A stretch of 64,000 nt of DNA from Lama glama (Eukaryota): assembly GCA_028534125.1 (NCBI GenBank), contig CM052823.1:21576001-21640000 (forward strand). Direction: 5' to 3'. The stretch's first letter is position 1, and every line of letters starts with the position of its first letter. The notes under the pieces are model-generated. The model was given only the letters and a program-made list of their open reading frames with translations, was not told where the DNA came from and did no database searches. Positions 1 through 64,000 of the stretch are shown in pieces. The position numbers were made by a program, and so were the translations under genes.

Positions 1-2423
1 TAATAACGCCACCCTCTCGGGGTCACTGTCACAAAGGGTCACATCAAGACTGGCTGGCCATTGGATAAATCCTCACAGGTGGTGTCCATGTGAGGGTGTG
101 GGCTGATCCACAAGTGTGGAGCAACACCCTGGAGCGTTATAGCTGCAGTTAACAGTCGCTTGTCTGGGGCATTCAAGGACCATCTATCCACAACCCCTTT
201 TGCAAGAAGCATCCCTTCCAGAACGTTGACCGAGCGCCTTCCAGTTTCCAAGCACTGTGCTAATGGCTGTCCTGACAGTAATGAACAGAACCGGCCACGT
301 CTCTGCTCTCTTGTGGCTCGCTTCTAATGGACTTGACCTGTGATCCCCAGAGCGGAGAAGTAAGTGCTCTGGATAGTTTTTCTCTCCAAGGGTAGGTTAG
401 CTCACTAGCCTTCCAACCCTGGATCTGAGTCAGCTGCATCTCCTAGCAAGTGCTTGGCACATAATCGGTGCTCAATAACTATCCTAGGAATGGATGCCCG
501 GAGGACTGAAGAGGCGAGCATTGAGTCCCAGGTGGCCAGGTGTAAGCTTGCTGAGTCTCACTGGGCCCAAGGTGTATCGCCAGCCCTGCTTTCTAGCAAA
601 CAAAGGCTGCCGGCTCCCGTCGGGAGACTGCCATCTTCAAGCCCCAGGCAAGTAAGATGACCTCTAACAAAAAGGAAAGCGCCCACTGCAGCTGGGCGCT
701 AAGTCCTCACTGCTGCCAGAGGAGCCAGATGACTGTCTTCTTTCTGGAATTTCTGGCTAATGACATCCAGGGACCCCACCAACCAGTAGGATAAGAATAG
801 GAAGGTCATCAAAGGGCACGTACTCTCTCTGAGCCCAGCTTCCCACTCAATCTACGAGGCAGCCCAGCGTGTAAGACCGGTGGGAGCTGGAGGAGGCCTG
901 CCGTGCGATGTATCATTGCAGTCATGCTCTGTCAGCCTGGCCAGCACCGCTCCAGTCTCTGTCTCTCGAGCCAGCCCTCTTGAACTTTGGTGGGACCCTC
1001 TGACTGCTTCTCAGTTTTGGCTTCAGCCCCACTTGCCATCTTTCCAGTTTCCTGACTCCATTCTCTGCCACCCAGGACCAGCCCCACCCCACCCTGTACC
1101 TAACCACACTTCCCAAAGTCCAGGAAGGACGCCAGGGCCCTGATGATGGATGAACTTGGGCCTCCCCCAGAGTGCCAGACCTGTCTGCCTACCTTGAGGA
1201 TTCAGTCGTCAGGCTGAACCAGCTCCTTCTTGATGGATGTTTTCTTATTAGAGGGAGCAAGAGACTAAGATGGTGATTCTCAGCCACTATCGCAGGCTGT
1301 TTTCCCTTCCCTCTGTGCAATTCCGGTATCTCTGCTGACCGAACTGACTGTCATCGCTGTCTACTGCTGAGAGTGGGTCTTATTCAACGAGTGTGATGAA
1401 GCAGAATGAAGGCTGAGATGCAGCTCTAAACAGCTGATTGTGTAAAAAATGACAGGAAAAGCCTTCCAAGATGAGCTCAGCGATAGAGTGACAGTAAGTC
1501 GTCACCATCATCACCGTCATATTAGCAGCTAATGCTGAGTGCTCACTGAGTGCCGGGCACTGTGATAAGCATTTTGTATTCAATCTCTCATTTAATCCTC
1601 ATAAAACCCGAGGAAGTTGGTTTTACAGAGGCCCGGAGCGATCACCAGTGGGAGGTGGAAATGGGCTTTGACCCTGAGTCGGACTCTAGACCACATGCTC
1701 TTAACTATTACACTGGAAAGGAGCTTTGTGACTCACCACTCCATCTCTTTATTTCCACACAAGGAAACTTTATTTCTTTATTCCCCAGAGAGGGAATCCC
1801 ACTGCCTAGAATCAGTAGCAGAGCTGGGCTTGGATGCTAAGAGTCCTAATTCCAAATCCAAAGCTTTTCTCTACTGCCCCACAGTTTACTAGGAACACAG
1901 CTCGCCTCTCCTGTCCTCTGTCCTTCCAAGGCCAAGGGAGATCATCAAAGCAGAGAGGGAACCCAGAGCCAGGAAAGCTGGGGTCTGGATATGAGCAAAC
2001 ATTGTCAAATGAATCGACGGGTGTGGGCTTGAGCCCCAGGGATCTCCAGGAAGCTGGACTGAAAGATGGAAGCCAGAGTCAGAAATCAAAGAGCAGCTGG
2101 AGGTAAGGAATGTGCAGGCATCTGGGGGCCCAGGTGGTTCTGGAGTCAAAAATCAGTGAAGACAGTGGCCTTGAGGCCCCAGTGTTGAGTGGAACAGAAG
2201 CTAGCAGAACCAGGGATCTGCTGAGACAGGAAAGATCCCAACCAACCTGCGACAGAATCACCCAAGGAAGGTGAGGAAGGTGCCAGCAGAAGGTAAATGC
2301 AGAGACGGAAGGGGCAGCGAGGCCCAGTGGTGAGAAGGAGGAGAGGATCCTAGTTACAAATGGGAGAAAAATATAGAGGCAGCCAAGTTTGAGGGATGGT
2401 GGCAGTGACAATAAATGAAGACT

Positions 2424-2587
2424 GGGGTGGGAGGGTACAGCTTAGTGGTAGAGTGTGTGCTTAGCATGCACGAGGTCCTGGGTTCAGTCCCCAGTACCTT
2501 CATTAAATAAATAAATAAACATCATCACCTGCCCCACCCCGGAAAAAAAGAAAAGAAAAAAGAACAGTGAATAGGAAAAAAAAAAAA
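2424..2587 (+). mobile_element. tRNA-Ala-derived SINE (camelid Vic-1-like)
   Basis: gggagggtacagcttagtggtagagtgtgtgcttagcatgcacgaggtcctgggttcagtccccagtacc with A/B boxes, then (taaa)n and an A-rich tail. Confidence 0.85.
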
Positions 2588-5500
2588 GTGAAAACTCGGC
2601 CACTGCCTTACACAGCCTGCTTGGGTATGTGCAGCAACCCAACCGAGAGCACACTCCGGGGCTTGGAGGACTTCTTGGTTTGGAGTTGAGAGTTGCAGAA
2701 GGAAAAAGATGTCATGAGCAGGTCAGAAATTTTTTCTGAGCATCAGATAAATATTTTCCCTGTGTTATTTTCACAAGTAGCTGCTATAAATATTTAACTT
2801 GTACGAATTGCTTTTTTGTCAGACTGACTCCACACCCACCAATGGAAATTTGTGTGGCAACTGGACCACAGGGGAGCTTACATTTCTGAGGGCTGTATAT
2901 TTAATCAAGAAAAAAAATTAAATAATAAAAACATGATACTGGCATATGTCCATCTATATCTAGAACTGCTTCCTTTCTGTGCAGTATCAATTTTAAACTG
3001 TCAAAATGTTGGCTAGGAGTGGTACATGGTATATAGGATGTCGTTTGTCTTGATTTAGCTCCCATGAGGCTTCCCAAGGTCCTCAAAAGCCTTTCCATCT
3101 CTAAAAGGAGTGCTCCAGCCAGGGAGGAAGTGTGTCCTCCTCTTCACACCTTTAAGGACAGCAGACCAGCCTGGAGAGAAACTTGCAACATCAGACAGCA
3201 AGGGAATCAAATCGCAATCTTTCAGGATGCCTAAGCAGGCCAGTCTTGCATCTCAAGTCTTCGCTAATTCTGCACATTCCTAATCTTCATAATATTTCAG
3301 GGAGCTGGGTTTTAGTCTTGGCTACTGAGAGTTAATATTGCTCTGGGGGTGGGGGGAGGGGTAAGGAGGAGGGGTGATGAGTTTCTACAAACCCAGTGCC
3401 TCTGTACCCAGAACCTGGTAAGAGGGCAGTGGTCAGAGGGAAACAGAGGGAGAGAAAGATATCAAGTGTAGTAATCAGAATGAAAAATGGAGCCACGGTT
3501 ACTTTAAACAAGAGCTAATTCATCACAAGAACGAGTGGATAAGTAGCTGAGTTTCAGGCGTTCAGTAAGTTCCCCGTTCTGCTCCAAAAATTATTCCACC
3601 CCTGTCTGCATGCTCCCATAAATCATCCCCTCTCCACATCAGCTCCGATTACCAATTACTCCTGCCTGTAACACGCTTTCCTTGCCCAACACCATCTGAT
3701 GGGGCCCTGCCTTTTAATTTTACAAATGCCTTTTTTCCCCCACTTTTCCTTTCTTCTGTCTCCTCCAGTCTCTCCCCTCCCCCCTTCCGTTCTCTTGCTC
3801 TCTCCTCTCTTTCTCTCTGTCTGTCATCTCTTACTTGCACAAGCCCCTCCCCACACCCCGGCCCCTGCCAATCTGGCCCTCTGCAGCGGTCCCTTGGAAA
3901 GGGGAGGGGCAAGTATTATCAGCACTGGGAAAGCCTGCAGAGGAGGTAAGAAGGGCGCAGGTCTCAGCCCTCTTGAACTTGCTGCCTGCCCCCACCCCAA
4001 GGCGTCCATCCTCAGCCTGCTTCCTGGTCTGCAGACCTGGGTGGAGTTTGAGTCTAGGGTTCTGACAACTTGTTGGAAAGGGCTATGAACTGTCCCTAAG
4101 AAGAGAGTTTTACACTCTGCCAGTACCCAGCATGATCACAATGGTCGCTGTAAATATTTATCGTATATTTATGGGCTGCTGACAGTGTTTGATACCCAGA
4201 GATGGTGAGTCTCTGCAGTGTGCTAAAAATCCCTTGGGAAGCAGCCCTGCCTTCCAGCCTCACTTCTGCTCCTGACACTGAATCACCCAAAGCTGTGTCT
4301 CCCAAACTGTCATCACTGTTGTATCACTTTCACAGTTGTTGTCGTATTGCAGTAGCATATGTGCCGTATTTCCTTAAAATCAACTTGAAATTGATTTCGG
4401 GACTTAACTTTGCCCTAAGCAAAAATTCATGAACTCGTGTGCTTGAAGTGACAGTTACATTTTCCCAAATATTATGAAAACAAATGCTTAGCTGCTATGC
4501 CAATGAACTTAACTATACCAAGCGGCACCCTCGACACATCTACTACACATTGGTTAAAGCATCACTTCCTGCTGGACACTCAGATATGCAGTGTGATGAC
4601 TGACGAGGGGACACGACACAGAAGTCAGAGAAGTGAGGACCTCCACGAGCTTCCCTGCCCATTGCAGCACCCCCGTCAGAGACTGAAGCAGGAAGTCAGG
4701 GGTACGGGATGGATTGTGAAAGGCGCCCAGCTCTGCTGGGGTGGGACAGGGAAGCTCAGCCTGCTTCCTCCAGCAGCCACTAGGGGATCCAGCCCCATCA
4801 CCTCTGGGCTTTTACATGCGGGCCTTGCATCACCGCTTTGCTGTGTTTTGATTGGATTTGCAAGCTACAGATTCCAGGAGATTTGAGAACCCCAGAGTGG
4901 ATGCTAAGCCACTTTCATGCTGACCATTTAAATACAATTGTGCATGGGTTATGGAGAGATAAAAAGTCACCCAGAAGCCCCGGTGGGGACTAGGGTGCCT
5001 AGGGAGCAGTTTTTATGGAGACACTGACTCTCAAGGGCTAACCCTGCACTTGTACAACCCTGAGAGTCGGGGCCTCCTTAAATGCTGCAAACTGGGTGTC
5101 TTCTTGAACTTACCTGCCCCAGGCCTGGCTCTGCAGAAGCTGTAGTGTTGCTGGGTCCAAATCCTGGCAAGGCAGGGTGAAGTCAGGAGTTAACCCAACA
5201 GCCAAGGGGAAAGACACTATGCCAGGTGTACCCACACATGTCATACCTCTAGTCTCACAGGAGCCCACAGTGGACGCATCATTAATTTCACTTTACACCT
5301 GAGGACCTCAAAGCTTAGTGAGTAAAAAGGAAGGAAGGAAGGAACTGGTAAACCCAGTAGATCAAACTGGAATGTGAACTCAGGACTACCTGTGTTCTTT
5401 TCTCTTCAATATTGACCTTCCCTTTCTCCCCTAGTGCTAGTTAAAATAGACTTGATTCCACCTCACAGATGAGGCCAGTGAGACCCAGACGCCTCATGTT

Positions 5501-6487
5501 TTCTATGCATTTAATAATTTAGTGCTTTTAGGTCTTTCATATTCATTTAGACCTCTCACATCCAGCCACCATCAAACATGACTGAGTGGGCATCCAGTCA
5601 GACACAGAAGAATGGCAAGGCTTCTTTGGGGGGGGATCTGAGAAGCCAGTGGGGAGACAGAATTAGCTCGCGATAATGAATGAGACCAAGGTGAGTAAAG
5701 AAGGGAGAGAGACTTACAGCAGAAAACAGGCTAACGGTGATTGTCAAAATGTCACAGAACCTGGCCCTGAGCTTCCCTGGTAAACACAGCAGCTGTTGCT
5801 CCCCAGCCGAAGCACTCCTGCTAATCAGATGAAAGGTTCTCTCCACTAAACTGTAAGCATAACGCGCTGCTGAAAATCTTTACCTAAGGGGCACTGACAG
5901 AAGCAAAGCCAAGAATAATAAAAATAATAATGTAGTGGTAATAACAGTAATCATAATAGCTATCATTTATCGAATAGGCACTTTCAAACGTTACTTCATC
6001 TAATCCTCACTGCTTTACTGGAAGCAAGTATTGTTATAACCCTCTGTTTTCCGAGTGGGAAACTGAGCCGTCAGCAACCTGCCCACCATCCCACAGTCAG
6101 AAGTGGCAGATCTGATGGAGAGCACGTTTCTCCAAAGTGGCCTGTATCCCTTGGCTGCTCCATCTATTAAGACCAAAGCTGCTGGTCACAGGATGAAAAT
6201 CACCTCTTACTATTGAAGGGATATGTTAAATAAGTGACACAGACATTCAAGTTAATTAACTCTTCTGCCCCTTGCCCTTTCATTTCATAATCAGCCCTAT
6301 TTATCTGAGGTCGAATTTCCTCATGTCTCCTGTTTTATTAGAGTCTTCTCTTCCCATGAGGTCTGGACAGAGCTCTGGGGGGAGGGCTCTCATAAGGGAA
6401 GGGTGACACAGAAGGGAGACATGCAGTGTGTCAGGCACCCAGGAGCATCTGCACGATTGGGTGAGACTTGAGTGAGATGGTCCAGAG

Positions 6488-6656
6488 CAGCGATTCTCAA
6501 AGTGTGGTCCAGCAGGAGCAGCATCTTGGAACTCATTAGATATGTATTCCTCCAGCCCCATCCCAGAACTACTGAAACCCAGGGTGGACCCAGCAATTTG
6601 AGGTTTAACAGGCCCTCCAGGTGACTCTGATTTACTCCAAAACTTGAGAAGCACTG
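6488..6656 (+). mobile_element. MER5A (hAT-Charlie MITE)
   Basis: Termini cagcgattctcaaagtgtggtcc ... ccctccaggtgactctga...aacttgagaagcactg match the MER5A consensus as recalled. Confidence 0.8.
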
Positions 6657-6729
6657 GTGTAAGTGAATAGATTTTCAACTGCGGCGGCACATTGACATTA
6701 CCTGAGAAGCTTTAAGAACTAACAATGTC

Positions 6730-8057
6730 AGCAGCATACGTATGGGTCTTGTTTTTTTTTTTTTAATCATTCAGAACATTCTCTAACATCATATACAAAC
6801 ATAAACTAAAAATGGATTAAAGGCCTAAATGTAAGACTGGAAACCACAAAACTCCTAGTGGAAAACATAGGCAGAACACTTTTTGACATAAACTGTGGCA
6901 ATATTTTTTTGAATCTGTCTCCTAAAGTAAAGGAAACAAAAGCAAAAATAAACAAACAGGACCCAATCAAGCTTAAAAACTTTTGCACAGCAAAGGAAAC
7001 CACTGACAAAATGAGAAGACAGCCTACTGACTGGGAGAAGGTATTTGCATATGATATGACTGATAAGGGGTTAATATCCGACATATATAAGTAGTTCATA
7101 CAATTCAACATCAAAAAAGCAAACAACAACCAGATTAAAAGATGACCAGAACTGAACAGACATTTTTCCAAAGGGGAAATGCGGATGGCCAACAGGTGCA
7201 TGAAAAGAGGCTCAACGTCGCTAATCGTCAAGGAGATGTTAATCACAACCACAATGAGGTGCTACTTCCCATCCGTTGGTATAGCTATCATCAAAANNNN
7301 NNNNNNNNNNNNNNNNNNNNNNNNNNNNNNNNNNNNNNNNNNNNNNNNNNNNNNNNNNNNNNNNNNNNNNNNNNNNNNNNNNNNNNNNNNNNNNNNNNNN
7401 NNNNNNNNNNNNNNNNNNNNNNNNNNNNNNNNNNNNNNNNNNNNNNCTCCCCTCCTGGGTGTATATCCAAAAAAAACAAGAACACTAATTTGAAAAGACA
7501 CATGCACCCCAATGTTCATAACAGCGTTATTCACATTTGCCAAGATATGGAAGGAACCTAAGTGTCATCAACAGATGACTGGATAAAGAAGCTGTGGGGT
7601 ATATACAGTGGAATACTACTCAGCCATAAAAAGAATGAAATTTTGCCATTTGCAGCAACATGCATGGACTTGGAGATTATCATGCTAAGTGAAATGTCAG
7701 GCAGAGAAAGACAAATTCTGTATGGTATCACTTGTATGTGGAATCTAAAAAATACGACAAACTGGTGAATATAACAAAAAAGAAACAGACTCACAGACAT
7801 AGAGAATAAAGTAGTGGCTACCAGTGGGAAGAGAGAAGTGGGAAGGGACAATATAGGGGTAGGGGATTAAAAGGTACAAACTATTATGTATAAAATAAGC
7901 TACAAGAATATATTGTACAACACAGGGAATAAAGCCAATATTTTATTACTATGATTGGAGCATAACCTTTAAAAATTGTGAATCACTATATTGTACATAT
8001 ACCTGTAACTTATGTAATATTGTACATCAATTATATTTCACTTTAAAAAAAAAAAGC
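6730..8057 (+). mobile_element. 5'-truncated, 5'-inverted LINE-1 (ORF2 C-terminal region, 3' UTR, poly-A) containing an N gap
   Basis: ORF2-like peptide ENIGRTLFDINCGNIFLNLSPK...IKLKNFCTAKET...PTDWEKVFA, L1 3' UTR, poly-A at 8045-8055. TSD aagaactaacaatgtc (6714-6729) / aagaaataacaatgcc (8058-8073). Confidence 0.92.
7297..7446. other. Assembly gap (150 N) inside L1 ORF2
   Basis: Run of N. Confidence 0.99.
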
Positions 8058-8945
8058 AAGAAATAACAATGCCTGGGTCCTACACCAGATTCTGATTTAA
8101 TGGGCCTGGGCCAAGGCCTAGGCATTGGGATGTTTTTTAAGATCTCCAGGTGATTCTACAGTGCAGCCCATAAAGGTTGAGACGCTCTGGGTTAGGGAGT
8201 CAGAGGACTCAAGACTGCACCCCAGCTCAGTGCCCCTGACTGAGAGAGTGGGTGGGTTCCCACGGGCTCAGGAGTTTAAAGTTGTCTCTTTGCCCTGAAA
8301 TTCTCCTCAGCTTGAGGGCTTGGAACTAACGGGCTGGGAGGTGGTGTGCTGTCAAGAAAAGAACCTGGAATTGGAAACCAGGTAATAATATTCAGCTCTA
8401 GTCGTCCCCTCTTCAACCTGGCTGAATGCTAGAAACTCAGAGGTTGCTCAGAGAAGAATGAATTAGATGAGGCTATTTGGATGGAAAAGAGCTTCCCCCA
8501 AAAGCATAGTGAGTATTTACAAAGTATAGTTGGTGTTTACTAACTGCTCACTAAGTGCCAGGACCTCGTGGGCTTGCACTGTCTCACTGAGTCCCATCGT
8601 GAGGGTTTAGTCGGTTTCATTGTCCTCCTTTTATAGATGAGGAAACTGGGCACAGGAAGTTAAAGTAGTATTAGGCAACCGAGAAGTGGTTGGAGGCAGA
8701 ATCTGAACCAGACCCGGTGCCTATACCCAGGCAGCTACTTGCCACTCAAGTACAAACTCCAGACGTGGCAGGTCAGGCACAAAGAAGTATTAGCAAGCGA
8801 GGCGCTCCATTCCTGAATGACTGGGAGGTGAGTGAAATTAATCGGGGTCTTTAAGTGGCTGAGAAATGAACCACCGATTAAAACCTGTCTTTAATAAGAA
8901 AAATAAAGTTAGGAAATGGGTGCAATTAGTAAGTCATAATAAAAA

Positions 8946-9780
8946 ACAGGTAAAGGGTCACTTAGACAAATTAAATGCTGGAGAGATACATAAATCAGGG
9001 GGTCCTATGGCATGCAAACTGAAAGGTCTGGCCAGAATTAGCTAATGAACTTCAGGAACTATTGACATCGACTTTCAAAAAATGAGGGGGAACCACAGGA
9101 GATGGCATAGAGAGGGAAAACAGGGGAATGGGCTTGAAAAACAGGAAGAAAACTGATTCCAGCAACTCCCCCCCAGGGAAGCCATAAGTTCCGTTTGTAG
9201 GCAAGCCATAGAACAAATTTTATGATTAAAAATTTACGATAAATTTTATGAGCAGAAAATCCAGTAAGCAGCTGGAGGGCAACAGAGGCCTGAGCCATAA
9301 ACTGAGCTGGCAGGTTTACGCAGAAGTCATGCCGGGAAACCATAACGCTTTTTTATTCTAACTAATTTGTAATGTTAGTGGGAAGAGGGTCCACTGAAGA
9401 TTTAGTGCTTTTTGATTTTTAGAAAAGCTTTTGATTCAGTGTCTCATGAAATCTGACTGGGAAAACTAATTTAAATTGGCACGGACAGGGACTGTCTCAG
9501 GGATGGGGCTCGGTTGAAAGGCTGTAAACAAAGGTGTGATGAATGGGAGTCACAAGCTGGAGGGGCAAGGGGGCGGGCCTGGGCGGCTGCTGGCAGAGGT
9601 GAGTTGAGCAGAAGCAGGTGCCTGATCACATTGATGGTCTCCATGAAGGTGAGGTTAATGGCTGATCGATTAAATCTGCATGTATAATTCAGCCAGGGTG
9701 ACACAGACAGGGGAGGGTGGGAAACCTGAGCAACATGAAGAGGACAGAATTATTTCTGGGAAACAGTATGTGCTATGTAG
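8946..9780 (+). mobile_element. Ancient CR1/L3-clade LINE reverse-transcriptase relic
   Basis: Frame-disrupted motifs in the correct order: QVKGHLDKLN, KSGGP(D)GM, ELANELQELLTSTFKK, DF/RKAFDSVSHEI*LGKL, LKGCKQR/VMNG, IDGLHEG..IKSA. These correspond to CR1 RT motifs KSxGPDGxHPRVLKELA, LDFSKAFDxVxH, WLxxRxQRVVING and FINDLDEG..KFADD. Confidence 0.8.
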
Positions 9781-10062
9781 CAGGGGCCCGAGACCTGGAG
9801 AACCAAAGTCCCCCTGGCAGGAGAAATCTGAGTCCAGGAGAATGTCTAGCAAGATCCCTGAGGGACGGGGACACACACAGGCGGTCAAAGCTGGAAGGGG
9901 TGCAGGTAATAGGAAATCTGCCTTGAATGACAAAGAAACCCATCTCACATGTAGGGAGTAAGGAAGTAAGGTTAGCTTCAGGCACAGAGTGATCAGGGCT
10001 CTGGCTTGGGTTCTTTGCCATTTGTTGGCTCTGCCCTCTCAGGCTGGTTTCCTTAAGATTGC

Positions 10063-10488
10063 TGTAGTTGGGGGAATGGTGGCTCCTCCAAAGACATGTC
10101 CATACCCTGGAATATGTGAATATGATCTTATTTGGAAAAGGGTCTTTTGAAATGTAATTAAGGTAAGGATCTTCAGATGAGATCATTCTGCATTGGCTTA
10201 CTGAGTCTTAAATCCAATGACAAATGTCCTTGTAACAGACAGAGGAGGACATAGGCATGGAGGAGAAGGCCATGTGAAGACAGAACGGATTTACATAGCT
10301 GCAAGCCAAGACACCTGGAGCCACCAGAAGCTGGAAGAGGCCAGGAAGGATTCTCCCCTAGAGTCTTCCAATCCTGCCAATGCCCTGATTTCAGTCCTCT
10401 GGCCTCTGAACTGTAAGAGAAGACATTTCTATTCTTTGAAGCCACCGGTTTGTGGTAATTTGTTACAGAAATCTCAGGAAATGAATAC
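10063..10488 (+). mobile_element. MaLR solo LTR (MLT1C-like)
   Basis: gaatatgatcttatttggaaaagggtctt...gccaccagaagctggaagaggccaggaaggattctcccctagag...gaagccaccggtttgtggtaatttgttac. Confidence 0.85.
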
Positions 10489-12109
10489 GATGTCCACTGG
10501 GAAGCTGTGTCTTGTAGCTCTCTAGTGAGACTGAAGAAGTCCTTTCCAGTGAGCCCCACGCGAGCCTCTCCTCACATCTTATTCGCTTTTGTTAGCCCAG
10601 CCTTGTCCCTGAACCAGTCATGGGAAAGATCATGTTGTATGGCTTCCACTCACCACCTGGATGGAGTGGGCAACACCCAATGGCTACCTTCTAGATGGTG
10701 GAGCCTTGCAGCCAGTGTCTCCTGTAAGGGGGACATGGAGCAGAGACTACCAGCCTCCATGGTGCATATGTGATGTGCATGAGCAAGGACCCTTTCCTAT
10801 GCACCCACATGTCACTTAGATCCGGGGGCTATTTGTTACTGAGGCCAACCTGACTAACACAGAGGGGAAGATCATTGACTTAATCTGGGAGAACTGGAAG
10901 AGTTTTGACAGGAAGATGTGAGAGAGAATCCAGGCAGGCAGAACAGCTCCAAAAAGGGATGCTGGGACAGTACGTTCAGGGAAAGATGGATGAGGAAACA
11001 AGTTTTAGAAAGGAAGAGGAGGACCCAGTCAGGGAGGGACAGAGGCTTCCCCGGTACAGAGTTTGGATCTGAAGAGGAGGGAATACGGGTGACAAGATAA
11101 ATTCAGGAAGATGTTGCTGCCAAAATCCAAGTATGGATGCTGAAGACCTGACCCAAAGAGGGGCAGGGGTAAAAATGACAGTAGTAGCAGTGCTGTAGTG
11201 ATAGTAGCAGTAATAGAGACCACTTAGAAAAGCCTGGTGTGCCGGGCACTGTGCCGAGTGCTTTATCTTCAGACACTGGTGGAAAGGAGAGTTAGGGCTG
11301 AGGGAGAGGCAGCCAATGCAGACACCCCACAGGTTAGCCCCAAACTAGCCAGGCCCGGTGCCCTAGTCTGCGGGCCCGCTGCTCAGTAGAGCTCCCCCTG
11401 CAAGGCCTGCAGAGTCGGGGAGTTGCCCTGAACTTTAGTGAGCGTGTTCTACAGGCTGGTGACCCACCTGGGGGAGACCGGTCTGGGTGGGGGAGCAAGC
11501 CCAGGGCCACAGGATCCTAATCTAGGGAGGTGGGCCCAGCCCTGTCCTGACTGGAGACGCGCTGTTGGGAGGTGAGGGAGGGTGTGCTGCTCTCTCCAGG
11601 GGGCTGCTAAGCTGTCACGGTTTTTGTGCGCTCGCCACCTTGGAAACAGCAGACCCTGTGAGACAGCACAAGAACTCTCCAGTGTCCTGTGGAGAACATT
11701 GCCTCTGCTGGGGTGGGGATATCTGGCTCCAATGAGAGGCAGGAAGTTGTAACAAACTAAGGGCTTTGTTGGCTCGTGTCATGGAATGGCCCATGGGTAG
11801 GTGTGGTTTCATGCGGAGCTGGGACCTAGATGCCATCAGGGCATCAGGAATCGTCCCTCCTGTCCTCTCTCCATCTTCTCGGCCTTGGTCTTTCTCTACT
11901 TGGTGGTGAGGCCACGCTGGTAGCTCCAGGCCTTCCTGGTCTTTGCGGCCAGGGACCCCAGTGAAAAAGACTGGGCCTCTTTCCCTGTGCTTTTAGCCAA
12001 AGCCCCAGGGATGGCCCTCAGTGGCACAGCTTGGTCAGGTGCCCACCTCAGGGCAGCAGGTAGGATCGGCTCCACCCAAAGTGCATGAATGAAAGATGGT
12101 GAAAATGTG

Positions 12110-12640
12110 GAGTCTTTGGCTGGATTCCCCAAAAAAGACCCTGAGACAAGGGTTTGAATGGTATTTTAAATGGGAGGTGGTCCCAGAAAGCATCATTAGG
12201 GGTATGGGGTAGGGAGGCAAGGGAGGGAAGAAACAATAGAATTGTGTTAATGAGCAGGTTACATTATAGGCAACTGGAGCTTAACTCCATGGAGCCCCCC
12301 CCCCACCAGGAGACTGTAGAAGCCACCAGTTTGTGGCACTTTGTTACAGAATCTTCAGGAAAGTGGGGCATTTCCCCACCAATGCACAGCTTATCTTTGG
12401 TTGAGGATTGTTTCCGGGGACATTAACTCCCCAGCACATCTTACCCGCTCCATGTACGTGGGCTGAGCACGCTTCTGTGGACAGAGAGAGCCCTGGCAAA
12501 TGCTCACAGTGAGAAGTTACCTGTGTGTTTGGGAAAATGGGCAGTTCATTGTTGTATATGGTCCCCAAGGGGAAGTAAGAGGCAGTTACCAAAAGCAGGG
12601 GATGGGCATGCAGAGCAGGCATAAAGAGCGATGTCCATTG
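12110..12640 (-). mobile_element. ERVL-type LTR (LTR16-like)
   Basis: gaccctgagacaagggtttga...tgttaatgagcaggttac...ggcaactggagctt...ggttgaggattg..cattaactccc. Boundaries are approximate. Confidence 0.6.
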
Positions 12641-14958
12641 CAGCCAAGCTCCTGATAGAATGGACAAGGCAAGGAAGCTGATTTCTGACCCCACCGCCAC
12701 CCTCAATTTGTGCTTGTTTCTGGACAGAACATCTGTAAATTTCATTGGACTCTCAAACAAGGTCTGGTCTTAATTGTAGAAAAATTAAGAACCATTTTTC
12801 TAAGGGATAACCTGTTAAAACTGAAGATATCACCATTCCCAAAGGATTCATACTAATAAAGGAGGATGATAACTCCAAACAAGTGCATCACGAATGGTAG
12901 AATTTCAGGCTCCTCACAGATGTTCACAAGGGAGAGATTCTTGAGAAGAGGGACCTCACCTAGCATTGATACCCCACAAGAAGTCATCCTCTATGGCTAA
13001 TTAGACATAAGCTGATAGGACTACAACTAATAACGATCATTATTGAGATCTTTTAATAATCTGTGAGGCAGGAAGGGTAAGTATTATCCCACTTTGTACA
13101 ACAGAAAACTGAGGCTCAAAGAGGTCACACAGCACAGCAAGACTCACCTGGCTTATCTAACTCCAATCGATTCCCCCACTGCTGTCCGACAGGTGGCAAA
13201 AGACACTAGCAGGAGAATGCTTGCTTGTGGGACTTTTTGCCAGCAACTCAGAGCACATTCCTCTAAGACTCTTCCCTGTGGTCCTAAAGCCTTCCCCCAA
13301 ATCCAGACCCCACATCGGGGCTGTGTCAGAGAGGGAAGCATGGGGTTCCCAGGAGCCAAGTGCAGATGAAGACTCAAAATAACACCATAAAATAATAATG
13401 GGAACCCAGTCACTAAGGAGACAGGAGAGCAAAGGTCTCAGAGTCTCTAAAAGCATTCAGTTGACTTTACAGTCACTTGATTAAACATTTTTGCCCTGTC
13501 TTTGCCCTCTTATATACGCACAAAGCAAAGATCGCACATGTCCCAGAAAGCAGGCTCTTTCTTGGTAACTTCTGTACTCTCTGGACACTCGTGCTAACAA
13601 ATTGTGCTTCACCCTAAACCATACCGCCCGAAGAGCTCAGATCAACACTCCTAGGTTGGTATTCACAGTACAGACACACCTCCGTTAGAGAAAAAAAAAC
13701 ACAGCACAATCTAGATATAAAGACTGCTTAAAACTGGCACATAGGAAATATTCAATAAATGTTGGCTATTTGGATTACTGACAAAGGAGTGAGGACGTGA
13801 GGGATGCCTAGCTCTGGAAGAGAGCTGCTATTTGCAAGAGCCGTGTCCTACGAGGGTCCTTTATGACTTCTCAGAGGTTCCTATTCCTGCACCATCCACA
13901 TCTGGTGAGCTGACTGCCAGAAACATCACTGCTGTTTTCCTGCCCAGCTGTGGCTGAGATACTGGGCTGTGGAGCTGGTGTCTTACATGGAGAAGTTTCA
14001 GATTTGCTTAAATTTCACTCCAAAAAAGGAAGTGGGCAGGCAGACTCCCTGAGTTCAGCTCGGGACATTAGACAGAAGACAATGGCCAGATGCTTTCCAA
14101 CCTGCAAGAACTTGTGGAGAGGAAACTCCCTGAGCTGAGGAGAGACATAGGTTAGCTGTTGGATCAGGCATATTTTGAGGTCTCCTTCCTGAGAGTCTTG
14201 AAGATGAGCATGGAGGCTGCTGTCTGCACTGGGGCAGCCAGTTTTATTGCTAGGATCGCTACCCTTCCTAACTCTACTCATGCCACTGAAACTCGCTTGG
14301 CCAATGTTTTTCCAGGGCAGGAGAAGAATCTCACTATTTTATTTCATCTTCACAATAGTCTTCATGAGATAGGTACTGTTTTATCTCTATTCTAGAGTTA
14401 AAGAAACAGAAGCACAGAGAGGTTAAGTAACTTGCCCAAGGTCACACAGCTCTTAAGCAGAAAAGTCAGGTTTCAAACTCAGGTCTGTGAATCCCATTCC
14501 AGAACCCATGCTCTGAACTAAGGCTAACAGTAGCCAAAGAGAAGTATGTCTGTAACTCCCTTCTGTAATTCACTCAGGAGCAATCAGGACGTGAGCTGCC
14601 TCATTTAGATCCCTAACTCTTGGCTGCTCTGGTTCTGTCCTTGTCTGGGTTGCCATGATGTACAAAGCCCTGGGGAAAGAGGGAGCACCAAGATTCCTGT
14701 GTTTTGTTAATGGGAGAAGCGGTCAAAGAGCTTCCCCCAAACAGACCCAGAGATGGTGGCGATGCCACGGGGCAGAGAATCCGAAGCAGCAAGAGGTAGC
14801 CAGAGGCGAGGAAAGCCAACTTCCCACAGATTCTCAGTTTGCTCTGCCTGGCACTTTCCTTCCTGTGCACCCCTCCCCGACCGCCCCAGCCCCCAGGCCC
14901 TGATCAGGATGCAGCATCACAATGGGCTGTTTTTAATCCTGGCTAGATCTCTTTTATT

Positions 14959-15122
14959 NNNNNNNNNNNNNNNNNNNNNNNNNNNNNNNNNNNNNNNNNN
15001 NNNNNNNNNNNNNNNNNNNNNNNNNNNNNNNNNNNNNNNNNNNNNNNNNNNNNNNNNNNNNNNNNNNNNNNNNNNNNNNNNNNNNNNNNNNNNNNNNNNN
15101 NNNNNNNNNNNNNNNNNNNNNN
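14959..15122. other. Assembly gap (164 N)
   Basis: Run of N. Confidence 0.99.
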
Positions 15123-15467
15123 ACATTTGTCTCTGGGCAAGAGCCCGAACGTTAACCCTGCATGTGCCATCACCAGGCCCATATAGTCCCTGCAGCCCGT
15201 GCACCAGTGATCAGAGCCGGGGGCCGTTGGGAAGCAGCAGAGAAATGAGCCTGGTTCTCTCCACTTCACTGTGTGCTCATGATGTGCTAGGCGCTGTTCA
15301 TACCTTGCCTCTGCTGTCCTCACTATAACTCAATTGGGCAGGAACTATTGATGTCTTTCTTCATTTTGCAAATGCAGAAACTGACGAGGATTAAGTGACT
15401 TGCCTAGTTGGTTGGTACCAGAGCTGGTACTTGAACACTGTCTGACTCCAAAGTCCATACTATTCTC

Positions 15468-15628
15468 TTGTTACTCAAAGTGTGGTCCACGGACTAGTAG
15501 CTCCACAGGCATCACTTGGGAGCTTGTTAGAAATGCAGACTCTTGGATCCTTCCTCAGACTTACTGAATCAGAATCTGCATTGTAACAGGATACCCTGGT
15601 GAGTCACGTGCACATGAAGTGCTGCTCT
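15468..15628 (+). mobile_element. MER5A1-like MITE
   Basis: ctcaaagtgtggtccacggactag...ggagcttgttagaaatgcagactc...actgaatcagaatctgcatt. Confidence 0.75.
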
Positions 15629-16089
15629 AAACTGTTATGCTATAGCCACCCTCATCTGTCCCCCACTCCCACAGCTTTGATGTCCCTGCCCTGACCTGCC
15701 AAGAAAGGACCTTTTCTAGGGATGGGCCAGGAGCTCCCGTGGACTCAGCTCAAGCATCTCCTCCTCCAGGAAGCCAGGCCCCTGGGGGCGCTGACAGATC
15801 TCCTTACTTGGGCCTATTTCCATCACAGCATGTGTAACAGGTGTTGTACTTATTTACCTATGTGCTCGCTTCACCTCTCCAGCGTGAGCTTCTTGAGGCT
15901 GGAATTGTGCCTTATTTTCTTCTGTCCCTATAGTGACGGTACAGTGCCTGGCATGAGATCAAAAGGCTGACAGTGAGCCTTGATGTGGCTGTATCTTAAC
16001 GCTCCCCCGCCTCTCCCCGCCACGCCGCCGAGACACACACAAAACCATATACAGTCACTGTTTTTTCTAATTTTAAAAGTCATACAGTA

Positions 16090-19000
16090 GGATTTCTGCT
16101 TCTGGGAAGATGAAATAGACATACATTCCCCTATTGTTTCCACTAAATATAACTAGAAACCCTGGACATTGCATATAAAACAATCATAAAAAGACTCTGA
16201 AAGGTAGAGTGAAGACAGCAGACCAGCCAGGGATGTCGAGGCCCAAGGAACAAACTGATGGTGAGTTCTCTGTATTTTCCTTTTGCCTCATATCCCCCAG
16301 AATGGAAGCTGAAGAAGCTGGCAACCTAGAAACACCAATAAGCACAGATTTTTACAAGTCCAAACCAAAGCCTGCTCTCCCCATCCAAAGGATTAGGAAA
16401 GGGAAGCCTAGCAAGCCAGGAAACTTTTAGATGAGAGCAACTCTGCTCTAACCAAATCCAACAGGAAAACCTGGGGCCACACCCCCTCTCCCAGCAGCAG
16501 TGGCCAGGTGTGAAGCCTGGACTTCCATCCTGCTGGGCTGTGATGAGGCACCCTGCCCTCTCCACCAGGGTAGTGTCAGAGAGGCCATGTAGGGAGGGAG
16601 CTGGGAATTTTATCCCCATCAGTCGGTAATGAGGTCCCTCCCTCTGTGGTGTCAGTGGAGGCCACGTGGAGAGCAGTAATGAGGCACTCCTACTCTTCCC
16701 AGCCAGGGGGTGTCAGGGACATCTAATGAGGAGCCAGGGCTCCCACCTCCACCTCCATCCAGGAGCAATAAGAAGCCCTGCCTTCTACCCCTACCTGGCA
16801 GTTCAAGGCTGCAACCCCTCTTCCCCTGCCCAACTGGTGTCAGGAAAAAAACTAGCTAAAAGAGGTTTAAATAAGACCCAGAGTTTCATAATATAAATAC
16901 CAGATTTCAATGAAAAATGATAATTAGGAAGATCTCAAACTAAAAAGAAAAAGACAATCAATAGACACCAATATCAAGCAACAGGGATGTTAGAATTAGC
17001 TGACAAAGATTTTAAAACAGCTATCATTAAAATGTTTCAATAAGCAACAAACATGCTTGGAACAAATGAAAGGAAAAAACAGCCTCAGCCAAATAATAGA
17101 AAATACAAAGAAAAACAAAGTGGACATTTTAGAACTGAAAAGTACAATAACCAAAATAAAAAAAAATCAATAAGATTGGTTCAGTAGCAGAATGGAGAGG
17201 GCAGAGGAAAGAATCAGTAAACTTGAAAATAGAACAATAGACTTTAAAAACAAACAGAGTCTCAATAATCTTTGGACTCTAACAAAAGGGCTAATATTTG
17301 TGTCATCAGAGTTTTGGAACAAGAGGGGGGTGTAGTTGAAAAGTACTCAAAGAAATAATGCTGAAAACTCTCCAAATTTGGCAAGAGACATAAATCTATA
17401 GATTCAAAAGTTGAGCAAATCCCAAACAGGAGGAATCTAAAGAAATCCACATTAGCACACAAGAGTCAAACTTTGAAGACTAAAAACAAAGAAAAAAATC
17501 TTAAAAGCAACAAGAGAAAAGATACCTTACTTATAGAGGAGAAATAATTTAAATAGCAGCAAGTTTCTCATTAGAAACCATGGGACCAGAGGGAAGGGGT
17601 GCAACAATTTTCAAGTGCACAATGAAAAGCAGCATCAACCGAAAACCCTATATCCAGCAAAAATATCCTTCAGAAATAAAGGAGGACATCAAGACATTCC
17701 AAGATGAAGGAAAACTGAGATAAGTTTTTGCCATTAGACCTAAGCTTAAAAGAATGGCTAAGGGAAATTCTTTAAACAGAAAGAATAAAAGAAGGGACTT
17801 TGAAATGAAAGGAAAAAAGATAGAGTACAGTAATCAGAAATGTGGGTAAATACAACAGACTTTCCTTCTCCTCTCAGGTTTTCTAAATTACATTTGACAG
17901 TTGAAGCAAAAATTATAACACTGTCTGATGTGGCTCTAAATATGTGTAGGAGAAATATTTAAGACAATTATATAATAAATAGAGAATGGTAAAGGAACAT
18001 ATAGGGAGGTAAAGTTTCTACACTTTTATTTGAACTGGTAAAAAGATGATACCAATAGACTGTGACTTGTATATCTAATGTAATACATACAGCGACCACT
18101 AACAAAGCCACGCAGAGATAGATTCAAAAAAATTATAGATGACTAAAAATTAAATTCTAAAAAATATTCAAAGAATCCAGAGGAAATCAGGAAAAAGAAA
18201 ACAGAGAAACAAAACACAGGGAGAACACACAGAAAACAAAACTCTAGCATATCAATAATTACATTAAATGTAAATTGCTCAAAGATGCTACTTAAAAGAG
18301 AGTGAATAAAAATGACATGACTCAACTGTCTTAGCTCAAGCTACTATGACAAAATACCATAAACTTGGCAGCCTAAACGATAGAAATTTATTTCTGTTCT
18401 GGAGGCTGGAAGTCCAAGATCAGGGTGCCAGCATGGTTGGGTTCTGATGAGAACCCTCCTCTGGGTTGCAGACAGCTGACTTCTTTTACCCTCACAAGGA
18501 AGAGAGAGCTAGCTAGCTCTCTAGCTTTTTCTTACAGTGGTCCTAATCTTGTTCATGACCCAATGACCTCTCCAAAGCCCCACCTCCAAGTACCATCACA
18601 TAGAGTTTATATATAAATCAATAGCAGAAATATAATGAAAAAATCTCCAACTATTTGGAAAGGGAACATTACATTTCCGTATAATCCATGGGTCAAAAAG
18701 GAAAGTCTCAAGGGAAATTAAGGAAAAATAAATCAAACTGAATGAAATCAAAGTACTGCATATTAAAACTTGTGGTTTTGTAGCTAAAGCCATGCTGAGA
18801 GGGAAATTTATAGCATTAAATGCTTATATAAGGAAAGACAAAAAGTCTTAAATCAATAATCTAAGCTCCCACCTCAAGACTTTAGAAAAATAGGATCAAA
18901 ATAAAGCAAGCAGAAGGAAGAAAACAAGAACAAAATCAGTGAAATTAAAAACAGGAAAAAATTTTAAATCAATGGGGAAAAAGAGCTGAGTATTCAAAAA

Positions 19001-19311
19001 TACCAATAAAATTGACAAACCTCTAACAAAACTGACAAAGAAAAAAAGAAAAATGCAACTTACCAATATCAGAAATGAAACAAGAGCTATCACTATAGAT
19101 GCTGCAGATACGTTTTTTAAAAGTAAGAGGATACTACAAACAACTCCACACACATACATTTGACAACTTAAATGAAATGAACTCATTCCTGAAAAAAACA
19201 CCAACTACCACACCTCACCCGGTATGGAATTCGAATTACACTGTAACTTTTGAACAAATTTAAATTTGTAATTTAAAAACTCCCAAATTAGAAACCTCCT
19301 GGCCCAGATGG
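16090..19311 (+). mobile_element. Old LINE-1 (L1M-type): 5' UTR, decayed ORF1 and start of ORF2, interrupted by an MLT1A-like LTR
   Basis: A-rich sense strand. ORF1-like segments (cctatatccagcaaaaatatccttcag, atcaagacattcc), ORF2 start (atcaataattacattaaatgtaaat), ending at the ccctggcccagatgg (PGPDG) motif. Many stops. Confidence 0.85.
18327..18605 (-). mobile_element. MaLR LTR fragment (MLT1A-like) nested in L1
   Basis: tgtcttag...aaataccat...ttctggaggctggaagtccaagatcagggtgccagcatgg...ccaaagccccacctcc. Confidence 0.8.
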
Positions 19312-19382
19312 AAGACAGTGATAATATTCTCTTCAATATGTCAACCTAAGATCTATACCCAGTGAAACTGCCTTTTAAGATC

Positions 19383-19479
19383 GGGGAGGTAGGGGTATAG
19401 CTCAGTGGTAGAGCATGTGCTTAGCATGCATGAGGTCCTGGGTTCAATCCCCCGTACTTCCATTAACAGCAACAACAAA
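19383..19479 (+). mobile_element. tRNA-Ala-derived SINE (Vic-1-like)
   Basis: ggggtatagctcagtggtagagcatgtgcttagcatgcatgaggtcctgggttcaatccc followed by a (caa)n tail. Confidence 0.85.
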
Positions 19480-20271
19480 TTTTGAAAAGGATTTAAAGTA
19501 ATACATATTCATATGTATAAAGACTCAGTTTACCTTCATCTAATATTTTATTAAGTGCCTACTATATGCTAAGTACTGTATAAGGACTGCCATTCTGATG
19601 AAGTAAACATGATAATTCCCAATTTATATATGGGAAAACTGACGCTTAAAGAAGCTAAGAGACTTGCTCAGATCCTTCCGATTCCAGAATCCATATTTTT
19701 TACCCTACACCAAGGAGATGCATCTGAGATTGACAGTGGACTATCCAAGATCCTTCTGTTTCAAGGCTGGATTTAGGATGGACATTTTGAAGACAGAAGG
19801 CTATCTGTTTAAGGAGATGGAGCTACAAACTCCCAGGTCTCAGGAGTGTACCTCGTCCACACACCAGCGAGTCTGGGTAAGTCTGTGCAGACAAGTGATC
19901 ACGGCTTGGGAGGAAGAGCTTTCTGCACACGGTGATGTCCTGTGTGTGTGTGATGCTATGGGGGAGGGTTTGGGGAAGAGTAGTCCAGCTCCCTCCTCCT
20001 CCCTTTTCTCTCCTCTGCTTTGCCCTCTATACCCACCTTGCAGGTCTCATGTTCCCTAGCTTAGATAGTCCTTTCATGATGGTTATAATATCATTTACCC
20101 TACACAGTTGCCTTGAAAACTAAGTGAGCAAATTCCAGGAGAGCACCCCTCCATGTGTACACCCCATGAGGCTACTCTTATCCTCTGTCCTGTCCCCATC
20201 TGCATCAGCAATATTTGATGCCATGTTCTGTGACTGGCACTGAGAACCCAGTGACACAAATGCCAGAATGG

Positions 20272-20398
20272 GGGGAGGAAATAGCTCAGTGGCAGAGTGT
20301 GTGCATAGCATGCATGAGGTCCTGGGCTCAATCCCTGGTACCTCCATTAAAATAAAGAAATAAATAACCTAATTACCCCCAAAAAATTAAATTAAAAA
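20272..20398 (+). mobile_element. tRNA-Ala-derived SINE (Vic-1-like) with perfect 14-bp TSD
   Basis: tRNA-like head and A-rich tail. Direct repeat aaatgccagaatgg at 20258-20271 and 20399-20412. Confidence 0.9.
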
Positions 20399-21411
20399 AA
20401 ATGCCAGAATGGAATGACCATCATCATCATTACCTAGCAACATTCTCCCAATCTCCAGTGGAAGAAATAAAATCAAGCAAAAAGTCATAAAGAAGCAAAC
20501 ATGTAGCTGTTCTCCAGGAGGTGAGGAAAAGGAGGTGGAGAAGAGAGAGGAAGAGAAGTGGAAATCACCATCGTTCTTAATCATTACATGGTGCATTAGA
20601 ATAATATGATTATTCATTGGCATTCTAATTAGTCTTAATGAAGAGTAATGGGTATGAGAGAAGGCCTGGAACACATATGGTTTTATATGGTGTATGTACC
20701 CCTCTGCCAGGAAGACACAGGGCCCTACATCAGGACCCCAGGACTCAGAAGCTAGAACAAGATGCAACCTGGGTCAGCTGGTGCCCAACCATAACTCCTG
20801 ACATGCACAACTGACAGGATTGACGTCTGATGAACCACGTTGGCTCAGTGTGTTAAAAACCAGACAGACCTTGGCAGATGAGGGGTGGGGACTAGCAGAG
20901 GGACATTTTGTGAGCTGTGAATGGTATGGACGTCGGCTGTGGAAGGCACATGGGTGTGATATTGTGTGAATTGTGGTCCCCTCCCTTCTTAAGATGTGTA
21001 GACATACTTATAAGGGTATCTCAGGGTACATATGAGTTAGGAATGGGACTAGGGTCGGATTTAGCATGAGTTTTAAGGATCCCCAAATAACTGGCTACAT
21101 AGAAGGGAGGAAAATTCCCCAGCTCTCCCTTTGCTGTCTGAGGTGGGCTGATCTATCCTCATGGCGGTGAACTCACCATGGACTTCAGAGTTCTTGAGGC
21201 CATGTCTCCCTAGCAGCCGTTCAGCTGGATTCCTGGTTAATGGTATGATGGCTTTCCTTCCTTCCTCCCTTCCTTCTTCCCTTCCTTCCTTCCTTTTTAT
21301 TTCTGGAGAGAGGAGGCTGGTTAGATTGAACTCAGCATGGGCAGTGAACTGGACCAGAATGAGGACAGAAGGATAGAATATAGTTTAGATTAAGTACTTT
21401 GAGCCCTCATC

Positions 21412-21780
21412 AGTGTGTTAGTTGTGACAGGTTATACTGGTTAAAAAAAAAAAAGTCAGAAGTTCGCTATAATAAAAGCTTATTCTCATTTATCCTACGT
21501 GTTACTCACTGGTCAGCAGGGGGCTCTACTCAGTGTTGTTGTCACTTTAGGATTCTGATTGATGGAGAAGCCACCATCTGGATCATTGCAGCTTTTCAAA
21601 GTAGAAGGAAAGAGAGCTCTGTCATTAAATGCTTCAGCCTAAAAGTGACACCTGGTAATTCTGCTTATGACTCATTGATCAGAATAATCACATGGTCTCC
21701 ACCCAACGACAGGGGGCCCAGGGACTGTGCCAAGTGGGTGGGAAGTTAGAAATACTTGAATATGAATAGCATTAATGAAT
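21412..21780 (-). mobile_element. Old MaLR LTR (MLT1I/J/K-like)
   Basis: gatggagaagccaccatctgg...aaagtgacacc...ctcattgatcagaataatcacatggtctccacccaac. Boundaries are approximate. Confidence 0.6.
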
Positions 21781-24399
21781 TTAAGAGGCTCCATGATTCC
21801 AAGCACACTTGTCCTGAACTTCCCAGCCTGTGGTCATCAGCTACTCAGTTGTCAAATATTTGCTGAGGGCCTATTCTCAGTCCATCACTGGGCTGGGTTC
21901 TGGAGGTATAAAAGTGAATAAGCCAGGGACCCTGCCTTCAAAGACCTTAAGGACTGCCATCACGTGACCCCTGCCCCAGAGTCTGATTGGCCAAGCTCAG
22001 CTCCTGGCCCCACCCCTTGCTGGGGAGGGCAGTATGGTTGACAGCCTTGCCAGGACCATGTGGGGAAAAAATGGTGACGTGGGGTGCTGTCATAAAGAGA
22101 GAAAGGGTTGAGAAAACCGCAGACACCCGTTGCTGAGTTGCATAAGGAATAACAATAAGAAAATCAGAAGGTAGCTTAGAGTTCCTTTACTCAGCCCAAC
22201 AAGTTAGACCCAGAGGGGTTATATAACTCTTCCATGGCAAAGCTGAGCCCCAGATCCAGGCAGTCTCCCTGATTCAGAGTAGGGCTTCTTCCACTCCACA
22301 AAGTGAACAAAGGAAGAAAATATGCGACAGTTGAGTCTCGGATCGTCTCACCAGCCCCAGCAGGTGTGTTTCAGTTTGCTTATTCTTGGAGCATCTTTAG
22401 TTTAATATTTAGTGCTCCATAAAAGGGGATGGGACAAATGCCCCACAACACACATGGAAGCCAGCACCATCTGGTTGACCCCAGACATGGAAGGGACCAG
22501 TAGAGTCACATGAGACGACTGCTGCCCAGGAAGGGGACATTGTGGAGGACAGCTGGCTCAGGTCAACTTCCCTCCCTCTCATGAACCCCAGGATACTCAT
22601 CCCCCCCAGTTTCAGAAGACACCCCAAGGAAGATGAATTGGGCTGTTGACTCCAAGCAGAAGGCGACTGAGAGCCTGTGCCTCTTCCGACAGCAAGGCAC
22701 TGCCTGGTGCCAGCGTCTTGGAATGTGCTGGCTTCATTGCTCTGACAGCATGAACGATGTTTGGTTTTGTTCCCAGCGCTGTTATCATTTATCATCCTCT
22801 TGTAAAAGCTGGCACCCTCTGCCTATTCCCCCTTCTTTCTCACTCTCTCCCTACCCCTTCCTCCAATCCAACCTCCCCATTCTGCCACTGAGGGGAGCCC
22901 TCTTGCATTTACCCCAGAGGAAACTCTCTCACATTGGTTCCCCAAAGCCCAAGAGACACCTTAGTTGAATTCATCTCGTAAGTATGTACTGAGCGACCTC
23001 TCTGGGCAAAGTGATGTGCTTGGGGCTTTGGATGATAAAAATAAGTGAGACAAGTCCGTGACTTCAAGAACCTTGCATTCAGGCAGGGAAATAACTATGA
23101 GCACAGGTATGTGCAGAGTGAGGGAGATAAACCACACATTTGGAAAGCCTGAGAAAGGCAGTACTGATGGCCTTTCAAAGAGCAGAGACTGTTGGGTGAG
23201 AGATGGCAGAAGATAGAATGCATGGGTAAAGAGTGAGTGGGGAAGGAAACAATGAAGGCATCAATATTTTCAGAAAAAAAGTTGCTGAGAATACAAAGAA
23301 AGAGATGAAAGTCATAGCTGGAAGAGGAGCTATCAAATTTGAGCTGGTTTGAAGGTGAAAGAGATGAAGCCAGTGGAATGCACAAGGTTGAAAGTACAAG
23401 AGAGAAAATAATTGATGAAGCAAAGGCCCCAAAGGGGCTGGAAGGCCAGCTTAAGACAGGGGGAAGGGCTGGCTGTGCAGGGAAGTCAGAACACATTTAT
23501 TTCAAGAACAAAGGAAAGAAGAAACTGGTGTGTGGGCTCCATCTTCTTAGTGAATCAGAAGGCAAGGTCACCTGCTAAGGAATGAGACTGGCTTGGGACC
23601 TTAAGAATACTAGAAGTTGGAATATCCACTGAGGATAGATAAAAATATAAATTAAAATAGAAAATGAAAATTCTGATAAATGAAAGAGTTGTCTAACATT
23701 AAAGCCCCCTGCTGCAATTCAGTCTCACCCCAGGGCCTTTGCACATGATATTTTTGCTATTTAGAACATACTGCCAACCACTCTGCGTGGTCAACATTTT
23801 CTCACCTTTCTGAACTTGGCCTAAATGTCACCTCTTTAAAGGACCCTCCCCAATAATCTTATTTAAAGTAGCTTTCCTCCCCAACTCATAATTCTCCATC
23901 TCAGTTCCTTTATTCCTTTCTTGCCTTCACACCTGTCATACTTTATTAGCTGCTGCTGCTTCTTTTTAAAAAGTCTGTTCAATCCAGCAAGTATGAAAGC
24001 CCCGGGGAAGCTGAGACAACACTTGTCTTGTTTACTCCTGCATCCTCAGTGTCTACTCATGTGTCAGGCATGTAGAGGGAACTCATCGAATACTTGTTGA
24101 GTAGAGGAATGAGTATCAAAGAATGTGTGTTTGGAGTGGAGCTAACAGCCAGGCTGAGCAGTTTTCCCTGAGGTTGAGGACCGCAGGCAGAGGCTAAGAT
24201 GGGGTCAGGAATGTAAGATGTCTGTTGGTGGTGGGAACTTGTGAGAGATAAAGGGAAAGAAGCAAAAGTGTTGCATGTGGCCCAGAAGGCAGAACCAGGA
24301 TGGGGATGGGATGGATAGAAATGAAAAGAAGGCAGAGGTGGGTCAACCCCTGACTTAGTGATTAGATGTGTGCAAAAATGGAATGGATTGTCCAGGATG

Positions 24400-24572
24400 T
24401 AAGTTGGCCAGATTTATGAGTAAAAATACAGGACACCCAGTTAAATTCAAATTTCAGATAAACAATAAAAATCTCATGCAGTATTTGGGACATGGTCATA
24501 CTAAAAAAAAATTATTCCTTATTTGAAATTCAGATTTAACTGAGCATCTTGGATTTCATCTGGAAATCCCTA
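24400..24572. mobile_element. MER53 palindromic hAT MITE with perfect 8-bp TSD
   Basis: Arms gccagattt...caggacacccagttaaattcaaatttcagataaac and tttgaaattcagatttaactgagcatc...atctggaaatcccta. TSD ccaggatg at 24392-24399 and 24573-24580. Confidence 0.9.
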
Positions 24573-27500
24573 CCAGGATGATAAGTTTTTGTCACTGAAG
24601 GCTTACCAGCTGAGTCTGAAACACCACATGAGAGACCATGGGTTGATGATTGGTTGAGATATCAGATGGTGGGCTTGAGTTTAAAAGCCCCACCAGGTAT
24701 TCCATTTCCCCAGCTCTCCTTGGGCAGAGTGTTCAGGCAAGGGACATTCTGCCTGCTCCCCAGGAAGGATTTAATTCACTGTCCTGGAGCCTGGGAGCTC
24801 CTTGTTTAAAGGGCTGTTCTTCAGTCAGCATCATCCCACATCCTGCATCCCCATCCAAGAGCAGCTAGCCTGGGGTGGGGGGTGGGCTGGGCAGGTGGCT
24901 AACCTCATCCCTAAACCCCTGGACACAAATGTGGGTCCATTGACTCCCCCACCCAAGGCTGGGCTCCCTCCCCTACTGCCCCTTATCAAGCCTCTCTCCT
25001 GGGTGGTGAGCTGTCACCCGCCCCAGTGCTGCCCCCACAGCCTGCCATCACCAGATCCGACTGACTTACAGGGGCTCCTCTTCCCCAGGGTCGGTATTTG
25101 CATAGGGTGATGGATGCTGAGATGTCATCTAAACACATCTGCACTTTGCATTTTAAACAAAGCAATTTCCAGAGCAAGCTGGGGCAGCTTTGTCTCCTTC
25201 CAGGAACATTTCCTCTGAGTGAAATTCTTTCTCTCTTTTATTTTTTGGCCAGTACTTTTCACACCTGTCCCAGGTTTCGCTCCTCTACTGGCCTCCTGCT
25301 CACTCCCCACCCCTGCCCCACCGCCACGGTAGAGACTCCAGTGTGGAGCAAAGGGTTACATGCGCCGCAGGATGGAGAAGGACGTAGGACCTGGCCAGGG
25401 CCAGGCAAGGGTCGCCTAGCTCCCCTCTCACCTGGCCACTCTGCCAGTGAGGGCAGAGCAGGGGCTTCTGAGCCTGGGCCAGTCTGAATCTACAGCTAGT
25501 GTCTCACCCCGACAGCCAGCCCAGGGAGGACCGAAAGCTTGCCCCACTGTCTCCAGGTGGGAGAGACAGGTCTGACCATGTCCTTCCCCTGCTTAAAACT
25601 CGGCCAGAGTTTCCAATTTGTTCTGGATTGAGAGCAATGCCCTCAACAAGCCCTGTGCAATCTGGTCCCTGATTTCCAGCCTTCTCTTCTCTTCTGCCCC
25701 TTTGCCACCAACCAACCAACCAAATGGTCTTTTTCCAGTTTCTTGAGCAAGCCCGAGCACATTAGCCTCGCTCTGTGTGTCTCTCCCTCTCTCTGTCCTG
25801 GAAGAGAGCTCTCTCTTCCAGAAACTCTCTCCCCTACCTTACCTGGCTTCCTCCTCTCCTACATGTCTCAGCCTCCACCTGCTTCTGCAGGATGGTTACC
25901 TGCACAATACCCCCCATCCCCCACCCCATCCCTGCCAAAGGCTAGGTTGCTTTCCCTGCTACATCCTCCCATATGTTGTTGAAAGTTTCCTGGATAAGAT
26001 GCCCTTGTAAATTGCTAGTTCAATGCCTATCTTCTCTGCTCAACCGGGAGCCCTCAATACACCCCCAAACTTAGCTCCGTACCAGGTGATGAATGAATGT
26101 GTAAAGAAGCAGGCCAAAGGGACCAGAATCAGTCAGGAGAAAGGAGGGCTAACAGAAGAGACAGCACATCCTGAATTGGAGAAGATTTCTAGGTGTTCCC
26201 CTAAAACAACTGCCAGCCTTTGAGCCTGGAGGTGTCCCCCTGGAAGAGCACATCTGGGTCCAGTGTGCACGGCAAAGCCTCAGGGCAGGTAAGGGGCAGC
26301 TCTCTAGGATTCCAGGTGGCATCTGTTCTGTGGGGGCGAAGTGACTTTGCATCAGAGGCAAAATGAAATACATGAGGTGGCGAGGTCTTCAGTCTTCCTC
26401 CACTGTCCTCACCACACGCCCTCTGCTCAAGAAGACGTTTGCTTACTGGAGCAGCTTCTGGCTTCTCTTCAGCTTGTGCTGTAACGTGGAAAGAAGCTGA
26501 AGAGGCTGAGCTGATTAGGTAACAAGGAGCTGAATCGGGGAGGGGAGGGCTGAAGCTGGGGCACCTAGAAGGCTGAGTTAGGGGGAGCTGGGGCAGCATG
26601 GAGATACATGGGAGAGATTTCCAGGAGCAGGGAACCATCCTGCAGAAGCAGGTGGAAGCTGAGACATGTAGGAGAGGATGCCTGGGAGAGAGAGAGGAAG
26701 AAAGAGGTTTCTGATGAGGTTTTGCTGTGCATTGATAATTTACTATCCCACTGGTGGTGTTAAGGGTATGCTAAGGGTCAAGACTAGAGTCACTTTTAGT
26801 TATTTTGTGGTTGCTGGACTGTTGTTTATTTGGGAGGGATTGGCTGGGCATTGAACATGGCTTTGGGTTTCATCAGGAACATGTATTTAATGAGAGGCCT
26901 TGAGAATGGGGTCAAGTGCAGTTCATGTGGCCCATGAGTTGCTCTAGAGTCTTGTCTCCTTTATGATGGCCTCTGTCCTAGCCTTGCTCCAGGCTTGACT
27001 GTAGAGGCTTGTCATGTGTGTCTGTGGGACGAGGGGACAGGAAGCTTTGGTGGTCCCTCTTCTCACAGGGAATGTGGGGAGAGGCTCTTCAGTATTCGAG
27101 TGAGAGCCCCAGTGTCCTGGCTTTGGCTTGTGACAGCTGCCAATGGGATCTTTGCACAGATGAGTTGGGCATTTGGGCTGACAAGGAGGGGCATGTCTGC
27201 AGAAGTGAGACCAACTTCCTAGAAAAAGTAAGTTGGAAAAAATGTCTCCAAAGACTCCTAACCTTTCTTCCTGTAGAGACGAAGGCTTGGCTTCTGAGCA
27301 TCACACACGGGGCTTTGAATGGCTAAGCCCCAGGTTCCCCTGCCCATCCCAGGCTAGGGAAAGAAGTGATAAGAGAAAACCCACAGGCGGAACTGAACAG
27401 GCAGGGACAGTCATGGGGAGGGCCATTTGGGGCCAAGAGGAGGAGGGAGAGGAGGAGCCATCTTCATCCGTAGCACTCTTAAACAGGGAACACATGGTCT

Positions 27501-27846
27501 GCCAGAGGACTCCCCACTTCTTCCAGACATGAAGCCATGAGTGCAATCTTGCTTCCCCAAACCAAAAGTCTACACGTAAAGGGAAACCAGGTGGACGTGA
27601 CAGCAGAGACTGCAGGACTGGAGCCCTCTCTCCTCGCACCTCTACATTGAGTTAGAACAGGAACCATTCATGTAGTGCATGGGATATTCACCCCAGACAG
27701 ATGTTTTCGGGGTCAGAGCAAGACTAGGTGAGGTAAAGGTGGCTTCAAGTGGTGGGAAGAGCTTGGTAATGTGAGTTGACACTCCCAAATTCTGTTCCCT
27801 GGAACCTGGGGTTTTTTTCTTGAAAATGCCCAGAATATGTGTAAAG

Positions 27847-28052
27847 CAGTTTCTCAGCCTCAGCACTGCTGACATTTGGAGTCCGAGTCTCCCTCGTGCG
27901 GAGCTGTCCTGATCGCTGCACGATGTCTAGCAGCATCCCTAGCCTGCACCCACTAGATGCCAGGAGTGCCCATGGCATGACAGCGAAAGATGTCTCCAGG
28001 CATTGCCAAGTGCACCTTTGGAGACAAAACCACCCCTGTTTGAGAACTTCTA
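27847..28052 (+). mobile_element. MER20 (hAT-Charlie)
   Basis: tttctcagcctcagcactgctgacatttgg...tagcagcatccctagcctgcacccactagatgccag...gtctccaggcattgccaa...ttgagaac. Confidence 0.85.
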
Positions 28053-28429
28053 GTCTACATTAAGTCAAGCACTCGTGTGCTTCCTAGTCCAGTACCCCAC
28101 AATGTTTTTTGAGAATCAAGGGTGAGGTTATCATTTAGGCTCATTTCTCACAACAGGCAAATAGGGATATAAAATGGTAATTGCTAAGCCCTTTCTGCTC
28201 TAAAAATCTGTGTCTCTAAGACGAGATCTACTTTACTGCCTTTGAGGCTGGGTAGAGAGCAAGGGAGGGTGTCTGGTGGGTGTGAGAAGAAGTCACAACC
28301 TGTGAAGATGGTCAGTGCTAACACTGCTATGGAGGGAAGCTCATTGCCTGTTCCCTACCCAGCCAGCTCCATGGCCTGCTGCCTTCCCGGTGCCTCCCCT
28401 GACTTTCAATAGCCTCTTTTTTAAGCTTA

Positions 28430-29250
28430 ACACAGTTGATCCTCCCATCTGGCTCCCAGACTTGCCTTCTCTGAGTCTTCCCATCTCAGTGGATGACAAC
28501 TCTATACTAGTTGTTGGGGCCCAAATCTTGGAAATCACGGATGCCTCCTCTCTTTCCCTTGCATTCCACATCTATCCTATCAGCAAATCCTGGTGGCTTC
28601 AGAACTGATCCAGGACCCATGCACTTCTTAATCCCTGCTCTTCTCCCACGCTGGTCCAAGCCACAGTCATCTCCTCACCCGTGGTTTCCTAGGTGGTCTT
28701 CCTCCTTCCATCCTTGTCCTCCTATGGCCTGTTATGAACACATCAACCAAAGGCTCCTGTGGAGACGTGTGATCACAGCACTCTTTAACTCAAAATCTTC
28801 CACTTAGAGTAAAAGCCGCACTTACTATGACCTCCTACCCACTATGTGATTTGCCCCAGTCCCCCTTGCCTCACCCATTCCACTTCAGCCACCCTTGTTT
28901 CCTTTATGCTCACTGAACACACCAGGCATATTCCTACCTCAGGGCCTTTGCACCAGCTGGTCCCTCTGCTTAGAGAGCTTTCCCTCCAGATGCCACATGA
29001 CCCTCACTTTTTCAAGTTACAGTTCAATGAAACATTCTCATTGAGGCTGCTCTGACCACTCCTTTTAAAATTATATGCCAACCCCCCATTCCTGAGCCCT
29101 CATATCCTGCTTTTTTCTCCTCATGGAACTTAACACGTTCTAGTTATTTATTGTGCTTGTTCTCTTTACTGATGTAGTCTCTGTGTCCAGTACAGTGCCT
29201 GGCACAGGGCAGACTCTCAGTGAATATTTGTTGAATGAATGAATGAATGA
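28430..29250 (+). mobile_element. L2 LINE 3' portion
   Basis: cctacctcagggcctttgcac...cagtgcctggcacag...aatatttgttgaatgaatgaatga, the L2a-type 3' terminus. Confidence 0.8.
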
Positions 29251-29799
29251 CCCTCAGTTTTGTTTTCCCCTTTCTTTAAATCTTCAATTCTTTTGCTAAC
29301 TCAAAGAGGAGAATATTTGGGGAAAGAATGGAGACAAAGATATGGATGAGGGTTAAGTCTTTGGAAAAATGAACTATTAGCTAGTCTGGTCACCCATTAT
29401 CTAGACAAATTAAAGAAGTAATGCAGAAAATCCTAAAATCCAGATAGTCCAGTAAAAATTTCTATTTTGATTGCATTATATGATGTTATGTTGACTCTTT
29501 CTTAATTATTTTTTCTTAAGGTAGTAGCATGAATATCAGCTCTGGGTGTGTGTGTTTGTGTGTGTATACATGTACACATGCACAAGATGTAGGTGAACTG
29601 GAAAATTACCTAAAATAATTCAGAAACTGGATGCTTTCATTCCCACAAATACTTAATACATTTCATGCACAAGACTTGCTAGGTATTAAGTTCAAAGACT
29701 TCCATGTGGATCCTCTTTTCCAAGAGCACAAGGAAACCAAGAGCTCATTGAAAATTGACCAGATCTTGAGCTGTCTAGGTGTGTGGGTTCTATGGGCAT

Positions 29800-30258
29800 C
29801 ATGGTTGGGTTGTTGCCTCCTAGACTTCCAACCCAATCATTTTTGTGGAGCAGCTAGACTGATGAGTGGAACTGGTCCCACCTCATAGTGGTCACAGTGA
29901 TCCATTAAGGGATAGGCACAAAAGCCATTGGGATTCACAATGAAGATCAGATATTTTCCATGGTTGTAAGAAGGGATTTTTTTCCCTCTCCCTGTGATGT
30001 GAAATAAAAAGCTGGCAGCCTTCTTGCTACAATGAAAGAGGCTAGTTTAAAGACAAAGCATACATACAGAAGAGGGCAGAACTGAGAGAATCAAAGAAGT
30101 AGAGCCAGAGCCCTATTGACTTTGTGAACCTCTGGATCAAACCCTGCCTGATGCCTGAGCCACTTCTAGACTTCACATATATCCAAGACAGTAAGTCCAG
30201 GAAGCTTGTATAAGCTGGGGGTGTTTTTTTCACTTGCAACAAAAGGCATCCTGATATA
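29800..30258 (+). mobile_element. Old MaLR LTR (MLT1K/L-like)
   Basis: ctggatcaaaccctgcctga...ttctagacttc...ttcacttgcaacaaaaggcatcctgata at the 3' end. The start is approximate. Confidence 0.6.
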
Positions 30259-30721
30259 GTCTTCTTTCATGTTTTTCAGGCCCTCCCTTCTGCCTCTCAC
30301 AGGTCCTGAGCGTGCCCTGTTACAACACGTGGGCTCCCTGTGCTGTCTGCATTATGTGCATACGTATACAGATGCATTTCAAAATCCTAGGGCGACAAAT
30401 TGTTTTTAGTTCAGATATACCTAAGGTTCCATTTCTCTGACATTAATGAAAATAGAGGGCTTCAGCATTCATATTAAAAGCCTGAAAAGAAGTAGAAGGG
30501 GTTCTTGGACCTGTACCTCACGGCTCAAGTTCCATTCTTGAATTTGCTGCTGGATACACATTTTAACGCCCACTTGAATCCCCAGAGAACCCTGAGGTGG
30601 AGCTGCCTCTCCCGATGGGCTCTCCTGGCATCAGCCCTGAGACCTGAGGGCAGTGCTGTCCAGGGGACAGCCAGCCAGGAAAGATAATGTGTGAAGAAAC
30701 TCTCCAATAGGCCGTTCCTTA

Positions 30722-30727
30722 TTTATT
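30722..30727 (-). terminator. ESRRB: Candidate distal polyadenylation signal AATAAA
   Basis: Plus-strand tttatt, about 3.5 kb after the stop, with upstream U-rich/UGUA sequence (minus cagatgtatatgtttttt). Confidence 0.5.
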
Positions 30728-32469
30728 AGATTCCAGATACACGGGGCCAGGACGGAAAAATCCTAGGGCTTTTGGGAGAACACGTACAGAGGTGGGAGTG
30801 CGTACAGGGAGGTGATGCAACGAGGGACCGCCATTTAAAAAACATATACATCTGAAGAAGCCATTCCAGCCGTATCATCATTATCAGAAAATAAAACAAT
30901 CTCCACATAGTGCTTTTCTTTGGTGCTCTTCCGCGGGCATGGGCCCCTGTCTTCTTGCCGCAAGTTTGTCACTCCTTCCCCTCACCACAACCCCCCTCCA
31001 CCTTCCCCCATCTGTGCGGGGGGGTGGTGGGGAGTCTGAAGGGAAGGGTGGTCCCCGATGCAGGGGTGCGTGCAGTCTGGCTCCTCTAAGGCCCTGTGAT
31101 GCCTCCCCACCCAGCTTCCTGCTCTGGTCTTGAGCGCTTCCTACTTGGTTCTTAAACTGTGCCCTGGAAAATCACTGAAGTTTTCTGTATGCAAAAAGTG
31201 GGAGCCACTATCAAGGTTCACGTGTGGCAAAACCAGTCCAGAATCTTTAGAAAGGGTGGGGATACAGGGAGCAAACAAAACCCAGCCAATACCACCTTCT
31301 CCGTGGTTGGATTTTTTTCATTTTATTTCTTGGTTCATTTCAATGACCTGTATCATGAGTACAACTGAAAAGGGCTATTTCCTCTTTACAGAGTTCCCAG
31401 GAACAGCAGATTTGGGGGATAAACTTCATTTCTGTTCTGTCTGGGTTCGGGGAACAGGGTGTCCTAAATTCTCCTCACTCCATCCCCTACTAAGTCAGGG
31501 CCCTCCTCTTTTCAGGGAGTTCCCAAAGCTGGCTAGGTTTCCAACTAAGTTGGCCCCTAAATTTCCCTGAATGTCAAAGAGTCCATCACGTACATACCAG
31601 GGCCATTCCCACTGGACAGCATTCCCATGGTTACTGATACATTTCCTGCTGCCATTGGAGTTTTTAAAGCAGCAGAAGTAGCAGCATCCATCTCACTGGC
31701 ACCAAGCCATCAGGACCACCGCCCCCTCCCTGCTGTAAATGGGCTCTAATGCTGGGTCACCTGCCCTAGATCCAGCGAGACAAAGCTATTCTGGGTACCG
31801 AACACCCACTCACTGCAAACCAGTTGCACTGTTAGCTGAAGGTGCTTTTCCTGAAAAAGGTGGACTGCAAAGGCCAGCTGTGCACAAGCCCCTGGCGTGG
31901 CTGACAGCTCGGGTCCTCATGCTTGAGCAGGAAGTCACACTGCAGAGAACCAGGTGCCCAGATGATGAGATGCGACCCTTTCCCCCCACTTCCTCAAGCA
32001 CATAGCATAATGAGAGAATAGGGGAGGCTCCTGCAGAGTGGACCCCAAGTTCTCTCACTGTGTGATCTCTCTGGTCCAGACTTCAGGGCACGGCCCCTAA
32101 TGGTTAAGTTAGGCTTGGGTTTTATCCCTGGTCCCTTAGAGGTGCCTATGCATCCATCCACCCAGATTGGAAACTGCACAAAGAGCTAGGGCTGAAGCAT
32201 CCTGGATCATCCAGTGCTGACTGTGGCCTTGAAGTCCCTGCAGGCAAAAGGGAGGAGGGCACACCTCACTGGTCTGTGATATCTCTTGAAATCCCTGACA
32301 TTTTCTACGTGAAGATATTCAAGAGCAGACACTGGGAACCCTCCTGCCTAGGGTGACCTGAACATGTCTCAGCATGAACCTTCAGGAGGAGCGGTGTCTG
32401 GGAGAGGAGACGTGGAGCCAGCAGTAGCCACTTCCCTGGGAATAGCTGGGAGTTGTGGGAGAGGGCACA

Positions 32470-32685
32470 TGGCCTCCTGGTCCTAGTGACGGGTCGGGGG
32501 GATCTGCTTGCCTCTCGGGGTGGAAAAAGGTCGGGTTAGAACAGGTGTAGATTCCCGAGGAATGTGTCCCAGGTGGGGTTGGTCTGATCCCTGCTTTAGA
32601 GGGCAGCTGATTGGAAGGAGCATTTTCCATCACACTCGATGCCCCTTCATCCTCGGGAGATCCTCTAAGCTGCCGTCAGTCAGCC
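32470..32685 (-). other. ESRRB: Non-coding homologue of the human ERRbeta-delta10 / ERRbeta2 downstream exon (exon 11)
   Basis: Minus strand cacag|ggctgactgacggcagcttagaggatctcccgaggatgaa...tgatggaaaatgctccttccaatcagctgcc encodes QLRGSPEDE, then after a frameshift DGKCSFQSAA. Human as recalled: [28 protein letters not shown]. Early TGA stops are present. Confidence 0.75.
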
Positions 32686-32767
32686 CTGTGAGCACCAGAT
32701 GGGTTGTTCAGGGCTGTCCCCCTCCCCCAGTGTGTTGTAATGGACTTTCATGGCCACTCACAGACAT

Positions 32768-32871
32768 GCATGACCCACTGTCCCCATTTGGCCAGGACTG
32801 AGGGGTTTCCTTGGAAATGGAACTTTCAGTGCTATAACCAGTCCTGGGCAAACCGGGGTGGCTGTCACCTT
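32768..32871 (-). mobile_element. MER81-like hAT MITE inside the ESRRB 3' UTR
   Basis: ggactgaggggtttcc...actttcagtgcta..ctgggcaaaccgggg..gtcacctta. Confidence 0.65.
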
Positions 32872-33760
32872 ACATAACAGCCAGGACTGGAGGGGATGGG
32901 GGGTGTCCCATCAGAAAGCTGGGCCTCAATGTGCCCAGGGAGCTGGGCCACACCTCCTTAGTCCAAGGGTGGCAGGAGCAGCAAGGGTGGCAGAAGCAAC
33001 CGCTCCTGTGACACTGACTCATCCAGCCCTTTGGAACGCGGGGGAGGGGCGTCCTGGTACCCACTGCCCTGGATGCCAGGAAAGATCAGGCAGGCTGGTG
33101 ACCTCCACTAAGGCCCTGTCTTCAGGGTTCCCCTGCTTGTTCATCTCTGCTTCTGGACCTTTCTGTGCTCAGCAAAGATTGGTTTGGGCCTCTCCCTATC
33201 CTGCCCTGGTCCTCCAGGACTGCCAGTCTAGAATTAGTGCCAGGGTGCCCTCAGACAGGGCCAGGCCACTGCATATCCCCTACTTCCCACAGGCCCACCT
33301 GCTCTGGACCTGCGGGGAAGGATGATGGGGGTGGGGGGGGGGAAGCAGCAAGCAGAAGTGGGGCACTGGGGAGTCTTCCTGGACCCTGCTCTTCTTGGAG
33401 CCGGCAAGTTCCCAGCTATGGCCCTGAGGTCATCTTGGCTGGCTGAGCCCACTGCGGGAGAGAACTCAAGAGGTACGGCAGGAAGTATTAGCAGGACTCC
33501 TGGGAGATGAGGGGGGATGACAAGCTGGCCCTGGCACACGAGTGATGAGCAGAGCAGGTGGGGGTGCACAGAGGGATGCGGGGCCCAGGAAACCACATGC
33601 GCTCTGGCAACTACTCTCTTGATGTGAGCCTGGGCCGGGAGCTGAGAGAAAGGAAGGTGGGAGGGAGGGAGGGAGAGAGCATCTGGACTGTGGAAGGTGT
33701 AGGGCCTCGTGAGGGGCCCCATAGAACCCCAGAGTAGGCAGGGGCTCTGGAAGAAAGCAC

Positions 33761-33975
33761 CTGCCATCTGGGAAAGGAAAACCTCCGTCAGGTACCCCAC
33801 CTGAGTGTGCCAGAGTCCTGGGCGCTGAGCACTGCCCACCCCTGCACCATGGGCAGAGGAATGGGGGGCAGCATGGGGTTAGGAAAGGTGTGTGCTGCCT
33901 CTTGGTAATTTGGTGGGAAGAGGGGGCATTTCCTCAGCGGTCCCAAGCCACTTGGGAGTCAGCCCTGGCCCAGGC
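33761..33975 (-). other. ESRRB: Non-coding homologue of the human ERRbeta2 F-domain exon (exon 10)
   Basis: After ctgag| it reads AWARADSQVAWDR*; the human peptide as I recall it starts AWARADSLQEW. Near the end another frame reads QVGYLTEVFLSQMAG versus human AQAGYHLEVFLPQRAG. Donor gcag|gtgc is retained. Confidence 0.75.
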
Positions 33976-34241
33976 CTCAGCACTGCCTGTGGCTAAGGAA
34001 AAACATACCAAAGAAAAAGCCAGTTACAGATGAGCCCGCACCCTGCCCTCCCATGCCCGTTCCCCTGCCCCACAGCACCCAGGACTCTGCACACAGCTGG
34101 GAGGCGAAGTCCCTTTCTCTGGGACTGCTCGTGGCCATGATACAGGACTTGAACGTTGAGGCTGGTGGCTGTGGAGGTCTCTGCGTCGGTCCATCCGTTT
34201 GTCTGTCCTCGGGCGGGAGTCGGTCCGCGCGTGCCAGGCCC

Positions 34242-34601
<360 letters not shown>

Positions 34602-34764
34602 TCACTATACAGAGAAGGAAACCCAGGCTCAGGGAGGATACACTGCCAGTCTGAAGTCACAGAGGCCAATGACAGAGCTGGGCTTCACATTCAAGGAGAG
34701 ACCTCTATCCATGGAGGACTTGAGAAACCGTCAAGAGGTGGCAGTGGAGACCCTGAGTGGAATT

Positions 34765-34935
34765 GCAACCTTGCATCCCTTACTTGCTAGCTGTGTGACT
34801 TTAGGAAAGCTATTTAATTTCTCCGTGCCTCATTTATAAAATGAAAGAATGCCTACCTCAAGAGGTTAAATGAGTTAATACAGATCAAGAGCTTGAAACA
34901 GCTTAAACTTGTCACAGATTAAGTGCCCACCTAGT
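34765..34935 (+). mobile_element. MIR SINE
   Basis: Core ctagctgtgtgactttaggaaagctatttaatttctccgtgcctcatttataaaatg...ttaaatgagttaatac. Confidence 0.75.
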
Positions 34936-34940
34936 GATAT

Positions 34941-35300
34941 CACTACCATTGTCATGACCACCACCACCACCAACACCACCACATTACCACCACCACCATC
35001 AGCCATCATCATTACCACCACAATCACCACCATCATCACCTTCATCATCATCACCATCACCACTATCACCATCACCTTCATCATTGTCACCACCACCATC
35101 ACCTTCATCATCACCCCCACCATCATCATTGCCATTAACCATCATCATTACCACAGCCACCACCATCATCACCACATCACCATCATCACCATCAACCACC
35201 ACCATTGTCACCACAACCACCACCATCATCATCTTCATCATCATCATAATCACTCTCACCATCAGCAGCAGCAGTACCATCAGCACCGCCATCATCACAG
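34941..35300. repeat. Imperfect (CAC/CAT)n trinucleotide tract, about 360 bp
   Basis: Seen directly (accaccatcatcaccatcacc...). It produces the spurious His-, Thr- and Met/Val-rich ORFs. Confidence 0.95.
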
Positions 35301-36943
35301 CTATTACTGCTGCTGGTGCCACTAGGCATTAGCTCAAGTCTTCAGTGAATTCACTAACCTTACACAGATAAAGGGGCTGAGCTCTGTGTCTGGGTGCCTT
35401 GAGGTGGTGGACACAGAGGAACTCAGATAGCATGGCTGGACATCAAGGAACAGTGGTGGAAGACACTTAGGAGTTCTATAAAATTCTGGGGAAAGCTTTG
35501 GACTCAGATCATGAATTTCAAATGAAATTTACCTAAATCCCAACAGTGCAGGGAGGCTCCTGCTGACAGCTGGGTTTTACAGTTGGGTCTGAGCCGAAGC
35601 AAAGCGGAATGTACTTCCTGGCCTCGAGGGAAATAACCAGCCTTCCTCTGATGTTCCTTAAAGATACTGAGCCACTCCCTGTACTGCAGCATCCAATACC
35701 TCTTAAAGGTGGGAGGGGAAGGGTGCACGTGAATGAAGTGAACTGGAAGCTCTGGGTGGGTCACAGAGGAAGGCTGAGCAGAGTTTCCTGAATTCCTCAA
35801 AAGAGCAGGGCAATTCCTTTGCAAGCTGGGTTGGTTTAGATACCAGACTGCCAAGGGCAGCAGCACCAAGTGGCTGACCCCACTGACTTCCTCTGAACTT
35901 CTGGATCCACACTCAGCCCATGACTCCAAGGGTCCTATCTCTTTCTCTTGAGAGAATAGCAATAGAATGAGGTGGATGAGGCTCTGGAGTCTTAGATGCT
36001 GTGTGACTTTGGCCAAGTGACTTAAGCTCTCTGAAACGGTTTCCTTAGCTATGAAACAGAGCAAATAAGAGTGCACACCTCATTGGGTGATGGTGAGGAT
36101 TAAATGAAATGGTTATCAGGCACTTAGTAGGCATCTAATAAATGCTACTTTTATTGCCAGGAGGGCTCAGACTGAGGGCAAATGCCTTGCAGGGCTGGCC
36201 CCATACCCAAGACTCCTCCACATTTTTCTGCCCCTTGTTACCAAGGTGATGAAGACTCCTCCTTTGCTGGTGGGGATGAAGCACAGCTCCATTCCTACAC
36301 TCTTGGCTATTTCCAGAGCGTGCCCCTGAGATGCACCTGGCCGTCCAGACTCCCTGCCTCCCCCCAGCTTCCTCTCCCCATTCCCCGACCCTCCCCAAGG
36401 AGGCCAAAATTGGCAGCTGCCTTCAACCAAAAATGAAATAAAATAACATTGCAAGATTAATTTCTTTGCAATCCATCAGCGAGTCTGTATTGATGGCATT
36501 GATAAACTGTTAATTACAAAATCAATGGCTATGAATTTTTTCTGCTGTCAAGGAGCCTTGGAGAGGCTGGGAGGTGGGGTGAGAGACGGACAGCAGGCTC
36601 CCGAGGGGCTGTGGTTTGGGGCCACAGCCTCTGACGTGCTCCCATCCACTCCACCTCAGCAGTGGCACCCACGGTGGCCCTTGGGGCTGCCACCAAGACC
36701 ACTCCAGTCATCTCCTGGGCCCTGTCTCTCCTCTAGCTAACACGCTGTCTGCCTGGGTGGATTTCCTACCCTGCTGCTGGGGACAGGTCTCTCCCCCACA
36801 ACCTTTCATGGCTCCCTCTACTGACTCCATGAGACCCTAATCTCGTCACAATCCTGGAGCCTGGTCTGACCCCAACAACCTAACCTCCAAACAGGCCTGT
36901 TCTTTCTCCATTTCCTGCCTGAATCTGATTGCTCCACCATGCA

Positions 36944-37024
36944 GCCGAGGCCTTACACATTACCAACTCCTCCTTCTCCACTTGGAGCTCTTGTACCCGC
37001 AGAGCTGCAGGACAGCCTGGTAAA
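36944..37024 (-). pseudogene. Degenerate intronic duplicate of part of the ESRRB LBD exon (pseudo-exon)
   Basis: Aligns by hand to 39835-39919 at 66/85 columns, including an exact 17-mer (aactcctccttctccac). Translation IYQAVLQLCGYK / frameshift / LQVEKEELVMCKASA versus the functional [29 protein letters not shown]. Confidence 0.85.
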
Positions 37025-37569
37025 TGCCACCGGGGCAAGAAGTCCAGGTTCTGAGGATCTGTCTTGCACGACAAAGTGTGTACTCAGGCAGAGCTTGACG
37101 CTCGCTGCCGCTCCTGTTGGGCTCTGTTGGTCCTCAGGCGCTTTGTATGTGTCCGTGTGCCTGTGTGCGCGTGCACACATACGTGTGCCTGCCTCTGTGT
37201 GTTGTGATCAGGGCAAGAACAGCTGGCCGAGCTAAAGAGTCCTCTGAGAGCCCCTGCAGCTTGGCGCCTACGGGTGGGTGGAGGCGACAGAGTGGCCTCC
37301 CACCTCTTCACTCTCCTCTCCTGGCACGGGCAAGTGTGAGCTCTAGGTCTCGTGAGAAGTGGTCAGGAGAGTCCAAAATCAAGGATGTGTCCTCCAGGGC
37401 CTGGCCAGTCTTGCTGCGCCTCGCTGTGCTCACCCCCTGTCCTCCGCTTCCACTGGTTCCCTCTCCTCCTCTGCACATCCAAATTCCCAGCCCCTCTGCA
37501 AGCACTGCGGAGGGGTTACCCTGCTTCCCTCTGAATAGGAGAGCGCGGGGAGGGTGTGAAACACATCCT

Positions 37570-37840
37570 CATAGCGTGTAATGATGGAGATCTGTCATTG
37601 TGTTTGTCACAACCCACAGAACGGTACAAACACAGAGTAAACTGAGGGCAACCGTGGGCTTTTGTTAATAATAATGTATCAACATTGGCTCATGAATTGC
37701 AACAAATTACCATACCAATGCAAGATGTTAATAATAGGGGAAATTGTGGTCAGGGGCTGGGGACACGGGTAGGATGGTATGTGGAACTCTATGCCCTATC
37801 TGTCAATTATTTTGTCCATCTGAATCTCTACTGAAAAAAA
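37570..37840 (+). mobile_element. L1MC-type 3' end fragment
   Basis: aataatgtatcaacattggctcat...caagatgttaataataggggaaa...atgtggaactctatg followed by an A-tail. Confidence 0.75.
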
Positions 37841-39746
37841 ACCCCAAAAGCCCAACAGTGTTAGCATTCTCCAACAAAGAATACAGTACAATTTTAGAAT
37901 CCAACGGTATGTGTGAATGGTCTCTATAGAAGCATGTAAAAATTTTAATTCTTATTTTGCATTAGTTTTTTAATAAAAGAGATTTGAACTAAAAAAAAAA
38001 AAAAACAGCTTCCCTCTGTGTATTAGGTCAGGTTCTCTGGAGACAGACCCCTAGACAGGGCTTTGGGTGCATGGGACTTGTGGAGATTCAGGAGACAGGA
38101 AGGTGGAGAGGCAGGGTAGGGCAAGGGTGGGAGCAACCAAAGTAAGGAGGTAGCCTCGGCTTGGGCTGGATCCCATGCCAGGGGTCCAACCCTTTGTTCC
38201 CCTGTGTGGGTCCCCCATCGGCTGGAGGTGCCAAGGTGGGGCGGGTACTAATCCTCCAGGCAAGGCAGGTGAAGGTAGGTCTCTTGTGAAGGGGGCGGGG
38301 GGCAGCTGTGAGCTATTAGCAGCAAGATTCCGCAGCTGGGGCACAGGAGTACTAACCCAGTAAAGGGGGTCTGACTTGGGCATCAGCATCCGCAGGGCAT
38401 CAGCAGCATCCCCTGCATTCTCTACAAGGCCATTTGTTAGGGGACCAACTGTCCCAGTTTTCCAGGGCCTGAGGTTTCCTGGCACATGGAACCTCCAGTA
38501 AAAGTGTGACAGCAGCAAGCAAACCGGCTGGTTACCCTGTTTGTCCTGTCTCCACCAGGAATCAGCTCTTCCTCTTCCATATGCTGGTAACACTTGTTTC
38601 CTCTAATATTCATAATATTGATCACATTTATTGAACACTTCCTCTAGGCCAGGCACCAGGCTAAGTGCTTTATATTCAGTTGATCATTTCAAACAAAAGT
38701 GCTTGGAAGAGGAACAGGGATATCCCCACTTTACACACAGGACAGAGCTAAGGAAGATTGCCAACTGGCCCAAGGTCACACTGCTACTAAGTGCCAGAGC
38801 TAGAATTTTAACTTGGGTCCAAGCTGAACTTGACTCAGACTTGAACGATTAATGACTGCATGCCGCCTGGCAGTGGAATTATGTGTATGCATGCTTGACA
38901 CCCTCCCTTGCACAGGGACCCTGCCTTTCTCCTTCTTCTGCAAGCTTGACCCCTGCCCCAGCTCCTGGCCTGTACCTGCAGAGGGTGGACACCCTCTAAA
39001 TGTGGATACAGGTTACATTCAGGCTCATTCACCTGCGTTACCAACACCAGCCCCTCTCTCCAAATAGTCTAGCCAGAAGTTGGTTGGGGCTAAAGAAATG
39101 GAGTGAGGCCCCCTTTTTAATGCCAGGAAAGGTTTCTCTCTTGGGCCTGAGCAATTTGAGTGGGAGATTCAAGGAGTGGGTATAGGCTTGCAGTTGATTC
39201 TGGAATTAGAGGACCTTGGTTCGAGTCCTAGGGCTGACCCTCTTTAACTGTGTGACCCTGGGAAATTTGTAAGCCTCGGTTTCCACATCTGTAAAGTGGG
39301 GTTAAAATAATAACTTTGCTCATAGGGTTGACTGTAAGATGAAATCAGTTCGTGGCTAATTGATTTAACTTGGTTGAGTACTTATCATGTGCCAGGCATA
39401 TTGTAAGCATAGTGATATATAGATGAATCCCTTCATAGTTTTGTTGGGTAGAGATGGTTTATGGTCCCCATTTTACTGATGAAGAGACTGAGGCAGAGTG
39501 AAGTGAGGCACAGATTTGTCCAAGTGGTAGAAGCAGGATTTGACTCTCAGCAACCTGGCTCTCGAATCTGTGCTGTTAACCCTTGTGTTCATCTGGTCAG
39601 TAAGGCTTGAGGAATACTCAGCCAGTGCCAGGCTTCACCACCATCTTTTCGATTCTGCACCCCACCCCATCCCTTGCACAATCTTCAATGACAAAAAGAA
39701 CCTCAGTGTCTTCACACCATCCCTGCCTCTACAGCAGCCCTGCTCA

Positions 39747-40184
<438 letters not shown>

Positions 40185-43100
40185 TCATTGTACTTCCCGT
40201 GGTGAGTGAGTCAGACACGGAATTCGTAGAAGAGACTTACGTAACAGAACTCGGTCAATGCTGACTGTTGCTACTATCAGTACTACCGTTAGTCCCATTG
40301 TATTTTTCAAATGTCTGGAGAAGCTCTTTGATTCATTAAACGCATGTGTAGTTTTAGGAGTTACTGAATTCATAGCAGAATCAGGAGGTGGCAGTACAGG
40401 GTCCTGTCCACTCTGAGGAGTTTCCAGGTCTCCCTCTCTGCTCGAACCAGGGGCGGCTTTGGTGTTTTAAAGTGACATCTGATCCTCAGTGCAGAGTCTC
40501 AGCTGTGTCGAGACCCGGGCGCTCAACCAGGAAGGAGTCAGATGCTCCCGGCCAGTGACCTCCAGTGACCACAGTCCGGGACTGCTAAGAGCTCAAGGGC
40601 CCCCAGGTCAGAGGCCACCTGTCCTCCCAAGGGTCAGACCCTGCTGGCCCGGCCATCACTCTCCACCTAATGATGACCCAAGCAGTCCTATATTCTGCAA
40701 GCTTGGATCATGGGCGTTCCCCTTCCCTACTAGCAAGGAGGCTGTGTCCAGAGTGAAAGGAGGTTGGCGGTGGGGACGGCTCCAGAATTATGACACTGTC
40801 TTGTTTACTGGAGATTGCCTGGTATGGAATCCCGGCTCCTCATTTACTACTTATAGGCTGACCTTGTTAAGAGCTGTACTCCTTCCCCAAACCTCAGCTT
40901 CCTCATCTATGAAATGGGTATAATAGTAGTGACTGCTTCAGAGAGAGCAGTGACGTATAAATGAGACAGTGACTATAAAACATGCAGGACATTTACTGAG
41001 CTCTTATTATTATTAATGATGAGATGACAGTCTTCTGCAAAATGAGAATAATATACTGGAACTGTATTATATAGGCACTCAGGTAAACTCATTAAAATAT
41101 TGATTTAAGAGAAAAGGGAAAAAAAGAAAGGAAGGGAGCAGGTAGGGAAGCAGGGAGGGAGGAAGGCAAGCAGGGAGGAAGAAAGTTGATTTTCAAATAT
41201 CTTGGTCACTAAACACAAGGCAGTATGTTCAACCAGAAACTCCATGATGGTTTCAACACTGACCAGGCCAGATGAACCAAAAAGGAAAGTTATCCACCAA
41301 GCCGTTTGCACCATGCGCCCATCACAGACAGCTGAAATTAAGGAATCTCCGGGGTAATTTCACTGATGTAGGACTATTTACTTCACTTGCTGACCTAGAA
41401 CCTAACCCGGCTTGGATGTGGTGTTCTGATGCGGCTGTGGTAAGATGGCACGTGGGAAGCACTTAGCATCTCCCTCTACACACGCTCAGCAAACCTGAAC
41501 TAGGAAGGTGGTGATGGCTGGAGTCATTACTATTACTGCCATTGTTGTTGTTAGCATGCTATTGACATGACTTTCTTCTCCGCCACCAACTGAAGGTCTG
41601 GGGTGGTCCCAAGCCTCTGGTCTGGCCCAAGGCTCTGGGTTTCCGTGGGGTCTATCCCACCCTCATCTGCTGTCCTCTGTCTAAAAGCCACTGTCCCTCC
41701 CCATTTCCAACCAATGCAACCAGTGTTCAACTTTACGGCGTGTCCAGGGGATGCACCCTTTGTGCGGCAGGTCCTCTTTCCCAGCAAACACATTTTTGAT
41801 CTGACCACCTCGATTAGCAGGCCGATCTGTACAACCCGCACCTGGGATCACCGCCTGGCTGCTGGCATCCCCGCATCTGATCGCCCACAGAGCTGGCGCA
41901 ATGATACTGACGACATGGGGCAAGCCTGGATTGATGCACCTTCTCGGGGAAGAGGCCAAGGCACAGAGGGGTCAGGTGCACATGTGTTGTTGTCCAGATC
42001 AGTGTGGGAGAGGGTGTGTGGCTGCCTGTGGCAGTGGGGAGAGCCGGGAGGTAATGAAAGATAGATAGAAATGGACATCCAATTTCCCTTATCGGGCCTC
42101 TGAGCGGGAGAGGCCTTGGGCGACATTAATTAACAGATACCAATCAGCCAGCACAGGAGGGTGTGTGTGCGGAGGGACGTGTGGGGCTGCACTGGGGGCG
42201 GGGGTCTGAAGGCAGACAGACTGGGAGGGAAGGTGTAGGAGGTGAACGGGGCAAAATTAATAGACAATTGAATTGGAAGGTGGCAGGGGGGAGGGGTGTA
42301 GGAGTGAGGTTTCTGGAAACGAAGGAGAAAAGCCTCGTGGGAAGCTAATTACTAGAAGAGTGTGAACAGCACGCTCCGGGCCCCTTCATTCATTCCAGAT
42401 ACTTACTGAGGATCTACTAAGTGCCAGGCCCTGTGCTGGGCATTGGGGACAGAATGACTGGCTCAAACCAGAACCGGTCGCTGCCTTCGAGAGCTCAGTC
42501 AGGAGGGAAAGACACACCCCAGGTGACCACACGGCCCCACGAGGTTACAGCTGTCAGAAGAGCTACGGGGAGATGGAGGGCTCTGAGAATTCACAATGGC
42601 GGAAGAGAAAGTCAGTTCGGGGGACTTTGCAGAAAAGGAGACTTTGGGGCTGAGCTCTGAAGGGTGAGGTGGGGCCCTGACCAAGCACTGGGCCTGGTGC
42701 AAAGAAGGTGCCCCATGAACATTCTGGGCACAGAGGACAAAATGGACAGATGCCACTGGGCCAACTCCTCGGTGATGAGACAATGTGCCAAAAGAACTCG
42801 GTTAGACCCTCTTAGTCATTTAGACCGGAGTCCAGATTTAGCTGCCTTTGCTTATTGTGTCTGAGTCAGAGACAGGCCTGCAGGGCGGGTGGCGGGCGGA
42901 GGGAGGCTCGCCTTGGAGATGTGGGGCCACCATTGAGGATGCAGCTGAGACCTGTGTGCACACCCCTCTGCTAGGCTGATCTGAGGAGACTTGGCCCCTG
43001 ACTCCTTTCTAAGAATTTCTCCTAGCAACCACACAAAGATAAATGTGAAAAGGGCGTTTGTTAGATCCACTTGTAATGACCCAAAACAGGAGACAACCTA

Positions 43101-44005
43101 AGTGTAACCAATGTGATACATGCACTTATTATATAAATGTACTTCTTAGCAGATGAATGGCGTATCAGAAGCCACTAGAAAGAATGAGGAAGAACTATTT
43201 GTGTGGACGTGGAAAGATACCCAAGAGCCCAAGGAGGACGAAGCTGTTAAGGGCACAGATGCCAGAGCCAGCCTGTCTGCTGGATTCCTACCTCTGCTGG
43301 CCACTGGCTGTGACCCTGGGCACGGTTTCTGTGCCTCAGTTTCCTCATCTGTAAAATGAGGATAATAATAGTACTTATCTCATGGAGTTTTTTGGATTAA
43401 ATGAGCTAACGTGTGGAACACTCAGAACACGGCTTAGCTTACTAGTAAATCCTACTATTTTATACAACCAAAGGAAAAAAGCAGTGCGTAAAGCACTGTT
43501 ATAGTATGAGCCATGGTGGGTAGGGACAAAACACACACACACACACATACTGGCTATACCCATACAGGACTTTCCCAGAATGATGCTTAAGAAAGAGAGA
43601 GGATTTGGAATGCACAACTTCCACCCCTCAGCCACATCTTTACTAGAAGCACAAATTCTTTCTTTCATTAAACCCAAACAAAGGGGCTGAAGCACTCCTC
43701 CCTAGCCTTCAGCAGTGCATGCTTCACTTCTGCATTTCTGTGCTGGGCTGGGTCTCTGCCTCCATCAAGTGATCAGCAATTCTGGGGCAGAGGGGCTGCT
43801 GGGAGAGGCTGCACGTGGCCCGTGACCCTGGGAGTGCCCCAGCTGGATGCTCACGGCCCTCTCTTCCTACCTCTCCCACCTTGAGCTCTGCTGCCCCTGA
43901 AAAGTTACTTTATCTGTACCCACTGATCTAATAACAGTCAGGCTCTTCCTAAGCCCCCATCCCCCAGCGATTTGATGGCATGAGCTCCTAGAATTAAAAA
44001 AAAAA

Positions 44006-44169
44006 NNNNNNNNNNNNNNNNNNNNNNNNNNNNNNNNNNNNNNNNNNNNNNNNNNNNNNNNNNNNNNNNNNNNNNNNNNNNNNNNNNNNNNNNNNNNNNN
44101 NNNNNNNNNNNNNNNNNNNNNNNNNNNNNNNNNNNNNNNNNNNNNNNNNNNNNNNNNNNNNNNNNNNNN
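44006..44169. other. Assembly gap (164 N)
   Basis: Run of N after an A-tract. Confidence 0.99.
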
Positions 44170-47100
44170 TGGCCACTGGCGTTCTCTCCCCAGCGTGAGC
44201 CAGACGCTGGCTACCTGGAAGCAGGGCAGCTGAGGGACCCCCTGGTGAGGAGGCCTCTGGGGGGGTCCCCTGCAGAGGCCGTGCACAAGTCAGCCTGGGC
44301 CGTGCAGGCCGGAGGTGATGCACCAAGGGCGGGCAGGAGGAGGCGGTCCTGGCTGGGGTACCCTCGGGGCTGCCGGGGGTGCGGGAGGATAACGGCTAAT
44401 AACATCTGGAGGCTGCAATTCATCAAGTGATGCTCACTGCCTGTGAAAGGTTGTTGCCTCTTGTTCTAATCTCCCGCTCACGGGGAACGAGAGGTGGACA
44501 CTCTATAAAGACTTAGGCTTATCCCTGGGCAACCCAATACTTGGGAAACTCAAGCCTGTGTTGGGGTGGCCAACTTCAGACTGACTCCAACAAAGAATGG
44601 CTGCTATTCTGAGGGAATCACAATCAGCCCTTGCAAAAGTGTCCTGTGTTCAAAAATATGGAGGAAAGGGATGGGAGAGCTGTGATCGAGTTCATGATCA
44701 AATGATCCTTCCGTCCAGCTAAGCTGGTGGCTCATTGTACAGCACATAGTGCCCTTCTGGACTTTTCCTCCAAGGTCCCTGCCCATCTATCCTGAAGCCT
44801 AACATATGCTCTACTCTCTCCCCCGAAGACCATGGCGTCCCTCCCGCCTCTGCGCTCCATCCTGTGCTTCTTCCTGCTGCATTCTAAGCATCTGCCTTTT
44901 CACGTGTGAGAAACAGGAGGCGGGAGACGGGTGGGTAGAGAGGAAAGAAGACTGGCTGTGGTGGGTATAACTGTTGAGCTGGGTAATGGAGGTTCACTAC
45001 ACTATTTGGCTTACTTTTGTTTGAGATTTTCCACGAAAAACTTTTTAAAAAAATTATTTATCTTATTCCCAAATGAGACCATTAGGGTAAAAATTCATCA
45101 AATCCTTTGGATCAGCCACAACTCCTCCTTACATACAATTAATTCTCAATAAGCGTATGCAAAAGCAAGTATGACACACTCTCTGTGTGCCAGGCTCTGG
45201 ACTAGAGGCTGGATGATACTGAGGCATGAGATGCAGTTTCCTCTGCCTAATTCAGGGCAGTGGCTTGGGCTCCACTCCAGAGCTCTAACCTGAGCCGTCT
45301 TAAGAAGCCAGTCCTTCTGTCTGTCCAGAAACCAAGATGGACAGGAGCTGACACAAGTCCCAGGGTGGGACCCTGGCTCTCATCTTCTCTACTCAACCTG
45401 CCCTCTTGCTCATTCTTTCTCTTTCTAAGAGCTAGTGAGCAGGTCTTCAGATGAGTTTTCCATCTAATCTGAGATGGGATTAAGTCGATTAGTTTAACTG
45501 TATCAGGCACTTGATTATGTCATCACCCTTAATATGAGGTTTACATGCAGTGGCAGGAGACCTTGTTAATTAATTTTACCTTAAACACTAGAAGGTCAGG
45601 CCCAAATAATTCAGCATGCAAATTTATGCAAAATAGGCAAATTAGCATGAGACAGACAAATGAGCCCCTATGTTTATTTTATTTTTTAATCAAAAAGAAT
45701 TCAGCTTTGGACAAGGAGAAATGATGATATTAAAGGAGGCTTTTAATACTATTAGCAATGACTACGGCCGCAGTCACGGTCTCTGCCATTTATCCAGCGC
45801 CCACTGTGTGGAGGCTGGGCTGAGTGCACCATATCCTCCCAGTAACCCAGTGACGGAGGCTCTATTACGAGTCTCATTTCAGGTGGGGGCCCTGAAAAAT
45901 GCAGTATCTTGCACAAAGCCAGTAAAGATAGTGCTGGGATGAGAGCACAAGTCTGCCTGAATCCCAAGTCTGTACCCTCAGCAACCATTCTGCTCTGCCC
46001 ACTGCCCTCTTGGTTGGGCACAGACAGGAGGTGGAGCCGTTAGGTGGGAAGGAAAATGGATGCAGGGGAGGCAGTGCCTCCTGGTTGGACTCCACCCCTT
46101 GGGAGATATCATGGGTGGGGTAGGGGGTGGGTAGAAGGAGGCAGTGACCCAGGAGCCCCACCAGGAGCCACTCCTGAGCCATTGCTATGATCCAGTATCT
46201 GCTGAACCCGGAAGAGGAGTATGTGGTGGGAAGGGGTGTGTGTGGGCAGAGCTGTGCCCTATTTGGCCCTGGGTTAGTAGAGCAATCCAGGCTGAGGTGT
46301 CTTAAGCAGTGGCCTGACCCTACACCGGTGCTGAATCAGCACAGGGCAGATTGAAAAACTACTGAGTGTGTAATCCCAAGAGGCTGAGCTCCTTAGTAAG
46401 GGCGCTCCAGCCCAGATCCCCAGGGAGCGCACCCCGAGTCAGGGAGTCCCTGTGGAAGAAATCCTAGGCTTCCGCCAGCTGAGTGACACTAACACCCACT
46501 CTGAGCCATCGTCCTCAGGAAGGCTCCTTCCTGTATGTTAGCTGTGCACAGAACATCTTATATAAGGACTTTCTGACTTGCCTCAGTCAACTGTGAACTT
46601 TGGCATCTCAAGTCTAGGACACCTTTGCTACATAACCAGGCATGCTGTATTCATCCTTCACAGCCGGCGGCCAACACAAAAAGGATCTACGGACAGGAAG
46701 ATAAACTGTCGCCTGAGGCATAGCTAGAAGAATCCGAGTCCACAGCGGGTCATTGCCAGAGGAGAGCAGGATGTCTCCACCATGCTCTGAACCAAGCTGT
46801 TAGAACTGTCAAGGAATTAACTGCACAGACCTTAGAAAGCTCCCCAACCAGGGTGTAATGCAGAATATGTGGGTATCGGCATCTAAAAACCAAATTAAAC
46901 ATCAGCCCCCTCCCTATATCCAGAATGAAAAAAGCTCCAAGAGGGGCTTGGAGCCACATGCAATGAAGGGGAGTCCATATCACTCGAAACATGTTCATTA
47001 CATGTACTTTTTATGCCAGAAATGATCTTAAAATCACAGAATCCAAACTAAAAGACAAGCTTCCCTTAAGACCAGGCAAGTGGCAGTAGCAAGCATGCAA

Positions 47101-47630
47101 CTGATGTCAGCAGGTGCCAGAAGCATCACACACATGCTTGCATTTTATCCCCACATCAAAGCCCAGAGAGGTTAGGTGACCCACCCAGGGTTGCACAGAG
47201 AGCAAGTTGCAGACCCAGAACTTGAATCCCAGCCTCATTACCCAGCCCATATTCTTAACCACTCCACGTTACCGTCCTCTAATAAGAAGCAAGAGAGTCA
47301 GTCCCTCTTCTGTGTTGTTTTCCAGCAAATTTCCAATAAGGTCTATGTGAAAACCCTCCTCTTTGGCCTTTAAGAATCCAAAGACCTTGCTTTGATTATT
47401 ACATAGTGTAGAAACAATCGTAGCCCCACTAGAATGAGAACCAGTTCTGAAGAGCCCCCAGCAGCTCAGGAATATTACTGGACGTTCCAAACACCTTCTC
47501 ACTTCCAATCCCACAGAGAACAGAGCCCAGATTAAAACAGGATTGCCAAGGTTCCACTGGGCTCCTGGGTCCCAGGCTCCCATGCATCAGGACCAGAGAC
47601 GTGGGGAAAGTGGCTTCCAGTCTCTGACTA

Positions 47631-47906
<276 letters not shown>

Positions 47907-48231
47907 TCAGGCTCCAAGGAGCCCCAGGAAGGTCAGACATGGCTAGAATCTCCCCTTCCTTTCTGATGCCGTAAAGTTGCTGGCTGTTGGGAAATATCCT
48001 CCAAGGTAAGTTGCCCAGTGAATTCTTTAAAGTGGCATCTGCTTTGGGTGGGAGGTGAGGGGGCATGCTCTGGATGCTGGGCCCGTGCCTTCTTAGGACC
48101 ATGCTTCATTGGGAGCCATGTTCTATAAACCCTGTAGGAAAGGCCTTCTGAATGAAGCCTGAAGTACCCGACACCAATGCCAGACGCTGGTGCTTCTCTC
48201 TGTGACCCCCTCAGTGCCCCATAACCTATCA

Positions 48232-48570
<339 letters not shown>

Positions 48571-51500
48571 TCAGGCCAGGTGGTTGGACAATCCTAAAAT
48601 AATTGTCTTCAGTGTAATGGCTCATCCTGGTTGCCCTGAGGCCTGATCCTGACTCTCTGGATTCAGCATCCTCCAGAAATCCATCCCTGGCAACCTTCAG
48701 CTGTTAAGTCTTTCAGTCTCCAAAGGCAAAGCACAACAAAAGCATACTTCCAAGTGTTGGGGAAAGAAGACACATCATTGCAGACCTGCTGTGAATGCAG
48801 GCAGGACTGCGTTAGCCATAGGCAGCACCTCCACAGAGCTAAAGCAAAGATTTTCAAACTTTTCACATAAGAAGCATCTAGGTAGGCATTTGTTACAAAT
48901 GGCAATTTCTGGATCCCACCCTCAGAGATTCTAGGATTCAGTACTAGATAGAGTCTGTCTTCTACCAAAGCCCTCGTGGGATGGAGCACAGGGGGTTCTG
49001 GCCACACCTGGGAAATCCACGCCTAGAAATATCTCAGCAGCAGGTGCCAAAGTGGTTGTGGCCACTTCACACTGACACCCATTTCCAGGATTGAGGCCAT
49101 ATCCTAGGGAGACCTGTTTTTGTCACTGGGTCTTATACAGCCCTCAAGAAACCTGCCCCGCCCCAGCTCCTGCTGTCTGGACAGACACGTTGGTACCATT
49201 TGCCTCACAGGCAGGGCGGAGAGGGCCTCCAGTGGGCTCCTCAGCCCAGGGTACACAAGCCTATGTGTGGCCACCAACCTATGTGGCCTGACCTGAAAAA
49301 CTGGGTGGGACCCATCGACTTAGCTCTGAGTGAGAACTAACACGGGAAGCAGAGCGGCTCTCCTTTCCTCACCATGAAGTGGACTAGAACACAGAAGTCA
49401 GAACCAGAGTCCCCAGAGGGAGCAAGCTCTGTGGCCTCAGCCTCGGAGGTGACCAGCAACATTCAATCCTCCTCCCTTCCCCAAAGGTCAGCAGCATCAT
49501 ATGCACAGAGACCCAGCCAGTTGGTCTTTAGGCTCTGTCTTTCCCTGGTACTTCCTCCTGAAGTCTGACCATCCTTCCATCCTCCTAGCCCATGGGGGCG
49601 CACAGAGGGCAAGGAGGATGCTGTAAGCACACCAAGCCAGGCTGCCCTGGGGGGACGGTCACTGCTCAGCATTTCAGCAGCAGCATCCTTTGTACCCCAC
49701 AACCCGGCACTTCTGCACCTGATGCGGAACACGGCTGTAGCAAACTTCCTTTTCAGGGAGACAGTCCTCCCAGCATCCCATCCCTGCTTCCTATTTCAAG
49801 GCAATTCCCTGTGGGGGTCATCTTATTGGGGAGGCAGCTGTAGCGCCTTCAGCAGGGCAAGGAGGTGGGCAGATGCCACCTCTGTCGCCAACTCCATGTG
49901 GAATACTCTGTCCTTATGCAGGGCCTGGCCCTTTGTGGGTGTTCAGGTAAGTCTTGATACACACAGGAATGAATGCACCTCCATCCTTCCAACCCCCATC
50001 CAGGCTGGGTGCGTCTTCCTGGGCCCCAGTAACACACTGGGCTTTCCCTACCGACTAGGTGCCCTTAGACCAGGGCTGCTCACCATCCCACTCCAGGGTT
50101 TGTCACAACATCCAATACACCACGTGGGTGCTTAGAAAATGGGAGCTGTCACCATGCTCACCACTGTCATCATGACCATCACTTCCCCAGCACTGTGTAC
50201 ACCGCTGGTAAGTCACATTGATAATGAGAACAGCCTAACCTGTGGAGGACTTCCTGGATGTGTTGCCTATTTAATCTACAGCATAGAAAGCAGGTGCTAT
50301 TCCCATTTTACAAACAAGAAAAACTGAGGCTCGGAGAGATTTAGTAATTGCCCAATAAATTGCGCTCTTTGCTGTTCCGGGTATGACCTCCTAGGGCACA
50401 GCAGGTGTAAACTCCCTAAATTTTCTCTGCTAGATCTTTACAGTACGATGGTCAATAGCTCCAAACAATAAATGTATCAATTAACAGGTTATTCTGTTAA
50501 AAGACAGTAGACTTTTGGGTTTGATTATGCACAAATTGATATCTGGCATGAGATATGTTTGCTCTCCTCATGTCCTGTCTGTTTCTCCGAGTCCTACTCA
50601 ATGCACAAGCCCCAGACATTCCAGCCCACAGGACCCATCCAGCAAGGTCGCAGGCCCATCTCTGCCCCTTAGGGGTTACGTGGCCTTGGCCAAGTTGTCT
50701 CTCACGGCCTTGATCTCATCATCAGACGCAGGGGAGGAGGCAATGGTAATACCCACTCCGCTCCTGCACATGGCTTTCCTGACAAATGGCATAATAGTGG
50801 GAAAATGATCGGTAAATTGGAAAGTGGCTTCAGGAGCCAGGTGAAGCCATCTCTCTGTGGTTCTGTGCCTCCACATCCACCTGACACTTCACGTGCCACC
50901 TCTGACTCAATGGGCTCTTGGAGGACAGGGCCCAGGTCTGCCCCATTTTCTGAGCTCTCCCTTCCCCCACACACTGTCCCATGGTCAGTGTTTGCCAATC
51001 ATCATTTATAGGGTAGAAGGATCCTGGGGCATAGACCTGGGACCCTCAGGCTGGGGGCAGATGGCCCCCCCCATCTAAGTGAACAGCTTGCAGTACTCCC
51101 AAAGGCAGTTCACATCCTGCATGCACACTTGAAGGCCTAGTTCAAGTATTATCTCTACTGGGAAGCCCCTCCAGACGACCCCTGGCGGAGCTGGCCGCAC
51201 CCTTCTTGGGTTCCCTTTTGCTCGTTCTCTATTACAGCAACTCTGGTCTAAACGACTCTTCACAATACACTATATGCCCATCTTGTGGGCAACCCTAGGC
51301 AAGGACTTAACACTTATCTTTGCAGCCCAAGCTCAGCACCCAGCCCGTTATCAGTAATCAAGTGTCTGAGTGAAATGATGTGCCCAGTTAAATGAAGCCT
51401 TTTGGATTTAGCAAACAGAAGAATCTCGGGATTTGGTCCTTTCCCTAGCTTCCATTTGTCCTTCCAGCCTCCAGAAATTCACTGAGCCCATTTGTCATGA

Positions 51501-51981
51501 AATTTTCTCCTAGTATTGAGCTAAATTCTGTCTCCAGATCACATCCTACCCTCCACCCCATCCAGCGAGACTATCCCCTCTTCCACAAGACACCCCATTA
51601 TGGACTTGAAAATCCCGGACACCCTCCTTCCATAGCCAAGCATCCTTTATTGTCTACATTTGTTTTTAGGCCAGTCACCTCCTCATTGTCTACGCATTTG
51701 TCTTTATTTGATGTGATCTACTCTGCACTGAGAAAAGTCAGCCCCTCAAGGGCAGAGACAGTGGACAGAGGTCTGAATTCCTCTGTACTCTGCTTAACTT
51801 CTTCACCAATATCTTTTTATGTTTTCTTCAATATGCTGCTCACAATTTTAGTAAACAAACAGCAGCCTTTCCCCAAAAGGTAATGGTATGGACTGGATTT
51901 TCATCTCGAGAGCTGCAGTGATGTATCATGAATTCTTTAGAAGAGGATCACAAAATTCTAACAGTTGGGTCTGGCAGACAT

Positions 51982-52513
51982 GATTAGTTGTCTACCTAAT
52001 TCTCATTCCATTCCCTCTCTTCCATGCTCACAGAACCTAGATTTTGTTCAGAGAGATAGTGAGCCCTAGCCAGTCCTAGCAATCCTGTTCCCCACTTTCT
52101 CAGCTTCTCAGGTAACCAAGGTTGGTCATATGACCTGGTTCTGGCCAATGGGATATAAAGGTACGTCCACAGTGGGGGGCTTCTGGGAATGGTTTTGCTT
52201 TTCTGATAAAAGAGACTGACATGGTTGTTACAGCTTTTTGCCTTTCTCCTGCCCTGACTTGGAGGGTAAAGCCCACAACTGTGGCAACCACCTTGCAACC
52301 ATGAGGCAGTCATGTGAGGACACCAAAGAACACCAGAGAAGAAAGGAAGAGCCCGGGTCCTTGCCATTGTGGCTGGTTTGCCCATGTAGTGCCAGCATTC
52401 GCGTGTCTCTGGACTCCTTGTTTGGCAAAGAAATCAATCTCATTTATCAATGCTTAAGCCACTAGCAGTCAAGTTCTCTGTAACTTGCAGCAGAAAGCAA
52501 TCTTCGCTGATAC
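51982..52513 (+). mobile_element. Old MaLR LTR (MLT1J/K-like)
   Basis: ggtcatatgacctggttctggccaatg...ggcaaccaccttgcaaccatgagg...cttaagccact...aacttgcagcagaaagcaatc..tgatac. Confidence 0.7.
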
Positions 52514-54154
52514 AATGCGCAATTACTTTTCAAATTAGGATGCTGAAGTCTTACAGACAGCAAATGGAAAATAATAAAGGAGGGGACTTGAACCTGAAAT
52601 GAGTGTTGCCTTGTTGTTTATGTCCTTATATTAGCGAAATGTCTAAAAACTAGGCTCAGGGAGCATATTAAAATACTAATTAACTTACAATTACTGTCCA
52701 GGATGATCAGATTGTATCACCTTATCGATAGTTTCTGAATTTAAAAAAGCATCAATAATACTCTCATGTAAATTGTGCCAGATCTCCAAATACTATAATA
52801 AATACTTATCCTTTGTGTTCACTGCTGTTCAACACGGTTTAATCCCTCAGTATTTAAGTATTCATTAGCATGTCATGAGTACTAAAAAGAATGCATGTAC
52901 CTATGCAGACTGAGTCCTTTAGCTGAGCCCAGGACCAGATAAGGACCTGTCCCCCTTCTTGGTCAATATAGTAATCCCCTTAAATCTAATAGACACACGT
53001 ATAAGCAGAAGTTCACCTCTACTGACCAGTTGTTACCTGGTGCTGCCCCTGCTCTAAGCAGTGTAGGTATATTACTTCACCTCAGGATTGCAACAACCCT
53101 CTGAGGGAGCTTCTATTATTATTCTATTTTACAGATGGGGAAAGTGAGGCTAAGAGAGGTAGAGTAACTTGTCAAAGCTACATAGGAAGGGATGCATTCT
53201 GATTCCAGATCCCAGGCTCTCCACCACTCTGTCTCCTATGTCATCCTATGTCTCTCAAAGAGCTCAGAGTCTCTGTGGTAGAAGAAAGGCAGCAAAGAGA
53301 CCCGGGGCCAGGGGCACATTGCACAACCATGGGGGACCATTCACCTAGAATTCTGTCTCAATGTGCCTCAGAGCACCCTGCTGCGATCTGTGTGGCCTCA
53401 GCTGAGAATAGCCTCCTTCTTTGCTGGTGGGAGGATCCTGCCCTAAGGCCAATGGAGTCAGCCTCCTTACCAGCAGCCTTCTGTGCTGGTGGCCAGGCTG
53501 GCTGTTCTCAGTTGGCTCTTCCAGTTCCACACACAGCTCTTGTCTGCCCCGCCCCCTCACCTGGGATCTCTTATCTTCCAGCCAGAGGCACTGGAGACAC
53601 CACCACAGAAGGTCAGAAAGCAGGGATGGGGGTATTTATTCCTAATTCCAGCCTCTCTTCCCCACTTCCTGCTGAGCAGAAGCATGACTTTGACCTCTAA
53701 GTACAGCCCCTGTTCTCCCTGGCTTCCTGGAACAGCTCATCCCTGGTCTCTCCAGACTGAGGTTATTAAAAGCTCCCTCCTTTTATCAGTCCTGGGGTGT
53801 GTCACCCCCTCTGGCTGGTTCCCTCAACCCCACTCATCCTCTGTAAATAGTTCCTTCATAAAATCCTCTTTGGTGGCCCTACGAGGGGACATCTGTACCT
53901 GTCTGGCCCTGATCAAGACAGTGGGGAGGTGGGCTGTGCTTGGTCACCCTTGCAAGGAAGAAGGGGAGGACAGTGTGAACAGAGGGAGTAAGCAAGTCCA
54001 TGCAGAGATGCTCCATTATCAAGTCTGGATGCAGACACTCAGGGCCTCCCCAGCTGTGGCTTGCTACCTGGCCTGGTGACTGTTTAAAAAGTAGCAACAG
54101 TGCGGAGGCCCAGAGTGGTCTGTGCCTCTAAAGCAGAAGAAAGAAACACTAGCC

Positions 54155-54199
54155 TCAAGGTCAGACTTGCCTTATCCCTTCCTATCTGAGTGACCTTGA
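54155..54199. promoter_or_regulatory. Two perfect ERR response elements (TCAAGGTCA) in inverted orientation, at the 5' part of a MIR
   Basis: TCAAGGTCA at 54155-54163 (+) and TGACCTTGA at 54191-54199 (the same motif on the minus strand). Confidence 0.5.
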
Positions 54200-54364
54200 G
54201 CATGTTTCTTCACCCCTCTTTGCCTCAACTTCTGCACCTGTACAATGGGAGTAATAATAATACTTCTCAATTAGTGTGAAGATTAAATGAATTAATATCT
54301 GTAAAGCATCTAAAATATTGTAGATGGCACGTAGCGTGAGTTCAGGATTTGCAGATAGTAACTA

Positions 54365-54565
54365 CTATATATAAAATAGAGAAATAGCAAGGTCCTACTG
54401 TATAGCACAGGGAACTGTATCCAGTATCTTGTAATAGCCTATAATGAAAACGAATATAAAAGGAATATGTATGCATGTATAACAGAATCACTATGCTGTA
54501 CACTAGAAATTAACACAACATTGTAAACCAACTATACGTCAATAAAAGCAAAGCAAAGCAAAACA
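54365..54565 (+). mobile_element. LINE-1 3' end (artiodactyl-type)
   Basis: caaggtcctactgtatagcacagggaac...gaatcactatgctgtacac..gaaattaacacaacattgtaaa, aataaa, then an (aaagc)n tail. Confidence 0.8.
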
Positions 54566-54633
54566 AACCCCACTTCACCTTCAAACTGCTCAGTATCGTG
54601 ACTGTATTAAGGTAAATATTCTGCTGTGACATT

Positions 54634-54764
54634 NNNNNNNNNNNNNNNNNNNNNNNNNNNNNNNNNNNNNNNNNNNNNNNNNNNNNNNNNNNNNNNNNNN
54701 NNNNNNNNNNNNNNNNNNNNNNNNNNNNNNNNNNNNNNNNNNNNNNNNNNNNNNNNNNNNNNNN
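54634..54764. other. Assembly gap (131 N)
   Basis: Run of N next to an L1. Confidence 0.99.
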
Positions 54765-55470
54765 AACTACTTGTGGAAGTGTAAAATGGTCCACCTGTTG
54801 TGGAAAGTAGCCTGGCAATTCATCAAAAAGCTAAACAGAATTATCACATGACCTAGCAATTCCATTCCTAGGTCTATACTCAAAAGATTCGATATCAGGA
54901 CCTGGAACAGATATTACTATGCCAACGTTCACAGCAGCATTATTCGCAATAGCCAAAAGGTAGAAGCAACCCAAGTATCCACTAACATACAGTGTAGGCT
55001 TATACATACAATAGAATATTATTCAGTCATTAAAAAGAATAAAGTTCTGATACATGCTATGACACTGATGAACCTTGAAAACATTATGCTAAGTGAAATA
55101 ACCCAGACACAAAAGGAGAAATGTTGTATGATTTCACTTATTAAAAATAGCTAGAATAGACAGAAAGTAAATTGGAGGTTAGCAGGAACTGGGGGGAGGG
55201 GAGAGAGGGGGGCTATTGTTTAATGAATACAGTTTCAGTTTGGGATGATGAAAAAGTGTTGGATAAGTGGTAATGGTTTCAAAACACTGTGGATATGCTT
55301 AATACCTCTGAATTGGACACTTAAAAATGGTTTTTAAAAGGTGAATTTTGTTGTATATATTTTGCCACAATTCAGAAAAACGAATTATGCAACACACCTA
55401 AAACCAATAAATCGTACACTTTAAAATGGGTGGATTTTATCTCAATAAAGCTGTTCAAAGATTTTAAAAA
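54765..55470 (+). mobile_element. L1MB-type 3' region
   Basis: gacctagcaattccattcctagg...cagcagcattattcgcaatagccaaaagg...gaaccttgaaaacattatgctaagtgaaat...ttatctcaataaagctgtt. Confidence 0.85.
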
Positions 55471-58249
55471 ATACTTCACCTTTCTCTGGCTAGTGGAATT
55501 AAATACCATAAAATGTGTGAAACACAGCAATGTGCTTAGGATGCAAGAGGCACTCAGTGGTAATCTCTTTCCTTTCATCTACCTGTTGAAAGTGGAAGCG
55601 TCTACCTTGAACTGCCAGCTTTCTTCATGAGAAGAGAAACATATCCCCTTAGTTATAACTACTATAGGTCAGATGTAACTTAAACAAAAACTCTGAAGAA
55701 ACTAAGGTTCAGAGAGGTTGCATAATGTGCCCAGGGGTACACAGCGCCAACACAGGTGCTCTCTTGAATATGCCAACAAGGCAGAGGGGCCGCCTCTGTC
55801 CAAAACCAGGATCGCAGGTGGACCCCCCCCCAACCCCCAGCAGTCTCTGCGGTGGTGTCCCCATATCCGCAGTGTCCAATCCCACTTCCCAACTCAGGCA
55901 TAGGAAATAGTAAAGAAGCTGCGGGGCTGCTCTGGGGAAGAAACTGCTTGGGAGGAGAGGAGCGGGGCTTCCCAAAGCTCCCAAGCCCATGCCCCATCTG
56001 CCGATCTCTCCAACCCACCGCAGGCACGTGGGAGCAGCCAGAGCTGGCAGCCGCCACGTCCTGGATCAGATGTCCACTTGCTGCCTTGATAAGATCGGCC
56101 TTCTGACTTTTTTCTTAATGGAAGTAAAATAATTCCTGCTTCCCTCCTCCTCCCCTTTTTCTTCTCAGTTGTCCTCCCTAAGCTGGAAGAGAGCCCAGCC
56201 TTTTGGAAGTAAAAATAGAGTGTGCAGGGGCGGCAGAAGTGGGGGGCTGTTTAAGTTTCTTTCTTTTATTCCAGGCACTAAAAATAACCAGTTAAAGCTT
56301 GGAAAACCGTGGCCCCACACCTGGCCTGCAGCCTGTCCCAGGCGCTGCCCCTGTCACATTTTCTCTTCCCACAGGAAATGCTCAGACCAGGCAGAGAGGG
56401 GCAGGCTCTGAGCCTGTGTCCTTCTTTGCCTCCCCTGCACAGCTGCTGTCCTGACACTGCAAAGTTGTCACGGTCAAGGCCCTTCTCCTCCTCTTACCTA
56501 GAAATACCACACCCATCCCCCGCCACACATACACACAATTTAATGTCCTTGGTTTATTAATGATGTGTGCAATGCTTCACAGTTTACAAAGCTATTTCCA
56601 TATCTCATTTCATCTCTGTGTAACAAAATTGAGGGAGGGAGAATGCGTGATTATTATTATTTCCACGTGCAAACTGAGGGCTTGGAAAGCTCCGGTGACT
56701 TGCTCAGGGTCACGCATCCAGGAAATGTTAGCGGGAGGAGCTAAACCTTATAATCTCTACGTCCTATCTCCTTTGTCCTGAACTTGAGACCACCCATCCT
56801 GTATGATCATCCTGAAAACCTCTGAACTACACAGACCTTGAGGATTTACACTTAGTGGTTCTGAGTCAGTAGGTCTGGGGTGATATCCGGGAATGGATAA
56901 TTTTGTAAAACTCCTATAAACGATTCTGATTACATGCAGGTCTCGGGAGCCCCACGCTGGACCTGTTTTATACCATACTTTGTTCTAACCAGTGTTCCTT
57001 CCAGGAGATTTAGGGATTGACTCTCTGCCTATAAGTGCTACCGAGCTAGAGCTGACCCAGCTCTAGAAAGAGGAGAAAACCACCCAAAGGTGGAATGCAT
57101 ACTCTGGGCTCCTGAGAGCCCAGGGGTGGTAGGTCATGTGGGCAGGCTGATGGGCACTCCGGCCCTGCTCCTGCACAAGCTGGGCTCCCTTCAGCCACCT
57201 GTCCTGTGGGGTTTCTAGGGGACGGGTGAGCTCGCCTTGCTGCCTCTCAGAGAGGACAGCTATTTGGGGCTGCCTCTTATCCTGGCACCACGTTATAATG
57301 GTGAAGAATGCCTCACACCTGACTCAAGAAAAGCCGAGAGAGAGAGATGTGGGTGGACAACACACATGCCACCCCATATTCCAGAGCTGTGCCAACTGCT
57401 CCAGGCTGGCTGGGTAAGCTGGTACCAGGTGGTGAGGTCCTGGCCTTCTGTCTATTAAAGAAGCGTCCACTCTTGCGCTGCTCCCTCCTCTGGACCCTTC
57501 TCACCCGGGGCACCATGTTCCGAAAGACATTTTGGCAGTGTTGTGATATGCCTGCATCCCCAGTGGCTAGGAAGTCTCTAAAACTGAACACCCAACCAGG
57601 AAAAGCTACTTCAGCTCCGCCTCCCCTTCCTCTCCTTCCCCCTTTGAGGGAAGGCCATAGTCTTTGCTACTCGTCAAGGCAGCTACAGTGAGTTGGAACA
57701 GGCTTCTCAGAAGGAATACTTGAATAACCAAGGAGACTAGATTCCACCTGTTATTCACTCATTTGCTTGCTAGCTGTGTGGCCTTGGGCAAATCATTTAA
57801 ACTCAGTCGCACTAGATCACTCACAGCAAAAAGCTGTCAGCTGTGCCACTGCCCTCCATTTCCCAGTCTGTGGCAGACATTGCTAATCAATCATGGCACT
57901 CTTGCCTACTGATCCCAGGCACTGCCTAAGAAGCCTTTCAATCATGCATACTAGGCAGCCGCTCCCCACCCTAGGGCTGACAGTCCAACTAAAAGCAATT
58001 TGCTATCCCAGAGTCTGGATGGAGTCTGAGGTCCTTTCTACCACTCAAAGGCCAATTCTGCCACAACACGTCTTCATCTGGCTTCAGGAACTGCTTAGCT
58101 GGGCTTCAGAGGCTCTGTGAAGTTGTCTGCAAAATTTTATGTGTAGGTACTTGTATATGTTTTACGGTAGTTTTCAATGGATTTTCAAAAGAATCTGTAA
58201 GTACCTAATTCAAGAACAACTTGTGTTGTTCTATCAGAGCGAACAAGTA

Positions 58250-59640
58250 TACAAACAAACAAATGGATAAATAAGACCACTTCACCCTGGGAGAGATCCA
58301 AAGAGGAACTAAACAAGGGGATATGATAGAAAGTAATGAAGTGGGAAGAGAGGACTTTCTGAGATGGCATTTAAGTTGAGGCTGGAAGGATGGGGAGCCC
58401 GTCACGCAAGAGCATTCCAGGCAGAGGGAAACACCTGAGGGCCATAAGGTGAGAAGGAGTCTGTCATGCTTGAGCATCAAAAGTAAGCCGGAGAGGCTGA
58501 AGCAGAGTGGGTAGGAGTGAGGGGGCAGCAGAGGAACCGTGCGAGCTGGCACTGAAGAGGTAGGGAGGGGTTGGCTCACGCTGAGACAGGCTGGGACCTG
58601 GGACCCTTTGCTGCAGTGCCTGCACCTGGACAAACATCTCCTCAAGCAACAGAATACAAAGAAACTACAAGGAACCAAAAATAACTGCCTGCATACCCAG
58701 CTGGTGCAAATTAAGAACAAGATACAAAAAGACCAAAAACCCAACTGCCACTTCTGAGGTGCTGGGAGCAAAAGCAGGGTACTGCGGGTGATCCCATCAC
58801 ACAGCACCACCAAGAGAGTGGGCAGACCACCTAAGCCAGCCCTCTGGCCCAACCCATTGATTAAGGAGTCCAAGAACCTTGGTCAGTAACAACGCAGGGT
58901 CTTGAAAACCAAAGTGTTTAGATTTACTCTAAATGCAATGGAAAGCCACTGAATGATGTGAAGCAAAATGACAGGATCATATTAGTGTTTTAAAAAGACT
59001 CCTCTGACTTCTGTGGGAATTGGATTAAATAGGACCAGGAGTGGAATCAGAAGTCTATTTGGGAAATTGTTGCAATGATCTGGGGAAAAGATGGTGTTTC
59101 CCTGGACCAGGGGCGTGGCCATAGAGATGAAGAAAAGTGGGAGGATCTGAAATATAGTTTGGATATTGGCTCTGGAGGAGTCCAGGATGACTTCCAGGTT
59201 TTCTTGAGCAAGGGGAAAATCAGGATACCATTCCTGAGGTGGGGAAGCCTGGGAGTTGTGGAGGAAGGGGTGGGACAAATCTATAGTACCTCTTAAGATG
59301 TGGTGGATCTGTGATGTTGCATAAGGGAGCCAAATGGAGATGCTGGTAGGGCAGTTAGAGATTGGAATCTAAAATGAGGTCTAAGATCTAGTCTTGGATC
59401 TAGGAAAGATCACCTGCAGGGCGCAGGGGAAGAAGTGGGCCTGGGTCTAAGTCCCAAATAACACAGAAGTGTAAAGGCCAGGAAGAGGAGGAGTTTGTCT
59501 TGAAGTGTGGTCCGAGAAGTAAGGAGAAAATGAGGTAAGCGAGGTATCAGAGAAGCCAAGAGAAAAGCATTACAAGGAGGGCTGGCCAACTCTTTGAAAT
59601 ACTGCCCAGAGGCTGAGTGAGTGGAAGACAGAGAAGTACC
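58250..59640 (-). mobile_element. L2 LINE fragment, interrupted by an ERV LTR
   Basis: Antisense L2 signatures agagcattccaggcagaggga, aatgcaatggaaagccactga, aggatgacttccaggtttt, agaagccaagaga. Confidence 0.7.
58582..58862 (+). mobile_element. Truncated ERV LTR (cetartiodactyl type) inserted in L2
   Basis: Begins with TG (tgagacaggctgggacctgggaccctttgctgcagtg...caacagaatacaaagaaac), a pattern I recall from cetartiodactyl ERV LTRs, and it abruptly interrupts the L2. Confidence 0.6.
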
Positions 59641-59842
59641 AGTTCGGCAACTCAGGCGCTGTGCTCATGGAGCAGACTGGGGGTCACCAGCTCATCACAC
59701 TCAGAAGTCACCTCCAGCAGGATCAGAGACATACATGAGAAAGGCAGATTAAGAAAGCATCTTTATAGTTGTAGGTTAGGAAAAGATCTTTTTTTTTTAA
59801 TGACACAAAAGTGCAAACCATAAAGGAAAAGACTGATACAAG

Positions 59843-59879
59843 AACCTCATGGTGCAATGGTAGCTTATCTGACTCCAGA
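59843..59879 (+). pseudogene. Tailless 5'-half tRNA-Trp(CCA) retropseudogene with 12-bp TSD
   Basis: aACCTCATGGTGCAATGGTAGCTTATCTGACTCCAGA matches 30/37 to the tRNA-Trp 5' half GACCTCGTGGCGCAACGGTAGCGCGTCTGACTCCAGA. TSD agactgatacaa at 59830-59841 and 59877-59888. Confidence 0.85.
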
Positions 59880-60062
59880 CTGATACAATCAATTTACTAA
59901 AATTAATAACTTCTGTTCATCAAAGGACTCCAAAAAAGAAGAAAGCTACAGATGAGATTTTTACAACACCAGCAACTGATAAATGACTAATAAAATGACC
60001 AGAATATATAAAAATTTCTAAATAAAGTGGAAAAATTGGGAAAATGATCAAACACCTCACAG

Positions 60063-60195
60063 AACACAGCCCTGTTACTCATTTACATGTTTGTCTATGG
60101 CCTCTTTCACATTACAACAGCAGAGTTAAACAGTTAAGACAGAGACTTTTTGGCCCACAAAGCCTAAAATATGTACTATCTGGCTGACTCCTATA
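60063..60195 (+). mobile_element. MER58A-like fragment
   Basis: catttacatgtttgtctatggc...acaacagcagagtt...ggcccacaaagcctaaaatatgtactatctggc. Confidence 0.7.
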
Positions 60196-60514
60196 ATACA
60201 GAAATGAAAATAAATGAATTACAGCACCATAGCACTCATCTCAGAAATACTGATTAAAATAATCAAGATGCAGAAGAATATGTATAGTCAAGATTCAATT
60301 AAAACTAAAAAAAATATGCTTAGAGATGCAAATATACAATAAAACTATAAAGAAAGGCAAGGGAAAATAATGTGAAATCAGGATAATTATTGCCCCTGAA
60401 AGTGATGACTGTGGGGACAGGCACAGAGGGAACCTCAAAAGTAAGGGTAAATGTCTTTTTCTTACACTGAGTGGGAGATAGCAGTATTCTTCCTACTTTC
60501 CATGTTTTTGGCAA

Positions 60515-60955
60515 GTAATAATGCCTGTCCTCTAAAATATGTCATTCTTTTTTTCCGTATCAACAGTTTTAGCTGGACATATGGCATCTCAGCTAAAGAC
60601 TACAATGCCCGGACATCCGTGCAGAGCAGTGTGGCCATGTGATTAGATTCTACCAAAGGGCTGTGAATGGAAGGAACCTGTATCACTCTGGGTCCTGCCC
60701 TTCAAATGATCTGATGTAGGCTCGTCTTCCTTTTGGCTGTCTGGGAGATGGAGATAACTGGGTCCACAAACGCAAGGCACTTGTGAAGGATGGCAAAGCT
60801 GCCAACCAGTTCTGGATCACCTTTGACTTTTGGGACAGTTATATGAGAGATGAAAGAGCATTAAAGTTCTATCTTGCTCAGGTTTCTGAGTTTTTTATTT
60901 TGAGGGAAGAGGGGAGTCTCTGTATAGAAGCTTAGCCTTACCTTAGCTAATATAA
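60515..60955 (+). mobile_element. Old MaLR LTR (MLT1-type)
   Basis: ttttagctggacatatggc..cagctaaagactaca...gtggccatgtgattag...ttctatcttg...cttagcctt. Boundaries are approximate. Confidence 0.55.
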
Positions 60956-63900
60956 TATACTATAAATATTTTTCTGGATCTACTCAATGCATTCTTTTTA
61001 AGAAAGTTTGTTTGTTTTTGTTTGTATTTTTTAAGTGGATGGGGTACAGAAGTGGATATAGTAACTGCTATCAACTCTTCAGGGGAAGTTTGGTTGAGAA
61101 ATAAAGCATGGTAAGGTAGCAGTAGCCAAATGGAGATAAAGAATCAAAATACAGTTGTGGGCTTTTTAAATTACATTTTGTTTCTGTGCTGATGAAAATG
61201 ATCCAGCAATGAGGAAGAGTTTGACAAGACTGGAAACTGACACAATACTATAGGAGTAAAGTCCTTGATAAAGAAAGAGGAATGTGATTCAGAGGACAGG
61301 TTGGGGAGACTGGCCTTTGATGGGAACAGAAATATCTTTAATGGGCGGGGAGACAAAATAAGCCAGTAGGTTTGTGGATTCAACAGCAGGAGGTTTAGAA
61401 ATTCCCCACTTGACTGTTTCTATTTCCTCAAGAAAATGTGAAGCCGGGTCATCAGCCAAGGAGCGGGGAGAGAGGCTCTGGGAGGTTCAAAACTGCCTTC
61501 TGGAGCACAGAAAACCAAAGATGTAGCACAGTGTGGGGCTTCTCAAATCAATGACCAGCATCTTACTTTGCGGTACAACTCTAGGGTTTTCCCTGATAAA
61601 TCGCGAGCAAGATGAAATGGCCACTATTATTATTCCCACTTTAGAGAGGAGGAAAGGGAGGCTTAAAGAAGTTTAAGTGAACGGCCCAAGGAGCTGATAC
61701 ATGGTGATGCTGGGCTTTTACCAGCCGGTATGACTCCCGAACCTGTTATCCAACGTCTGACGTGCCGAAACCCTGATGAACAGTAGTAAGGGCCCCGTAC
61801 AGACAAGACCACCCCCTGTGACTTTATTCAATCAACACTTCCCCAACCAGAGGTCGTCAAGTCATCGCGCCTGAGTGGTCCAAGGCGTGAGGCCACATGG
61901 GAAGATCTTGTGGGCGGGCAGACACGTGTGTGTGCGTGCATGTGTGTGTGTCGGGTGCAAAGTGGTTCGGGGGATACAAACAGCCATCAGAGTTCTTGGG
62001 CTGTAGTTCAAAGCTGTTCTCTAAAGTGCTCAAGAGTTGTTTTGTTTCAGAACACTAATGTATTTTGGAGAAGAAAAAGAATTTTTAAAGGCAAGTCATC
62101 TCTCATCCTCCTTCTTCCTGCATAGGGCCAGGGAAGTGGTATTTCTGGCATTGGCTAGAGGCAGGATACTCTATAAATACAAAGCCATTAAATCCCATGC
62201 AGCGGGAACCTGATCGGGGCCTCCTTTTAATTTCCTGACATGAGCTGGCCACTAACCCAATTACCCAGAGTCCCTGGAGGAGCCCTCTGCCTTCCCAACG
62301 AGCACAAAGAGAGTGAGGGCATATTGCGCGGATGTCAGCCTGGCCTTCACTGAAATCAAATATCTTTTAGAAAACACTTGGGGAAAGGCAGGCAAGGGGC
62401 TGAGGGGAGGAGGAAATGGAGCGGGACCGGGAGGCTGGTGGCCTCAGGGAGGTGAAGTGAGGTAAGGAGAAGTTTGCAGGGACAATCTGTGTAGGGGGAG
62501 TTGCTGAAATCACAGACATGGGGGCGCCTGTGGAATGCTGCAAATAGTTTTCCAGGTTCTCCTGGCTTAGAAGCTGTCAGGCCACACCCTAGTCAGGTTG
62601 CAGAGCCCACCTGTCAGGGGAGAGCCTCTCCACCATCCTCTCAAGGGACCTTCTCATCTTCATTTTAGACCCCAGATGGGGGTCAACCCAAGGTGGATGC
62701 CACCTCCAGCAAATCCAGGAGGAAAATCAGGGCGGCTGGACACCAGGATGCCAGGACACCTGGACACCATCTAGCACAATGGCTGGGCTGCTGAAAAGCT
62801 GAGCGCAAACGAGCCTGTTTGAATCAAATAGTATTTTTAACGTGCCCAGGAAGCTGACATCTTAAAGCAGCCCCACAGTGCATCTTACCAAGGAGTTGAC
62901 CCATCTGGTCTTCACCTTGACCTGGTGATGGAGAGCAGGTTTCAGCCACCCCTGCTCTCCAGGTGGAGAGGTGGTCGCCCAGGCCCGTGAGAAATAATAT
63001 ACACAGCAAGGATATCTCAGAGCCACGAGGGGAACACAGGCACCGATTCCCAGCTCAGAGCAGATTTTATATTCAGTTTCTCATAAAGAGAACAATCGCT
63101 TTTCCCCTGAAAGTACGGATTTTTCATACACTGGATTTGCTTGAAGCGAGATAGACCCTTGGACATCACCTATGTTCCACAGCCCCTAGCAGCCTCAGCA
63201 GAGGCGGCCAAAGAAAGCCCCACTTCTGACATTTTCCCTGGCAGTTGTTGGGCCCCCAAAATCACAGGGCAGTCTCTCAGGTCATTTTGCTTAAAGGAAA
63301 AGCTGTGAAAGGTGTCCAGAGCTGCTGGATGGAAGAGGGAAACAGGGTTCTGATGTGTTGGTGAGATGGGGAGGCGGCGGAAGCCGGCCTTCCATTCTCT
63401 CCTTCCCCAGCCCCCTCCCCCGGAAGACCCAGGACCCCAGCGCCTGGCTCCCCAGTGCCCAAGGCCCACCGTGGAAACTTAAAGATGGGGAGCAGCCCCA
63501 GAGAAGGCTGGAGCCTGCATTTCAGAGTCAGGTCAGAGTGTGAGGGAGATGGAGGGAGGCAGGGAGCCTGAGGGCCTGGGCTCCTGCATAGGGAGGGGGT
63601 GGGAAACAGGCACCCACACAAAAGCAGGAGTCAGGGCAGCTGCCAAGAGCCCTTGCCTGGCAGGGACCCAGGCTCCTCGATGAGGCGCGCTCCTCCTAAG
63701 GGGCCGGTCCCCGTGGAGCTTCAGATCCCGGGATCTGGCCAAGGCTCTGTACTGCAGGGACAAGACGAACTAAATGGAGGCGCTCAGAGCCTTTCTGTCA
63801 TCTTCCCCACTTTGAATTTAGCTCTGGGGGAGGTACAGGGCCAGGGAAGGGAATATTCTGGTGACTGCCCCTCCTCCTAGGGCAGGGCTCCTGGGGGGCC

Positions 63901-64000
63901 TCTCAGGCTGGGCCCCAGTTAGTTCACCTCAGCAGGTGCATTTGGCTCCTTCCAACAGCCTCGGACGCCCTTGTTAGAAGCCGATCTGCACCAGTCCTGC

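Follow-up and report, generated by a model that had tools for sequence, protein, structure and literature searches.

The closest described counterparts of the locus presented here are the repair-mediated duplications (RDs) of Pace et al. (2009, PMC2671141), short and non-tandem copies whose donor lies less than 5 kb away and which carry no poly(A) tail. That survey counts 824 human cases within 5 kb, with a median length of 147 bp, a maximum of 619 bp and four partial and two full exons among them, as well as 202 cases in cow; all 39 proximal duplications inspected lack a poly(A/T) tail and are attributed by the authors to DNA repair. It further includes 20 two-donor chimeras, two-piece acceptors joined at microhomology and, as a precedent within a gene, exon 7 of ACSBG2 copied into an intron of that same gene, and it cites the related "doublets" of Thomas et al. 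The class 2 TSIPs of Onozawa and Aplan (PMC5110952) are similar patches of 70-400 nt, found at presumed breaks and without target-site duplication. Two other systems also bear comparison: in human cells, spliced mRNA is able to template double-strand break repair, with the broken gene's own transcript acting in cis and a whole-intron deletion left as the scar (PMC12065846), and tandem exon duplication-derived substitutions and mutually exclusive exons (PMC8373072, PMC5740500) feature a same-orientation exon homolog in the adjacent intron that keeps its splice sites, frame and length.

We analyzed a 64,000-nt stretch of DNA (the window) whose minus strand carries the 3' part of ESRRB, with four coding exons (Table 1). 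Among 605 hits for the product of the donor exon, 89 residues long, the first is an ERR2 entry of Camelus dromedarius with 100% identity, which makes a camelid the likely source animal; the best PDB match of this product is the ERR2 ligand-binding domain (E 5e-51). The intron that follows holds a decayed copy of part of this exon, which we interpret, with somewhat more confidence than doubt, as a patch of at most about 117 nt copied from inside the neighboring exon during break repair, on a template 2.9 kb away, and decaying neutrally ever since.

Table 1. Features of the ESRRB locus, in window positions
Feature	Position	Strand	Remarks
Coding exon	~48432-48318	-	ESRRB
Coding exon	~47826-47660	-	ESRRB
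Donor exon, penultimate coding exon	39821..40090	-	Intact, 270 nt, ligand-binding domain; AG/GT boundaries
Last coding intron of ESRRB	34487..39820	-	5334 nt; hosts the copy
Last coding exon	34242..34486	-	Short-form ESRRB; ends LEAKV-stop
Copy, core	36944..37024	-	Versus exon 39919-39835, codons L320-A348, 66/85
Copy, probable 5' piece	37025..37060	-	Versus exon 40033-40000, codons ~E282-L292, 25/36
Uncertain tail	36900..36943	-	Possible echo of the exon's last 14 nt, then donor site or last-exon start; not significant
Conserved non-coding element, single-copy	36436..36550	-	91% over 115 nt versus bird locus L001

The copy is a genuine homolog of the neighboring ESRRB exon. Over the 85 columns of a global alignment, its core and the minus strand of the exon share 66 identical positions and differ by 15 substitutions and 4 gap positions, in agreement with a preliminary description in which these figures had been counted by hand; the spacing given there as about 2.9 kb measures 2891-2895 nt, the translation with its frameshift is reproduced, and the residue numbering holds in the 433-residue form of the protein. 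When the exon is compared with the window by BLASTN at word size 7, the core is recovered in the same orientation (62/78 identities, E 5e-11) and the next-best match in the window falls at E 0.09, while nhmmer with a three-species exon profile finds the core at E 3e-11. By both BLASTN and profile search the match is unique within the 64 kb, and the three other ESRRB exons leave no echo there in the profile search. The Smith-Waterman score of exon against intron is 65, compared with 23 +/- 2.5 for shuffled sequence (300 dinucleotide shuffles, maximum 33; 300 codon shuffles, maximum 34). The region is purine-rich, and the stretch directly after the copy (~36890-36640), purine-rich as well, resembles, and may be, an old LINE-2 remnant, features that might have favored a spurious match; against this, the score of 65 stands far above the shuffle maximum of 34. 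Divergence of about 20%, with indels (three small deletions of 1, 2 and 1 nt in the core, giving a net frameshift), bears out the view of an old and decayed copy and also argues that this is not an assembly duplicate. In addition, 14 of the 24 listed sequencing runs, from six studies, contain 90-94% of the sampled words of 36300-40300, a figure to be read knowing that one run may be the source and that the copy makes up only 3% of that interval. Chance, an assembly artifact or a fragment of ESRRG or ESRRA is hardly a credible origin for the match. CpG-type changes are present as initially noted, although they account for only 2 of the 15 substitutions rather than for several.

As to the source of the copy, it aligns with a score of 86 to the ESRRB exon of the window, against 66 for bird ESRRB, 69 for a fish ESRRB-like exon and 47 for a fish ESRRG-like one, and it retains Y and KV-type positions at which ERR-gamma differs. 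Comparison with this paralog therefore supports derivation from ESRRB, as initially proposed; ESRRA is the most distant paralog, judged on the donor exon rather than on the copy. At the nine core sites where the window and bird exons differ, the copy agrees with the window exon at six, with the bird exon at none, and carries another base at the remaining three, which supports a mammalian ESRRB as the source. The sequences for this comparison came from a search of metagenome contigs with the exon protein, which yielded four loci among 161 pattern matches: bird ESRRB with its whole intron, two fish-like ERR contigs and one weak match, all classified by sequence. The same search came to 0 of 98 in prokaryote contigs and 0 of 16 in viral ones, and no mammalian locus came up among all contigs searched. 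In the fish ESRRG-like contig (L003, 500-859), the exon is itself split by a 90-nt, in-frame, intron-like insert after D-K codons.

The age of the copy can be approached in several ways. Among 120 ERR-beta proteins, those of placentals read LYRAIL at a site where LYLAIL stands in the four marsupial sequences, as well as in those of birds and reptiles; the codon of the copy at this site lies one CpG transition from the placental state and one transversion from the bird state, which favors, and does not prove, an origin on the placental stem or later. In the bird locus, where the whole intron is covered, no echo of the exon is seen (scores of 21-26 against shuffle means of 22, and no profile hit), and the bird intron fails to align at the site of the copy, which shows no conservation to bird, unlike the element at 36436..36550. 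Differences at 9 of the 55 sites in codon positions 1 and 2 translate into 0.18 substitutions per site (0.08-0.36) on the branch of the copy, and at a neutral rate of about 2e-9 per site per year this gives some 90 (40-180) million years. On these grounds we would place the copy roughly in the early history of placentals, and predict that it is common to other placental mammals.

The preliminary description had tentatively added a second short match as the exon's 5' part, joined to the core across a deletion. This holds once the match is anchored to the core, with its extent corrected to 37060-37025 against 40033-40000 (25/36). As a free local match it is weak, with 6-9 of 600 control windows of 61 nt and 29-57 of 271 larger windows of 251 nt scoring as well; when anchored, its score is equaled by 1-8 of 500 composition-matched control windows across nine settings, and a pair-HMM averaged over 150 gap sizes prefers it by about 18:1, with a best gap of 80 nt. 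Further extension beyond 37060 is at chance level. The copy would therefore span about 117 nt and probably consists of two directly adjoining parts, in which 37060-37025 derives from 40033-40000 and 37024-36944 from 39919-39835, with about 78-80 bases of the middle of the exon absent between them. A four-nucleotide word, CTAC, flanks a 78-nt gap on both sides and fits either a later microhomology deletion or two-ended copying; we regard it as a weak, after-the-fact lead, since the word occurs twice in the 5' part of the exon and a gap of 80 nt fits best.

The reading put forward at the outset was an old, decayed tandem exon duplication. In a fuller form of this reading, the exon would have been duplicated in its entirety, splice sites included, perhaps spliced for a time as an alternative exon, and later eroded by deletions at both ends and in the middle; in its favor, the pieces keep the order and orientation of the exon and together reach across 199 of its 270 bases. 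We consider it rather improbable. Detectable homology begins 57 nt inside the 5' end of the exon and ends 14 nt before its donor, and neither splice site falls within it. It is possible to align the tail with the donor and on into the intron, but only with scores at chance level. Copied flanking intron was not detected, control windows matching the real flank in 181 of 289 cases upstream and 131 of 289 downstream, where simulated power for a 100-nt copied flank is 0.97-0.98 at a divergence of 0.18 per copy and 0.34-0.35 at 0.30. Similarly, 28 tiles of the upstream intron form no chain at an offset of about 2.9 kb, their best matches lying at scattered offsets and several of them in dispersed repeats, and the single-copy, bird-conserved element, which lies some 400 nt beyond the copy, sets a limit to any duplicated unit in that direction. 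Given the lack of copied flank and tile chain and the presence of this element, head-to-tail duplication of the exon together with its introns appears unlikely. The flanks could have been copied and lost later, as the internal gap indicates that deletions happen. The flanks of the copy have no relative in the window better than E 0.02 that would mark them as an old repeat, and Rfam over 34400-40200 returns a single chance match (E 0.95).

The notion of a former mutually exclusive exon fares no better. Substitutions show no bias among codon positions 1, 2 and 3 (5/26, 4/29 and 6/26; Fisher p 0.54, on 15 substitutions only) and so, within these small numbers, give no sign of a coding past. The copy lacks an acceptor and donor of its own at homologous positions, the donors nearby being weak; it carries a net frameshift and misses about 80 nt; and a second copy of the motif, or an alternative protein form containing it, is found in none of the 120 ERR-beta proteins examined, the best 120 of 605 hits. 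Translated in its two frames, the copy has no protein relative (two matches among 1.84 billion sequences, both repetitive and unrelated) and only chance matches in the PDB. With ends inside the exon, no copied flanks, no codon bias and no second copy in these proteins, the mutually exclusive reading is unsupported, and where the exons of PMC8373072 and PMC5740500 keep splice sites, frame and length, the ESRRB copy keeps none of them. ESRRB was likewise not found in these two human catalogs, as far as the passages and one supplement file of PMC8373072 and ten supplement files of PMC5740500 go, the long ones among which may be incomplete.

The detectable restriction of the copy to exonic sequence also invites a different template, namely spliced ESRRB mRNA that would have undergone reverse transcription and entered an intron of its own gene, in cis, while a break was repaired; such a copy would pass from the end of this exon straight into the last one. 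Beyond the core, some 40 nt do allow an alignment with the end of the exon and, past it, with the last exon, and the scores depend on the model. If the ancestor is represented by the bird last exon, the score of this spliced tail is equaled or exceeded by 6-41 of 1000 shuffles in 8 of 12 settings; with windows as controls, the count is 0-6 of 400 in all three settings. Intron models of the tail, with either intron, are never reached by fewer than 56 of 1000 shuffles; a pair-HMM with a mixed camel/bird profile prefers the spliced over the intron tail by about 1.1- to 4-fold. With the window's own last exon, however, the tail is not significant (67-180 of 1000 in nine settings and nothing in the three strict ones), strict scoring extends the tail under no model, 23 of 150 control windows reach the mixed-profile pair-HMM score, and 48 tail tests were run, after the match had been seen. 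The marks of processed insertions, a target-site duplication and a poly(A) tail, were not found at the copy: the ranges searched hold no flanking direct repeats of at least 7 nt, and a poly(A) tail, which age may have erased, is absent beside both ends. Tailless proximal duplications have, moreover, been attributed to DNA repair (PMC2671141), and the scar described for RNA-templated repair removes a whole intron (PMC12065846), whereas here an ectopic exon piece, with a putative junction, lies within one. We therefore hold an mRNA template, for which human cells offer a precedent (PMC12065846, PMC5110952), to be unlikely; equally unlikely, on the same evidence, is its most far-reaching form, in which the copy would be a roughly 90-million-year-old germline scar of RNA-templated cis repair with an exon-exon junction left inside the gene's own spliced-out last intron.

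A repair patch copied from the DNA of the neighboring exon is the reading we favor. In such a scenario, a germline double-strand break in the last intron of ESRRB would have left an end that invaded the nearby exon, copied 100-200 nt and rejoined, as in synthesis-dependent strand annealing. The missing 78-80 nt would have been deleted later or else never copied, in which case each of the two ends may have used a different part of the exon as template before they annealed at the shared CTAC; the inserted copy would then have decayed neutrally. The ends internal to the exon, the lack of copied flanks and of poly(A), the size and the distance fit a proximal repair-mediated duplication as described for human and cow: the distance between donor and acceptor exceeds 50 bp and stays below 5 kb, the insert (81 nt for the core, 117 nt with the 5' piece) falls between 50 and about 620 bp, and no poly(A/T) tail adjoins either end. 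Within the 64-kb window, a single donor is seen. At the breakpoints, the four-nucleotide word surrounds a 78-nt gap, yet the best gap is 80 nt, and the bird intron gives no alignment at this point. The copy departs from the listed RDs in being about 20% diverged, most of those listed being of primate age and found inside annotated transposons (PMC2671141); it departs from class 2 TSIPs, whose donors are distant and whose insertions are polymorphic (PMC5110952), in having its donor 2.9 kb away and in being ancient.

Whatever its origin, the copy might now serve as a poison exon or splicing decoy tuning ESRRB output. Weak AG and GT pairs surround it, many of which would shift the frame or add a stop, and the purine-rich exon sequence it retains might act as a splicing enhancer; its candidate donors, however, reach 3.5-6.3, the best near its end 4.2-6.3, on a generic matrix that gives the real donors 11.4 and 12.5, none of the 120 proteins uses the copy, and the described human ERR-beta variants diverge only downstream of the host intron (PMC4978380), which leaves such a role very improbable. 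Nine of the 120 proteins feature non-standard sequence after the exon, and none of these segments long enough for a search maps to the copy, which probably has no function today. Five runs guessed to be RNA and one recorded as RNA contain 0.07-0.27 of the sampled words, figures with no bearing on expression of the copy.

Several other features of the locus were observed alongside. One dromedary protein (P0001) carries a 104-residue insert, probably a gene-prediction error, that begins with the AG/GT-bounded segment 37267-37183 (minus strand), about 120 nt upstream of the copy, and continues as low-complexity sequence resembling the triplet tract at ~35290-34880 (minus strand), leaving the copy unused. 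The conserved element at 36550-36436, alignable to ~36380, matches L001 13417-13531 above the level of the flanking exons (85-87%); it has no Rfam match and is likely regulatory. Two further intronic elements are conserved to bird, at 42148-42072 (85% over 79 nt) and 46377-46269 (73% over 112 nt, including a core of 23 identical nt). Downstream, 32672-32575 (minus strand) is homologous to the C-terminal extension of the chimpanzee long ERR-beta form (two pieces at 77-79% amino acid identity, bearing a frameshift as well as a stop). The 3' exons of this long form have been called primate-specific (PMC4978380), so the homolog indicates that their raw sequence is evidently older than primates. 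Gene models of the sperm-whale family (P0007, P0040, P0041) end in an alternative exon instead of the normal last one, and the segment 27218-26896 (minus strand) is its homolog; in the window, this segment follows a strong AG acceptor rich in pyrimidines, yet contains stops and frameshifts. Finally, 25852-25903 and 26627-26678 form an inverted pair of 52 nt with 96% identity, about 720 nt apart.

Overall, the copy is a further instance of a known and common kind of duplication. The earlier statement that no description of it is known stands for the locus, as our literature search, with subscription papers outside its scope, found none of the copy or of a duplicated ESRRB exon, and four supplement files of PMC2671141 do not list the gene; it does not stand for the class, which that survey describes. 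A mammalian genome carries hundreds of short local duplications (PMC2671141), and if the repair-patch reading is true this one is of little import in itself, standing out chiefly through the constraint on the exon that served as its donor. ESRRB is the deafness gene of DFNB35 (PMC4978380), and any real cryptic splicing here would be clinically relevant, though nothing points to such splicing. If the tail were a true splice junction, the locus would represent an inherited case of a gene's mRNA written back into its own intron. Beyond this, the presence or absence of the copy could help to mark early branchings among placentals, and the copy itself could hold a frozen sample of the ancestral exon.
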